Shown here in pieces: positions 1-50,890 of a DNA stretch of 50,890 bases. The stretch lies in the NCBI GenBank assembly GCA_947456055.1, contig CANGSR010000001.1:1-50890 (forward strand), given 5' to 3'. This DNA is from Chitinophagaceae bacterium (GTDB lineage: Bacteria > Bacteroidota > Bacteroidia > Chitinophagales > Chitinophagaceae). Positions within the stretch are counted from its first letter, which is position 1, and each line of letters opens with the position of its first letter. A program made the position numbers and the translations under genes. The notes under the pieces are model-generated. The model saw only the letters and a list, made by a program, of their open reading frames with translations. It did no database searches and was not told where the DNA came from.

Positions 1-3000
1 ATCAGGGCCGTACCTGCTGTTACACCCGTTATTGCTCCTGTAGTTGGGGCAACAGATACCAGGCCACTGGCACTTGTCCATGTACCTCCTGTCACTGCAT
101 CGGTTAATGTAATTGACTGGCCTTCGCAAACACTAACTGCGCCCAGAATTGGAGCAAGGGGATTTACACTCACTACCTTGATTGCTTTACAACCGGTAGG
201 CATTGTATATGCAATAATAGCACCTACATTTCCGGTAACACCTGTAACTACTCCTGTACTAGCTCCTATTGTTGCAGTCGATGGTGCACCACTGCTCCAT
301 ACACCTCCTGGTGTTGCGTCGCTCAAGGTCATTGATTGTGCAACACATACTGTTGAAGGCCCCGTAATCACTGATAATGGATTAACAGTAAGGCTTGCAG
401 TAGCAATACAGCCTGTAGGTAAGGTATATGATATAACCGTTGTGCCTGCCGAGATACCTGAAACTATACCAACTGTTGGTGTTGTAAAATCAGCCAGTGC
501 CGTTGATGAGGTTGACCAGGTACCCCCCGGATTAACATTTAACAATGTTGATGTCTGGCCCACACAAACACTGGTAGGGCCTGTTATCACATTCAAAGGA
601 TTTACAGTAATTACTGCAGTAGTATTACAGCCTGTACAGAAAGTATAGGTAACCGTAGATGTGTGGCCACCTGCTACACCAGTAACAATCCCGGTGTTAA
701 GTCCTATAGTTGCAGATGTTGTTGAACTACTGCTCCAGGTACCATGACCTATTGAATTATTTAATAACATCACCCTCCCAACGCAAACTGTGGATGGGCC
801 TGTAATTGGGGCAACCGGATTAACTATTACTGAATTTGTTGTAATACAACCTGCCGGGGTAGTATAGGTAATATTATCTATACCTGCACTTACACCCGTC
901 ACAACTCCTGCTGAATTTATGGTAGCAATAGTAGGTGTTGCACTGGCCCAGGTACCTCCAAGAACCGAATCAAGCAAAGTAGTGGTTAAGCCCTGGCAAA
1001 CATTTAACACACCAGTTATAGGCATGCGTGGGTTAACTGTAATTGTGGTAGTTGTCTGGCAACCTGTTCCTAAAGTATACGAAAGCTGTACATTAAATGG
1101 AGCCTTGATACCCGTTACAATACCATCACCAATACCTATTGATGCCTGGGTTGGGGTAAGGCTATACCAGTTACCACCCTGGGTAACCTCGCTCATTGTA
1201 ATAGTTTGCCCAACACATACACTGGATGGGCCGGTTATAGGCGTTAAAATCTTTACTGTAACTGATGTTGTTGATAAACAACCACCAGGTAATAAATAGG
1301 ATACAATAGTTGTACCGGGGGCAACACCGGTAACTACACCTGAACTTGCATTAATAGTTGCATAAGTTGTTGTGGCTGTACTCCAGACACCACCTGATAC
1401 CGCATCAGTAAGCGGTAGTGTTTGTGCAACACATACCGTATTTGATCCAAGTACCGATATAGGAGCCAATGGATTAACGCTTACAGTGAAAAATGAGCGA
1501 CATACACCACCCATTGTATAAGTAATTGTTGTGCTGCCATATCCCGAAGACGTACCTGTAACCAATCCAGTGGTTGATACTACCGATGCTACAGTCGGTG
1601 CATTACTGCTCCAAGTTCCACCAATACCGGCATTTGTCAATTGGATGGTTTTACCCAAACATACACTTGCTGGGCCAGATATTACTGGAGGTGTAGGAAC
1701 TACATTTATTGTATGAGTAAGGAAACAACCAGTTGATGTTGTATTGGTAATAATTGCAGAACCCGCTGTTACACCTGTTACCACACCGGTACCCGCACCA
1801 ACGGTTGCCACCGATGGATTGCTACTACCATAAAAACCAGCACCACCTGATACTATAAGCACTGTAATAGAACCTAGGCAATTGGTATTTGGACCGATAA
1901 TTTCAGGAATTAATACTGTAACACCTGCCTGCGGTCCCCAGCAACCTGATGGAGACCTTGACCGGAAATAATAAGTACCCGATTTTGTAATTGTTTGTGT
2001 AGTTGCTGAAGATGCAATAGATGTACCATTAGAAGTAGTACCCTGGAAATAGATGGTTCCACCTGCTCCACCTGAAGCTGAAATTGTGGTACTGGTACAA
2101 AATGTTCCGCCTCCACTTACTGTTACTATTGCCGGATTATCTGTAACTTTTACAGTGGTCATGGATTTACAACTCGTACCAAATGAATAAGTTAAGATGG
2201 CCGTTCCTGCAGCCTGTCCGTAGACTATACCCGTTATAGGCACGACCGTCGCTATTAATGCATCACTCGTACTCCATGTTCCACCAAGGGTCGGATTATG
2301 TAATGTGGTAGACATGCCAATACAAACACTGTCTGGCCCATAATTGGCACCTAATGAAATTACTGTAACACCAGTAGTTATTTGGCAGCCAGGGCCGAAT
2401 GTATATGTCATTAATGAATTACCCGGTACAATACCTGTAACCACACCTGATGTCGAATTTATGGTTGCAACTGATGGAGTAGTACTAATCCATGTACCTC
2501 CAGGTATCGCATTAGACAAAGTTGTTGTTAAACCAGTACACACCTGGGGCAATCCTGTATTTGGGGTTAGTTGTATTACTGTAACAGTAGTGGTTGCAAA
2601 ACAACCAGTACCAACTGTATAGGTGATAATTGTGGTACCGGCTGTAAGCCCTTTTACCACACCCTGGCTACAGTTTATTGAAGCCACACCTGTATTACTG
2701 GTTCCCCACAGTCCGCCGGGGGTAGAATTAATCAATGTTGTTGTAGAACCTACGCATACCGTATTTTGTCCGGTAGTAATTGGTGCATTTACACTTACTA
2801 CTGCATAATCCCTTCCACCGGAATTCAAAGCAAATGTAATCATAGTTGTACCTACACTAACGCCAGTTACCACACCAGATGTGGAACCTATGGTTGCTAC
2901 TGCAGGGTTACCACTACTCCAGAAACCTCCACCTCCCGTGATGTCACCAAGGGCAATTGTGGTTGCAACACACATACTGGTAGATCCTACAATCTGCGCC

Positions 3001-3065
3001 TGGGATTGCCTTGTACCTGCAATGCATAATAATGAAACTAAAAAGAGGAAAAGTTTGTTTTTCAT
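1..3065 (-). CDS. Large secreted Ig-like (Big_2-type) repeat protein, 3' end outside the window (>1020 aa)
   Basis: Absent from the ORF track because it runs off the edge. ATG at 3065 gives MKNKLFLFLVSLLCIAGTRQSQAQIVGSTSMCV (signal peptide). About 13 repeats of ~73 aa with consensus 'C.G....L......G.W.S....VA.V....G.VTGV..G...I.Y', plus one different domain near 1915-2130. The + strand ORFs here are antisense shadows. Confidence 0.9.
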   Translation of the reverse strand, partial: MKNKLFLFLVSLLCIAGTRQSQAQIVGSTSMCVATTIALGDITGGGGFWSSGNPAVATIGSTSGVVTGVSVGTTMITFALNSGGRDYAVVSVNAPITTGQNTVCVGSTTTLINSTPGGLWGTSNTGVASINCSQGVVKGLTAGTTIITYTVGTGCFATTTVTVIQLTPNTGLPQVCTGLTTTLSNAIPGGTWISTTPSVATINSTSGVVTGIVPGNSLMTYTFGPGCQITTGVTVISLGANYGPDSVCIGMSTTLHNPTLGGTWSTSDALIATVVPITGIVYGQAAGTAILTYSFGTSCKSMTTVKVTDNPAIVTVSGGGTFCTSTTISASGGAGGTIYFQGTTSNGTSIASSATTQTITKSGTYYFRSRSPSGCWGPQAGVTVLIPEIIGPNTNCLGSITVLIVSGGAGFYGSSNPSVATVGAGTGVVTGVTAGSAIITNTTSTGCFLTHTINVVPTPPVISGPASVCLGKTIQLTNAGIGGTWSSNAPTVASVVSTTGLVTGTSSGYGSTTITYTMGGVCRSFFTVSVNPLAPISVLGSNTVCVAQTLPLTDAVSGGVWSTATTTYATINASSGVVTGVAPGTTIVSYLLPGGCLSTTSVTVKILTPITGPSSVCVGQTITMSEVTQGGNWYSLTPTQASIGIGDGIVTGIKAPFNVQLSYTLGTGCQTTTTITVNPRMPITGVLNVCQGLTTTLLDSVLGGTWASATPTIATINSAGVVTGVSAGIDNITYTTPAGCITTNSVIVNPVAPITGPSTVCVGRVMLLNNSIGHGTWSSSSTTSATIGLNTGIVTGVAGGHTSTVTYTFCTGCNTTAVITVNPLNVITGPTSVCVGQTSTLLNVNPGGTWSTSSTALADFTTPTVGIVSGISAGTTVISYTLPTGCIATASLTVNPLSVITGPSTVCVAQSMTLSDATPGGVWSSGAPSTATIGASTGVVTGVTGNVGAIIAYTMPTGCKAIKVVSVNPLAPILGAVSVCEGQSITLTDAVTGGTWTSASGLVSVAPTTGAITGVTAGTAL

Positions 3066-3458
3066 AATCTAAGCGTTTGTTTAAAATAATTAATATTCGT
3101 GAGGTAATTATAATTCTGAACTCGAAATTTGATAAGGAATAATTAGAATAAAGGCTCTAGAATATAGTAGCCAACTACGGCTATTAACAGAAGCAACAAA
3201 TTTAACAATTAATTTGAGATTTAACTGAAAATCCTACAATAATATTCTATGACCAGATTGTTACCAATTTTCACCGAAAATAAGTAAAGCCAACCCAACA
3301 AGCTGTATATCAAGCCTAATTTACTAAATGAATCTCACAATGCATAACAGATTATTCCGATTGGTTTATTAATGAACAAAGCGACACCACAAATAGCATT
3401 CTATTTTTTTACAATACCACACCAGCCATTTCTATTTTTACCATACCATTTCCCGCTC

Positions 3459-3501
3459 TGACGATAATCATAATTTGACTGTGCCATAAAAAATAGTTTT
3501 G
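3459..3501 (+). promoter_or_regulatory. Bacteroidota promoter (TTTG 3474-3477; TAGTTTTG 3494-3501) with upstream TGAC-GATA-ATCA site
   Basis: Matches the TTTG/TAnnTTTG consensus, with a somewhat short spacer; palindromic site at 3459-3470. Confidence 0.55.
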
Positions 3502-3517
3502 TGTAAAGTATTAGAAA

Positions 3518-5536
3518 ATGGCATACAAATATAGAAACTTAAACATAAGCAAGATATCCGTTATAGGTGCTGGCCAAATTGGCCCCGACATTGCCCTTCA
3601 TTTTGCTAAATCTCAATGCGCTTTTGGTGTAACCGTTATTGTAATTGATATTTCACCCACAGCTTTGGAAAAAGCACATGCTAAGGTTTACAAAAAAATA
3701 CAGAAAGGCCTGGAAACTGGTGCTTTTAAACCTGAACAGGCAGAAAATATCAAGAACGCTTTGGTGTTTTCTGCAGATTACCAGAATGTAATAGGCTCTC
3801 AAATAGTAGTGGAAGCCGCTACTGAGGATGAAAACATTAAAGACATCATCTTCCGCCAGGTAGAAGGGCTGACAGATGACGAATGTGTCTATCTGTCTAA
3901 TTCTTCACACATGCAACCCGAGGTGATATTTAGGAATATCAAGCTCAAACATCGTTGTGCTGTAGCACACTATTTCTTTCCTGCCGAAATTAACCCTGTT
4001 GTTGAAATCGTGCCTGGAACAGAAACCGCTACGGATACTGCCAACTTATTATTAGGTTTCTATGAGTCCATAGGTAAGATCCCTATCCTGGTAAAAAGCT
4101 CCTATGGTTATGCCATCGACCCAATTTTTGAAGGCATCTGCCAAACAGCAATTATGTGCCTGGAAAATGGATGGGGCAATGAAAAAGAAATTGATGCCGC
4201 AGCAGTTAAAGCCCTGGGGCTGGGAGTAGGTCCTTTCACTGCACTCAACCTCACTGGTGGCAACCCTATTACAGCCCATGGACTTGATGAAATGGGCAAA
4301 CTGGTAATGCCCTGGTTCCGCACTCCAAAAGCTCTGAAAGAGAAAAACGAGCAAAAGGCGGCCTGGAACACTGCCCAAAGGGACGAAAAGGTAGAGTTAT
4401 CGCCTGAAAAAGAAACCCAACTGGTTAATGAATTCAGGGGTGCCTATTTTGCACTGGCTACCTATATCTTGGATATTGGCATAGTAGATATCAATGACCT
4501 CAATATGGCTTGCGAACTATCGCTGGTGATAAAGGCGCCATTTACCTATATGAATAATTTTGGCATTGCCAAAGCCTACGATTTAGCAAAACAATTTTGC
4601 GCGTCCCACCCTTCCTTTCCATTCCCTCAAGTTTTGGAAAATGCAAAAAATGAAGGTGGCTGGAAACTGCAGGACATTATCTCAACCACTCACAATGATG
4701 TGCAGGTAATTACTATTAGAAGACCCAAAGTACTTAATGCCCTAAATCTGGAAGTGTTGGGACAAATAAGGCAAAATATGGAGGCCTTAAAGACAAATGA
4801 TGCTATAAAAGCGGTAGTGATTACCGGTTTTGGCACCAAAGCATTTGTTTCAGGAGCCGATTTGAATATGCTTATGGCACTAAAAACACCGGCAGAAGGA
4901 TACGATAATTCTCACACCTTCCAGGCAGAGTTGAACTATGTAGAAAATTACCCTAAACCTGTGGTATGTGCCATCAATGGCTTTGCGTTCGGCGGGGGTA
5001 ATGAATTAGCTATGTCGTGCACGGCAAGGATTTGCAAAAAAGGCTTACCCGTACTAGCCTGCCAGCCCGAAGTAAACCTTGGCTTTATACCCGGTGGTGG
5101 TGGCACCCAAAGACTACCACGATTAGTAGGTGCCGATAGGGCCGCAGAAATATTGCGCACAGGCCGCACCGTTTCAGGCAAGGAAGCACTCGCAATTGGA
5201 CTGGTTAACCAAGAAACCGATGGCGACCTGATAACCCATGCAATAGAATATGCCCGGCAAATAGCCAATGGTGAAAATGTTCCTCCCAAATTGGATAAAG
5301 GCCCAATAGCGAATATTGGAACACCCCGGGAAGTAGAAATAGGCCACCTAAGCAAGAAAATTGACGCCATCATCACCAAATCAATTTATGATGGCCTCGG
5401 CATGACCCTTGAAGCCGGCCTCGACCTGGAATCCCGAATGTTTGGCGAATGCCTGCTCACTGCCGATATGAAAATAGGCCTTGACAATTTCAAAACCAAC
5501 GGACCAAAGGCAAAGGCTGTGTTTATACATGAATAA
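3518..5536 (+). CDS. Bifunctional 3-hydroxyacyl-CoA dehydrogenase (N-terminal) / enoyl-CoA hydratase (C-terminal)
   Basis: Rossmann VIGAGQIG, VEAATED, AHYFFP in the HAD part; crotonase motifs AFVSGAD, AFGGGNELAM, QPEVNLGFIPGGGGTQRLPRLVG. Confidence 0.92.
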   Translation: MAYKYRNLNISKISVIGAGQIGPDIALHFAKSQCAFGVTVIVIDISPTALEKAHAKVYKKIQKGLETGAFKPEQAENIKNALVFSADYQNVIGSQIVVEAATEDENIKDIIFRQVEGLTDDECVYLSNSSHMQPEVIFRNIKLKHRCAVAHYFFPAEINPVVEIVPGTETATDTANLLLGFYESIGKIPILVKSSYGYAIDPIFEGICQTAIMCLENGWGNEKEIDAAAVKALGLGVGPFTALNLTGGNPITAHGLDEMGKLVMPWFRTPKALKEKNEQKAAWNTAQRDEKVELSPEKETQLVNEFRGAYFALATYILDIGIVDINDLNMACELSLVIKAPFTYMNNFGIAKAYDLAKQFCASHPSFPFPQVLENAKNEGGWKLQDIISTTHNDVQVITIRRPKVLNALNLEVLGQIRQNMEALKTNDAIKAVVITGFGTKAFVSGADLNMLMALKTPAEGYDNSHTFQAELNYVENYPKPVVCAINGFAFGGGNELAMSCTARICKKGLPVLACQPEVNLGFIPGGGGTQRLPRLVGADRAAEILRTGRTVSGKEALAIGLVNQETDGDLITHAIEYARQIANGENVPPKLDKGPIANIGTPREVEIGHLSKKIDAIITKSIYDGLGMTLEAGLDLESRMFGECLLTADMKIGLDNFKTNGPKAKAVFIHE

Positions 5537-5588
5537 GTTAAATTATATGCCAAAATACTAGGTACTATTTAATGTGCCTAATACATTA

Positions 5589-6467
5589 CTACAAGGTATC
5601 AACAGCAGCAATGATTTTATTTATATCGAAAATTTCCTCTTCATTGTTGTAGGGAAATTCGGTTTCGGGGCCATTGGTATTGTATTTCGACAAGATGGAA
5701 TTTCTAAGTTCCGGTTCAAGGGTTGGAGCATTAGCTATGATATTGGTGTGAAGGTCGTAGCCAAATTGGGAGGGTACATTGGCTATCCAGCATACTACTG
5801 ATTGCAGGCCAAGGGCTGCGGCTGTGTGCTGGGCAAAACTATCTATAAACAAACGCTTTTTGCTCATGGCTATTAATACCGCCAACTGCCTGAACCCTGC
5901 CTCTACTGGGTACACATTCTGCAATGTGGGCTGGTCTTTGCGGCGTATATGCACCACATTATAGGTTTGGCAGTAATGGTCAACAATTTTTTGGGCTGTA
6001 GCCATTGGCAGGTCACGGGGCCAGGAATATTTATCGGTTTGATTGGGCATGCCGCCTAATGTCTGTATCACCATTATGGGTTTGGGTGATTCAAACATTT
6101 TTGAATGCGATGTTTTTTCCTTGTGGCTGATAAAAAGCTCAGGCATTTCGTTATTCCAGGTGATGCCATTCATTTCGCTCCATACTTTGTTGAGGTGGCC
6201 ATTGCGGTGTATAAAATTGGTATGGATATAGGGCTCCTGCATAAAAAACAGGGTATCGGGTTGGCCTTCTATATGGTCACGGTAGAAATAATTGAGTTCA
6301 TTATGGCGGTTTATCTGGTACACTTTACGGTTACCTTCAAACACCTCGGGATACCCTGTTATGACTATTAACTTACTATCCGGGTATTGTTTTTTGATAG
6401 CTGCCACTACAGCAGTCGCTGCTACGCTCTTACCTATACCTCCGTCTATCTTGAATATTATTTTCAT
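5589..6467 (-). CDS. GT-B fold glycosyltransferase, GT9/heptosyltransferase-like
   Basis: N-terminal 'GGIGK..A..V..AIKKQYPDSKLIV' and C-terminal 'IDSFAQHTAAALG' resemble the GT9 'GD...' and 'DSG..H.AAA.G' motifs. Confidence 0.7.
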   Translation of the reverse strand: MKIIFKIDGGIGKSVAATAVVAAIKKQYPDSKLIVITGYPEVFEGNRKVYQINRHNELNYFYRDHIEGQPDTLFFMQEPYIHTNFIHRNGHLNKVWSEMNGITWNNEMPELFISHKEKTSHSKMFESPKPIMVIQTLGGMPNQTDKYSWPRDLPMATAQKIVDHYCQTYNVVHIRRKDQPTLQNVYPVEAGFRQLAVLIAMSKKRLFIDSFAQHTAAALGLQSVVCWIANVPSQFGYDLHTNIIANAPTLEPELRNSILSKYNTNGPETEFPYNNEEEIFDINKIIAAVDTL

Positions 6468-6543
6468 TTAGGTTTTTATTTTTAGGGGATAATTTATATT
6501 GATTATGGTACGCATGCGGACAATTGCGCTAGTTAGAACCTTC

Positions 6544-6579
6544 AAAAAAACTGGTTGAAGTAGACGCTTCAACCAGTTT
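6544..6579 (-). terminator. Intrinsic terminator after the NHL-T9SS gene
   Basis: AAACTGGTTGAAG-6nt-CTTCAACCAGTTT hairpin running into a T-tract on the minus strand. Confidence 0.65.
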
Positions 6580-6603
6580 ACTCTATTTTTTTAATACTTC
6601 TTT

Positions 6604-8190
6604 TTACTCCTTCACCAGCCTCTGTACATTTACCCCATCAGCCTTTACCGCATAGATACCCGTTGGCAGGTTGGCAATATACAGTTCTGCATTCCCATTT
6701 ACTAAAGTACATTTTGCTACGTCTATACCCAGCATATTACTGATGCTTATAGTGGTTGCTGATGTATTGCCCGTAATGGTAAGTGTGGTATGGGCAGGGT
6801 TAGGGTAGATTTGCAGATTATTTGCCTTTGTATTACATGGAATAGCGAGACTACCATCATATACTATATGGCCAGTGCTGGTGGTACTATCCCAACAACC
6901 ATAACTGGTGGGAACTACCTTTGCAGTAATGGTATCTATGCCTGCCCCCTTGGTATAGATGACCGATGGTATAGATGTGGTACTAAATACCGTGCCATGG
7001 TTCATCCACTCTACGGTATAGCTACTGCCAGCATTGGCTATAGTGGCAGTAATGGTTACACTCGCACCGGGCATTGCACCTGTGGTGCCACTAATGCTGA
7101 TAGTGGGTGTTGTGAGGATGGGTGGATAGGTAACTTTACGGACTCTTTGATTTTGTAGATCCCCAATTAAAAGATTACCGCAAATGTCAAATTTAATATC
7201 CCAAGGTTGATACAACTCAGAAGCTGTTGCTGCAATACCATCAACAGAAAACCCTCCTATTCCATTACCAGCCAATGTAGTAACCGTACCAGATGAATTA
7301 ATTCGGACTACTTTATCATTATGAGGATCAACATAACACAAATTGAAATACTTATCGAATATCACTGCCTGTGGCCACATACCACATGCAGTTGCCGCGG
7401 TTCCATCACCTGAATAGGCAAGAACTCCATTACCTGCTATTGTATTAATTGTATTACTTGTAATGTCTAATTTTCTTATTCTGGAATTTGCTCTATCTGC
7501 AAAATACAAATTACCAAATGTATCACAAATCAGACCTTCTGCAATATTAATTTCTGCATCAGTAGCAGGACCACCATCGCCTAAGAATCCAGCAATCCCA
7601 TTACCTACAACAGTAGTTATAATATTAAATGTATCTACCTTTCTGATTCTATAATTTGTAACATCCATAATATACAAATTTCCAATCGCATCATATGCAA
7701 GATGACCGGGATTATGGAATGAAGCATTAGTTGCGAAATCGCCATCACCAACAAATCCAACACCACCATTTCCAGCAATAGTGGTAATAATACCTGTTGA
7801 CATATCTATTTGTCTAATCCGATTATTTGCCCCATCATCAAATACTAAGTTACCTCTCTTGTCAAACAATATCGATACTACATTATTAATTTTAGCATTT
7901 GTTGCTGGTATATTATCCCCATTATAGCCAGAAACACCAGTACCAGCTATAGTATGTATAATCCCCATATCATCTACCATCCTAATTCTATGGTTAAATC
8001 CATCATTGATATACAAATGCCCATTAGAATCAAATGCCAATTCCCCAGGTTGGGATAATTTCGAATTTGTAGCTGGTATTCCATCTGCATTATATCCTGC
8101 TACACCTGTACCAGCTATTGTTGAAATAATCTGGGAATTACCAACATTTCCACATAAAATAAATAATAACGCAATTACAAAACACTTCAT
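6604..8190 (-). CDS. NHL-repeat beta-propeller protein with Ig-like domain and T9SS C-terminal sorting domain
   Basis: Likely start MKCFVIALLF at 8190 (signal peptide). Six 'I.T.AG.G..G..GD..AT.A....P..L..D..GNLY' blades; C-terminal 'LQIYPNPA...LPTGIY...LVKE'. Confidence 0.9.
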   Translation of the reverse strand: MKCFVIALLFILCGNVGNSQIISTIAGTGVAGYNADGIPATNSKLSQPGELAFDSNGHLYINDGFNHRIRMVDDMGIIHTIAGTGVSGYNGDNIPATNAKINNVVSILFDKRGNLVFDDGANNRIRQIDMSTGIITTIAGNGGVGFVGDGDFATNASFHNPGHLAYDAIGNLYIMDVTNYRIRKVDTFNIITTVVGNGIAGFLGDGGPATDAEINIAEGLICDTFGNLYFADRANSRIRKLDITSNTINTIAGNGVLAYSGDGTAATACGMWPQAVIFDKYFNLCYVDPHNDKVVRINSSGTVTTLAGNGIGGFSVDGIAATASELYQPWDIKFDICGNLLIGDLQNQRVRKVTYPPILTTPTISISGTTGAMPGASVTITATIANAGSSYTVEWMNHGTVFSTTSIPSVIYTKGAGIDTITAKVVPTSYGCWDSTTSTGHIVYDGSLAIPCNTKANNLQIYPNPAHTTLTITGNTSATTISISNMLGIDVAKCTLVNGNAELYIANLPTGIYAVKADGVNVQRLVKE

Positions 8191-8200
8191 GTGAATATTA

Positions 8201-10357
8201 TTAAACAATGAACACCTGATTTCCAAGCCCTGTTGTTATATAATATAAAGTACCAACAGGTGGTAAAGGACCACCACCTGTCATGTTGCACATATTTTGT
8301 GCTACAAAGGTATTGGAGTGAAAAGCATTACCTAATACTGCAGTTACACCCTGCCCAAATATACCTGCATAGCTAAATCCCGCATCATTATTACCTGAAC
8401 CACCCAAGATCGCTGAACAACTACCAGAAACAGTATTATTAGTACCACCAAAAATAGATGAATGTGCTGTACCAGTACAAATCATATTACTTTGCCCACC
8501 ACCTATTACGGCATAAGATGAGGGTGTTGCATGTGGTGCAGAGTCGATACAATTTTGACTCCCACCACCAATAACCCCAAATATTGAACCATGCCCGGCC
8601 TGACCAATAGCATTTAAGTTACCGCCGCTTATAAAACTACAATCGGAACCAGTGAAAATATTATTACTATTACCACCACCTATAAATGATGAAATCCCAG
8701 CATTCATATTGCCACTGCCTCCAAAAATAGTAGCACAGTTGGCCCCGGCACATATAAGATTATTATACCCTCCTCCAATCAAACTATAACAAATATTTGA
8801 TGTAACTGTGCTATCTATACAATTATTTTGACCTCCACCGATAGAAACAAAGGCAACGCAACCTCCCGTTCCTGATCCAATTATATTTAATTCGCCACCA
8901 ATAATAATATTTCCACAACCCCTATTTTTTATTTCATTTTGTTTACCACTACCAATAAAGCTACATTCTGAGTTTAATATGATACTATTTGAATAACCAT
9001 TACCAATAAATGAATTATGTCCATTATTAACATTTAAACATCCATTTCCAATAAATGAAAATTCGTCAGAAATATTATTCGAATCACCACTACCTATAAA
9101 AGAAGATGCACCGAATGCTCTGCCATTGGCGCCTGCACCAATAAATGAACCATTGGTGGCACAATGACTATAACCACCTATTATTACACTATCACAAGCA
9201 ACATTAGCACCACCAGCACCAATAAACGAACCATTTCCTGCAACACAATTACCAGATCCAGCTCCAATTAAACTGCAATTGCCATGATTGCAATTATAAA
9301 TCCCAGCAACAATAGCACTGCCATGGGTATTATCGCATATCGTATTAGTTTCCCCACCACCAATGAAGCCTGATAAAGCAGGTGAGATAACACTAGAGTC
9401 GATGGTGTTTAAATAACCACCTCCAATAAAACTATGCTGTGCATATTTCTGGATAATGTTGGTATCTCCGCCACCAACGAAGGAATGGGTACCACCTGCT
9501 GTATTCGAAGTGCCCCCAACAACAGATGATGAAGCACCGAAAATGTTGTTGCCACATCCACCACCAATAAATGTATTATGAGCTATATTAGTTGAGCCGT
9601 CATCACAAATTAAATTATCACCTCCACCAACTATTGACGCATTCCAAACTGCATGAGGAATAATGCTGGTTGTAATTGTATTAGATGTACCTCCTCCAAT
9701 AAATGAGCATTTACCATCCAGATTATTATTATAACCTCCCACAATAGAAGATGTATCTGCATTTAGATTGCCTATTATATTCGAATTTCCGCCACCTATA
9801 AAATGATATAACCCGGTGAATACATTGCAATTACCACTGACTATTACTCCATTATCAGAATTTGTAATAATTGTATTATTTGTACCAGTAAGTATTGCAT
9901 TCCTGTTGGTGCCCTGGCAAATAATATTACCTGTACCACTTCCTATATATGAATAACATCCACAAACAGTATTTCCTATTCCAGCATTTATGAAAGAATA
10001 ATCGGCAGATATATGATGATTACAGCCATTTAGGATACTAGAAAAGTAACCTTCAACACAGTTGCCATGACCGTTAAAAATATTATCAAAACAACCTGAA
10101 ATACAATTACTTGTACCATTACCAATAGTATTGTAACAGCCATGTGCACCTCCAAATGTATTAATGGCATTTAAATCCCCCATTAATATTACTGAAACGT
10201 CGGCACTTACTGAATTACTATTTGTAAAGCTACCACCTAATATTGATGAGCAATTGCCTGATATGGTACCATTACCAGTACCACTGAATGCATCATAGCG
10301 TAATGTCTGGTATTGAGCTGGATCACAAAATAGATTATAACTTGAACTCCATGGCAT
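8201..10357 (-). CDS. Gly/Cys/Asn-rich tandem-repeat protein (SFIGGG..N.I units), YadA-head or phage-fibre-like beta-roll
   Basis: 718 aa ORF with dozens of ~14-20 aa '(S/A)(F/I)IGGG..N.I' units; no obvious signal peptide; stops 10 nt before the next gene's ATG. Confidence 0.75.
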   Translation of the reverse strand: MPWSSSYNLFCDPAQYQTLRYDAFSGTGNGTISGNCSSILGGSFTNSNSVSADVSVILMGDLNAINTFGGAHGCYNTIGNGTSNCISGCFDNIFNGHGNCVEGYFSSILNGCNHHISADYSFINAGIGNTVCGCYSYIGSGTGNIICQGTNRNAILTGTNNTIITNSDNGVIVSGNCNVFTGLYHFIGGGNSNIIGNLNADTSSIVGGYNNNLDGKCSFIGGGTSNTITTSIIPHAVWNASIVGGGDNLICDDGSTNIAHNTFIGGGCGNNIFGASSSVVGGTSNTAGGTHSFVGGGDTNIIQKYAQHSFIGGGYLNTIDSSVISPALSGFIGGGETNTICDNTHGSAIVAGIYNCNHGNCSLIGAGSGNCVAGNGSFIGAGGANVACDSVIIGGYSHCATNGSFIGAGANGRAFGASSFIGSGDSNNISDEFSFIGNGCLNVNNGHNSFIGNGYSNSIILNSECSFIGSGKQNEIKNRGCGNIIIGGELNIIGSGTGGCVAFVSIGGGQNNCIDSTVTSNICYSLIGGGYNNLICAGANCATIFGGSGNMNAGISSFIGGGNSNNIFTGSDCSFISGGNLNAIGQAGHGSIFGVIGGGSQNCIDSAPHATPSSYAVIGGGQSNMICTGTAHSSIFGGTNNTVSGSCSAILGGSGNNDAGFSYAGIFGQGVTAVLGNAFHSNTFVAQNMCNMTGGGPLPPVGTLYYITTGLGNQVFIV

Positions 10358-10671
10358 AATAAATATATTTAAGGTTAAAAATCCAGTTTAAGTATTATAA
10401 AACTATGGAGGCAATTTGGATTTTCAAAATAATTTTTTCTAATATTTGTATAATATATTTTATAATTTCTAGTGCATTAATTCACTACACATTAAACATA
10501 TTTGTTTTTTTTGTTTTGTTACTTTTTTGTGAAATTTCTTGTATTAGATTATACATATTTAATAACCATGCAGTTATGGCATATTTGCAATACTAATACT
10601 AGTTCCATTACATAAGTGAAATTTCCTGATAATAAAATTAAGTAACAATTTACAAAATTAGTAAATAAGCA

Positions 10672-10708
10672 TATAGTGAAGGGGCCTCTAAATGCCCCTT
10701 TCACTATA
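10672..10708 (-). terminator. Hairpin, probable terminator of the monooxygenase gene
   Basis: TATAGTGAAGGGGC...GCCCCTTTCACTATA, 19 nt past the stop; weak T-tail. Confidence 0.5.
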
Positions 10709-10726
10709 AAAATCTAATATATCCTA

Positions 10727-12316
10727 CTAATGTACCACCACCAATTTCTGGCTCAAAATCTGTTGCGAGGTTTTGAGTTCCAGTGAATAAGTTCCGGCTG
10801 GAAGGCCATTTACTGAATATGTAAATACGGAATAGCCAGTAGGGATTAGTTCGCTGGTCCTAAATTGCTTCACCACCCTACCCTGCATGTCTCTTAATAC
10901 GATATCCCCTTTATCGGCATCTTCCAAATAGCACTTAATCACAATATCTGAAATGGCAGGATTTGGCCTTACCTCAAGCAATTGCTGCCCATGGTAGTAA
11001 TTACTAAATTGCTCTGCAGTGCCTAATACCAATCCACTATCTACTATGATGTTCTCATCTCCTGTTTGGTAACGGCTATAAACAAGGAATACAATCATCA
11101 TTTCATCGGTAGTAGCTTCTCCGGCTGTTACCAATTGTGGTGGGCTATGTGGGTTTTCGGGATTAGCTGTTGTATTGTCATAAAATGCCTCTGCCCTCAC
11201 CCTTGAACCTACAGGTATTTTCTTCAACTTAGGGAACATATAAAATCCCTGCCAGTGGAAATCCCAATTCTTGATATTAATATACTTATCGGTATCACCT
11301 GTAGGCAGTATGCTATAACTTTTAATACTCCTACCTATTAGGTGCATATGTGGAGCCACACCTAGCAGGGTAAGATCGGGCAAAATACCTCCAGGTACTT
11401 CTTCACTGAAGGATTGGGTAGTATTTGCAGGTATCACCAATGGGGATGATATATCTAAATCATGCTCCAACAATGGCTGGATAAATACATTTCTTGTAGT
11501 ACCGGTAGTAGGTGTAAAGAAAAAGTGGATTTCAGTACTATCCACCAAACCAACAGTACCGGATGGGTAATGTATCTGGATTACGATGTCGGAATGGGCT
11601 GCCAACCTAACACCGAAACCATGTGGATAGCTCATTGGCATACTGCCAGGCACCCAACCACCCAATAAAACAGCTGAATTACTCCCTACCCCACCAAAAT
11701 CAGGATAACCGGGAGGCGTGGTACTTGCAGCTTGCAGCGCAGCACATTCTCCTGTAGTATCTGAATAAACCAATACGTGGTGAACTATAGAAGGATTACC
11801 TGGAATAGCCTCGAATGAACTAATATACCTATCGGCCAATAATCCGCTTGGCACTACAAAACACTGGTATACATCACCTGTTGATGCAGTAGATGTATAT
11901 GTTGGAATCTTAATTTTCAAGTCAGGCGTACCGGGTATCACACCATGGTTTGCATAAACCGGAACCGGAGGTGCCAACAATGGATTACCTTGTGGGGTAC
12001 CACCGTCAACCCAGGCTGTAATGGTGGCTATATCAGCTGCCGACAATATACGCTGGTGAGCCAATTTGGAATAGGTGGCATCTGGTGGCCATGGTGGCAT
12101 CTTATGTGAGTTCACATCAGCCTTCATGGAGGTGGCATACAATACGGCATCGCTATAAGAAAGTAATCCGAATGGCGCTATCCCCCCATCATGATGGCAT
12201 GAGGTGCAATTATTATATAAAATTGGTGCTACCTTGGTTGCCCAATCTGGTGTAGTAGCGTTTGCACCAAATTGCAATAAGGCAGCACCAGCAAGGAGTA
12301 GCAGTTTTTTAACCAT
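10727..12316 (-). CDS. Secreted copper type II ascorbate-dependent monooxygenase-like (PHM/DBH family) protein with N-terminal c-type heme motif and T9SS CTD
   Basis: Signal peptide; CTSCH heme-c motif; Cu ligands IVHHVL, QIHY, APHMH, DEMM; C-terminal 'RPNPA...LPAGTY...KLVVVH'. Confidence 0.85.
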   Translation of the reverse strand: MVKKLLLLAGAALLQFGANATTPDWATKVAPILYNNCTSCHHDGGIAPFGLLSYSDAVLYATSMKADVNSHKMPPWPPDATYSKLAHQRILSAADIATITAWVDGGTPQGNPLLAPPVPVYANHGVIPGTPDLKIKIPTYTSTASTGDVYQCFVVPSGLLADRYISSFEAIPGNPSIVHHVLVYSDTTGECAALQAASTTPPGYPDFGGVGSNSAVLLGGWVPGSMPMSYPHGFGVRLAAHSDIVIQIHYPSGTVGLVDSTEIHFFFTPTTGTTRNVFIQPLLEHDLDISSPLVIPANTTQSFSEEVPGGILPDLTLLGVAPHMHLIGRSIKSYSILPTGDTDKYINIKNWDFHWQGFYMFPKLKKIPVGSRVRAEAFYDNTTANPENPHSPPQLVTAGEATTDEMMIVFLVYSRYQTGDENIIVDSGLVLGTAEQFSNYYHGQQLLEVRPNPAISDIVIKCYLEDADKGDIVLRDMQGRVVKQFRTSELIPTGYSVFTYSVNGLPAGTYSLELKTSQQILSQKLVVVH

Positions 12317-12420
12317 AAATTGAATTTGAAATATAAAAATAGTGTTTTATTTCGATTTCAAAATGTTTTTTTCCATTCTTTCGAAACCGACAAAATACCC
12401 CTTGATATACCCTGATTGGG

Positions 12421-13122
12421 TTAACCCAACTTATTCTTCAAAAATGCCACAGTCATACCCCAGGCTTCACTGGCTGCCTGTGCATGGTATGATGCCCTGG
12501 CATCGCAATGAAAAGCATGAGGTGCGTAGGAGATAACCACATTTATATAGTCCTTACCTGCATTCCTTACAGCATCAATTACCGTATTTACATGCTCTTC
12601 GGTAATATGATTATCCTTACCACCCCAGAAGAACAGGTGTGGGCCGTGCATATTTACAGCCCTATCGGCCAATGGGTGGGTATAACCACCATAATATGAA
12701 ATTGCAGCGGTGAGTGGCAGGCCTGTATTAGCTATAAAAGCAGCCCTGCCACCCAGGCAAAATCCTATACAACCTATCTTGTCCTTAATAACATTATTGC
12801 TACTTAGCAGCCACTCATAAGCAGCCCTTGCATCGTTTTCAATAGCATCGGCAGTTAGCGGTGTGAAATGGGGCATCACTAATGAAAAATCATCATAACC
12901 TGTTTCCCAGCCCGGAGGTGCAGTGCGGTGAAATAACTCAGGAGCAATAACCACATAACCCAGGGCTGCTATCCTGCCCGCCACATCACGTATATGGGCA
13001 TTAACACCAAAGGCTTCCTGAAATAATATCACCCCCGGAAATGGGCCATCCCCCTCGGGCATAATCACAAACGCATTCATATCATTTGCATCGTGTACTG
13101 AAAGAGTTACTATCTGCTCCAT
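12421..13122 (-). CDS. Dienelactone hydrolase family protein
   Basis: QEAFGVN, nucleophile GFCLGG, G..D, HAFHCD. Confidence 0.92.
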   Translation of the reverse strand: MEQIVTLSVHDANDMNAFVIMPEGDGPFPGVILFQEAFGVNAHIRDVAGRIAALGYVVIAPELFHRTAPPGWETGYDDFSLVMPHFTPLTADAIENDARAAYEWLLSSNNVIKDKIGCIGFCLGGRAAFIANTGLPLTAAISYYGGYTHPLADRAVNMHGPHLFFWGGKDNHITEEHVNTVIDAVRNAGKDYINVVISYAPHAFHCDARASYHAQAASEAWGMTVAFLKNKLG

Positions 13123-13252
13123 TATCTTATTTTTTGTGGAAATTAAGGGATATTTGGTAATTTGCCTTATAAAATTTCACTATTGTTACAACATTAAAGT
13201 TCAAACCCTGATTGAGCCAAAATTTATTAATACCTGATAAACTAATTGAGAT

Positions 13253-13573
13253 ATGAAGACTGTTCTAAATACATTAATTACAGCTACCCTATGCCTGCTA
13301 TTACTACCCGGTTGCGAAGGCTATAGATGTGCCAAGGGTGTAGTAAGAGATAAACTTACCGGCCAGGTGCTGGACAGTGTTTTGGTAAATGCTATCAGTG
13401 GTGACAAACAAAGCTATACTGGTGCAAATGGAAAATTTGGCATTTGCAATCCATTGGGTGGCTGTATGGCCCATTGTAAAGATATTATGGTTGAATTTTC
13501 GAAAGCGGGTTATAAAACTATTACCTTACAAAACCCGGCTGATAGTGTGGTAGTGCAATTGGAAAGACAATAG
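13253..13573 (+). CDS. Small lipoprotein with carboxypeptidase-regulatory-like beta-sandwich
   Basis: Lipobox LPGC; 'G.V.D..TG..L..V.V...T..NG.F...V.FSK.GY' pattern. Confidence 0.7.
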   Translation: MKTVLNTLITATLCLLLLPGCEGYRCAKGVVRDKLTGQVLDSVLVNAISGDKQSYTGANGKFGICNPLGGCMAHCKDIMVEFSKAGYKTITLQNPADSVVVQLERQ

Positions 13574-13575
13574 TA

Positions 13576-13959
13576 ATGGGCTTAAAAAAACACACAAAAT
13601 CTCTACTTGCATTATTTGCCTGCCTTATTCCGGCGCAGCTATTTGCAGAACCAAATGGTGCTGCACAGGAAACCTCCATATTATTATTGCTCTTCGGAAT
13701 ATTGTTTGCAGGTGGTACTTTGGTGATATTGGCAGTAACTGTTACCGGTTTTATTTTAAAACAAAAACCGCCCCCTATTTTATTGAAAATAGGCCTGGGT
13801 GCCAATATTTTATGGACAGCTATTTTTGCGATAATGGTATTGGCAATGCTATCAGGAAATGGGAATCAATCCCAAACAGATATGGTGATGGTGGTTTTGG
13901 GATTTCTAGGGATGGGTGCTGGTGCGTTTATGAATTGGAGGCAGGTGAAGGGGAGGTAA
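13576..13959 (+). CDS. Hypothetical membrane protein
   Basis: Starts 2 nt after the previous stop; signal-like N-terminus plus three hydrophobic segments. Confidence 0.65.
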   Translation: MGLKKHTKSLLALFACLIPAQLFAEPNGAAQETSILLLLFGILFAGGTLVILAVTVTGFILKQKPPPILLKIGLGANILWTAIFAIMVLAMLSGNGNQSQTDMVMVVLGFLGMGAGAFMNWRQVKGR

Positions 13960-13984
13960 ATTTACATTCGACCCATTTGTCATT

Positions 13985-14151
13985 AAAATCCCGACAGGGA
14001 TGATATTATTATAACAAAACGCCCAAGGAGATGGCAAAACCCTGAAAGGGTGATATTATTTTACCATACATTATCCATAATGTCACCCTTTCAGGGTTTT
14101 ACCAAGTTTGGCAACAATTCTTCTACAATAATATCATCCTTTCAGGATTTT
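13985..14151. repeat. Nested inverted-repeat (REPIN-like) element between convergent genes
   Basis: Outer arms AAAATCCCGACAGGGATGATATTATT / AATAATATCATCCTTTCAGGATTTT; inner arms AAAACCCTGAAAGGGTGATATTA / TAATGTCACCCTTTCAGGGTTTT. Confidence 0.75.
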
Positions 14152-14199
14152 TTGCAAACCCATTATTCTAATTTATACATACATGCATAACACTTAAAT

Positions 14200-15573
14200 C
14201 TAATTTATCGGAGCCAACTTAGCAGTAAAATGCCTTAATAGTGGCGATTCTTCAGTAATCTTTAAACCTGTTATGGCATGGCGGTTGGTATACACATCAA
14301 TGATTATTTCCGCCACATAGTCGATATGGCTTTGGGTATATACCCTTCGGGGAATTGCCAATCTAACCAGTTCCTGGGGGGCAGCTACCAGTTTACCATC
14401 CTCATCATACTTGCCAAACATAAGCGAGCCAATCTCCACTCCCCTTACTCCACCTTCTACATATAAAGCGCCTACCAATGCCTGCCCTGGATATTGGTCT
14501 ACAGGGATATGCGACAAAAAAGCTTTTGCATCGAGGTATACAGCATGGCCACCGGCGGGTTGCATCACAGGTACACCAGCATCTATCAGTTTATTGGTAA
14601 GATACTCAATACTGCGGATACGGTATTGCAGGTAATGCTCATCGAGCACCTCAACCAGACCTATGGCTATTGCCTCCAGGTCACGGCCAGCAAGGCCACC
14701 ATAAGTTGGGAAGCCCTCGGTAATCACAAGCAGGTTGCGGCATTCCTGGGCTAGCTTAGGGTCGTTCATAGCCAGGAAACCACCTATATTGGCAAATGCA
14801 TCCTTTTTGGCACTCATGGTGCAACCATCGGCATAAGAAAAAAGTTCCTGGGCTATTTCCTTTACGGTCTTGTTTTTATATTCTTCTTCCCGAATCTTAA
14901 TGAAATAAGAATTCTCGGCAAAACGGCAAGCATCTATAAACATAGGGATACTATATTCGGTACATATCGCCCTTACCTCTTTAATATTCTTCATGCTCAC
15001 TGGCTGACCACCACCAGAATTATTGGTAATTGTAACAATAACTAATGGAATATTTGCTGCCCCTACTTTCTCAATAAAAGCCCTCAAAGCCACCACATCC
15101 ATATTACCCTTGAATGGTGCAGGTATAGATGGATGCTTGCCTTCTTCACAAAGCAGGTCAACCCCTTCGGCACCAGAAAACTCTATATTGGCCCTTGTAG
15201 TATCAAACAATGTATTGCTCACAAAATATTTACCCTTGCCACCCATTATACTAAACAATATTTTTTCTGATGCTCGGCCCTGGTGGGTAGGTATCACATG
15301 CTCCATGTGTGTAATATCCTGTACTGCATCTTTGAACCTGAAAAAGCTGGGGCTACCTGCATACGATTCGTCACCACGCATTATGCCCGCCCACTGGTTG
15401 CTGCTCATGGCACTTGTGCCACTATCGGTGAGCAGGTCAATCAATACATCATCGCTTTTTATCAGGAAGGGATTAAAAAAGGCATCCTTCAGTATCTCCA
15501 CACGCTCTTCCTTAGTATTGAAATTAATAGGCTCAACGCTCTTAATCTTAAATGGTTCTATTATGGTTCTCAT
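14200..15573 (-). CDS. tnaA: Tryptophanase
   Basis: EPFKIKSVE, IDLLTDSGT, PLP-lysine motif MSAKKD and LRHFTAKL; tyrosine phenol-lyase would have SGKKD and RFFTARF. Confidence 0.9.
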   Translation of the reverse strand: MRTIIEPFKIKSVEPINFNTKEERVEILKDAFFNPFLIKSDDVLIDLLTDSGTSAMSSNQWAGIMRGDESYAGSPSFFRFKDAVQDITHMEHVIPTHQGRASEKILFSIMGGKGKYFVSNTLFDTTRANIEFSGAEGVDLLCEEGKHPSIPAPFKGNMDVVALRAFIEKVGAANIPLVIVTITNNSGGGQPVSMKNIKEVRAICTEYSIPMFIDACRFAENSYFIKIREEEYKNKTVKEIAQELFSYADGCTMSAKKDAFANIGGFLAMNDPKLAQECRNLLVITEGFPTYGGLAGRDLEAIAIGLVEVLDEHYLQYRIRSIEYLTNKLIDAGVPVMQPAGGHAVYLDAKAFLSHIPVDQYPGQALVGALYVEGGVRGVEIGSLMFGKYDEDGKLVAAPQELVRLAIPRRVYTQSHIDYVAEIIIDVYTNRHAITGLKITEESPLLRHFTAKLAPIN

Positions 15574-15591
15574 TTATATACTTCTTTGGGG

Positions 15592-15634
15592 CAAAGGTGG
15601 GTGATAATTCACCATACAACTATGACTAAAATCA
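15592..15634 (-). promoter_or_regulatory. tnaA promoter (CACCTTTG) with upstream TGAT-TTTA-GTCA site
   Basis: -7-like octamer at 15599-15592; palindromic site at 15623-15634. Confidence 0.5.
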
Positions 15635-15728
15635 TTCAAAAGGAGCCTAAAAAACAATTCCTGTCATATCATCGGCAACCAGCTGTGGCCAATTTTGCGG
15701 ATAATTAGTACTCAATATTATTAAGCAT

Positions 15729-16199
15729 ATGTCCCATTCGGCTACAATAGAACAAAATAAGAAACTTACCCTGCTCCCACTTGATATTCCTAAGGAGATA
15801 CTGGAGGTAATTAAAGCTAACAATATTGCTACTGTATGCTGTTGTGAGGACAATAAGCCACATTGCTTTAGCTGCTTCTATACCTATATGGAAGATGAAG
15901 CCTGCATCATCTTCAAATCATCAGACTCTAGCCGACATATGCAGATATTGGGCGATAACAATATGGTAGCTGGAACAATTATCCCTTTTGAAAATAGCAT
16001 GACCAAAGTAATAGGTCTTCAATTTGAAGGGGTGATGGTAGATAAAGACGCCATAGGCTCCCGTGCCACCAGGCTTTATTATACCCGTTACCCTTTTGCA
16101 GTGGCTGTACCCGGCAGGATTTGGGTGCTACAATTGAAGGCCATAAAATATACCAATACCACCAATGGCATTAAGCATAAGCTGGAATGGGTGAGGTAA
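15729..16199 (+). CDS. Pyridoxamine 5'-phosphate oxidase-like FMN-binding split-barrel protein (YhbP-like)
   Basis: 'PHCFSCFY', 'S...SRH', 'VAGTI', 'GLQFEG', 'Y..RYPFA' pattern. Confidence 0.8.
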   Translation: MSHSATIEQNKKLTLLPLDIPKEILEVIKANNIATVCCCEDNKPHCFSCFYTYMEDEACIIFKSSDSSRHMQILGDNNMVAGTIIPFENSMTKVIGLQFEGVMVDKDAIGSRATRLYYTRYPFAVAVPGRIWVLQLKAIKYTNTTNGIKHKLEWVR

Positions 16200-16267
16200 A
16201 TTTTGAATCAGAATTTTCAGAATTCGTGCGGGTATTTTTGCGGGTGTGTGAAGATTTGACAACTTTC

Positions 16268-18126
16268 GTCGAGTAGGTAGAGGGAGTTTCACCCTAAACC
16301 TCTCACGGAACCGTACTTGATAGTCTCCCATCATACGGCTCTTATTATTCAGACCAGATTACATATTATCCCCAGTGGACAAATAGCTTTGGTTGTGATT
16401 TTTGTATTGTTTCCACCCAGGCTAATCCTTTTCTGAAGCTTTTATATAATTTCTTGTATTTCCTTTTTCCCCAACTGGCTAGTCGGAATGTTACCATAAT
16501 CAACGCATGGTCGAGCTTACTTCTATAAAACTTCCCATAGTAGTTTAACCATCCTCTCAACTTTGGATTTAACTCCTTAGCTATGTCTTTGATTTCACTA
16601 TGTATTGTTTGCAGTGTTCTACATTCCTTTATCTTTTCCCTTATACTCTTTTGGGATTTGGCACTTATGGCTGGAAGGTAGCCTACAAACATTTCTCCCT
16701 TCTTGTTCTTTGCACCTCTTGCCTGAAAACCGTAGCCAAGAAAATCAAATTTCGTGTTGGGATAATCTTCTCCTTTACGATTATCGTCTTTACAATAGAC
16801 TATTTTCGTCTTTTCCGGATGCATCTGCAGCCCGCACTCTTCCAACCTCTTGCCTAACGCCATTTTCAGTTCTTGCGCCTCTGCTAATGTTTTACAATGA
16901 ATGACCGCATCATCTGCATAGCGTTCAAACGGACATTGCGGGTAGTTGCGTTTTAACCAGCTATCCATACAGTAATGCAGAAACAGGTTTGCTAACAATG
17001 GACTTATAACGGCTCCTTGCGGTGTGCCTTTGGGTCGTTCTGTTTGTGTACCGTCTCTACGTTCTAATGGTGCTTCGAGCCACCTTTTAATGTACAATAA
17101 ATGCCATTTGCAGTTAGTATGTCTTTCTACTGCCTTCATCAGCAGGGCATGGGGGATATTGTCAAAGAACCCTTTGATGTCCAAATCCAATACCCAATCG
17201 TATTTCCAGCATCTTCCCCTGCATACCTTTACTGCGTCTGTGGCTGACTTCCCCGGTCTGTAACCGTAGGAGTCTGCGTAGAACACTTTGTCAATTTCAG
17301 GTTCTAATGCTTGTTTTACTACCATTTGCGCAATCCTGTCTGATACCGTAGGTATACCTAATGGACGTTTACCCCCGCCTTTCTTCGGGATTTCTACCAG
17401 TAATACCGGTGGTGGCATATAGCTGCCTGAACTCATGCGAGCCCATAGTTTATGCAAGTTATTTCTAAGGTCTTTTTCAAATTCTTTGATGCTGACCTCA
17501 TCTACTCCCGCACTCCCCTGATTGGCCCTTACGTACAGCCATGCACTCATCACCCACTCTTGTGGAATCTCAAATGATCTTGTCTTCATCGTTCAGTTTC
17601 TCCTGTTTTGCAGTTTTCTTCATGATAAAAACCGAATAATTGTACCCCTTCCCTCCTATCCCATTACAGAATAATCAACAGTACTACGGGTACATCCGCC
17701 CCTTGAATCCGTATCGGTATTTTAGCCTCCTGGGTTCGCCAATTGTGCTTTTTCCCTTAACACCGGAAACGAAGGTTCTCACGTTCCATGTAATAGCCTG
17801 CATTAAGCTCGCACCACTTATACGCCGGATGCCACGAAAGCAGTAATCACGTTTCCCTTTCGTTCTTAACGGGTTCTTTCTGCAACCCGCTTTTGACATC
17901 ACTTCTGACTTTCGACGCCTCAATAGTGGTTCACTTGCGTTCGCCTTCTTAATACTTACCTAATCCCTTTATGGGACTTTTTCCGTAACGTTCAATAACC
18001 TTAGCTTTTGACTAAAGCACCTTACGGCAGTTTGAAACCCCTGCGTGAACAGCGATTCCGGAGGGTCTGCCTCCATCTTTTACACAGCATCCTTGCTAAT
18101 TTCCATCCGCAAAGTTCGTGACACAC
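16268..18126 (-). mobile_element. Complete group II intron, bacterial class D / IIB (RmInt1-like), 1859 nt
   Basis: 5' end GTGTG at 18126; domain V GAGCCGTATGATGGGAGACTATCAAGTACGGTTC; domain VI ending CTACTCGAC at 16268; intact RT ORF inside. Confidence 0.93.
16366..17589 (-). CDS. ltrA: Group II intron reverse transcriptase/maturase, no endonuclease domain
   Basis: RPLGIPTVSDRIAQ, GTPQGAVISPLLAN, RYADD, FDFLGY, maturase LNPKLRGWLNYY; ends FVHW as in RmInt1-type proteins. Confidence 0.95.
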   Translation of the reverse strand: MKTRSFEIPQEWVMSAWLYVRANQGSAGVDEVSIKEFEKDLRNNLHKLWARMSSGSYMPPPVLLVEIPKKGGGKRPLGIPTVSDRIAQMVVKQALEPEIDKVFYADSYGYRPGKSATDAVKVCRGRCWKYDWVLDLDIKGFFDNIPHALLMKAVERHTNCKWHLLYIKRWLEAPLERRDGTQTERPKGTPQGAVISPLLANLFLHYCMDSWLKRNYPQCPFERYADDAVIHCKTLAEAQELKMALGKRLEECGLQMHPEKTKIVYCKDDNRKGEDYPNTKFDFLGYGFQARGAKNKKGEMFVGYLPAISAKSQKSIREKIKECRTLQTIHSEIKDIAKELNPKLRGWLNYYGKFYRSKLDHALIMVTFRLASWGKRKYKKLYKSFRKGLAWVETIQKSQPKLFVHWG

Positions 18127-18793
18127 GAAAAGTTGTCAAATCTGCTACAACATTATATATTCAATGTTGCTAACAAAAATATTGCTGGTATAAAATACCA
18201 ATTAGCCGATAATCGCTCACCTCCGAGGGAGACTCCTATGGAGTCAAAGCTTTGTAGAAAATTGACCCGTAATCGGCAATACCCCGATTTATCGGGGAAA
18301 CGCACATAGCGACATTATTAATGTACCTCACCCCTAACCCACAAAATTACCCATTGGGGCATAATGGGGCATTTTTGGAAATTAAATAATAACACATGTA
18401 ATTGAATATCATTACCTTATGAAGCCCTCATTGCCCCAAACGGTATTATTTTTATTTTGGGAAAATGGGGCATTGTCCGCCGCCGCGGACAACAGGTTTG
18501 TAGTTAACATAAGAGAAGCGACCGACTGCCCCAGCGGGGCTACCGGTATGTATTTTCCGGAAAACTATAGACATATCTCTAAATCCTACAAATCATTATG
18601 CAAACAAAAATCCACCAACAAATAATTTCGCCCACCCACATGCATTACCTAATTTTGCACTCCCAAATCAACCCTGATAGGCATTATCGTATGCAGATTT
18701 GTTTTTGCACGTTGGTTGTCTAAAATATTTTTCCGCTTTTTAGGTTGATAATCAATCAATTGTGAAGATTGCATAAAATTTCTTAATAAATTT

Positions 18794-18825
18794 TTTGGCA
18801 CTTTCAATCACAGTTTTTACCTTCG
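18794..18825 (+). promoter_or_regulatory. Promoter of the rplM-rpsI-rpsB-tsf operon
   Basis: TTTG (18794-18797), 20-nt spacer, TACCTTCG (18818-18825). Confidence 0.7.
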
Positions 18826-18886
18826 CACTCCTGTTTTTTAAAGACGGGATATTTTTTGAAATTTTACATTTAACATTAATCAATTA

Positions 18887-19327
18887 ATGAGACACTTAAG
18901 TTTTAAAACACAATCGGCCAACGAAAAGATCGTGAAGCGCGACTGGTATGTTGTTGATGCAACTAACCAAACGCTGGGACGTATGAGCTCTAAAATCGCT
19001 TCGGTACTGCGCGGAAAGAACAAGCCTTACTTTACACCGCACTTCGATTGCGGAGATTACGTAATTGTAATCAACAGTAGTAAGATAGTACTTACCGGCA
19101 ACAAAATGGAGGACAAAGAATACCAAACCTATTCTCTATACCCAGGTGGCCAGAAAATAGAAATGGCACGCGACATGAATGCACGCAGGCCAAACCTGAT
19201 GATTGAACGCGCCGTGAAAGGTATGTTGCCTAAAAACCGTTTGGGTAGGGCTATGTACAAGAAACTATTCGTTTATGATACTGCTACCCATCCACACGCA
19301 GCACAAAACCCACAGGTAATGAAATAA
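18887..19327 (+). CDS. rplM: 50S ribosomal protein L13
   Basis: [42 protein letters not shown]. Confidence 0.99.
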
Positions 19328-19387
19328 TTGCCGAAAGGTAATTATGAAAATTTCAATCTAACTTTTAACTTTTGACTTTAATATAAA

Positions 19388-19777
19388 ATGGAAAAACAGA
19401 AAAACGCCGTAGGCCGCCGTAAGGAAGCTGTAGCCCGTGTTTACTTGAGCAAAGGCACCGGCAATATTACGGTAAATGATAAGGAGTACAAGGCGTACTT
19501 TCCAATCATGTACCTCCAGAATCAGGTAGAACTTCCGTTAAAAACATTGGATTTGTCGGCTGCTTTCGACATCGTGATCAATGTACAGGGTGGCGGTCCT
19601 AAAGGACAGGCCGAAGCTATCAAGATGGCTATCTCCCGCGTACTTTGTGAAGTAAATCCTGAATACCGCCCTCTTCTTAAGAAAGACGGATTACTTACCC
19701 GCGATAGCCGTTCAGTTGAGCGTAAGAAATTTGGTAAAGCTAAAGCACGTCGTAGCTTCCAGTTCTCTAAACGTTAG
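19388..19777 (+). CDS. rpsI: 30S ribosomal protein S9
   Basis: GRRKEAVARV, GGG..GQA.AI, LTRD.R.VERKK, QFSKR. Confidence 0.99.
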   Translation: MEKQKNAVGRRKEAVARVYLSKGTGNITVNDKEYKAYFPIMYLQNQVELPLKTLDLSAAFDIVINVQGGGPKGQAEAIKMAISRVLCEVNPEYRPLLKKDGLLTRDSRSVERKKFGKAKARRSFQFSKR

Positions 19778-19855
19778 TCTGTCAAAGGCCTGGCTTGCCT
19801 TTGCAGGCAGCTTTGGACTATTCAAATTTTTTTTAACAAACAAGAAATTATTCAA

Positions 19856-20896
19856 ATGGAAGATATTAAAACATTGCACCAGCAGCTACTTGAGGCCGGC
19901 GTACATTTTGGCCACCTTAAGAAAAAATGGAACCCAAAGATGTTGCCATACATCTTCGCTGAAAAAAACGGCATCCATATCATTGACCTGAACAAAACTA
20001 TTGAAGGTCTTGATGAAGCTGCAGCAGCCCTTAAATCAATTGCCAAGAGTGGTAAGAAGATTATGTTTGTTGCTACAAAGAAACAAGCTAAGGAAATTGT
20101 AGCAGAAGCTGCTGCAAGAGCCAATATGCCTTATGTTACTGAGCGCTGGTTAGGTGGTATGCTTACCAACTTCAGCACTATCCGTAAGAGTGTAAAGAAA
20201 ATGTTGAGCATCGAAAAAATGCTTGCTGATGGTACTATGGACAGCGTTACTAAAAAAGAGCGTCTTACCCTTACCCGCAGTAAAGAAAAGATGGAAAAAG
20301 TATTAGGTGGTATCTCCCAGATGGGCCGTACTCCTGCTGCTCTTTTCATGGTAGATATCAGCCATGAGCATATTGCCCTTGCTGAAGCAAAACGTCTTGG
20401 TATTGCAACATTTGCAATGGTGGATACAAACAGCGACCCTACTAAGGTTGACTTCCCTATCCCAGCTAATGATGATGCTACAAAATCAATTGCAATTATC
20501 ACTACTTACCTCACTGCTGCAATTCTTGAAGGTCTTCAGGAGCGTGCAATGGTGAAAGACAGTGATGATGATAACGGTAACGATGATACTAACGAAGGCA
20601 GGTCTCGCGGTTTGGAAATAACTGAAGAGGATGGCGAAGGTGGTCGTCGTGGTGGTCGTGGCGCAGGTCGTGGCCGTGGTCCGGGTGCTGGCGCAGGTGC
20701 CGGTGCTGGTGCCCCAGGTCGTGGTCCAGGCGGTGGCCGTGGTAATGCAGGTTCAGGTGGCGGTGGTAGCCGTCCGGGTGGTGGTGCAGGTGGTAACCGC
20801 CCAGGTGGTGGTGGTCCAGGTGGCAACCGTCCAGGTGGTGGTGCAGGCCGTGGCCCAGGTGGTGGCGGTAGTCGTCCTGCTCCAGCTAGACATTAA
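19856..20896 (+). CDS. rpsB: 30S ribosomal protein S2 with long acidic then Gly/Arg/Pro-rich C-terminal extension
   Basis: [38 protein letters not shown]. Confidence 0.98.
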
Positions 20897-20901
20897 TTTT
20901 C

Positions 20902-21063
20902 AAAGTAAAAATTCAAAAGTAAAAATTCAAAAACAGCGGGTTTTGAAACCTATTTCAGGATAGCAATATCTTAAAATAATAAACAGAACACACTACTAAA
21001 AACAAAAAGGTAAACCCTGGTTATGTTTTGAATTTTGACTTTTAACTTTTGAATTTTTAACTT
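20902..21063. repeat. Inverted pair of heptamer-based tandem arrays between rpsB and tsf
   Basis: (AAAGTAAAAATTCA)x2 at 20902-20929 faces TTTTGAA-TTTTGAC-TTTTAAC-TTTTGAA-TTTTTAAC at 21026-21061. Confidence 0.65.
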
Positions 21064-21077
21064 AAAATAATATTTAT

Positions 21078-21103
21078 TTAAAGCCCCTTTTTTGGGGCTT
21101 TAA
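21078..21103. terminator. Hairpin between rpsB and tsf (attenuator/terminator-like)
   Basis: TTAAAGCCCC-TTTTTT-GGGGCTTTAA. Confidence 0.5.
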
Positions 21104-21159
21104 TAATAAAATACGAATTTTGCACCCTTATTCAAACTCATAAAAGAAAAATAAATAAA

Positions 21160-22002
21160 ATGAGCACAGTACAAATTACCGCAGCCGATGTAAATAAGCT
21201 GCGCCAGCAAACCGGGGCAGGCATGATGGATTGCCGTAAAGCCCTGGCAGAAAGCAATGGAGATTTTGAAAATGCTATAGATTACCTACGTAAAAAAGGC
21301 CAGAAAGTTGCTGCTAACCGTAGCGACCGTGAAGCTAAAGAAGGTGTGGTAATAGCTAAAGCTAATGCTGATAATACATATGGTATAGTTATAGTTCTTA
21401 GTTCTGAAACTGACTTCGTTGCTAAGAATGAAGATTTCGTTGCTTTCGCACAAGAGATTGCAGATATCGCATTGAATTCTAAAGTTAGTTCAATCGATGA
21501 CCTTAAGGCACAGCCAATGGGCAATGCTACTTTGGGCGAAAAATTGATGGAAGTAGTTGCTAAAATTGGTGAGAAAATTGACCTTACCCGTTTTGAGCAG
21601 GTTACTGCTGCTTCTGTTATCCCATACATCCACAGCGGTTACCGTATCGGTGTGTTGGTAGGTATGACACAGGCTGCTAATGAAGGTATCGTTGCTGCCG
21701 GTAGGGACGTAGCTATGCAGATTGCTGCAATGAAACCATTGGCTGTTGATGCTGATAACGTACCTGCTGAAACTGTAGCTCGTGAAAAAGCTATTGCAGT
21801 TGAGCAAATTATGGCTGAAGGTAAGGCTGCTGATATGGCTGAGAAAATCGCCGCCGGTAAGCTAAACAAGTTCTTCAAAGAAAATACATTATTGCCACAG
21901 GCATTCGTAAAAGACAATAGCAAGAATGTTGCAGAATATTTAACTTCTGTATCAAAGGGTCTTACTGTTACTACTTTTGTGCGTCTTGCTGTAGGTGCAT
22001 AA
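21160..22002 (+). CDS. tsf: Elongation factor Ts
   Basis: LRQQTGAGMMDCRKAL, ETDFVA, IGEKI, VAMQIAAM.P. Confidence 0.99.
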   Translation: MSTVQITAADVNKLRQQTGAGMMDCRKALAESNGDFENAIDYLRKKGQKVAANRSDREAKEGVVIAKANADNTYGIVIVLSSETDFVAKNEDFVAFAQEIADIALNSKVSSIDDLKAQPMGNATLGEKLMEVVAKIGEKIDLTRFEQVTAASVIPYIHSGYRIGVLVGMTQAANEGIVAAGRDVAMQIAAMKPLAVDADNVPAETVAREKAIAVEQIMAEGKAADMAEKIAAGKLNKFFKENTLLPQAFVKDNSKNVAEYLTSVSKGLTVTTFVRLAVGA

Positions 22003-22025
22003 TATTTTATTTCCAATTTATATTT

Positions 22026-22066
22026 TCAGGGCTGTACTATTTGTTAGTACAGCCCTGATTGTTTTT
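22026..22066 (+). terminator. Intrinsic terminator after tsf
   Basis: TCAGGGCTGTACTA-TTTGT-TAGTACAGCCCTGA followed by TTGTTTTT. Confidence 0.8.
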
Positions 22067-22150
22067 GGTGGGGAGGGCAGAATGATTAAAAAAAATGGAA
22101 CCAAAGATTGGAGCATTGAAATTTCGATTAAATATTTTATCTTTGGTAGT

Positions 22151-22384
22151 ATGTTTCAATACTTGTCGGACCAAAATGGAGATACGAAGGCAGTGCTAAT
22201 TCCAATTAAGGAGTGGGAAGCAATTCTTGAAAAACATAGTGATTTAAGGACGTTTGAGCAATTAGGTACTACAACTGACCTACTAAAGCCATCTGATTTT
22301 AAAAATATTTTCACCACTGAAGAGGGCAACGAATTTCGGAACTATTTGGTTAAAGCCCGTAAAGAATGGGACAGAAATAATTGA
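22151..22384 (+). CDS. Small putative antitoxin (77 aa), probably leaderless
   Basis: Start at ATG 22151, 5 nt after TATCTTTG. N-terminal 'QY..D..G...AV.IPI.EW' and C-terminal 'R.EWDRN' are patterns I associate with antitoxins preceding PIN toxins. Confidence 0.65.
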   Translation: MFQYLSDQNGDTKAVLIPIKEWEAILEKHSDLRTFEQLGTTTDLLKPSDFKNIFTTEEGNEFRNYLVKARKEWDRNN

Positions 22385-22422
22385 TAACGAAACTGGTATT
22401 CACCTTGCTGAGTACCCACGAA

Positions 22423-22509
22423 TTTTGGCTAACGCTCAATAAGGGGAAATCTTTTTCCCCTGCCTGAAGGCCGGAGCTACTTATGTGATGGCATGCCGGG
22501 CTTTAGCCC
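22423..22509. repeat. REP-like family A, degenerate copy
   Basis: TTTTGGCTAACGC...CCCCTGCCTGAAGGCCGGAGCTAC...GGGCTTTAGCCC. Confidence 0.6.
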
Positions 22510-22552
22510 ACATGACAATTATTTGGAAAAATGATTGCCCATCAACTTCTCC

Positions 22553-22594
22553 TAAAACGATATAGCCCGGACAATGCCGGGCTATATCGTTTTA
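22553..22594. terminator. 18-bp perfect hairpin, probable bidirectional terminator downstream of dcd
   Basis: TAAAACGATATAGCCCGG-ACAATG-CCGGGCTATATCGTTTTA. Confidence 0.8.
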
Positions 22595-22609
22595 TTTAAT
22601 ATCGAAAGT

Positions 22610-23146
22610 CTAAAACTTATTCTTCCACATCATGCTTTCTACGGGCTTGTCGTTACGGCCGGTGTATTTGGCGTTCGATTTTTTGTCGTAGCTATTGATA
22701 ACATCCCCTTCTGATACAAAGTAGATTAACTGGCCTATAGGCATACCGGCATAAATCCTTACAGGTTTTACCACCGAAATTTCAAGCGTCCAATGATTGC
22801 AGAAACCTACATCGCCCTTACCTGCTGTGGCATGTATGTCTATGCCCAGCCTGCCGGTGCTCGACTTACCTTCAAGAAAAGGTATATGCTTGTGCGACTC
22901 GGTGTATTCTTCAGTTACACCTAGGTACAGGATGCCTGGCAGCAATACATATCCATCTTCAGGTATATCGAAGTGGGTAATGGTATTGTGCTTTTTAGCA
23001 TCCAGGGTAGGGTCGTCGTACATGGCCAGGTATTTACCCAGATGCACATCATATGAGTTTGAACCCAAATTTTTACGGTCGTAGGGCTCTATAACTATTG
23101 TTCCCTTTTCTATCTCTTCCAGTATTTTTGAATCAGAGAGTATCAT
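22610..23146 (-). CDS. dcd: dCTP deaminase
   Basis: MILSD, SYDVHLG, EGKSSTGRLG, AG.GD.GF...WTLE, IGQL. Confidence 0.95.
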   Translation of the reverse strand: MILSDSKILEEIEKGTIVIEPYDRKNLGSNSYDVHLGKYLAMYDDPTLDAKKHNTITHFDIPEDGYVLLPGILYLGVTEEYTESHKHIPFLEGKSSTGRLGIDIHATAGKGDVGFCNHWTLEISVVKPVRIYAGMPIGQLIYFVSEGDVINSYDKKSNAKYTGRNDKPVESMMWKNKF

Positions 23147-23409
23147 ACGGCAAATATAGTTGAATAAACTAAAATTTTAAAGGGCAATGTAGAAATGAAA
23201 TGGGTGAAAATCGGGTAGGCACTTTTTTGTCAGCCCTGTAAATTACCTACCCACTAATTTGAGTGTGCATAAAAAATTTCCCAATACCCGCTTATAATTA
23301 CATGTAATTTGACAGCAATTTGTCATTTAATCCCCATAAAACAGCACATAGTGTAGTTTCATCCCATCCGAAATTCGGAATTCAGGGCCTAAAATTGTAA
23401 TTTTGCCTC

Positions 23410-24642
23410 ATGCCAGTTACTACTACTATCTCGCCGCTTACTCAGCACTATCTTGATAAGGAAGAAAGATATGGTGCCCACAACTACCACCCACTGCCTG
23501 TGGTGTTGACCAAAGGCCAGGGTGTATATGTGTGGGATGTTGATAACCGCAGGTATTTCGATTTCCTTTCGGGTTATTCTGCCATCAACCAGGGACATTG
23601 CCACCCCCGTATTATAGAGACGTTTATAGAGCAGGCGCAAAAGCTTACCCTCACTTCACGTGCCTTTCATAATGATGTATTGGGTGAATATGAGGAATTC
23701 ATAACTAAGTTCTTTGGGTATGATAAGGTATTACCTATGAACACAGGGGTAGAAGCTGTGGAAACAGCATTGAAACTTGCCCGCCGCTGGGGTTATGAAG
23801 TGAAGGGAGTAGAAAAGAACAGGGCAAAGATTATAGTGTGCGAACAGAATTTCCATGGGCGTACAATTAGTGTGATATCTTTTAGTAGTGATGAGAGCTC
23901 AAGCCGTGATTTTGGACCATTCACCCCAGGTTTTGAACCTATTCCGTTTAATGATATCAATGCGCTAAAAATAGCCTTGCAAGACCCTAATGTTATAGGT
24001 TTTCTTGTAGAGCCTATACAGGGTGAGGCTGGTGTAGTAGTACCTGCTGAGGGCTATCTTTCTCAGGCCGCCGAATTGTGCCGGGATGCCAATGTATTAT
24101 TTATAGGTGATGAGATACAAACCGGGCTGGCCCGAACCGGAAAAATGCTGGGTTGCGACCACGAAAATGTGCGCCCTGATATTTTAATCTTAGGAAAAGC
24201 CTTATCGGGTGGAACCATGCCCGTATCGGCAGTATTGGCTGATGATGAAATTATGTTGACCATTAAGCCTGGCGACCATGGCTCAACCTATGGTGGTAAT
24301 CCACTGGCATGTAAAGTAGCCATGACTGCCCTTCAGGTATTGGTGGATGAAAAAATGGCCGAGAACGCACAGGTGCAGGGGGCATATTTCCGTAAAGGTT
24401 TGGTGGCACTCAATAGTGACCTTATAAGCATTGTCAGGGGCAAAGGCTTATTTAATGCCATAGTGATTAATCACCCTGATAAGGATGCAGCATGGAACCT
24501 TTGCCTGGAAATGAAGGAAAACGGACTAATAGCAAAACCCACACATGGCGACAGGATACGGTTTGCACCACCATTATCAATAAACAGAGACCAGATTGAT
24601 GAGTGCCTGGATATTATTGGCAGGAGCCTGAGGCATTTTTAA
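23410..24642 (+). CDS. rocD: Ornithine--oxo-acid aminotransferase
   Basis: [63 protein letters not shown]. Confidence 0.96.
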
Positions 24643-24682
24643 AATATAAGGAATCTGGCATTTTAGCAGCACAAATAACAAT

Positions 24683-25189
24683 ATGATTAGGATAGGAAAG
24701 ATTGTGGCCACCCATGGTATCAATGGAGCATTGGTGATGACCCATGTGGTGGGTGCATCTAAATGGCTGAAAAAAGATACTACATTGATGGTGGAAATGC
24801 AGAAGGGCAGCCTTATACCCTATTTTACTACCCAGGTAAAAGCAGTAAATGATAAGGAATACCTGATTAATGTAGAGGATATAGAAAAAGTAGAGGCTGC
24901 CAAGAAACTGGTAACCAAACATGTGTTTGTAGATGAAACCCTGCTGGGTGACTATGCCAAAAAGTCGCCATTACTGTGGATTGGTTTTAAGGTAATAGAT
25001 GAGACTAAAGGCGAAATAGGGGTTATTGAAGATGTGATACTTACCGGGTCGCAATGGCTGGGGAAGATAATTTATTTTGGTGCCGAGGTATTGGTTCCCC
25101 TCATCCCGGAAATGATTCAAAATCTGGATGTGAAGAAAAAGGTGATTAATATGGATTTGCCAGAAGGGTTGCTGGAAATTTATATGTAG
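24683..25189 (+). CDS. rimM: Ribosome maturation factor RimM
   Basis: IGKIVATHG..G, C-terminal PRC barrel 'EVLVP...LPEGLL'; upstream of trmD. Confidence 0.92.
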   Translation: MIRIGKIVATHGINGALVMTHVVGASKWLKKDTTLMVEMQKGSLIPYFTTQVKAVNDKEYLINVEDIEKVEAAKKLVTKHVFVDETLLGDYAKKSPLLWIGFKVIDETKGEIGVIEDVILTGSQWLGKIIYFGAEVLVPLIPEMIQNLDVKKKVINMDLPEGLLEIYM

Positions 25190-25250
25190 GGGGATTTGAT
25201 TTGAGAATGGAGTGCTTAGGATAATATTAATAGGCTCTTAATCGAGGTAA

Positions 25251-25438
25251 TTTTGGCTAAAGCCTATTTAATTTCAATCTATTACCCCGGCCTAAAGGCC
25301 GGGGCAACTGAATCAAAGTAGGTAACGATCTTTGATATAAAGATTTGTTTTAAATACTTCAGAGGCCTCACCCCGGCCCTCTATCCTGCTAAAAAAAGCG
25401 GGACAGGCAGGAGAAGGTGTCGTATCTAGGCATTTCTG
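25251..25438. repeat. REP-like family A half-element plus family B element
   Basis: TTTTGGCTAAAGCC...CCCCGGCCTAAAGGCCGGGGCAAC (25251-25308); GAGGCCTCACCCCGGCCCTCT...GGTGTCGTATC (from 25362). Both recur at 39299-39561. Confidence 0.75.
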
Positions 25439-25596
25439 CAAACAGTGCCTTTAAGTAATAAAACATTTTACCAAAAACTAATTTCTATTTATGACTATCC
25501 ACAATTGGCTATCTACTATGTACTAACGACTATATACTTTTAACTTTTGCCCCATTACGTTTTAACTTTTACCTTTTAACTTTTGACTTTAAAAAA

Positions 25597-26274
25597 ATGC
25601 GCATCGATATCATTACTGTATTGCCTGAACTTTTAGAAAGCCCGTTTAGCCACTCTATTATGAAAAGGGCTAAGGATAAGGGCCTGCTTGAGGTTTATAC
25701 ACATAACCTGCGTGACTATACCCCATATAAACAGGCACAGGTAGATGATTACCAGTTTGGCGGGGGTGCAGGCATGGTAATGATGCCCGAACCACTAGCC
25801 CTGGCTATAGAGCATTTACAAAATGAGCGCAAATATGATGAGGTAATATACATGACCCCTGATGGGCAGCTTTTTGAACAAAAAACTGCCAACAGCCTGT
25901 CGATGAAAGAAAACCTGATTATTATTTGCGGCCATTATAAAGGTATTGACGACCGTATACGTGAGCACTTTGTAACTATGGAAATATCTATTGGCGACTA
26001 TGTGCTAAGCGGGGGTGAACTGGCTGCTGCCGTGGTAGTAGATACAGTAGGCCGCTTGCTGCCGGGTGTACTGAATGATGAAACTTCAGCCTTGTTTGAT
26101 TCTTTCCAGGATGGGATGCTGGCACCACCAGTTTATACCCGCCCTGCAGATTTCAGGGGTTGGAAAATACCCGACATATTACTTTGTGGCGATCCGAAAA
26201 AAATAGATGACTGGAGGTATGAGCAGTCTTTGAAACGCACAGAGCAACGCAGGCCTGGCCTTCTTGATGAGTAA
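25597..26274 (+). CDS. trmD: tRNA (guanine37-N1)-methyltransferase
   Basis: [36 protein letters not shown]. Confidence 0.98.
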
Positions 26275-26547
26275 TATTATTGCCGGGAGAATGTTTGTGA
26301 AAAAACACACCGAAAAAACATCAGTAGAATTATAACAGTAAATTAATACCATTGATAGCAGAAACCAAGGGCAAAACTGATTGTTTATACCGTTTTTGGG
26401 AGCTTTTTTATAAAAACAATGGCAATTTCATGTGATTTTTAAAATTCATACTAATATTTCAACGGTTCATAGGCTTTTTTTTGCAGAATTAATAAAGTTT
26501 CCCTTACCTTTATACAAAATTAATTTAACAATCCAAAAACGCGAACA

Positions 26548-27978
26548 ATGAAAAAACTATTTTTACTCTTTGCTGTAAGCGCATTAGCAGGAGTTGCAAA
26601 AGGACAAGAGGCTGCGAAGTCTATTTTGTCGAAAACCGAAAACCAAACTGCTCTAACTAGCACTTTTGATGGGCAAACTGTTTCAAATGGTAAACAGGAT
26701 TTAACTGCTCTGAATGGTGCCCGTACTACCGTAACTATGGGTAGGTGGTATGATTATGCAGACACATTCCTGAATAATTTTTACCAGTCAGGTGGTTGCC
26801 ATGGTGTACCAAGTACCGGGTCTACATTATTAACAATGTGGGGTGATACTACTGCAGAATTCGGATATTCTGATGGTACTTTCGGACTTAATACATGGAC
26901 ATCAGTTGGCCAGGTAATACTTCCGTTCGATAACTATTGGAACAATACCATTTTCAATGCTGGCCAAATGGCAATCAGGAGCACTGATGCTTATTCAGTT
27001 GACTCAATCATTGCTGTTGGTATCTATGGCCGTAGCTATGCTACACCAGCAAAAAGGGCTGTAACTGACCATATCAAATTTGGTTTGGTTCACGGAACTG
27101 GTGCAACTGGTACTGACCTTCTTGGTTATTACTTCCACAACATGACTAACTATTGTGTTGATACACTTCGTTATTTACAAATGTTCCATGATAGCTTAAA
27201 CAATACTGCAGCAAATTCATCTGCAAGTACTGTATTATCTGAGCATACATACACTTTCAACCTTGTTGAAGCTGACACATCTACTTCAATGTATTTTGCT
27301 AAGGCTTTCCCATTAAGCCCAGCATTCAGTGTACCAGCTGGTAGCGCAGTAGGTGCTGCAGTATCTTTCCAGAGCGGTGATTACCCAACAACAGGTTCAT
27401 CAGTTCCAAGGGATACAGTTCAGTATACTGACGGTACTTTCAAATATGGTTGTTTCTTACCACAGATTATCTATAATGGTACTGGTGGTACAACCCCAAT
27501 TATACAGTTCATGGAATATGGCTGGCCTAGCGACCACACTGTTGGTCATTTCAAGAGGGAAGGTGCTGGTGATGCTGGCTGGGGTGGTTTCTACATTCCA
27601 GGATGGGCTTGGACTACTAGCTCTGGACCATCTGCTTTACAGATCCCAAGGCTTCTTTTCCACCTTACATGTACTACATGTTTGACAATTGGTACAGCTT
27701 CTTTGGAATCAAACAATATCACTGCTTTAAAGAGTGTAAAAATCTATCCTAACCCAGCTGTTAGCGATTTGAACATCGAATTCTCTTTATCTCAGGCTAC
27801 AAAAATATCTGCTTCTTTAAGCAATGTTATGGGCCAGGTTGTAGCTACTCAGGATTTGGGTAATGTTGCTTCAGGTAAAGTAACTTTCAACACTGCTAAC
27901 TTAGCAAATGGTGTTTATTTCTATGAGTTCTTAGCTAATGGTTCACGTTCTACTGGCCACGTAGTTGTTGCTCACTAA
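26548..27978 (+). CDS. T9SS-secreted protein of unknown function, paralogue 1 of 5 (high-expression codon bias)
   Basis: Signal peptide; ARTT..RWYDY; CTD 'IYPNPA...LANGVYFY...VVVAH'. Confidence 0.9.
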   Translation: MKKLFLLFAVSALAGVAKGQEAAKSILSKTENQTALTSTFDGQTVSNGKQDLTALNGARTTVTMGRWYDYADTFLNNFYQSGGCHGVPSTGSTLLTMWGDTTAEFGYSDGTFGLNTWTSVGQVILPFDNYWNNTIFNAGQMAIRSTDAYSVDSIIAVGIYGRSYATPAKRAVTDHIKFGLVHGTGATGTDLLGYYFHNMTNYCVDTLRYLQMFHDSLNNTAANSSASTVLSEHTYTFNLVEADTSTSMYFAKAFPLSPAFSVPAGSAVGAAVSFQSGDYPTTGSSVPRDTVQYTDGTFKYGCFLPQIIYNGTGGTTPIIQFMEYGWPSDHTVGHFKREGAGDAGWGGFYIPGWAWTTSSGPSALQIPRLLFHLTCTTCLTIGTASLESNNITALKSVKIYPNPAVSDLNIEFSLSQATKISASLSNVMGQVVATQDLGNVASGKVTFNTANLANGVYFYEFLANGSRSTGHVVVAH

Positions 27979-27997
27979 TATTTAATTTCTTCTTTAC

Positions 27998-28031
27998 GAA
28001 AAAGGGTAACGGTTTTCCGTTACCCTTTTTC
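27998..28031 (+). terminator. Strong intrinsic terminator after paralogue 1
   Basis: GAAAAAGGGTAACGG-TTTT-CCGTTACCCTTTTTC. Confidence 0.85.
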
Positions 28032-28330
28032 ATTGTGGAAAATGAATTATATAGCGATTAATGAACCCGCTCCGGATTTCATTATATTGTAAAGATTGAA
28101 GTCCTACGGTGTAGCAGCAGGCTAATCAAATTTAAGCCGGATGGGCTTTTGCGATTGGTAAGGGTCTGTATGGATTTTATCGTGCCGCATTTTATCATGA
28201 TGTTGTGAACATGGGGATATTCATTTTCAAAAAATATTTTGCAAAATATCACCGCCAATACCATATTGAATAAAAAATTGTTTCGTACTTTTATATTCAA
28301 AAATTCCTAACCAAATAAAAAAGCTAAAAG

Positions 28331-29767
28331 ATGAAACACACTATACTAATCTGTATTTTATCGATTTTGGCGGCGGCTGCTAATGGGCAAGAGGCTAAAA
28401 TATCTGTGCTTAATGAGCAATATAATGGGAAAGGCATAAACAAGTATCCTGATGGTACTAGTGTAAATATTAATGCGGATATGCAGCCACAGCCAAACCG
28501 AAGTGCAAGAACTACAACAACCTATTCACGATGGTATGATTACACAGATACATTTTTAAATTATGCTTATAGAACTGCGCCTTGTAATGCCGTAACGAAT
28601 ACATCCAGTTTCCTGATGCCGATGTGGAATGATACAACGGCATTGTTTGGCAACCCTGACGGCAGTTATTCTAATAATAAAATGATATCAGCCGGACTTG
28701 CGATTGTACCATTTAATAGCTATTGGAATAGCACCATATTTACAGGGCAAACTGAGCTATTTCCATCATCGGATTATTACATCGATTCAATTAGTGTTTC
28801 TGGTGTTTATGCTAGAAACAATACAACCCCAGCAAAAAGAGCAGTTATAGACACCTTTACCATTGGGGTTGTTAATGGTAATGGACCTATTACCTCTGAT
28901 TTAAGCATCTTTTACTTTACAGAATTGATCAATTACTGTCACGATACGCTAAGGTATATACAGATGTTTCATGACACCATTAATAACCATGCGGGAAATA
29001 GCTATTCAAGCACTAGTTTTAGAGAACAAACCTTCACATTTACCTTGAGTGAAACAGATACTTTTAGTGGAACCAAAACATTTGGCTTGACACCAAGGTT
29101 TAGTGTACCAGCAGGCAATGCCGTAGGTGCATCAATAAGCTTTAAAAGTGGAGATATTAGCTACCCCGGCATTGGCACCGTACCCAGGGATACTATACAA
29201 TATGCCACTACCGGCAATTTTAAATATGGTTCGTTCCAGCCACGAGTCTATTATTCCAGCACAGGAGGTTTAAGCCCTGCACCAAAATTCATGGTAAATA
29301 ATTTTCCATCAGACCATAGTGTAGGCTTTTTTAAGGATGGTAGTTCCCTGTGGCCAGGCTGGCACGGGTTGTATCTACCAAATTGGGTAATGCCATGGCC
29401 AACCCTTACTATACCATCAAAGTTTCAATATCCTTCAATAAGATTCCATATATCATGCAATGCTTGTTATATAATTGGAGCACCTATCCTTGGGAAAGGG
29501 CAAAAATCTCTTGAAGGTAAAAATTTGGAAATCTACCCTGTCCCTGCAAATGATGAATTGATTTTTGATTTCAAACTATTCACCACTTCGGAAGTGAAAA
29601 TCGTACTCAAAAATATGATGGGGCAAGTTGTGGTAAAGAAAGATATAGGGATTGTAGAAACCGGTAAGGCAAGTATTGATACTCGGGAATTGCCCAATGG
29701 GGTATATTTCTATGAGTTTTATGCGGGGGAGGGTTATGAGACGGGGAAGGTAGAGGTGGCGCATTAG
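28331..29767 (+). CDS. T9SS-secreted protein, paralogue 2 of 5
   Basis: Shared family motifs (ARTT, RWYDY, NYC.DTLRY, VPAGNA, PRDTI, CxxC) and CTD. Confidence 0.9.
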   Translation: MKHTILICILSILAAAANGQEAKISVLNEQYNGKGINKYPDGTSVNINADMQPQPNRSARTTTTYSRWYDYTDTFLNYAYRTAPCNAVTNTSSFLMPMWNDTTALFGNPDGSYSNNKMISAGLAIVPFNSYWNSTIFTGQTELFPSSDYYIDSISVSGVYARNNTTPAKRAVIDTFTIGVVNGNGPITSDLSIFYFTELINYCHDTLRYIQMFHDTINNHAGNSYSSTSFREQTFTFTLSETDTFSGTKTFGLTPRFSVPAGNAVGASISFKSGDISYPGIGTVPRDTIQYATTGNFKYGSFQPRVYYSSTGGLSPAPKFMVNNFPSDHSVGFFKDGSSLWPGWHGLYLPNWVMPWPTLTIPSKFQYPSIRFHISCNACYIIGAPILGKGQKSLEGKNLEIYPVPANDELIFDFKLFTTSEVKIVLKNMMGQVVVKKDIGIVETGKASIDTRELPNGVYFYEFYAGEGYETGKVEVAH

Positions 29768-29852
29768 TTTTATTCTCCGTTACCAAATTGAACAAATAAT
29801 CATTTAGTAGTTTAAATTTCAAAATCACCTAACCATATAAATAGTCTAAGCA

Positions 29853-31286
29853 ATGAAACAATCTTTACTTATCTGTTTTTTTTCGATTTTGGCGGCTGTT
29901 GCAGATGGCCAGGAAGCCAAAACATCCTTGCTTAATGAGCAAAATAATAGCATCAACAATAATAGGTATCCTGATGGCATAAATATGATTGGCAATGATG
30001 ATGCTCCTATGAAGACGGAACATGGAGCCAGAACTACTGCATACAACTCAAGGTGGTATAATTATACTGATACGTTTTTAAATTTTGCTTATAGAACTTC
30101 TGCTTGCCATCCGGTAACACATACATCAAGTTTTCTAATACCATTATGGAGTGATACTACTGCGCTATTTGGTAATCCAGACGGAACTTATATTAATAAT
30201 AAAATAGTTTCAACAGGTCTTGATATACTTCCTTTCGATAATTTTTGGAATTTAACCTACTATTTTGCACTTCAAATGGCTGTGCACAGTACTAATGCAA
30301 CTAGCCTTGATTCCATTTTGATATCTGGAATATATGGTAGAAATTACACAACCCCTGCCAAACGAGCCGTTATTGATACACTAATAATTGGAGTTGTATA
30401 TGGAACTGGCCTTCCTGCAAGTGACATTAATTCCTATTTTTTAATGGATACAGTCAATTATTGCCGGGACACGCTACGTTATTTGCAAATATTTCATGAT
30501 AGCCTAAATAACCATGTAGCGAATTCACCAGGCAGTACTGCATTTTCTGAACGTACTTTTACTTACTATCTTCATGAATCTGATACTTTCAGTTCATCTA
30601 AGTCATTTCCAATATTGCCAACATATAATATACCGCCGGGCAATATGGTAAGTGCAAGTGTTTCTTTCAAAAGTGGCGATAATACCTATCCATCATCTGG
30701 TAGTATTCCAAGAGATACTATACAATATTCTTCTTCAGGCAATTATAAATATGGTTCGTTACAACCACGAGTCTATTATTCAAGTACGGGCGGATTAAGC
30801 CCACAGCCCAAATTTATGCACGACTCAATTTTCTACGACCATAGTTGCGGCTTTTTTAAAGATATGGGCTCACAATTCCATGGATGGGGTGGTTATTATA
30901 TGCCTCATTGGCTATTTAAAGGAATAACTGATACGAGTGCGTCTAAACTACAATTCCCTGCAATAAGTTATCACATTACATGTATAGGATGCGTCCTGGT
31001 GGAAGATATCGTTAAAACCACTTCAATAAATAATATTCACAGAATAAACACCTACCCAGTCCCTGCTAATGATGAATTAAACTTTGACTTCAATTTAAAC
31101 ATGGAAGCTGATGTTAGGATAGTGCTCAAAAATATGATGGGGCAGGTTGTTGGCAGTAAACAATTAGGAAGTTCTCTTTCTGGCAAAGCAAGTATTGATA
31201 CAAGGGAATTGCCTAATGGGGTTTATTTCTATGAGTTTTATGCTGGGGAGGGTTATGAGACGGGGAAGGTTATTGTAGCTCATTAA
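29853..31286 (+). CDS. T9SS-secreted protein, paralogue 3 of 5
   Basis: Same family motifs; core closest to paralogue 2. Confidence 0.9.
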   Translation: MKQSLLICFFSILAAVADGQEAKTSLLNEQNNSINNNRYPDGINMIGNDDAPMKTEHGARTTAYNSRWYNYTDTFLNFAYRTSACHPVTHTSSFLIPLWSDTTALFGNPDGTYINNKIVSTGLDILPFDNFWNLTYYFALQMAVHSTNATSLDSILISGIYGRNYTTPAKRAVIDTLIIGVVYGTGLPASDINSYFLMDTVNYCRDTLRYLQIFHDSLNNHVANSPGSTAFSERTFTYYLHESDTFSSSKSFPILPTYNIPPGNMVSASVSFKSGDNTYPSSGSIPRDTIQYSSSGNYKYGSLQPRVYYSSTGGLSPQPKFMHDSIFYDHSCGFFKDMGSQFHGWGGYYMPHWLFKGITDTSASKLQFPAISYHITCIGCVLVEDIVKTTSINNIHRINTYPVPANDELNFDFNLNMEADVRIVLKNMMGQVVGSKQLGSSLSGKASIDTRELPNGVYFYEFYAGEGYETGKVIVAH

Positions 31287-31330
31287 AAAAAACGACAAAT
31301 AATTATTCTAAACCTCAACAAACTGAAATA

Positions 31331-32692
31331 ATGAACAAACTTGTACTTTCAATCCTGATTTTAGGCAATTCAATAATTGCCACATCCCAACAGGGAATTA
31401 ATGTGCATTCCACTCCGAAAAAAGCAGCCCGTACCACCAGTATTGGTAGCCGGTGGTATAACTATGCTGATAGTTTCTTTGCGCTGGCTTATGTTGATTC
31501 AGCATGTAATCCGGTAGTAATAGGTAGTGTGCATCTACCATTATGGGCAGACACATCGGGAACGTTCCCAAATTTACCAGACACTGGCTACACCAGCAAC
31601 ATTGCAACTTCTGTTGGATTGATTTGCAGACCTACGGACTCCTGGTGGAATAACCCCACCTATTTCGTTGGGGAGATAGCAGTGACAGATACAGATAATT
31701 ATGTTGTGGACTCTGTAATTGCCATGGGTAGTTATGGCAGAAACCCAGGGAAACCATTGGTGATAGATTCGCTAAGATTTGGGATTGTTTATGGAAATGG
31801 AGATACAACAAGGGGAGATTTGCCCCAATATTATATACATGCTGCTAGCTTATATTGCGTTGATACGGTATTTTTTTTACAAATGTTTTATGATAGCATA
31901 AATAAGGCCGCTTCAAATGCCCTTAGAGGAACAACATCAACTGGATCGAGAAACATGGAAACCTATCCATTATATGAGGCAGATTCATCAACTACTGGCT
32001 TCATGAAATCGTTTGCATTGTCGCCATCCACCGGTGGTTACCATGTACCTGCGGGCAATGCGTTTGGGGTAAGTGTGAGTTTTATAACGGGCGATTTAAG
32101 TTATCCTACTACTGGAACAATGCCCAGGGACACTATAAAACGAAGAGATGGCACCTACAAGTATAATAGCTTTATGCCTGAAATTGTATATAATAGCACA
32201 GCAGGCTATGATGAAAGTTTTTATGATTTACGAAAAGATTGGACTACCGGATTTTACTCAATACCAAAAGATACCACTTTTTATAAACAGGGATTGTATG
32301 TTGATAATTGGGCAATACCTTTATCAATTGAACAACGACTACTACAATACCCAGGAATGATTTTCCATGTGAGCTGCACCACCTGCAGGCCAATACCGCC
32401 ACGGCACCTTGAGGTAAATAATATTGGATCTTTAGCCTCAATTAAAATTTACCCTAACCCGGCAGATGGGATATTGAATATTGAATATACACTAGGTTCT
32501 GCTACCAATGTTAGAATAGTGCTCAAGAACATTTTAGGGCAAATAGTAGTGAGTAAACAATGTAAACAATTAGGAAGTTCTGTATCTGGCAAAGGAAGTA
32601 TTGATACAAGGGAATTGCCTAATGGGGTATATTTTTATGAGTTTTATGCTGGGGAGGGTTTTGAGACAGGGAAAGTTGTGGTGGCGCATTAA
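31331..32692 (+). CDS. T9SS-secreted protein, paralogue 4 of 5
   Basis: Same motifs; core closest to paralogue 5, CTD end nearly identical to paralogue 3. Confidence 0.9.
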   Translation: MNKLVLSILILGNSIIATSQQGINVHSTPKKAARTTSIGSRWYNYADSFFALAYVDSACNPVVIGSVHLPLWADTSGTFPNLPDTGYTSNIATSVGLICRPTDSWWNNPTYFVGEIAVTDTDNYVVDSVIAMGSYGRNPGKPLVIDSLRFGIVYGNGDTTRGDLPQYYIHAASLYCVDTVFFLQMFYDSINKAASNALRGTTSTGSRNMETYPLYEADSSTTGFMKSFALSPSTGGYHVPAGNAFGVSVSFITGDLSYPTTGTMPRDTIKRRDGTYKYNSFMPEIVYNSTAGYDESFYDLRKDWTTGFYSIPKDTTFYKQGLYVDNWAIPLSIEQRLLQYPGMIFHVSCTTCRPIPPRHLEVNNIGSLASIKIYPNPADGILNIEYTLGSATNVRIVLKNILGQIVVSKQCKQLGSSVSGKGSIDTRELPNGVYFYEFYAGEGFETGKVVVAH

Positions 32693-32731
32693 AAAAACAA
32701 CAAATATTCTAATCCTCAAAAAATTGAAACA

Positions 32732-34105
32732 ATGAAGAATCTCTTTATTCTATATGGATTGCTCTTTTTATCCTACTGTGCTATTGGGCAGATGGCAACA
32801 AATAACCTGCTAACGGATAATGTGAATAGCCAAACACATCAATCCTATGCGAAAGGTTCAAGAACCACTACTATCGGTGAAAGGTGGTATAACTATGCCG
32901 ATAGCTTTTTTGCACTTGCCTATACAGTAGACCCCTGTGTGCCAGTAAATGATGTAAGAAGCATCAGGATTCCACTATGGTACGATACTACTGCATCTTT
33001 TGTGTACCTGGATACAGTGACATACGAGACCAATAAAACAACTTCTATAGGACTTAGTTGCTTACCTTCAGCCGCATGGTGGAATAATGCTACCTATTTT
33101 GCTGGTCAGATGGCAGTGACCGACACTAATGATTATTATGTAGACTCTGTAATAGCATTGGGCAGTTATGGTAGAAACCCAACACGTACTACTGTTGTTG
33201 ATTCACTAATTTTTTCAACTGTATACGGAAATGGTGATACTTCCACGGGCGATTTACCAGACTTATGGTGGAGTAACTTTGTTGATTACTGTGTAGATAC
33301 ATTGCACTATTTCCAACTTTTCCATGATAATATTCACAATTGTGGTTCAAATAGCCATATGGGCACCACTACTACTGCTTCCAGGCATTATGATGCTTAT
33401 CCACTATTTGCAACTGACTCCTCCAGTAGTTTCAGTAAGTCTTTTGCCTTGTCGCCATCAACTGGTGGATATCATGTACCTGCAGGTAATGCATTCGCTG
33501 TTTCTGTAACATTTAGGAGCGGCGACCCATCCTACCCTACCACAGGGGCAATACCCAGGGATACTATCAAACGAATAGATGGCACATACAAATATGGAGC
33601 CTTTATGCCAGAAATAGTTTATTCACGAGGTATATCGGGGCATGCATATGGGTTTTATAAGGCAGATAGTGACTGGACAACCGGATATTTCAAAATAGCT
33701 GGCCTCAATACTGGGCTGAGACCAAATCAATATATACCCAACTGGGTTTGGACGGCGCTGCCATATGAACAATACCAATACCCTGGTATGATATTCCATG
33801 TGAGCTGCCCTACCTGCAGGCCCATACCTCCGGGTCGTTTAGGTGCAAATAATGAAGTAGCTAAGAACAGTATTAATATATACCCTAACCCTGCCAATGA
33901 TGTGCTGAACATAGATATGGGCAATGGGGGAGGTAATATTAATTTCACATTAACCAATATGATAGGTCAGGTTGTGGACAGCCAAACCTTGCTAAGTGGG
34001 GGGCAAACCTCCATAAATACCAAAAATTTCAACTCCGGAATATATTTTTATAACGTTTCGGGAAGTGGGAATAACACCTCTGGTAAGATATATATCAGCC
34101 ATTAA
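32732..34105 (+). CDS. T9SS-secreted protein, paralogue 5 of 5
   Basis: SRTT..RWYNY, YCVDT, PRDTI, CPTC, more divergent CTD. Confidence 0.9.
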   Translation: MKNLFILYGLLFLSYCAIGQMATNNLLTDNVNSQTHQSYAKGSRTTTIGERWYNYADSFFALAYTVDPCVPVNDVRSIRIPLWYDTTASFVYLDTVTYETNKTTSIGLSCLPSAAWWNNATYFAGQMAVTDTNDYYVDSVIALGSYGRNPTRTTVVDSLIFSTVYGNGDTSTGDLPDLWWSNFVDYCVDTLHYFQLFHDNIHNCGSNSHMGTTTTASRHYDAYPLFATDSSSSFSKSFALSPSTGGYHVPAGNAFAVSVTFRSGDPSYPTTGAIPRDTIKRIDGTYKYGAFMPEIVYSRGISGHAYGFYKADSDWTTGYFKIAGLNTGLRPNQYIPNWVWTALPYEQYQYPGMIFHVSCPTCRPIPPGRLGANNEVAKNSINIYPNPANDVLNIDMGNGGGNINFTLTNMIGQVVDSQTLLSGGQTSINTKNFNSGIYFYNVSGSGNNTSGKIYISH

Positions 34106-34239
34106 AAAGGGCGAAACGAGACAGCAAAGCACTAAAAATAAAATATGTCCCTAATCCGGTTTTTTTGTTTTTCAAAACAATATTCTATTATTGCAGACGA
34201 TTGACCTGATTCAGGCAGCCCTAAATTGTAAAATACCGG

Positions 34240-36576
34240 ATGGCAAAACATTTGTTGATAGTGGAGTCGCCTGCGAAGGCAAAGACTATAGAAAAAATAT
34301 TAGGTAGCGATTTTGAAGTAAAATCGTGCTACGGCCATATCCGCGACCTTGAGAAAGAGGACATGGGCATAGACCTGAAGAACGGGTATAAACCAAAATA
34401 TGTAATCTCTGAAGACAAGGAAAAAGTAGTAAAAGAACTTAGGGCACTACAAAAGAAGTCGGATGACGTATGGTTGGCAACGGATGAGGACCGTGAGGGT
34501 GAGGCCATTTCGTGGCATTTGTGTGAAGTATTGAACCTTGATCCCTATACCACCAAGCGTATAGTTTTTCATGAAATTACCAAGGCTGCAATAGAAAAAG
34601 CGGTGCGTAACCCAAGGTTTGTGAATATGGACCTGGTGAATGCACAGCAAGCCCGCCGTATCCTGGACCGCATAGTGGGTTTTGAATTATCACCTGTATT
34701 ATGGCGCAAGATGAGTATGCGCAATAACCTTTCCGCAGGCCGTGTGCAGAGTGTAGCAGTGCGTATAATAGTGGAAAGGGAAAGGGATATTAACCACTTT
34801 AATGTAGTAAGCAGTTTCAAAATAGAGGCCTTTTTCAGTGCCGATGATATCAATAAAAAGAAGGTAACCTTTAAGGCTGATGGCCCTGATAAAATAAACG
34901 ATGCCAATGGTGCACAGGCTTACCTGGAAAAATGTGTGGGTGCTACCTATTCGGTAAAGGATGTGCAGGTGAAACCGGCCAAAAAATCGCCATCGGCACC
35001 ATTTACCACCTCTACCCTACAGCAGGAAGCGAGCCGCAAACTGGGTTATTCGGTATCGAGAACCATGACACTGGCACAAAAGCTTTATGAAAACGGGCAT
35101 ATTACCTATATGCGTACCGACTCGGTGAACCTGAGTGATACTGCTATAGATGGTGCAAGGGCTTCTATTATCTCAATGTATGGTGAGAAATATCACCAGA
35201 AGCGTGTTTATAAAACCAAAAACGAATCGGCACAGGAAGCGCATGAAGCCATAAGGCCTACTGACATGAATGCTACTACTGCCGGTGATAGTGATACCCA
35301 CCGCCTTTATGAACTGATATGGAAACGCACTATGGCCTGCCAGATGGCAGATGCCCAGTTGGAGCGTACAACGGCGAAAATAGGCGTATCAACCCAGCCC
35401 GACCCACTTACTGCCACAGGCGAAGTAATGCGCTTTGATGGCTTCCTGAAGGTATATAGCGAAGGCAGGGATGATGAAGATGGAGAAGATGAAACTGGTG
35501 GCATGTTGCCACCACTGGTAGCCGGACAAATGCTGGATATGCAACGTATGCTGGCTACTGAAAAATTCAGCAGGCCTGCACCAAGATATACTGAGGCATC
35601 GCTGGTAAAGAAACTTGAAGAACTAGGAATAGGCCGTCCATCTACTTATGCCCCAACCATCAGTACAATATTGGCCAGGGGTTATGTGGAGAAGCGTGAT
35701 AAGGAAGGTGTGAAACGTGCCTACCAGTTGATGGTGCTGCAACAAAATAAAATCTCTAAGACTACAGAGAGTGAGAATATAGGTGCAGAAAAAAGTAAGC
35801 TATTTCCTACCGACCTGGGTATGGTGGTGAATGACTTCTTGAGGGAGCATTTCCATAAGGTGATGGATTTCGACTTCACCGCAAAGATTGAGGCCGAGTT
35901 TGACCATATTGCCGAAGGGCGCCAGTTGTGGAACAAAATGATAGATGATTTCTACCTGCCATTCCACGAAAGCGTAGAGCATACAATAGAAACTGCCGAA
36001 AGGGCCAAGGGTGAGCATGAACTGGGTGTAGACCCTGTGAGTGGTAAGCCTGTTTTTGCCCGCCTGGGTAAATTTGGCCCAATGGTACAGATAGGCATAG
36101 CTGAAGGCGAAGAAAAGCCAAGGTTTGCCAAACTAAGGGCCAACCAGAGCATTGAAACCATTACCCTGGAGCAGGCTATGGAATTGTTCAGGCTACCAAG
36201 GAATCTTGGAGCCTTTGAAAAAGAAGACGTTACCGTAAATATCGGGCGCTTCGGGCCTTATGCACAGCATGCGGGCCAGTTTTACAGCCTTAAAAAAGAA
36301 ATGGACCCTTATACCATTGATTTATCAGAGGTGGCGCCATTGATTGAAGAAAAGCGCAAGGCCAAGAACGAAAGTGAAATAAAGGTATTTGAAAAGGAAA
36401 AAATAAGAATCCTTAAAGGACCATATGGCCCGTATATAAAGCAAGGACTTAAAAACTACAAAATACCTAAGGAGCAGGCAGAGAACCCGGGCGCACTTAC
36501 GATAGCTGATGTGAAAGCGATAATAGAAGATGTAAAAGCTAACCCGCCGAAAAAAGCACCGGCAAGAAAAAAATAA
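34240..36576 (+). CDS. topA: DNA topoisomerase I
   Basis: LIVESPAKAKTI, ATDEDREGE, SAGRVQS, catalytic ITYMRTDS, AHEAIRPT, C-terminal G.FGPY-type repeats. Confidence 0.98.
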   Translation: MAKHLLIVESPAKAKTIEKILGSDFEVKSCYGHIRDLEKEDMGIDLKNGYKPKYVISEDKEKVVKELRALQKKSDDVWLATDEDREGEAISWHLCEVLNLDPYTTKRIVFHEITKAAIEKAVRNPRFVNMDLVNAQQARRILDRIVGFELSPVLWRKMSMRNNLSAGRVQSVAVRIIVERERDINHFNVVSSFKIEAFFSADDINKKKVTFKADGPDKINDANGAQAYLEKCVGATYSVKDVQVKPAKKSPSAPFTTSTLQQEASRKLGYSVSRTMTLAQKLYENGHITYMRTDSVNLSDTAIDGARASIISMYGEKYHQKRVYKTKNESAQEAHEAIRPTDMNATTAGDSDTHRLYELIWKRTMACQMADAQLERTTAKIGVSTQPDPLTATGEVMRFDGFLKVYSEGRDDEDGEDETGGMLPPLVAGQMLDMQRMLATEKFSRPAPRYTEASLVKKLEELGIGRPSTYAPTISTILARGYVEKRDKEGVKRAYQLMVLQQNKISKTTESENIGAEKSKLFPTDLGMVVNDFLREHFHKVMDFDFTAKIEAEFDHIAEGRQLWNKMIDDFYLPFHESVEHTIETAERAKGEHELGVDPVSGKPVFARLGKFGPMVQIGIAEGEEKPRFAKLRANQSIETITLEQAMELFRLPRNLGAFEKEDVTVNIGRFGPYAQHAGQFYSLKKEMDPYTIDLSEVAPLIEEKRKAKNESEIKVFEKEKIRILKGPYGPYIKQGLKNYKIPKEQAENPGALTIADVKAIIEDVKANPPKKAPARKK

Positions 36577-36589
36577 TAACCTAAATGAA

Positions 36590-36628
36590 AATAGTAAACA
36601 CCGCTTAAATCTGGCGGTGTTTACTATT
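36590..36628 (+). terminator. Terminator after topA
   Basis: AATAGTAAACACCGC-9nt-GCGGTGTTTACTATT. Confidence 0.75.
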
Positions 36629-36808
36629 AAATTCAATATCTTAAATAACAGAATTATCTAAATAACAGATTCACCTTGAGTGAACCTACCCCGAAACCTG
36701 AAAATAAGGCATAAATCCATCCCCTAAAGAATATATTGTTATTTCTAAAAAGTGCAGATTAGTCTGGCATTTTCTTATTTTTACCGTTTCAAAATTAATT
36801 TGTAGCAC

Positions 36809-39184
36809 ATGTGGCATAAAATAGCCGCGTTTATTATAAAGTACCGCATTATCCTGCTTATTGCCCTCCTGGCTGATACCGGCTATATGGCCTATCATGC
36901 TGCGCAGGTGAAAATAAGCTATGAGTTTACAAGTGCAGTACCTACTGATAATCCCAAGTATATTGAATACCAAAATTTCAGAAAACAATTTGGCGAAGAT
37001 GGCAACCTGATGGTGATAGGTATGCAGACCAAGGATTTTTTTACCCCATCATTTTTCAATGATTATGCCTTACTGATTGATTCCCTGGATTCGATTAAGA
37101 ATGTAGAGAATGTACTTAGTATACCGGGTGCTATTAGCCTGGTAAAAGATACTGTTACCCAGCAATTAAAACCGGTAGCGATAGCAGGTAAGCCCCCATA
37201 TAGCAATGTAGACAGTATCAAACAGAATTTCCTGGGGTTACCGTTTTACAAGGGCTTTTTGTATAACCCAAATACTGATGCCTACATGATGGCAGTGCGC
37301 ATCAACAGGGAGGTGCTCAACACTAAAGACAGGGCTGGGGTTATTAATAAGATATTAGAAATGGGCAATGCCTTTGGCGAGAAGCATCATGTAGAAATGC
37401 ATTATTCCGGATTGCCATTGATTCGTACCCAAATGGCACTAAAGGTGCAAAGTGAGATGAGGTTGTTCCTTATTTTGTCTTTTATACTTACGGCAGTCAT
37501 TCTGGTTTTGTTTTTCCGTGCTTTCGTGGCAGTGCTGGCATCAATGCTTGTGGTAGCTATAGGTGTTATTTGGTCTATTGGCACAATTGTATTGCTGGGA
37601 TATAAAATCACCTTGCTTACTGCACTGATTCCGCCGCTGGTAGTGGTAATAGGGATACCTAACTGTGTGTACCTGCTCAACAGGTACCATTATGAATATT
37701 ACCGAAATCCCAATAAAATGAAATCCCTGTTGCGCATGGTAGACAGGATGGGTATTGTAACCTTCTTTACTAACCTCACAGCGGCTATTGGTTTTGGGGT
37801 GTTTTTCTTTACCAAGAGTGTATTATTAAAGGAATTTGGCCTGGTAGCAGGTATCAATATCCTTGGCTTATTCTTCATTTCATTGGTATTTATACCGGCT
37901 TTCTTTAGCTTCCTGCCGCCACCTAATGTGCGCCATACCAAGTATTTGGAAAGGGCATGGATGAATAACCTGCTATCCAAAATTACCCACTGGGTTTTCA
38001 ACCACCAGCCGGTGATTTATGGGTTTACGATTATCGTAATGGTATTTTCGATTATCGGGCTTACCAAGCTGCGTAATGATGCCCATATAGTGGATGACTT
38101 GCCGAAGGAAGACAGGATATCGCTGGACCTGAAATTCTTTGAGAACAATTTTAAGGGGGTGATGCCTTTGGAAATAGTAATTGATACCCGTAAGAAAAAT
38201 GGGGTGTTGTCTCTTGAAGTACTGGGCAAGATGGATAAACTATCACACTACCTGGAGAGTTTTCCTGAGATAGGCAGACCATTGGCGATTACCGAAGCAA
38301 TAAAGTTCGCCAATCAGGCCTATTTTGGCGGCGATACAGCCAATTATCTGGTGCCGGAAGACCCAATACAGGCAGCATTTATAATGCCTTACCTACGCAC
38401 CGGGAAAGGCGAGAAAAACAGCATGTTTAATAAACTGCTCCACTCCTTCATTGACAGTACCAAACAAAAAGCACGCATCAGTGTGAGTATGGCTGATATA
38501 GGTTCACGCAGGTTGCCAATATTGCTCGATAGTATTAGGCCGGAGGTTAACCGACTTTTCGACACATCGAAATACACGGTCACTTTTACAGGCACCAGTA
38601 TTACCTTCCTGGAGGGAAGTAAGTTTATTGTAAACAGCCTTAGGGATAGTCTTATCCTGGCATTCCTGATCATCTTTGGCTGTATGATAGCCTTGTTCAG
38701 GTCGTGGAGGATATTGCTGATATCTATTGTGGTGAATATAGTGCCCCTACTTATTACTGCCGGCCTTATGGGCTGGTGTGGTATAAGGATGAAACCTTCT
38801 ACTGTATTAATATTCAGCGTGGCACTGGGAATCACTATTGATGTTACCATAAGGTTCCTGGTAAACTTTAAGCAGGAACTGGCACAAAATGACGATAGTA
38901 TTGCCAATACGGTACACCGTACCATTCACGATACCGGGCTGAGTATTATCTATACCTCGCTTATCCTTATAGCAGGGTTTGCCGTCTTTATCATGTCGCA
39001 ATTTGATGGAACTAAGGCATTGGGATATTTGACCAGTATTACCTTGTTACTGGCAATGATTACCAATCTTACCCTGCTACCTGCATTACTATTGTGGATG
39101 GATAAGGTGATAGAAAAGAAGAACAATGCCGCCAGCTTCCTGATGGGTGAAGATGAAAATGATGTGATTAAGCTGAGTGATTAA
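36809..39184 (+). CDS. MMPL/RND family transporter
   Basis: Two halves, each with a periplasmic domain and ~6 TM segments; 'ALGITIDVTI.F', 'TS..L..GF'. Confidence 0.9.
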   Translation: MWHKIAAFIIKYRIILLIALLADTGYMAYHAAQVKISYEFTSAVPTDNPKYIEYQNFRKQFGEDGNLMVIGMQTKDFFTPSFFNDYALLIDSLDSIKNVENVLSIPGAISLVKDTVTQQLKPVAIAGKPPYSNVDSIKQNFLGLPFYKGFLYNPNTDAYMMAVRINREVLNTKDRAGVINKILEMGNAFGEKHHVEMHYSGLPLIRTQMALKVQSEMRLFLILSFILTAVILVLFFRAFVAVLASMLVVAIGVIWSIGTIVLLGYKITLLTALIPPLVVVIGIPNCVYLLNRYHYEYYRNPNKMKSLLRMVDRMGIVTFFTNLTAAIGFGVFFFTKSVLLKEFGLVAGINILGLFFISLVFIPAFFSFLPPPNVRHTKYLERAWMNNLLSKITHWVFNHQPVIYGFTIIVMVFSIIGLTKLRNDAHIVDDLPKEDRISLDLKFFENNFKGVMPLEIVIDTRKKNGVLSLEVLGKMDKLSHYLESFPEIGRPLAITEAIKFANQAYFGGDTANYLVPEDPIQAAFIMPYLRTGKGEKNSMFNKLLHSFIDSTKQKARISVSMADIGSRRLPILLDSIRPEVNRLFDTSKYTVTFTGTSITFLEGSKFIVNSLRDSLILAFLIIFGCMIALFRSWRILLISIVVNIVPLLITAGLMGWCGIRMKPSTVLIFSVALGITIDVTIRFLVNFKQELAQNDDSIANTVHRTIHDTGLSIIYTSLILIAGFAVFIMSQFDGTKALGYLTSITLLLAMITNLTLLPALLLWMDKVIEKKNNAASFLMGEDENDVIKLSD

Positions 39185-39298
39185 TGTGATGCAAGCTGCA
39201 TCTTTTTAGTACTAATTTACGATACATCGTGGGGAGCGCAGCTGCCATTGACGAGTACTCTATGACTGGTACTTGATTCAAAATTAGATTGCCAATCG

Positions 39299-39561
39299 GA
39301 GGCCTCACCCCGGCCCTCTCCAAAGAAGAGGGTGTCGTATCCTGACATTTCTGACAGTATTTTTGGGATGTTTCGTCCTGTTTTTTAATCACTATTTGTA
39401 TGTTTTTTTTAGTAGCCCCGGCATTTATGCCGGGGAAAAGGGGTGAAATGATTATTGGCTTTAGCCGAATTTGGTATATGGAGGATTCTATGCGCATTAA
39501 TTTCGGCTAAAGCCTATTAATTTTATTGTTTCATACCCCGGCCTTCAGGCCGGGGCTACTA
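39299..39561. repeat. REP-like family B element followed by a complete family A doublet (REPIN-like)
   Basis: GAGGCCTCACCCCGGCCCTCTCCAAAGAAGAGGGTGTCGTATC; TAGTAGCCCCGGCATTTATGCCGGGG...GGCTTTAGCCGAA / TTCGGCTAAAGCC...CCCCGGCCTTCAGGCCGGGGCTACTA. Confidence 0.8.
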
Positions 39562-39701
39562 ATAGTGCGAGCCACAATTATATTGATAGACTTACAATAT
39601 CATGTGACAATTAATTTTTCTATCCATGATTTACGTTTGACAATAGGTATAGCTGATATACTGGTTACCTTTTACTACTATTGCATCTAAATCTTCGCAT
39701 T

Positions 39702-40391
39702 ATGCGGCCACTATTATTTACTTTGGTATTTCTTATTGTGCATCAGCCATTAATGGCTGAAGTAAATAAGCATTTTGCAAAGCCTAATTATGAGCAAATT
39801 AAGAAGCTGACCACTAATAAGGCCTTGGCTACCTGGTACCCTAAATTGCTGACCCGCTATAACAACCATGATACTACCCTCTCAAATGCTGACTTCCATT
39901 TATTGTATTACGGGTTTTTCTTCCAGCCTGAATATAAAAAGGTAGGGATGCCACTGGCAGTAAAAGATTCGATAAAGGCCATTTATAAAAAACAAAACTT
40001 CACTAATAAGGCCACAAAAGATGAAAGGATACAATTGATAGGCTTAACCCAGACCTTACTTAAAACCGAGCCTTTTAATGTAAATAGCCTTAACAGATTG
40101 TACATCCTGTATCTGGAACTAGGCAAAAAAGATAGCAGCAACTTGTATAAATACAAACTTGAAAAAGTAGCCCAGACCCTGTTTGCCTCAGGTGATGGTA
40201 GAACCGACAGTACCGGTATACATGTATTGGCCATAGATGATGAATATTCGATATTATCCCTATTGGGTTATGAATATGAGGGCAGCCATACACACACCAA
40301 AAGCCATGCAGACCTGCTAAAGGTGAGGAAAAATGACGATAATATTGATGGTATGTACTTTGATGTGAAGCAGATACTAAAGGTGAAATGA
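39702..40391 (+). CDS. DUF4919-like exported protein
   Basis: Likely start MRPLLFTL; 'YPKLL.RY...DTTL...D...LYYG' and 'SGDG......IHV....DEY..L..LG'. Confidence 0.75.
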   Translation: MRPLLFTLVFLIVHQPLMAEVNKHFAKPNYEQIKKLTTNKALATWYPKLLTRYNNHDTTLSNADFHLLYYGFFFQPEYKKVGMPLAVKDSIKAIYKKQNFTNKATKDERIQLIGLTQTLLKTEPFNVNSLNRLYILYLELGKKDSSNLYKYKLEKVAQTLFASGDGRTDSTGIHVLAIDDEYSILSLLGYEYEGSHTHTKSHADLLKVRKNDDNIDGMYFDVKQILKVK

Positions 40392-40427
40392 CGAGGGACA
40401 ATAAGTTATTACTGAAATATCCGAACA

Positions 40428-40976
40428 TTAAAATTCAGTAGTAGCTACCACTTCCCTGATAATAATATCGAGTTTCTCTACCATTTGCTTCATCATTCCT
40501 AATGTCTCGGTATGGTCGGTCTGGTTTTTAGACATATCGTGCTCCATAAGGCTGATAAGACCGATTAAATTGGCAACAGGAGCCCTAACGATGTGCGATT
40601 GCATTTGTGCTATATCCCGCAGCTTTCTATGCATAGATAAGTCTTTGAAATAAGCGGCGGAATAAACAATATCATTGTCTTCGAAAACATCAGCAGAGCC
40701 AGCCATTACCTCAATTATTTTACCATCTTTACGTAATATTTGCATCTGGGCATCATGATGATCTGTACTACTTGAAAATTCCTTAAAAATAGATATTACA
40801 TGATCGGCCTGGGATGGTGGATGTAAATGGGTAAAATGCTTGCCTATTATTTCGTCAAGCGGATAGCCTGATAATTTGCAGGCTGCTTCATTAGCATAAG
40901 CTAACCTGCCGGTTTCCACTTCTGCAATAAATACTGCGTCGTGGCTTGATTTAATCAGGCAGGATAAGATACTCAT
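40428..40976 (-). CDS. PAS domain protein with HisKA-like H-box and no HATPase domain
   Basis: PAS 'YANEAACKLSGY...EIIGK....LHPP...RKDG'; 'SHIVRAPVANLIGL'; likely start MSILS at 40976. Confidence 0.8.
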   Translation of the reverse strand: MSILSCLIKSSHDAVFIAEVETGRLAYANEAACKLSGYPLDEIIGKHFTHLHPPSQADHVISIFKEFSSSTDHHDAQMQILRKDGKIIEVMAGSADVFEDNDIVYSAAYFKDLSMHRKLRDIAQMQSHIVRAPVANLIGLISLMEHDMSKNQTDHTETLGMMKQMVEKLDIIIREVVATTEF

Positions 40977-41162
40977 GGATAGATGAGATTGGTGACTTAA
41001 AGCAAATACTAATGTGTAAATGACAAATTTAAAGAAAACCTTGGAGAATAGCAATATCTTAACGAAAAAATTTTAACCCCTCTTTAAAATATGACAGCAA
41101 ATAGAATGCTATTAAATATTTATAGAGGTAATTTTTTATGTTTTAATGTAAACTTATGCGAT

Positions 41163-41915
41163 TTAATTAATTTCAATAGTGCAACTATCTTTCACTACCC
41201 TTAAGCGTTTCATTATTAGCCCATCTGTTTTGCCCCCATTATGAATCTTTAGAGTGTGGATTTGTTTTACCTGCCAGGAACTGGATTTACCTGGTGGCAT
41301 TAATAAGCATTCACTACTATTCTCCAGTGTATCGCCTATTTTATAACGCTCATTATAGTTTTCATTGCCACAATCAATATAAGATTGGCTATTTGCAGCA
41401 AAGAGTATATTTTGATGTCCACCCTTAAAATTGAAGATGTTGTAAGATTCATTGCATTCGCCCATCCACATCATGCTTCTGGTGCAAACTATCTCCTTTA
41501 TGCCATCCTGATTCAGGTCTTTAATTTCATCTTTATTTATCAACCCTACCTGTGCCGACCAAATAAGTACCGGAGTATCGGCACAATTAAAAAGCATCAA
41601 TAAATTATTTGCTGAACCTGCGGACATGCCGGCATCAAACCCTAACCAAACAAGCCTACTCTTCCTTTTTGCATCGATAAAATAATCCTCGATTGAGAAA
41701 AACCGGGAAGTATCTACAGGGGTACTTAGGTTCCAGATATTGTCGTTTTTGTGGGCATTTATTGTGGATGTTGCGATGGGGATAATCTGGTCAATATCAG
41801 CCAGGTCTGCACAGGTGAGTTTTTCAGTTTCTGTTGATGCTTTGTTGACTTTCGGAAAATTGCAGGCTGATAGGGAGATGAGTGAAAATAAAAGGATGAG
41901 GTATAGAGAGCGCAT
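41163..41915 (-). CDS. Hypothetical lipoprotein
   Basis: Lipobox LSAC; 'DLNQDGIKEI' FG-GAP/EF-like loop. Confidence 0.7.
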   Translation of the reverse strand: MRSLYLILLFSLISLSACNFPKVNKASTETEKLTCADLADIDQIIPIATSTINAHKNDNIWNLSTPVDTSRFFSIEDYFIDAKRKSRLVWLGFDAGMSAGSANNLLMLFNCADTPVLIWSAQVGLINKDEIKDLNQDGIKEIVCTRSMMWMGECNESYNIFNFKGGHQNILFAANSQSYIDCGNENYNERYKIGDTLENSSECLLMPPGKSSSWQVKQIHTLKIHNGGKTDGLIMKRLRVVKDSCTIEIN

Positions 41916-42023
41916 GGAGGAGGGATAAACAGAAAAAAATAAGAGACTAATTTAACATCCACCCTTTTAGTTATAGGGTGGTAGATGTGTGATTAATAAT
42001 GCACTACCTGCTAACCTGGCCGT

Positions 42024-42090
42024 CACCACCCCAGTTTAAATGAACTGTTCCAGTTCATTTAAACATCCCCTCCTAAAAACAGGAGGGGAG
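42024..42090. repeat. Double-hairpin intergenic element
   Basis: GTTTAAATGAACTG-TTC-CAGTTCATTTAAAC then CCCCTCCT-AAAAAC-AGGAGGGG. Confidence 0.6.
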
Positions 42091-42160
42091 TTCTCTCATT
42101 TCTTAACAGCTATTAATTAACTACCTACAAATATAAATAATTTTATTTTCTAAAAAATCC

Positions 42161-43882
42161 TTACATCATACTTTCCAAAATAGGGGTAACATAGTCTGAT
42201 AATTCCTTTACATAAGCAGGTGAAAAGTCGAATTTAATTCCGGCTGTGCTGTATAATTCGCCAAGGGTTTTGGTATAACCCAGGCTTAATGCATTGGAGT
42301 AATTATCAAGAGCTTGCTGCTTATTGAGGCGGTATTGCCTCCACATAGCAAGAGCACCTAATTGGGCTATGCCGTATTCGATATAATAAAATGGCACTTC
42401 GAACAGGTGCAATTGTTTCTGCCATTGGTTGAGCCTGAATTCTTCAAAACCACTCCAATCGGTAATACCAGTTGAGAACTCATTGAGTATTTCCTGCCAT
42501 GACAGTTCACGCTCAGTAACACTATGGCCCGGGTGGGTATAGAGCCAATGCTGGTACTTATCAATAATCGCAATCCAGGGCAATACGCCAATAGCCCTTT
42601 CCAGCTCCTCAAGCCTTGCCCTGCCCAATTCTTTATCATCTGAGAAAAATACTTCCCAATGCTCCATAGAGAATAGCTCCATACTCATACTCGCCAATTC
42701 GGCTATCTCCATAGGGTATTCCTTGAATGCAGACAGCTTAAGGGAATGTGATAGGAATGAATGCACAGCATGACCACCTTCGTGCATCATGGTAATCACA
42801 TCACCCATAGTGCCGGCTGCATTCATAAAGATAAACGGTGCTCCGGTTTCGGCTAAGGGGCAGTTATAACCTCCGGGGGCTTTCCCTTTACGGCTTTCCA
42901 GGTCCATACGGTTCATATCCACCATAGTCTGTAGGCAACCACTAAAATAAGGGTTGAGCCTGCTGAAAACCTCTATAGCTTTATCGCTTAGTTCTTTGCC
43001 ACCTTTGAATGGATTTAGCGGTTCTGTGCCTACGGGTTCGGCATCACCATCCCATGGGCGCATTACATCCAATCCAAGGCGTTTTTGACGGTGTTTCACC
43101 ATCATTGCCTGTAATGGCAATATGTGCTCCTTAACTGCCTGATGGAATGCAAAGCAATCTTCTACCGTATAATCGAAACGACCCAACTCACGGAATTTAT
43201 AATCACGGTAGTTTTCAAAACCGGCATTTACTGCCACTTGCTGGCGCAGGGCCAACAGTTTATCAAACAATTCGTTTAGCTTATCTTTATCAGTAAGACG
43301 ACGAGCAGCAATTTTATTAAAAACAATTTCACGCAGGTTCCTATCGGGGCTATGCAGGAACTTTGCAGCCTGCTGCAGGGTATATTCTTTACCATCCACC
43401 TCCACTGACATAGCTCCGGATATTACCCCAAACTGCTGTGCCAATAGGTTAAGATCGGCCTGAAGGGCTACATTTTCTTCCCTATAGAGTTTAGCAGAAT
43501 TGTCAACACTACGGAGATAAGGGAAATAGATATTTTTATCCAGCTGCGATGTGAATTCGCAAGCAAGTAACTTTTTATTGAGTTCAAAACTGTAGGGCTT
43601 TATTTTTGGCTCTATCTCCATACAGAAATAGGTAAAAGCCTCTTCAATCTCTTTGTTGGTAGTATCGCAGGTCATGTGTATTTGCCTCCAGCATGCATCT
43701 TCGCTTATCACTGCTTCCAGTTCGCTAATGTCCTGTAGCCATTTTTCAAGGCTGACAAGGCTATCTATTGATCTATTTTTCAACTCTTCATACCATGGCA
43801 GGAGGGCTTCCCAATCGGTAACTTTAAAATCTGCAGGCAGGTATTGTCTTTCTTTTATCACTAATGGAACAAATGCGCTCAT
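42161..43882 (-). CDS. pepF: M3 family oligoendopeptidase F
   Basis: KGKAPGGY, HEGGHAVH zinc motif, EIAELASM.ME, H....PFYYIEY. Confidence 0.92.
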   Translation of the reverse strand: MSAFVPLVIKERQYLPADFKVTDWEALLPWYEELKNRSIDSLVSLEKWLQDISELEAVISEDACWRQIHMTCDTTNKEIEEAFTYFCMEIEPKIKPYSFELNKKLLACEFTSQLDKNIYFPYLRSVDNSAKLYREENVALQADLNLLAQQFGVISGAMSVEVDGKEYTLQQAAKFLHSPDRNLREIVFNKIAARRLTDKDKLNELFDKLLALRQQVAVNAGFENYRDYKFRELGRFDYTVEDCFAFHQAVKEHILPLQAMMVKHRQKRLGLDVMRPWDGDAEPVGTEPLNPFKGGKELSDKAIEVFSRLNPYFSGCLQTMVDMNRMDLESRKGKAPGGYNCPLAETGAPFIFMNAAGTMGDVITMMHEGGHAVHSFLSHSLKLSAFKEYPMEIAELASMSMELFSMEHWEVFFSDDKELGRARLEELERAIGVLPWIAIIDKYQHWLYTHPGHSVTERELSWQEILNEFSTGITDWSGFEEFRLNQWQKQLHLFEVPFYYIEYGIAQLGALAMWRQYRLNKQQALDNYSNALSLGYTKTLGELYSTAGIKFDFSPAYVKELSDYVTPILESMM

Positions 43883-44166
43883 ATATGTGTGTTTCGGGGT
43901 GCAAATTAAGACTTAGCTCTTAATTGGGCGGTGTAATTTTTTCCTAATTGTGATTGTGACCGGCAGGGATAATTAGATCCGGTAGCTTGTTTTTGATGCA
44001 CTCACTATACAAAATTAAAATTTTATTCAAACACATTAGATTATTACAACTTCCCAAAATATTGTTTTTCAATTGATTACAGCCTAATAAATAAAAATGA
44101 AAATTATATTTATAAAAATGATTGCCGAAAAACGGATTTGCATTTTTTTTCTTAGCTGCCTAATGT

Positions 44167-44242
44167 TACATTTGTACCAAGTTGTGAATTTAATGGGTTA
44201 GTAAGTGAGAGCTGCCGGATTCTTCCAGCGGCTCTTTTTTTT
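44167..44242 (+). ncRNA. Candidate small RNA (~60 nt) with its promoter and terminator
   Basis: TACATTTG (44167-44174), then ~30 nt, then GAGAGCTGCCGGA-TTCT-TCCAGCGGCTC-T-rich tail; no + strand gene to terminate. Confidence 0.45.
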
Positions 44243-44298
44243 GACTTTTTTGTATGGATTTGTGGTTGGATTTTCTATTCTGAGTTTTTCTCCTTTTG

Positions 44299-45284
44299 TT
44301 ATTTTGAATAGGAATAGGTGGCGTAAATCATTGGGTTGATGCCATGCATTGAGGTATACAAGAGATGACGGTTTGGAGTTATTAAAGACACAGGATACCA
44401 TTCATCATGATTTTTATGAAACATTAATCCCTGAATACCATAACCCCAGGTCAATCCTAATACCTGACCATTTATAAGGTGTCTTTGCATTATTTCTTCA
44501 GAACCAGCAACATAGTATTTTTGAAAATCCTTTTGGTAAACGGGTTCCTCACTATTGCCAAAATCCAGTACCCACTCCATTGATAGGAAAACCCCTCGAC
44601 CGAGTTTTATTTTTTTACTACTTAGGTCCACCTTTACCCAATCATTCCCAATTAACCCATTAGCAACAATATCGGTATCTGTAAGTTCCTTGCCCGGTAA
44701 GGGGATATTGAACTGCTTATCCAACTTGGAAGAAGTATCAATTCCATAAACATGAATCCTGAATTTGCTTGTAGGGGTGCCCTCATTAGTTAGATAAAAA
44801 AAGGCTTCATTAAGTATTCCATTTCTTTCAGGGTCAGACTCTAAGAAAATTGCAATTTCCTCCCCATAAGCCTGGTAGCAACTACCTATACATTTTAGCT
44901 TTTTCCTACCTAATATGTCATGTTTCACTTTGTGTTTCCTTGCTGACTTAACCACACTTCACCAAGATTATGGTGTATTTTTTTTAGCATTAGATAAATG
45001 GAATCCCGATGAAGTTTTGCAAGTACTACTTCTTTTCTTTCATAGCCATAGGAATAGAACTGCAAAACCTTTACCGAATCAATATTTACATTTATTTTGA
45101 AGTAACCATTCTTGTCACAATAATCACCATACAGGAGGTCTTTTACCTCTACTATAGCACGTGCTATGCCTACATTGTCTTCATCCACCACCTTGCCGTA
45201 GTACTTTTTGATATGGACTTTTGTTGAATCCTGTGCAAATATCCTAGCAGGGAACAACAATATTATCAGTAGCAGGTATTTCAT
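44299..45284 (-). pseudogene. Carboxypeptidase-regulatory-like domain protein split by a 1-nt frameshift (or sequencing error)
   Basis: ORF 45284-44925 (signal peptide plus CarboxypepD_reg-like, ...NLGEV) continues in ORF 44955-44299 (VVKSARK...). Adding one G to GAAGTG(G)TGGTTAAG restores 'LGEVVVKS'. Confidence 0.7.
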
Positions 45285-45598
45285 TGTTGTAATTTGGTCT
45301 GTGAAAAATAGTAATTATTTAAGAATGAAGGATAAAAATAATCTTTAGGCATAGTTGGGTATGGGAATTCTATTGGGCTTGGGGAAGATGAGTGCCGGAT
45401 GCAATCCGGATGATTTGGTAGACACGAGTGGCCCTGCGGTACACTCGCGCCAGTGTCAGTTGTCTAGGGGATAAAAAATCCCCTGCCATATGGGGCGTGA
45501 ATAAAAATCCCGACCACCACATTTTACTTGCCATCCTATACAAGTCATCAAATCGCCCCAAAAAACCATTACATCTTTTAAACTATCTTTGCCATCTT

Positions 45599-46687
45599 AT
45601 GACACAGGAAAACCTGAAAGAGATGCGCGACCGCATCCAGCACCTACACCGTTTTCTACGTATTGATGACCGCCTGGCTAAACTGGAAAGTGACCGCCAG
45701 CTTACCCTGTCCCCTGGGTTCTGGGATGATAATGTGCGGGCAACTGGCATACTCAAAGAGATAAAAATAGATAAATACTGGACTGAATTTTATAACCGGG
45801 TGACTACTGCCGTGGAGGATTTTGCCATCCTTTTCGACTTTTGGAAGGAAGGGGAAGCTAAGGAGGAGGAGGTGAAAGAATCTTATGACCAGGCTATAAA
45901 AGATATTGATGAGCTTGAATTTAAATCGACACTGAACGAACCCGAAGATGAAATGCCGGCAATGGTGGTCATCAACAGTGGTGCAGGTGGCACCGAAAGT
46001 CAGGACTGGGCTGAAATGCTACTGCGCATGTACCGCATGTATGGCGAAAAGCAGGGTTTTAAGGTGAGTGAAATTGATGTGCAGTATGGCGATGGTGCTG
46101 GTATAAAGCAGGCTACCCTGGAGTTTGATGGTGAATTTGCCTATGGACTACTAAAGGCTGAAAGCGGCGTGCATCGTTTAGTACGTATATCTCCTTTCGA
46201 CTCTAATGCCCGCAGGCACACCTCGTTTGCATCTGTTTTTGTTTACCCGCTTATTGACGATACCATTGATATACAGGTGAGTCCGGCTGATATTGAGTGG
46301 GCATTCTTCCGCAGTGGAGGCTCTGGTGGGCAGAACGTAAATAAGGTGGAAACAGCTGTGCGTATCAAGCACATTCCTTCAGGCATTATAGTAGAGTGTC
46401 AGCAAGCCAGGACCCAGGGTGAGAACCGTGAGAAGGCTATGACCATGCTGAAAAGCCGACTTTATGAGGAGGAACTTCGTAAACGCCAGGAAATACTCAA
46501 TGCTACCAATAGCTCTAAGAAAAAAATAGAATGGGGTTCCCAGATACGCAGTTATGTGTTCCACCCCTATAAGATGATTAAAGACCACCGTACCAATTAT
46601 GAGGTGGGCAATGTGCAGCCCGTGATGGATGGTGGACTGGATGAGTTTATCAAGGCCTACCTGATGAGCATAAAGGAAGAAGTATAA
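45599..46687 (+). CDS. prfB: Peptide chain release factor 2, uninterrupted (no +1 frameshift)
   Basis: [17 protein letters not shown] (SPF), [16 protein letters not shown]; start MTQENLKE at 45599 after TATCTTTG. Confidence 0.97.
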
Positions 46688-46700
46688 GACACGAAAAGGC

Positions 46701-47828
46701 ATGGAGCAATTACATATCCTAAGCATAGCACCCTACCGCATATTGCCACCCACATCGGGTGGGCATCTGGGTATTGCTTCCCTGCACGACTATCTGGGTA
46801 AGATTTGCGACGATAACCTATTGTCAACCCTTGATAATACACCCGACCCTAAATATGCTTTTAACCTTATACCCTATTTTACTGTTGGGGTGCAAAGGTA
46901 TATCCCCTATTTAGGGGTTAGCGGTCTAGTGAATGTAGCCCGCCAACATAAAATTGATGCCCTTTATTGCGACCACCCCTATATGGCACCAACAATAAAC
47001 GCTGTGGCAAAACGCCTGAAGGTGCCTTGGTACCTGAGGAGCCATAATATAGAGTCGGAACGGTTCAGGACATATGGTAAGAAATGGTGGCCCATTATGC
47101 GGCTGTTTGAAGGGGCTATGATGCGTAAGGCCAATGGGGTACTCCTCATTACACCCGAAGATATGGAGTGGGCTAAAAAACACTACCACCTGAAGAACGA
47201 AAAATGCCACCTTATTCCCTACGGCACTATTCTGGACAAAGCACCACAGGGCCATGCAGAAGCTAAAAAGAAGGTAGCAGCCCAACTGGGCCTGAGGGAT
47301 GATATACCATGGTTGTATTTTTTAGGGGCTATGGATTTTTACCCTAACGTGCAGGCGGTGGAGTTTATACTGAATGAGGTGATGCCGAGGCTCAACTTTC
47401 ACCGTATAGAATACCAGATATTGATAGCAGGCAAAGGACTGAATGAGCAACTGAAGGAACAAATAAGCAGGACACCGGGTATTGTTTATACCGGTTTCAT
47501 TCCCGACCTGAATGATTTTTTGCTTGCATGCGATGTGATGCTGAACCCGGTAATATTAGGGGGCGGTATTAAGACCAAGGCGGTAGAGGCCCTGGGTTAT
47601 AATAAAATAGTGATTAGCACCAAAAGTGGTGCGGCTGGGCTTGTACCATCAGCTTGTGGCAAGAACCTGTACATAATTGCAGATTATGATTGGGAAGATT
47701 ATACAAATGCGATAATTGAAGGCATGGGTGCTACCCCTGCAATTCCTGATGAGTTTTATGAGGTGTATTATTGGGGGAATATTGCAAAGAAGATTTGTGG
47801 CATAATCAAGAGGGAGATAGGAAAGTAA
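46701..47828 (+). CDS. Glycosyltransferase family 4
   Basis: PPTSGG, HNIES, FLGAMDFYPN, 'GGGIKTKAVEALG'. Confidence 0.88.
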   Translation: MEQLHILSIAPYRILPPTSGGHLGIASLHDYLGKICDDNLLSTLDNTPDPKYAFNLIPYFTVGVQRYIPYLGVSGLVNVARQHKIDALYCDHPYMAPTINAVAKRLKVPWYLRSHNIESERFRTYGKKWWPIMRLFEGAMMRKANGVLLITPEDMEWAKKHYHLKNEKCHLIPYGTILDKAPQGHAEAKKKVAAQLGLRDDIPWLYFLGAMDFYPNVQAVEFILNEVMPRLNFHRIEYQILIAGKGLNEQLKEQISRTPGIVYTGFIPDLNDFLLACDVMLNPVILGGGIKTKAVEALGYNKIVISTKSGAAGLVPSACGKNLYIIADYDWEDYTNAIIEGMGATPAIPDEFYEVYYWGNIAKKICGIIKREIGK

Positions 47829-48116
47829 TTTTTGTCAGAATCAGGATTAACGGATTATATGATTTTCAAGATTGTATCGTTTTACGCCTGTACGCCGTTT
47901 GCACAGTTTGTAGGCTCAGGGATGTTGCTTTGGCTTGGGGAAGATGAAGGCCTTCTGAGAAGGAGTTTCATTTGCGTTCCTGATGTCCCTATTGGAACAT
48001 CAGGGAACAACGAGAGGCAACGCACCAATTAATAAATGCCACAGGAATTCCACAAATGGTATAGATGGGAAATAAATTCCCCATCCACACCACAAGTCAC
48101 ATAATACTTTCCCTGC

Positions 48117-48479
48117 TTATATTCCTTGTGAAAGGTTGATTAGATTGACATTTGAGTTATCTGGGTCGAACTCAAAATAGGGCTTATTCTTTGAGAGCCA
48201 GGAACTTAGGTCTTCATGAAAAAGCTGCCCATCAAGGGTTGGAGCCAATATTAACACATCAAAAAGCATACCCTTAAAATCTTGTTCCAAAGCCATTTCG
48301 GCATCATTGAACAAAAGGTAATACATGATGAACCTCTTTTTGTTCATCTGGTCGAATGGGGAAATGGCTATACAAGTGATAGGTGTCCCATTGTTGTCTC
48401 CAAATGGCTGGCCTGCCAGATATTGGAAATCGGCGCAAATTTGCTTTGCTTCAATAAGTGAATACGGTGCTGTTTTCAA
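48117..48479 (-). CDS. Hypothetical protein (TTG start)
   Basis: 120 aa ORF of normal composition in an otherwise AT-rich gap; no recognisable motif. Confidence 0.55.
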   Translation of the reverse strand: MKTAPYSLIEAKQICADFQYLAGQPFGDNNGTPITCIAISPFDQMNKKRFIMYYLLFNDAEMALEQDFKGMLFDVLILAPTLDGQLFHEDLSSWLSKNKPYFEFDPDNSNVNLINLSQGI

Positions 48480-49027
48480 GATAATTAAAATTTAATTAGC
48501 AATATAATGATAATTAGCGCAGCAATTCAAAAATCGGGGGCACAATAACAATACGATAAAATGACAATAACAAAATATACAAATACCAATAACAGACTAA
48601 TAACTAACTATTTCTTAATAGAGGCTATAAATATTAAATACCGTTATGCTTTTATCTTCAATATCCCATTCATACCGCAAAAATTGCCTTCGCTACGTTA
48701 ATGAATTGTAAATGCAATAATCATACCAAATTCTCCTTTTCTATATAAAAACGGACCAAGCATCAAGATATTTCTTAGTCTAATACTTATAATTCCTAAT
48801 GAAAGAATAACACTGGCATTACATAGTGTTAATGCAGGAATAAAAAGAGCCCGACATAATAGGGCATAATGATAATTATCAGGAAATCCATTTCACATCA
48901 ATGGTATTTTCCCACAGAAGATTCGATTCATCACCAACATTTCAGAATTTGTAATTTTCTTAACGCATTAATACCGTTGCGTTGGATAATTTTGCAGTGA
49001 ACTGATAATTTTCAAGAATAATAAATT

Positions 49028-49876
49028 ATGAACATCAAACAAGGTCTTTATTTTGGAGTTGCAGCTATGGCAATGATTTCCTGTACTACGAGCAAGAAGC
49101 TGAAGGACAGTGAAAAGAAATATACCAGGCTGGATAGCATTAACTCAGTTGTGCGGTATGAATACGCCAAATGTAAAGAATCGCATGCTGCTGATAGCGC
49201 AAGAATCAAATCGCTTGAGGAGCAAATAGACCAATATAAGCATACCAGCACCCAAATGCAAACGCAATTGAAAGACCTGTCTTTCATAAGTGGCAGCCAG
49301 GCTGAAAGTATCAAGAAATCGATGGACAATATTGGCGTAAAAGACCAATATATCACAAGGCTTCAATCTGCATTGAATAAAAAAGACTCAATGAATATTG
49401 CCCTTATGGTAAATCTTAAGAGTGCAATAGGCAACCTGGATGATAAGGATGTAAATATTAAGGTAGATAAGGGTGTGGTATATGTAGACATTTCTGATAA
49501 ACTACTTTTCAAAAGTGGTAGCTACGAAGTAACAGACCATGCCAAGGAAGTATTAGGAAAGGTAGCAAAAGTGCTTATGAGTCAACCCGAAGTAGAATTT
49601 ATGGTGGAAGGACATACCGATGATGCAGCCTTTAAACGTAGCCCTCTTGAGGATAATTGGGATTTAAGTACTAAGCGTGCAACATCGGTAGTACGTATTT
49701 TACAAAACACCTACCATATGCCACCAGCTAAGATGACAGCCGCTGGCCGTGGTGAGTATGTACCTGTTGCTGATAATGAAACCAAAGAAGGCAAGGCTGC
49801 AAATCGCAGAACAAGAATTGTGATTTTACCACAGCTCGACCAGTTCTATAAGATTCTTGAAAAACCAACCAACTAA
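49028..49876 (+). CDS. OmpA/MotB-family peptidoglycan-binding lipoprotein with coiled coil
   Basis: Lipobox MISC; LLFKSGS, VEGHTD, NWDLS.KRA.SV, AAGRGEY.P, NRRTRI. Confidence 0.93.
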   Translation: MNIKQGLYFGVAAMAMISCTTSKKLKDSEKKYTRLDSINSVVRYEYAKCKESHAADSARIKSLEEQIDQYKHTSTQMQTQLKDLSFISGSQAESIKKSMDNIGVKDQYITRLQSALNKKDSMNIALMVNLKSAIGNLDDKDVNIKVDKGVVYVDISDKLLFKSGSYEVTDHAKEVLGKVAKVLMSQPEVEFMVEGHTDDAAFKRSPLEDNWDLSTKRATSVVRILQNTYHMPPAKMTAAGRGEYVPVADNETKEGKAANRRTRIVILPQLDQFYKILEKPTN

Positions 49877-49896
49877 TAATTACGCATAAAAGCACT

Positions 49897-49930
49897 AAAA
49901 AAGAGCCCCAATATTTTCGGGCTCTTTTTT
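49897..49930 (+). terminator. Intrinsic terminator
   Basis: AAAAAAGAGCCC-10nt-GGGCTCTTTTTT. Confidence 0.8.
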
Positions 49931-50190
49931 AATTTATCCTGGGAGTGAAATAGCCTTACATTAATTTTATAAATTTTTTCTTCATAAAATAATGCTTTGT
50001 TAATTATTTTATTATTTTTGAGGCCAATTAATACACAATAAAATAACCGTGGTTACCAGCATATAATTAATTAGTTGATTGTAAAGCCCATTCAGGATTA
50101 ATACCTTGCGGCTTTACCATTAGTGATAATCAATTATTTAGCATCGGTTTATAACGGGATTATTTTACTTTTACCAATTTATATTGATTT

Positions 50191-50890
50191 ATGAGTCAAT
50201 TCTCAAAGTGCTTATTTTTAGCATTTATTGTATTTGCAGGTAATAGTAGTGCACAGGTAAAAAAGCTACCAACTACACCAATAAAAAGACCTGTATTTAT
50301 CCCAAATCCACGTACTGAAAAAGAATGGATCAAGGCCCAGGTGGACTCACTTACATGCTTTAAAATGCATGGCAGGGGTTATGTTTACAATGGCAAGGAA
50401 GAAGCTGCAAAATACATTATCAAGCAATTTAAGGAATATAAACTTAAGGGACTGAATAAGGATGGCAGTTATACACAGGGATTCTCTTTTCCTGTAAATA
50501 CATTTCCCGGAAAACAGGTACTGACGATAAACGAAACTAAACTGAGGCCAGGCGAGGAATACCTAATTGACCCGGCCAGCCCATCGTGGATTGGCGAGAA
50601 TATTGAGATGGAAAGGGTAAACCTTTCCAAAATAAAGGATACCGCTGCATGGAAAGAAACCATAGCAGGCTTTGACCAAAACCATGTTTGGTACCTTGAT
50701 AATGCGCAGGCACTATGCACCAACCTGAAAATAAGAATGGATAAGCTGGTGCGCTACTTACCCAAAGGTTGCTTTATAATACCCGAAACCACAAAACTAA
50801 CCTGGAACCTAAGCAGGGAAACAATGCCTGCCACGGTATATTATGTAAAAGAAGACAACCTACCCAAAAAACCAAAAACTGTAAGCGGAG
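50191..50890 (+). CDS. Probable M28 family aminopeptidase, N-terminal part (runs off the window)
   Basis: Not in the ORF track. MSQFSKCLFLAFIVFAGNSSAQ signal peptide; 'VDSLT...MHGRGYV..G...AAKYI..QF...Y.Q.F.F.VNTFPG'. Catalytic residues lie outside the window. Confidence 0.72.
   Translation, partial: MSQFSKCLFLAFIVFAGNSSAQVKKLPTTPIKRPVFIPNPRTEKEWIKAQVDSLTCFKMHGRGYVYNGKEEAAKYIIKQFKEYKLKGLNKDGSYTQGFSFPVNTFPGKQVLTINETKLRPGEEYLIDPASPSWIGENIEMERVNLSKIKDTAAWKETIAGFDQNHVWYLDNAQALCTNLKIRMDKLVRYLPKGCFIIPETTKLTWNLSRETMPATVYYVKEDNLPKKPKTVSG

Follow-up and report, generated by a model that had tools for sequence, protein, structure and literature searches.

How does a group II intron come to sit in the loop of a perfect palindrome, and which of its parts recognise that site? 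The question is raised by a 50,890-nt stretch of Chitinophagaceae DNA (the window), taken from a draft genome (G000) of 4.97 Mb in 518 contigs that is 83% complete. Removing positions 16268-18126 (minus strand) in silico restores exactly a 33-nt palindrome with a 15-bp perfect stem and a 3-nt loop, as the earlier note had described. The intron splits this loop after its second base, so that the third belongs to the 3' exon. The palindrome begins 52 nt past the end of a YhbP-like gene, to which the intron is antisense. The features of the locus are:

15729..16199, plus strand: neighbouring YhbP-like gene (NF002900, below cut-off)
16252..16267, minus strand: 3' exon, made of the last loop base (IBS3, 16267) and the other arm
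16268..18126, minus strand: group II intron, class D-like (IIB3), GTGTG...AC, 1,859 nt (Rfam matches and ends)
16268..16343, minus strand: domains V-VI (RF00029, 64.9 bits; also folded)
16366..17589, minus strand: intron-encoded reverse transcriptase/maturase (RT), 407 aa (TIGR04416, 419 bits, cut-off 300; otherwise PF00078 and PF08388 only)
17820, minus strand: U at intron nt 307, predicted EBS3 (wobble pair U-G at the window site, U-A at the second copy)
17876..17881, minus strand: AGAAAG at intron nt 246-251, predicted EBS1 (bases 3-8 of its 8-nt loop; register of the homologues)
17892..17898, minus strand: TGTCAAA, a conserved domain I structural motif before the EBS1 hairpin, not EBS2 (covariation and fold)
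17905..17909, minus strand: GUCAG at intron nt 218-222, predicted EBS2 (left unpaired by the fold; 5/5 pairs with exon positions -13 to -9, TTGAC)
17958..18074, minus strand: 5' part of domain I, Rfam group-II-D1D4-2 (RF01999, 90.8 bits)
18127..18143, minus strand: 5' exon, consisting of two loop bases and one REP-like palindrome arm (IBS1 18132-18127; IBS2 18139-18135)

The machinery of this element looks ordinary, and what is unusual is where it has landed. The 407-aa RT keeps an intact YADD motif and consists of RT and X domains; RVT_1 and GIIM were the only domains matched, so it has no endonuclease domain. Over 404 aa it shares 54% identity with an S. medicae intron RT of 419 aa (WP_011970374), which we infer to be that of Sr.md.I1 or of a near relative. 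In a quick 76-row tree, with 30-38% relatives as outgroups and no named class E or F references included, it falls in the same supported clade as that RT (L301; SH-aLRT 97 and 99, without bootstrap). By sequence it groups with RmInt1-type proteins, whose introns belong to class D (IIB3) and have no endonuclease (PMC4615759, PMC3552965). Class D is also indicated by the GUGYG...AY ends and domains V-VI, by an RT-plus-X protein of this composition, and by the pairing, judged from sequence, of EBS1, EBS2 and a single-base EBS3 with the exons. Class C (IIC) and IIC-attC introns likewise occupy intergenic hairpin-associated sites (PMC12584367, PMC4075523, PMC7923331). Class C introns are described as having no EBS2 (PMC4075523) and as inserting downstream of the hairpin, whereas the window intron has a covarying EBS2, lies within the loop and carries an RmInt1-type RT, and is therefore not class C. 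These features point to a real, intact and recently mobile class D intron whose mechanism is probably ordinary. A scan of the window for sigma-70 promoters gave fewer matches than were found in shuffles.

Three further observations concern the window and the wider class. The window also holds a 718-aa ORF with Gly/Asn/Ser-rich repeats (FIGGG...N) at 8201-10357 on the minus strand. A Maribacter contig (L081) carries two different class D-like introns head to tail. A sister clade of the window intron (L015, L067, L070, L071, L105, L112 and L272-L274) apparently starts with GAGTG, GAGCG or AGGTG, not GTGYG, and its members have in common a conserved 5' exon ending in TATT.

Which bases of the intron read the palindrome? 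The comparison rests on a domain I alignment of 60 homologues whose 5' exons are defined; the boundary pipeline had returned 16 matches without a recognisable 5' end, and 15 of the 76 kept loci were dropped (truncated, non-GTGYG or duplicate) before these counts. The EBS2 position, directly 3' of a TCGRRA motif, forms a mean of 4.05 of 5 pairs with exon positions -13 to -9 across the 60 homologues, against a mean of 3.05 and a maximum of 3.38 in 500 shuffles, the homologues being non-independent (32 target clusters). The earlier note had instead named as EBS2 the heptamer TGTCAAA, which is found where it was quoted; the fold and the homologue covariation place EBS2 at GUCAG and leave TGTCAAA outside it. 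The identical heptamer occurs in 18 of the 60 homologues regardless of target, its mean pairing with the homologues' exons is 2.9/7, and its first four bases lie in a stem of the predicted fold. On these comparisons, its 7/7 match to the exon at the window is a coincidence. The note had listed a fold of this kind as a refutation of palindrome targeting, yet the idea survives the correction: the exon bases that GUCAG can pair with, TTGAC, are nearly those matched by the heptamer.

For EBS1 the earlier note had picked the right loop, with GAAAG at 17876-17880, in a register that is probably one base off. Half of the homologues (30 of 60) have a loop of 8 nt; in these, the AGAAAG register gives a weighted mean of 4.38/6 pairs, against 2.30 for the GAAAG register. 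AGAAAG forms 5/6 pairs at the window site and 6/6 at the site of a second intron copy described below; the other register gives five pairs at the window too, where EBS1 may slip locally. Watson-Crick pairing of EBS3 with position +1 was observed in 0.83 of the weighted homologues, with 0.29 expected. Homologue covariation places all three predicted elements in this way. Together they make 12/12 pairs at the second copy's site and 11/12 at the window site (A-C at -1, U-G at +1), and position -1 is unpaired in just one of the 17 scorable homologues. A delta-delta' partner was also sought in the homologues and gave no clear covariation.

Insertion into the loop of a palindrome is atypical for the class: among 58 distinct junctions scored (the window junction, that of a second G000 intron on contig C85, and 56 from homologues), the centred perfect stem at any junction other than the window's reaches 9 bp at most. 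The palindrome itself is a dispersed repeat. G000 contains 15 empty copies, none within an ORF of at least 100 aa (16 pattern matches, of which that on C96 was discarded as unrelated), which bears out the supposition of an intergenic repeat. The pattern recurs in 19 of 53 genomes of the genus, with up to 25 copies, against 0 for a reversed-pattern control, and a stricter pattern is present in 8 of 401 genomes of the family. As in REPs, this is a multicopy extragenic palindrome with a short unpaired centre; the GT(A/G)G head of REPs is absent, and about 5 of the 15 copies have GTAA ahead of the stem. No empty allele of the window locus was found in 8 metagenome runs, of which X9 held the joined form with other flanks, and none of 7 orthologues of the neighbouring gene in the genus had the palindrome nearby. 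More short palindromes and GGGGCA-rich repeats follow at 18280-18380 of the window, to the right of the intron; letters like these also border the palindrome on contigs C73, C76 and C288, which suggests composite intergenic repeats.

What spreads the palindrome? In two relatives (G196 and G255), paired copies bracket a gene for a HUH-tyrosine transposase-like protein of 211-221 aa. These RAYT-like proteins carry HUH and Tyr-NP motifs and match NF047646 with E values of 3.5e-14 and 5.9e-12 (53 and 46 bits, cut-off 80); a Pfam search returned no match to them. Four of the five closest RAYT-like loci have 7-10 palindrome arms, two of the four having been picked for their arms and two being independent. 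The other 25 of the 30 loci have 0-1 arms, and many of these have palindromes of their own. A cognate RAYT was not found in the 83%-complete G000, none of the six Y1 transposase matches there is flanked by the window palindrome, and five palindrome-rich genomes of the genus gave three weak RAYT matches, all without arms. Two Y1 transposase genes in G000 (C173:5109-5880 and C6:2186-2605) have a third palindrome family alongside (CTTTCGGATT-nnn-AATCCGAAAG). The window palindrome shares with described REP-RAYT systems (PMC2817692, 10.1101/119735) its multicopy extragenic character, a centre of 2-4 nt and, in the relatives, its position flanking a HUH-tyrosine transposase-like gene. Unlike those systems, it is AT-rich with the head GTAA in some copies, the relatives' proteins score below the NF047646 cut-off, and no such gene was found in G000. 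On sequence grounds, we regard the palindrome as REP-like and likely RAYT-spread.

The search for other copies of the intron uncovered a second, identical one, in another copy of the palindrome and in the same register. Its ends lie on two contigs, the first 130 nt on C334 and the last 113 nt on C259, both 100% identical to the window intron and joined to the palindrome arm, with outer flanks that differ from those of the window. The loop reads TT|A there and TC|G at the window site. Both genomic copies are therefore in the palindrome (2/2), and about 2 of 17 palindromes are occupied. In metagenome runs X1-X3, intron depth is about twice flank depth and exactly the window and C334/C259 flanks are seen, a sign of two copies. 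X1 and X2 are possibly the source runs of the assembly, and X3 comes from the same study as X1.

Lake metagenome contigs gave more arm junctions among the matches listed, in X6 and X13 record 8, whose 3' and 5' flanks respectively are new, in X16 record 15, and in X7 record 17, the last with a flank resembling that of C259. Two variants were also present among the matches listed: in X3 record 21 an intron diverging after 24 nt sits in the same palindrome register with a new flank, and in X7 record 21 an intron about 87% identical has an exon that departs from the arm after 5 nt. Intron 3' ends with non-palindrome exons occur as well among the matches listed in X7 and X13; since domains V-VI are conserved across the class, these are unattributable to the window intron. 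An exact scan of metagenome contigs for the arm plus intron, with a pattern that proved too short, gave 0 intron junctions in the best 80 of 117 loci.

Two identical copies in two palindromes could also have come from a single chance insertion, after which a RAYT or recombination duplicated the intron together with its palindrome as cargo. The 100% identity over the comparable 130 and 113 nt and the flanking of RAYT-like genes by the palindrome in relatives would suit such a history. The two sites, however, differ at two of the three loop bases, those touching the intron ends, which largely excludes it; the EBS elements match the arm, and the diverged intron of X3 record 21 has the same register beside another flank. 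We consider duplication as cargo highly improbable.

The reading we favour, and hold to be probable from the sequence evidence, is that an endonuclease-less class D intron at a fixed register in two copies of a REP-like palindrome retrohomes there by EBS-IBS pairing. In the spliced lariat with its RT, EBS2 would pair with positions -13 to -9 of the invariant arm and most of EBS1 with positions -6 to -3, and the variable loop bases (-2, -1 and +1) would be read loosely, a G accepting C or T at -2. RmInt1 and RmInt2 suggest that the lariat would reverse splice at the replication fork, where its target is single-stranded, and that distal bases, here inside the conserved arms, would be read by the protein. 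A RAYT-like transposase likely spreads the palindromes and would so provide fresh harmless sites for the intron. The palindrome presents a target on both strands, and for this reason the lagging-strand template would offer a usable site at every copy. Target matches are indeed found on both strands in most palindrome copies, with at least 11/12 pairs at 17 of the 30 strand-sites (15 empty copies, both strands). Skew is near zero in the window; the lagging-strand orientation fits at C334 and weakly at C259.

How far does pairing confine the intron to the palindrome? With wobble allowed and -1 left free, 413 sites in the 4.97-Mb assembly fit, 98 of them outside ORFs and just 15 in empty palindromes, so pairing alone may not suffice. 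Requiring Watson-Crick pairs on the arm leaves 21 fitting sites, 14 of them in empty palindromes. The 413 loosely compatible sites, with 98 outside ORFs, and the mere two genomic copies seen would agree with insertion at many EBS-compatible sites and persistence of the harmless intergenic ones, the palindrome being a frequent harmless match. Palindromes make up less than one fifth of the non-ORF sites, so that two copies out of two would be an outcome of about 3% (an estimate), unlikely under loose pairing followed by survival but natural under strict pairing. Several more metagenome junctions, among the matches listed, likewise lie in the arm, and we think such a survivor bias quite unlikely.

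The palindrome might instead assist targeting by its structure: a hairpin or cruciform would extrude, and the intron RNP would read the stem and insert in the exposed loop, which would explain the tolerated poor pairing at -1 and +1. This would agree with an intron that sits at the apex of the loop on a 15-bp stem (-13.5 kcal/mol predicted as DNA), with the imperfect pairing of both junction bases at the window copy, and with published cases in which hairpins are read by class C introns (PMC12584367) or REP symmetry axes are the insertion point of two IS elements (PMC1525189). However, IBS1 and IBS2 would be buried in the stem of the folded hairpin, strict sequence matching alone largely confines the sites to the palindrome (14/21), and an 84% relative with the same scaffold has a non-palindromic target. 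The minimal target of RmInt2 is reported to span -16 to +7, with protein-read distal bases (PMC4615759); the matching positions fall within the conserved arms here, which makes hairpin reading unnecessary. We regard targeting through an extruded structure as unlikely.

The favoured reading also has its closest published precedent in RmInt2 of Sinorhizobium meliloti GR4 (class D/IIB3), which uses the inverted repeats of an IS (PMC4615759). Both introns are endonuclease-less with U as EBS3, have a 2-nt linker between IBS2 and IBS1 and show relaxed pairing; in RmInt2 the inverted-repeat target doubles the sites and guarantees one on the lagging strand, as the palindrome would by analogy (PMC4615759). 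They differ in that RmInt2 targets the terminal inverted repeats of ISRm17 (PMC4615759), whereas the window intron, known from sequence alone, occupies the loop of a free-standing, dispersed intergenic 33-nt palindrome. RmInt1 and Sr.md.I1 have the same EBS layout, with IBS2 at -13 to -9; unlike the window intron, RmInt1 homes into an IS, pairs EBS1 over 7 positions and is strict at EBS3, for which selections returned exclusively Watson-Crick pairs (PMC4615759, PMC4075523). Set beside this, the wobble at +1 of the window site counts against the favoured reading, as does the mismatch at -1.

Is the palindrome a target of the wider class? Among placed relatives, the closest is 84% identical and survives as 489 nt of 5' sequence in the same genus (L402, G423:C212, intron start at locus position 1449). 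It has other EBS letters at the same positions, and its EBS1 (6/6) and EBS2 (5/5) match a target of its own that is not palindromic. It is inserted directly after TTATCCACA, which occurs as a single such box in the locus and matches the DnaA-box consensus. Of the 60 homologues, 18 are inserted in Ala-Asp-Asp codons resembling RT active sites, and others at unique sites or in codons that resemble those of IS66 transposases. Protein relatives at 70-86% identity exist, on short contigs; searches of genus and family genomes returned no relative above 60%, and the best in viral contigs were at 57% or less. The earlier proposal that the intron is tuned to a REP-like palindrome holds in that the predicted EBSs match it and both copies lie in it, and has to be narrowed: by sequence, this target is specific to the lineage of the window intron and its near-identical variants, and is not that of the 84-87% relatives or of the wider class.

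G000 holds one more intron of interest, a 727-nt ORF-less element at C85:10506-11232 (minus strand; locus set L004-L006) that matches both Rfam models, has a longest open frame of 66 aa and is 69% identical to the window intron in domain I. A second 5' end at C112:12700-12818 (plus strand) makes at least two copies. Both lie directly before an ATGT that closes another repeat, an imperfect hairpin some 95 nt long with 71 copies in G000, 67 outside ORFs, and the EBS1 of this intron, CCCCCU, fits the consensus of that repeat. Its contigs point opposite to the lagging-strand orientation. The window protein is the sole intron RT found in G000, and its mobilising the ORF-less intron in trans is conceivable at most, since that intron resembles another subgroup and shares 79% identity with L400 along its length. 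G423 and G429 hold related copies that are ORF-less or partial (L398, L400, L403-L405).

Other repeats recur at intron targets. A Holophaga intron (L044, G449) lies within a dispersed ATCCTG-rich repeat of 45 copies, often in inverted pairs. Two class D-like introns (L061 and L062, G450:C1:4339827-4426570) lie within a 24-nt palindrome with 20 copies on one strand within about 90 kb, an arrangement that resembles a gene-cassette array. Further candidates gave no support: the repeat at the L090/L290 targets had 5, 1, 0, 0 and 0 matches in five genomes, and the G429 target motif just 2. The 5' ends of L398 (G423:C226) and L404 (G423:C12) follow a small hairpin motif of 10 copies; the EBS1 of L398 fails to pair with that flank, possibly through mis-assembly or recombination, and L398 was not counted as an example of repeat targeting.

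A bolder extension would be that class D introns in this group serially retune their EBSs onto RAYT-spread REP families, so that the autonomous and the ORF-less intron each own one family, that perfect symmetry frees an endonuclease-less intron from replication-strand bias, and that the extruded loop is possibly read. We offer this tentatively and think it doubtful in full. Fixed insertion points in REPs, on the symmetry axis in two cases, have been described for ISPsy8, ISPa11, ISPpu9/10 and ISRm19/22 (PMC1525189); those elements are DNA transposases, and the window element is a ribozyme with an RT. The same source tabulates a P. putida group II intron with 2/9 REP association, below its 100% type 1 class (PMC1525189). 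IIB introns are reported from integron arrays (PMC7923331). In the literature searched, mostly outside subscription journals, we found no paper describing group II intron homing into REPs, and the window arm sequence is absent from the main text of PMC3733652.

REP palindromes would join IS elements and the RT genes of other introns as safe havens of class D introns. This small, naturally occurring system may serve to test whether a target that folds on itself when single-stranded is open to invasion by an intron with no endonuclease, and whether symmetry abolishes strand bias. One genome appears to hold two introns tuned to two repeat families. If the serial-retuning reading were true, REPs would be a renewable niche, with one parasite living off the repeats of another.
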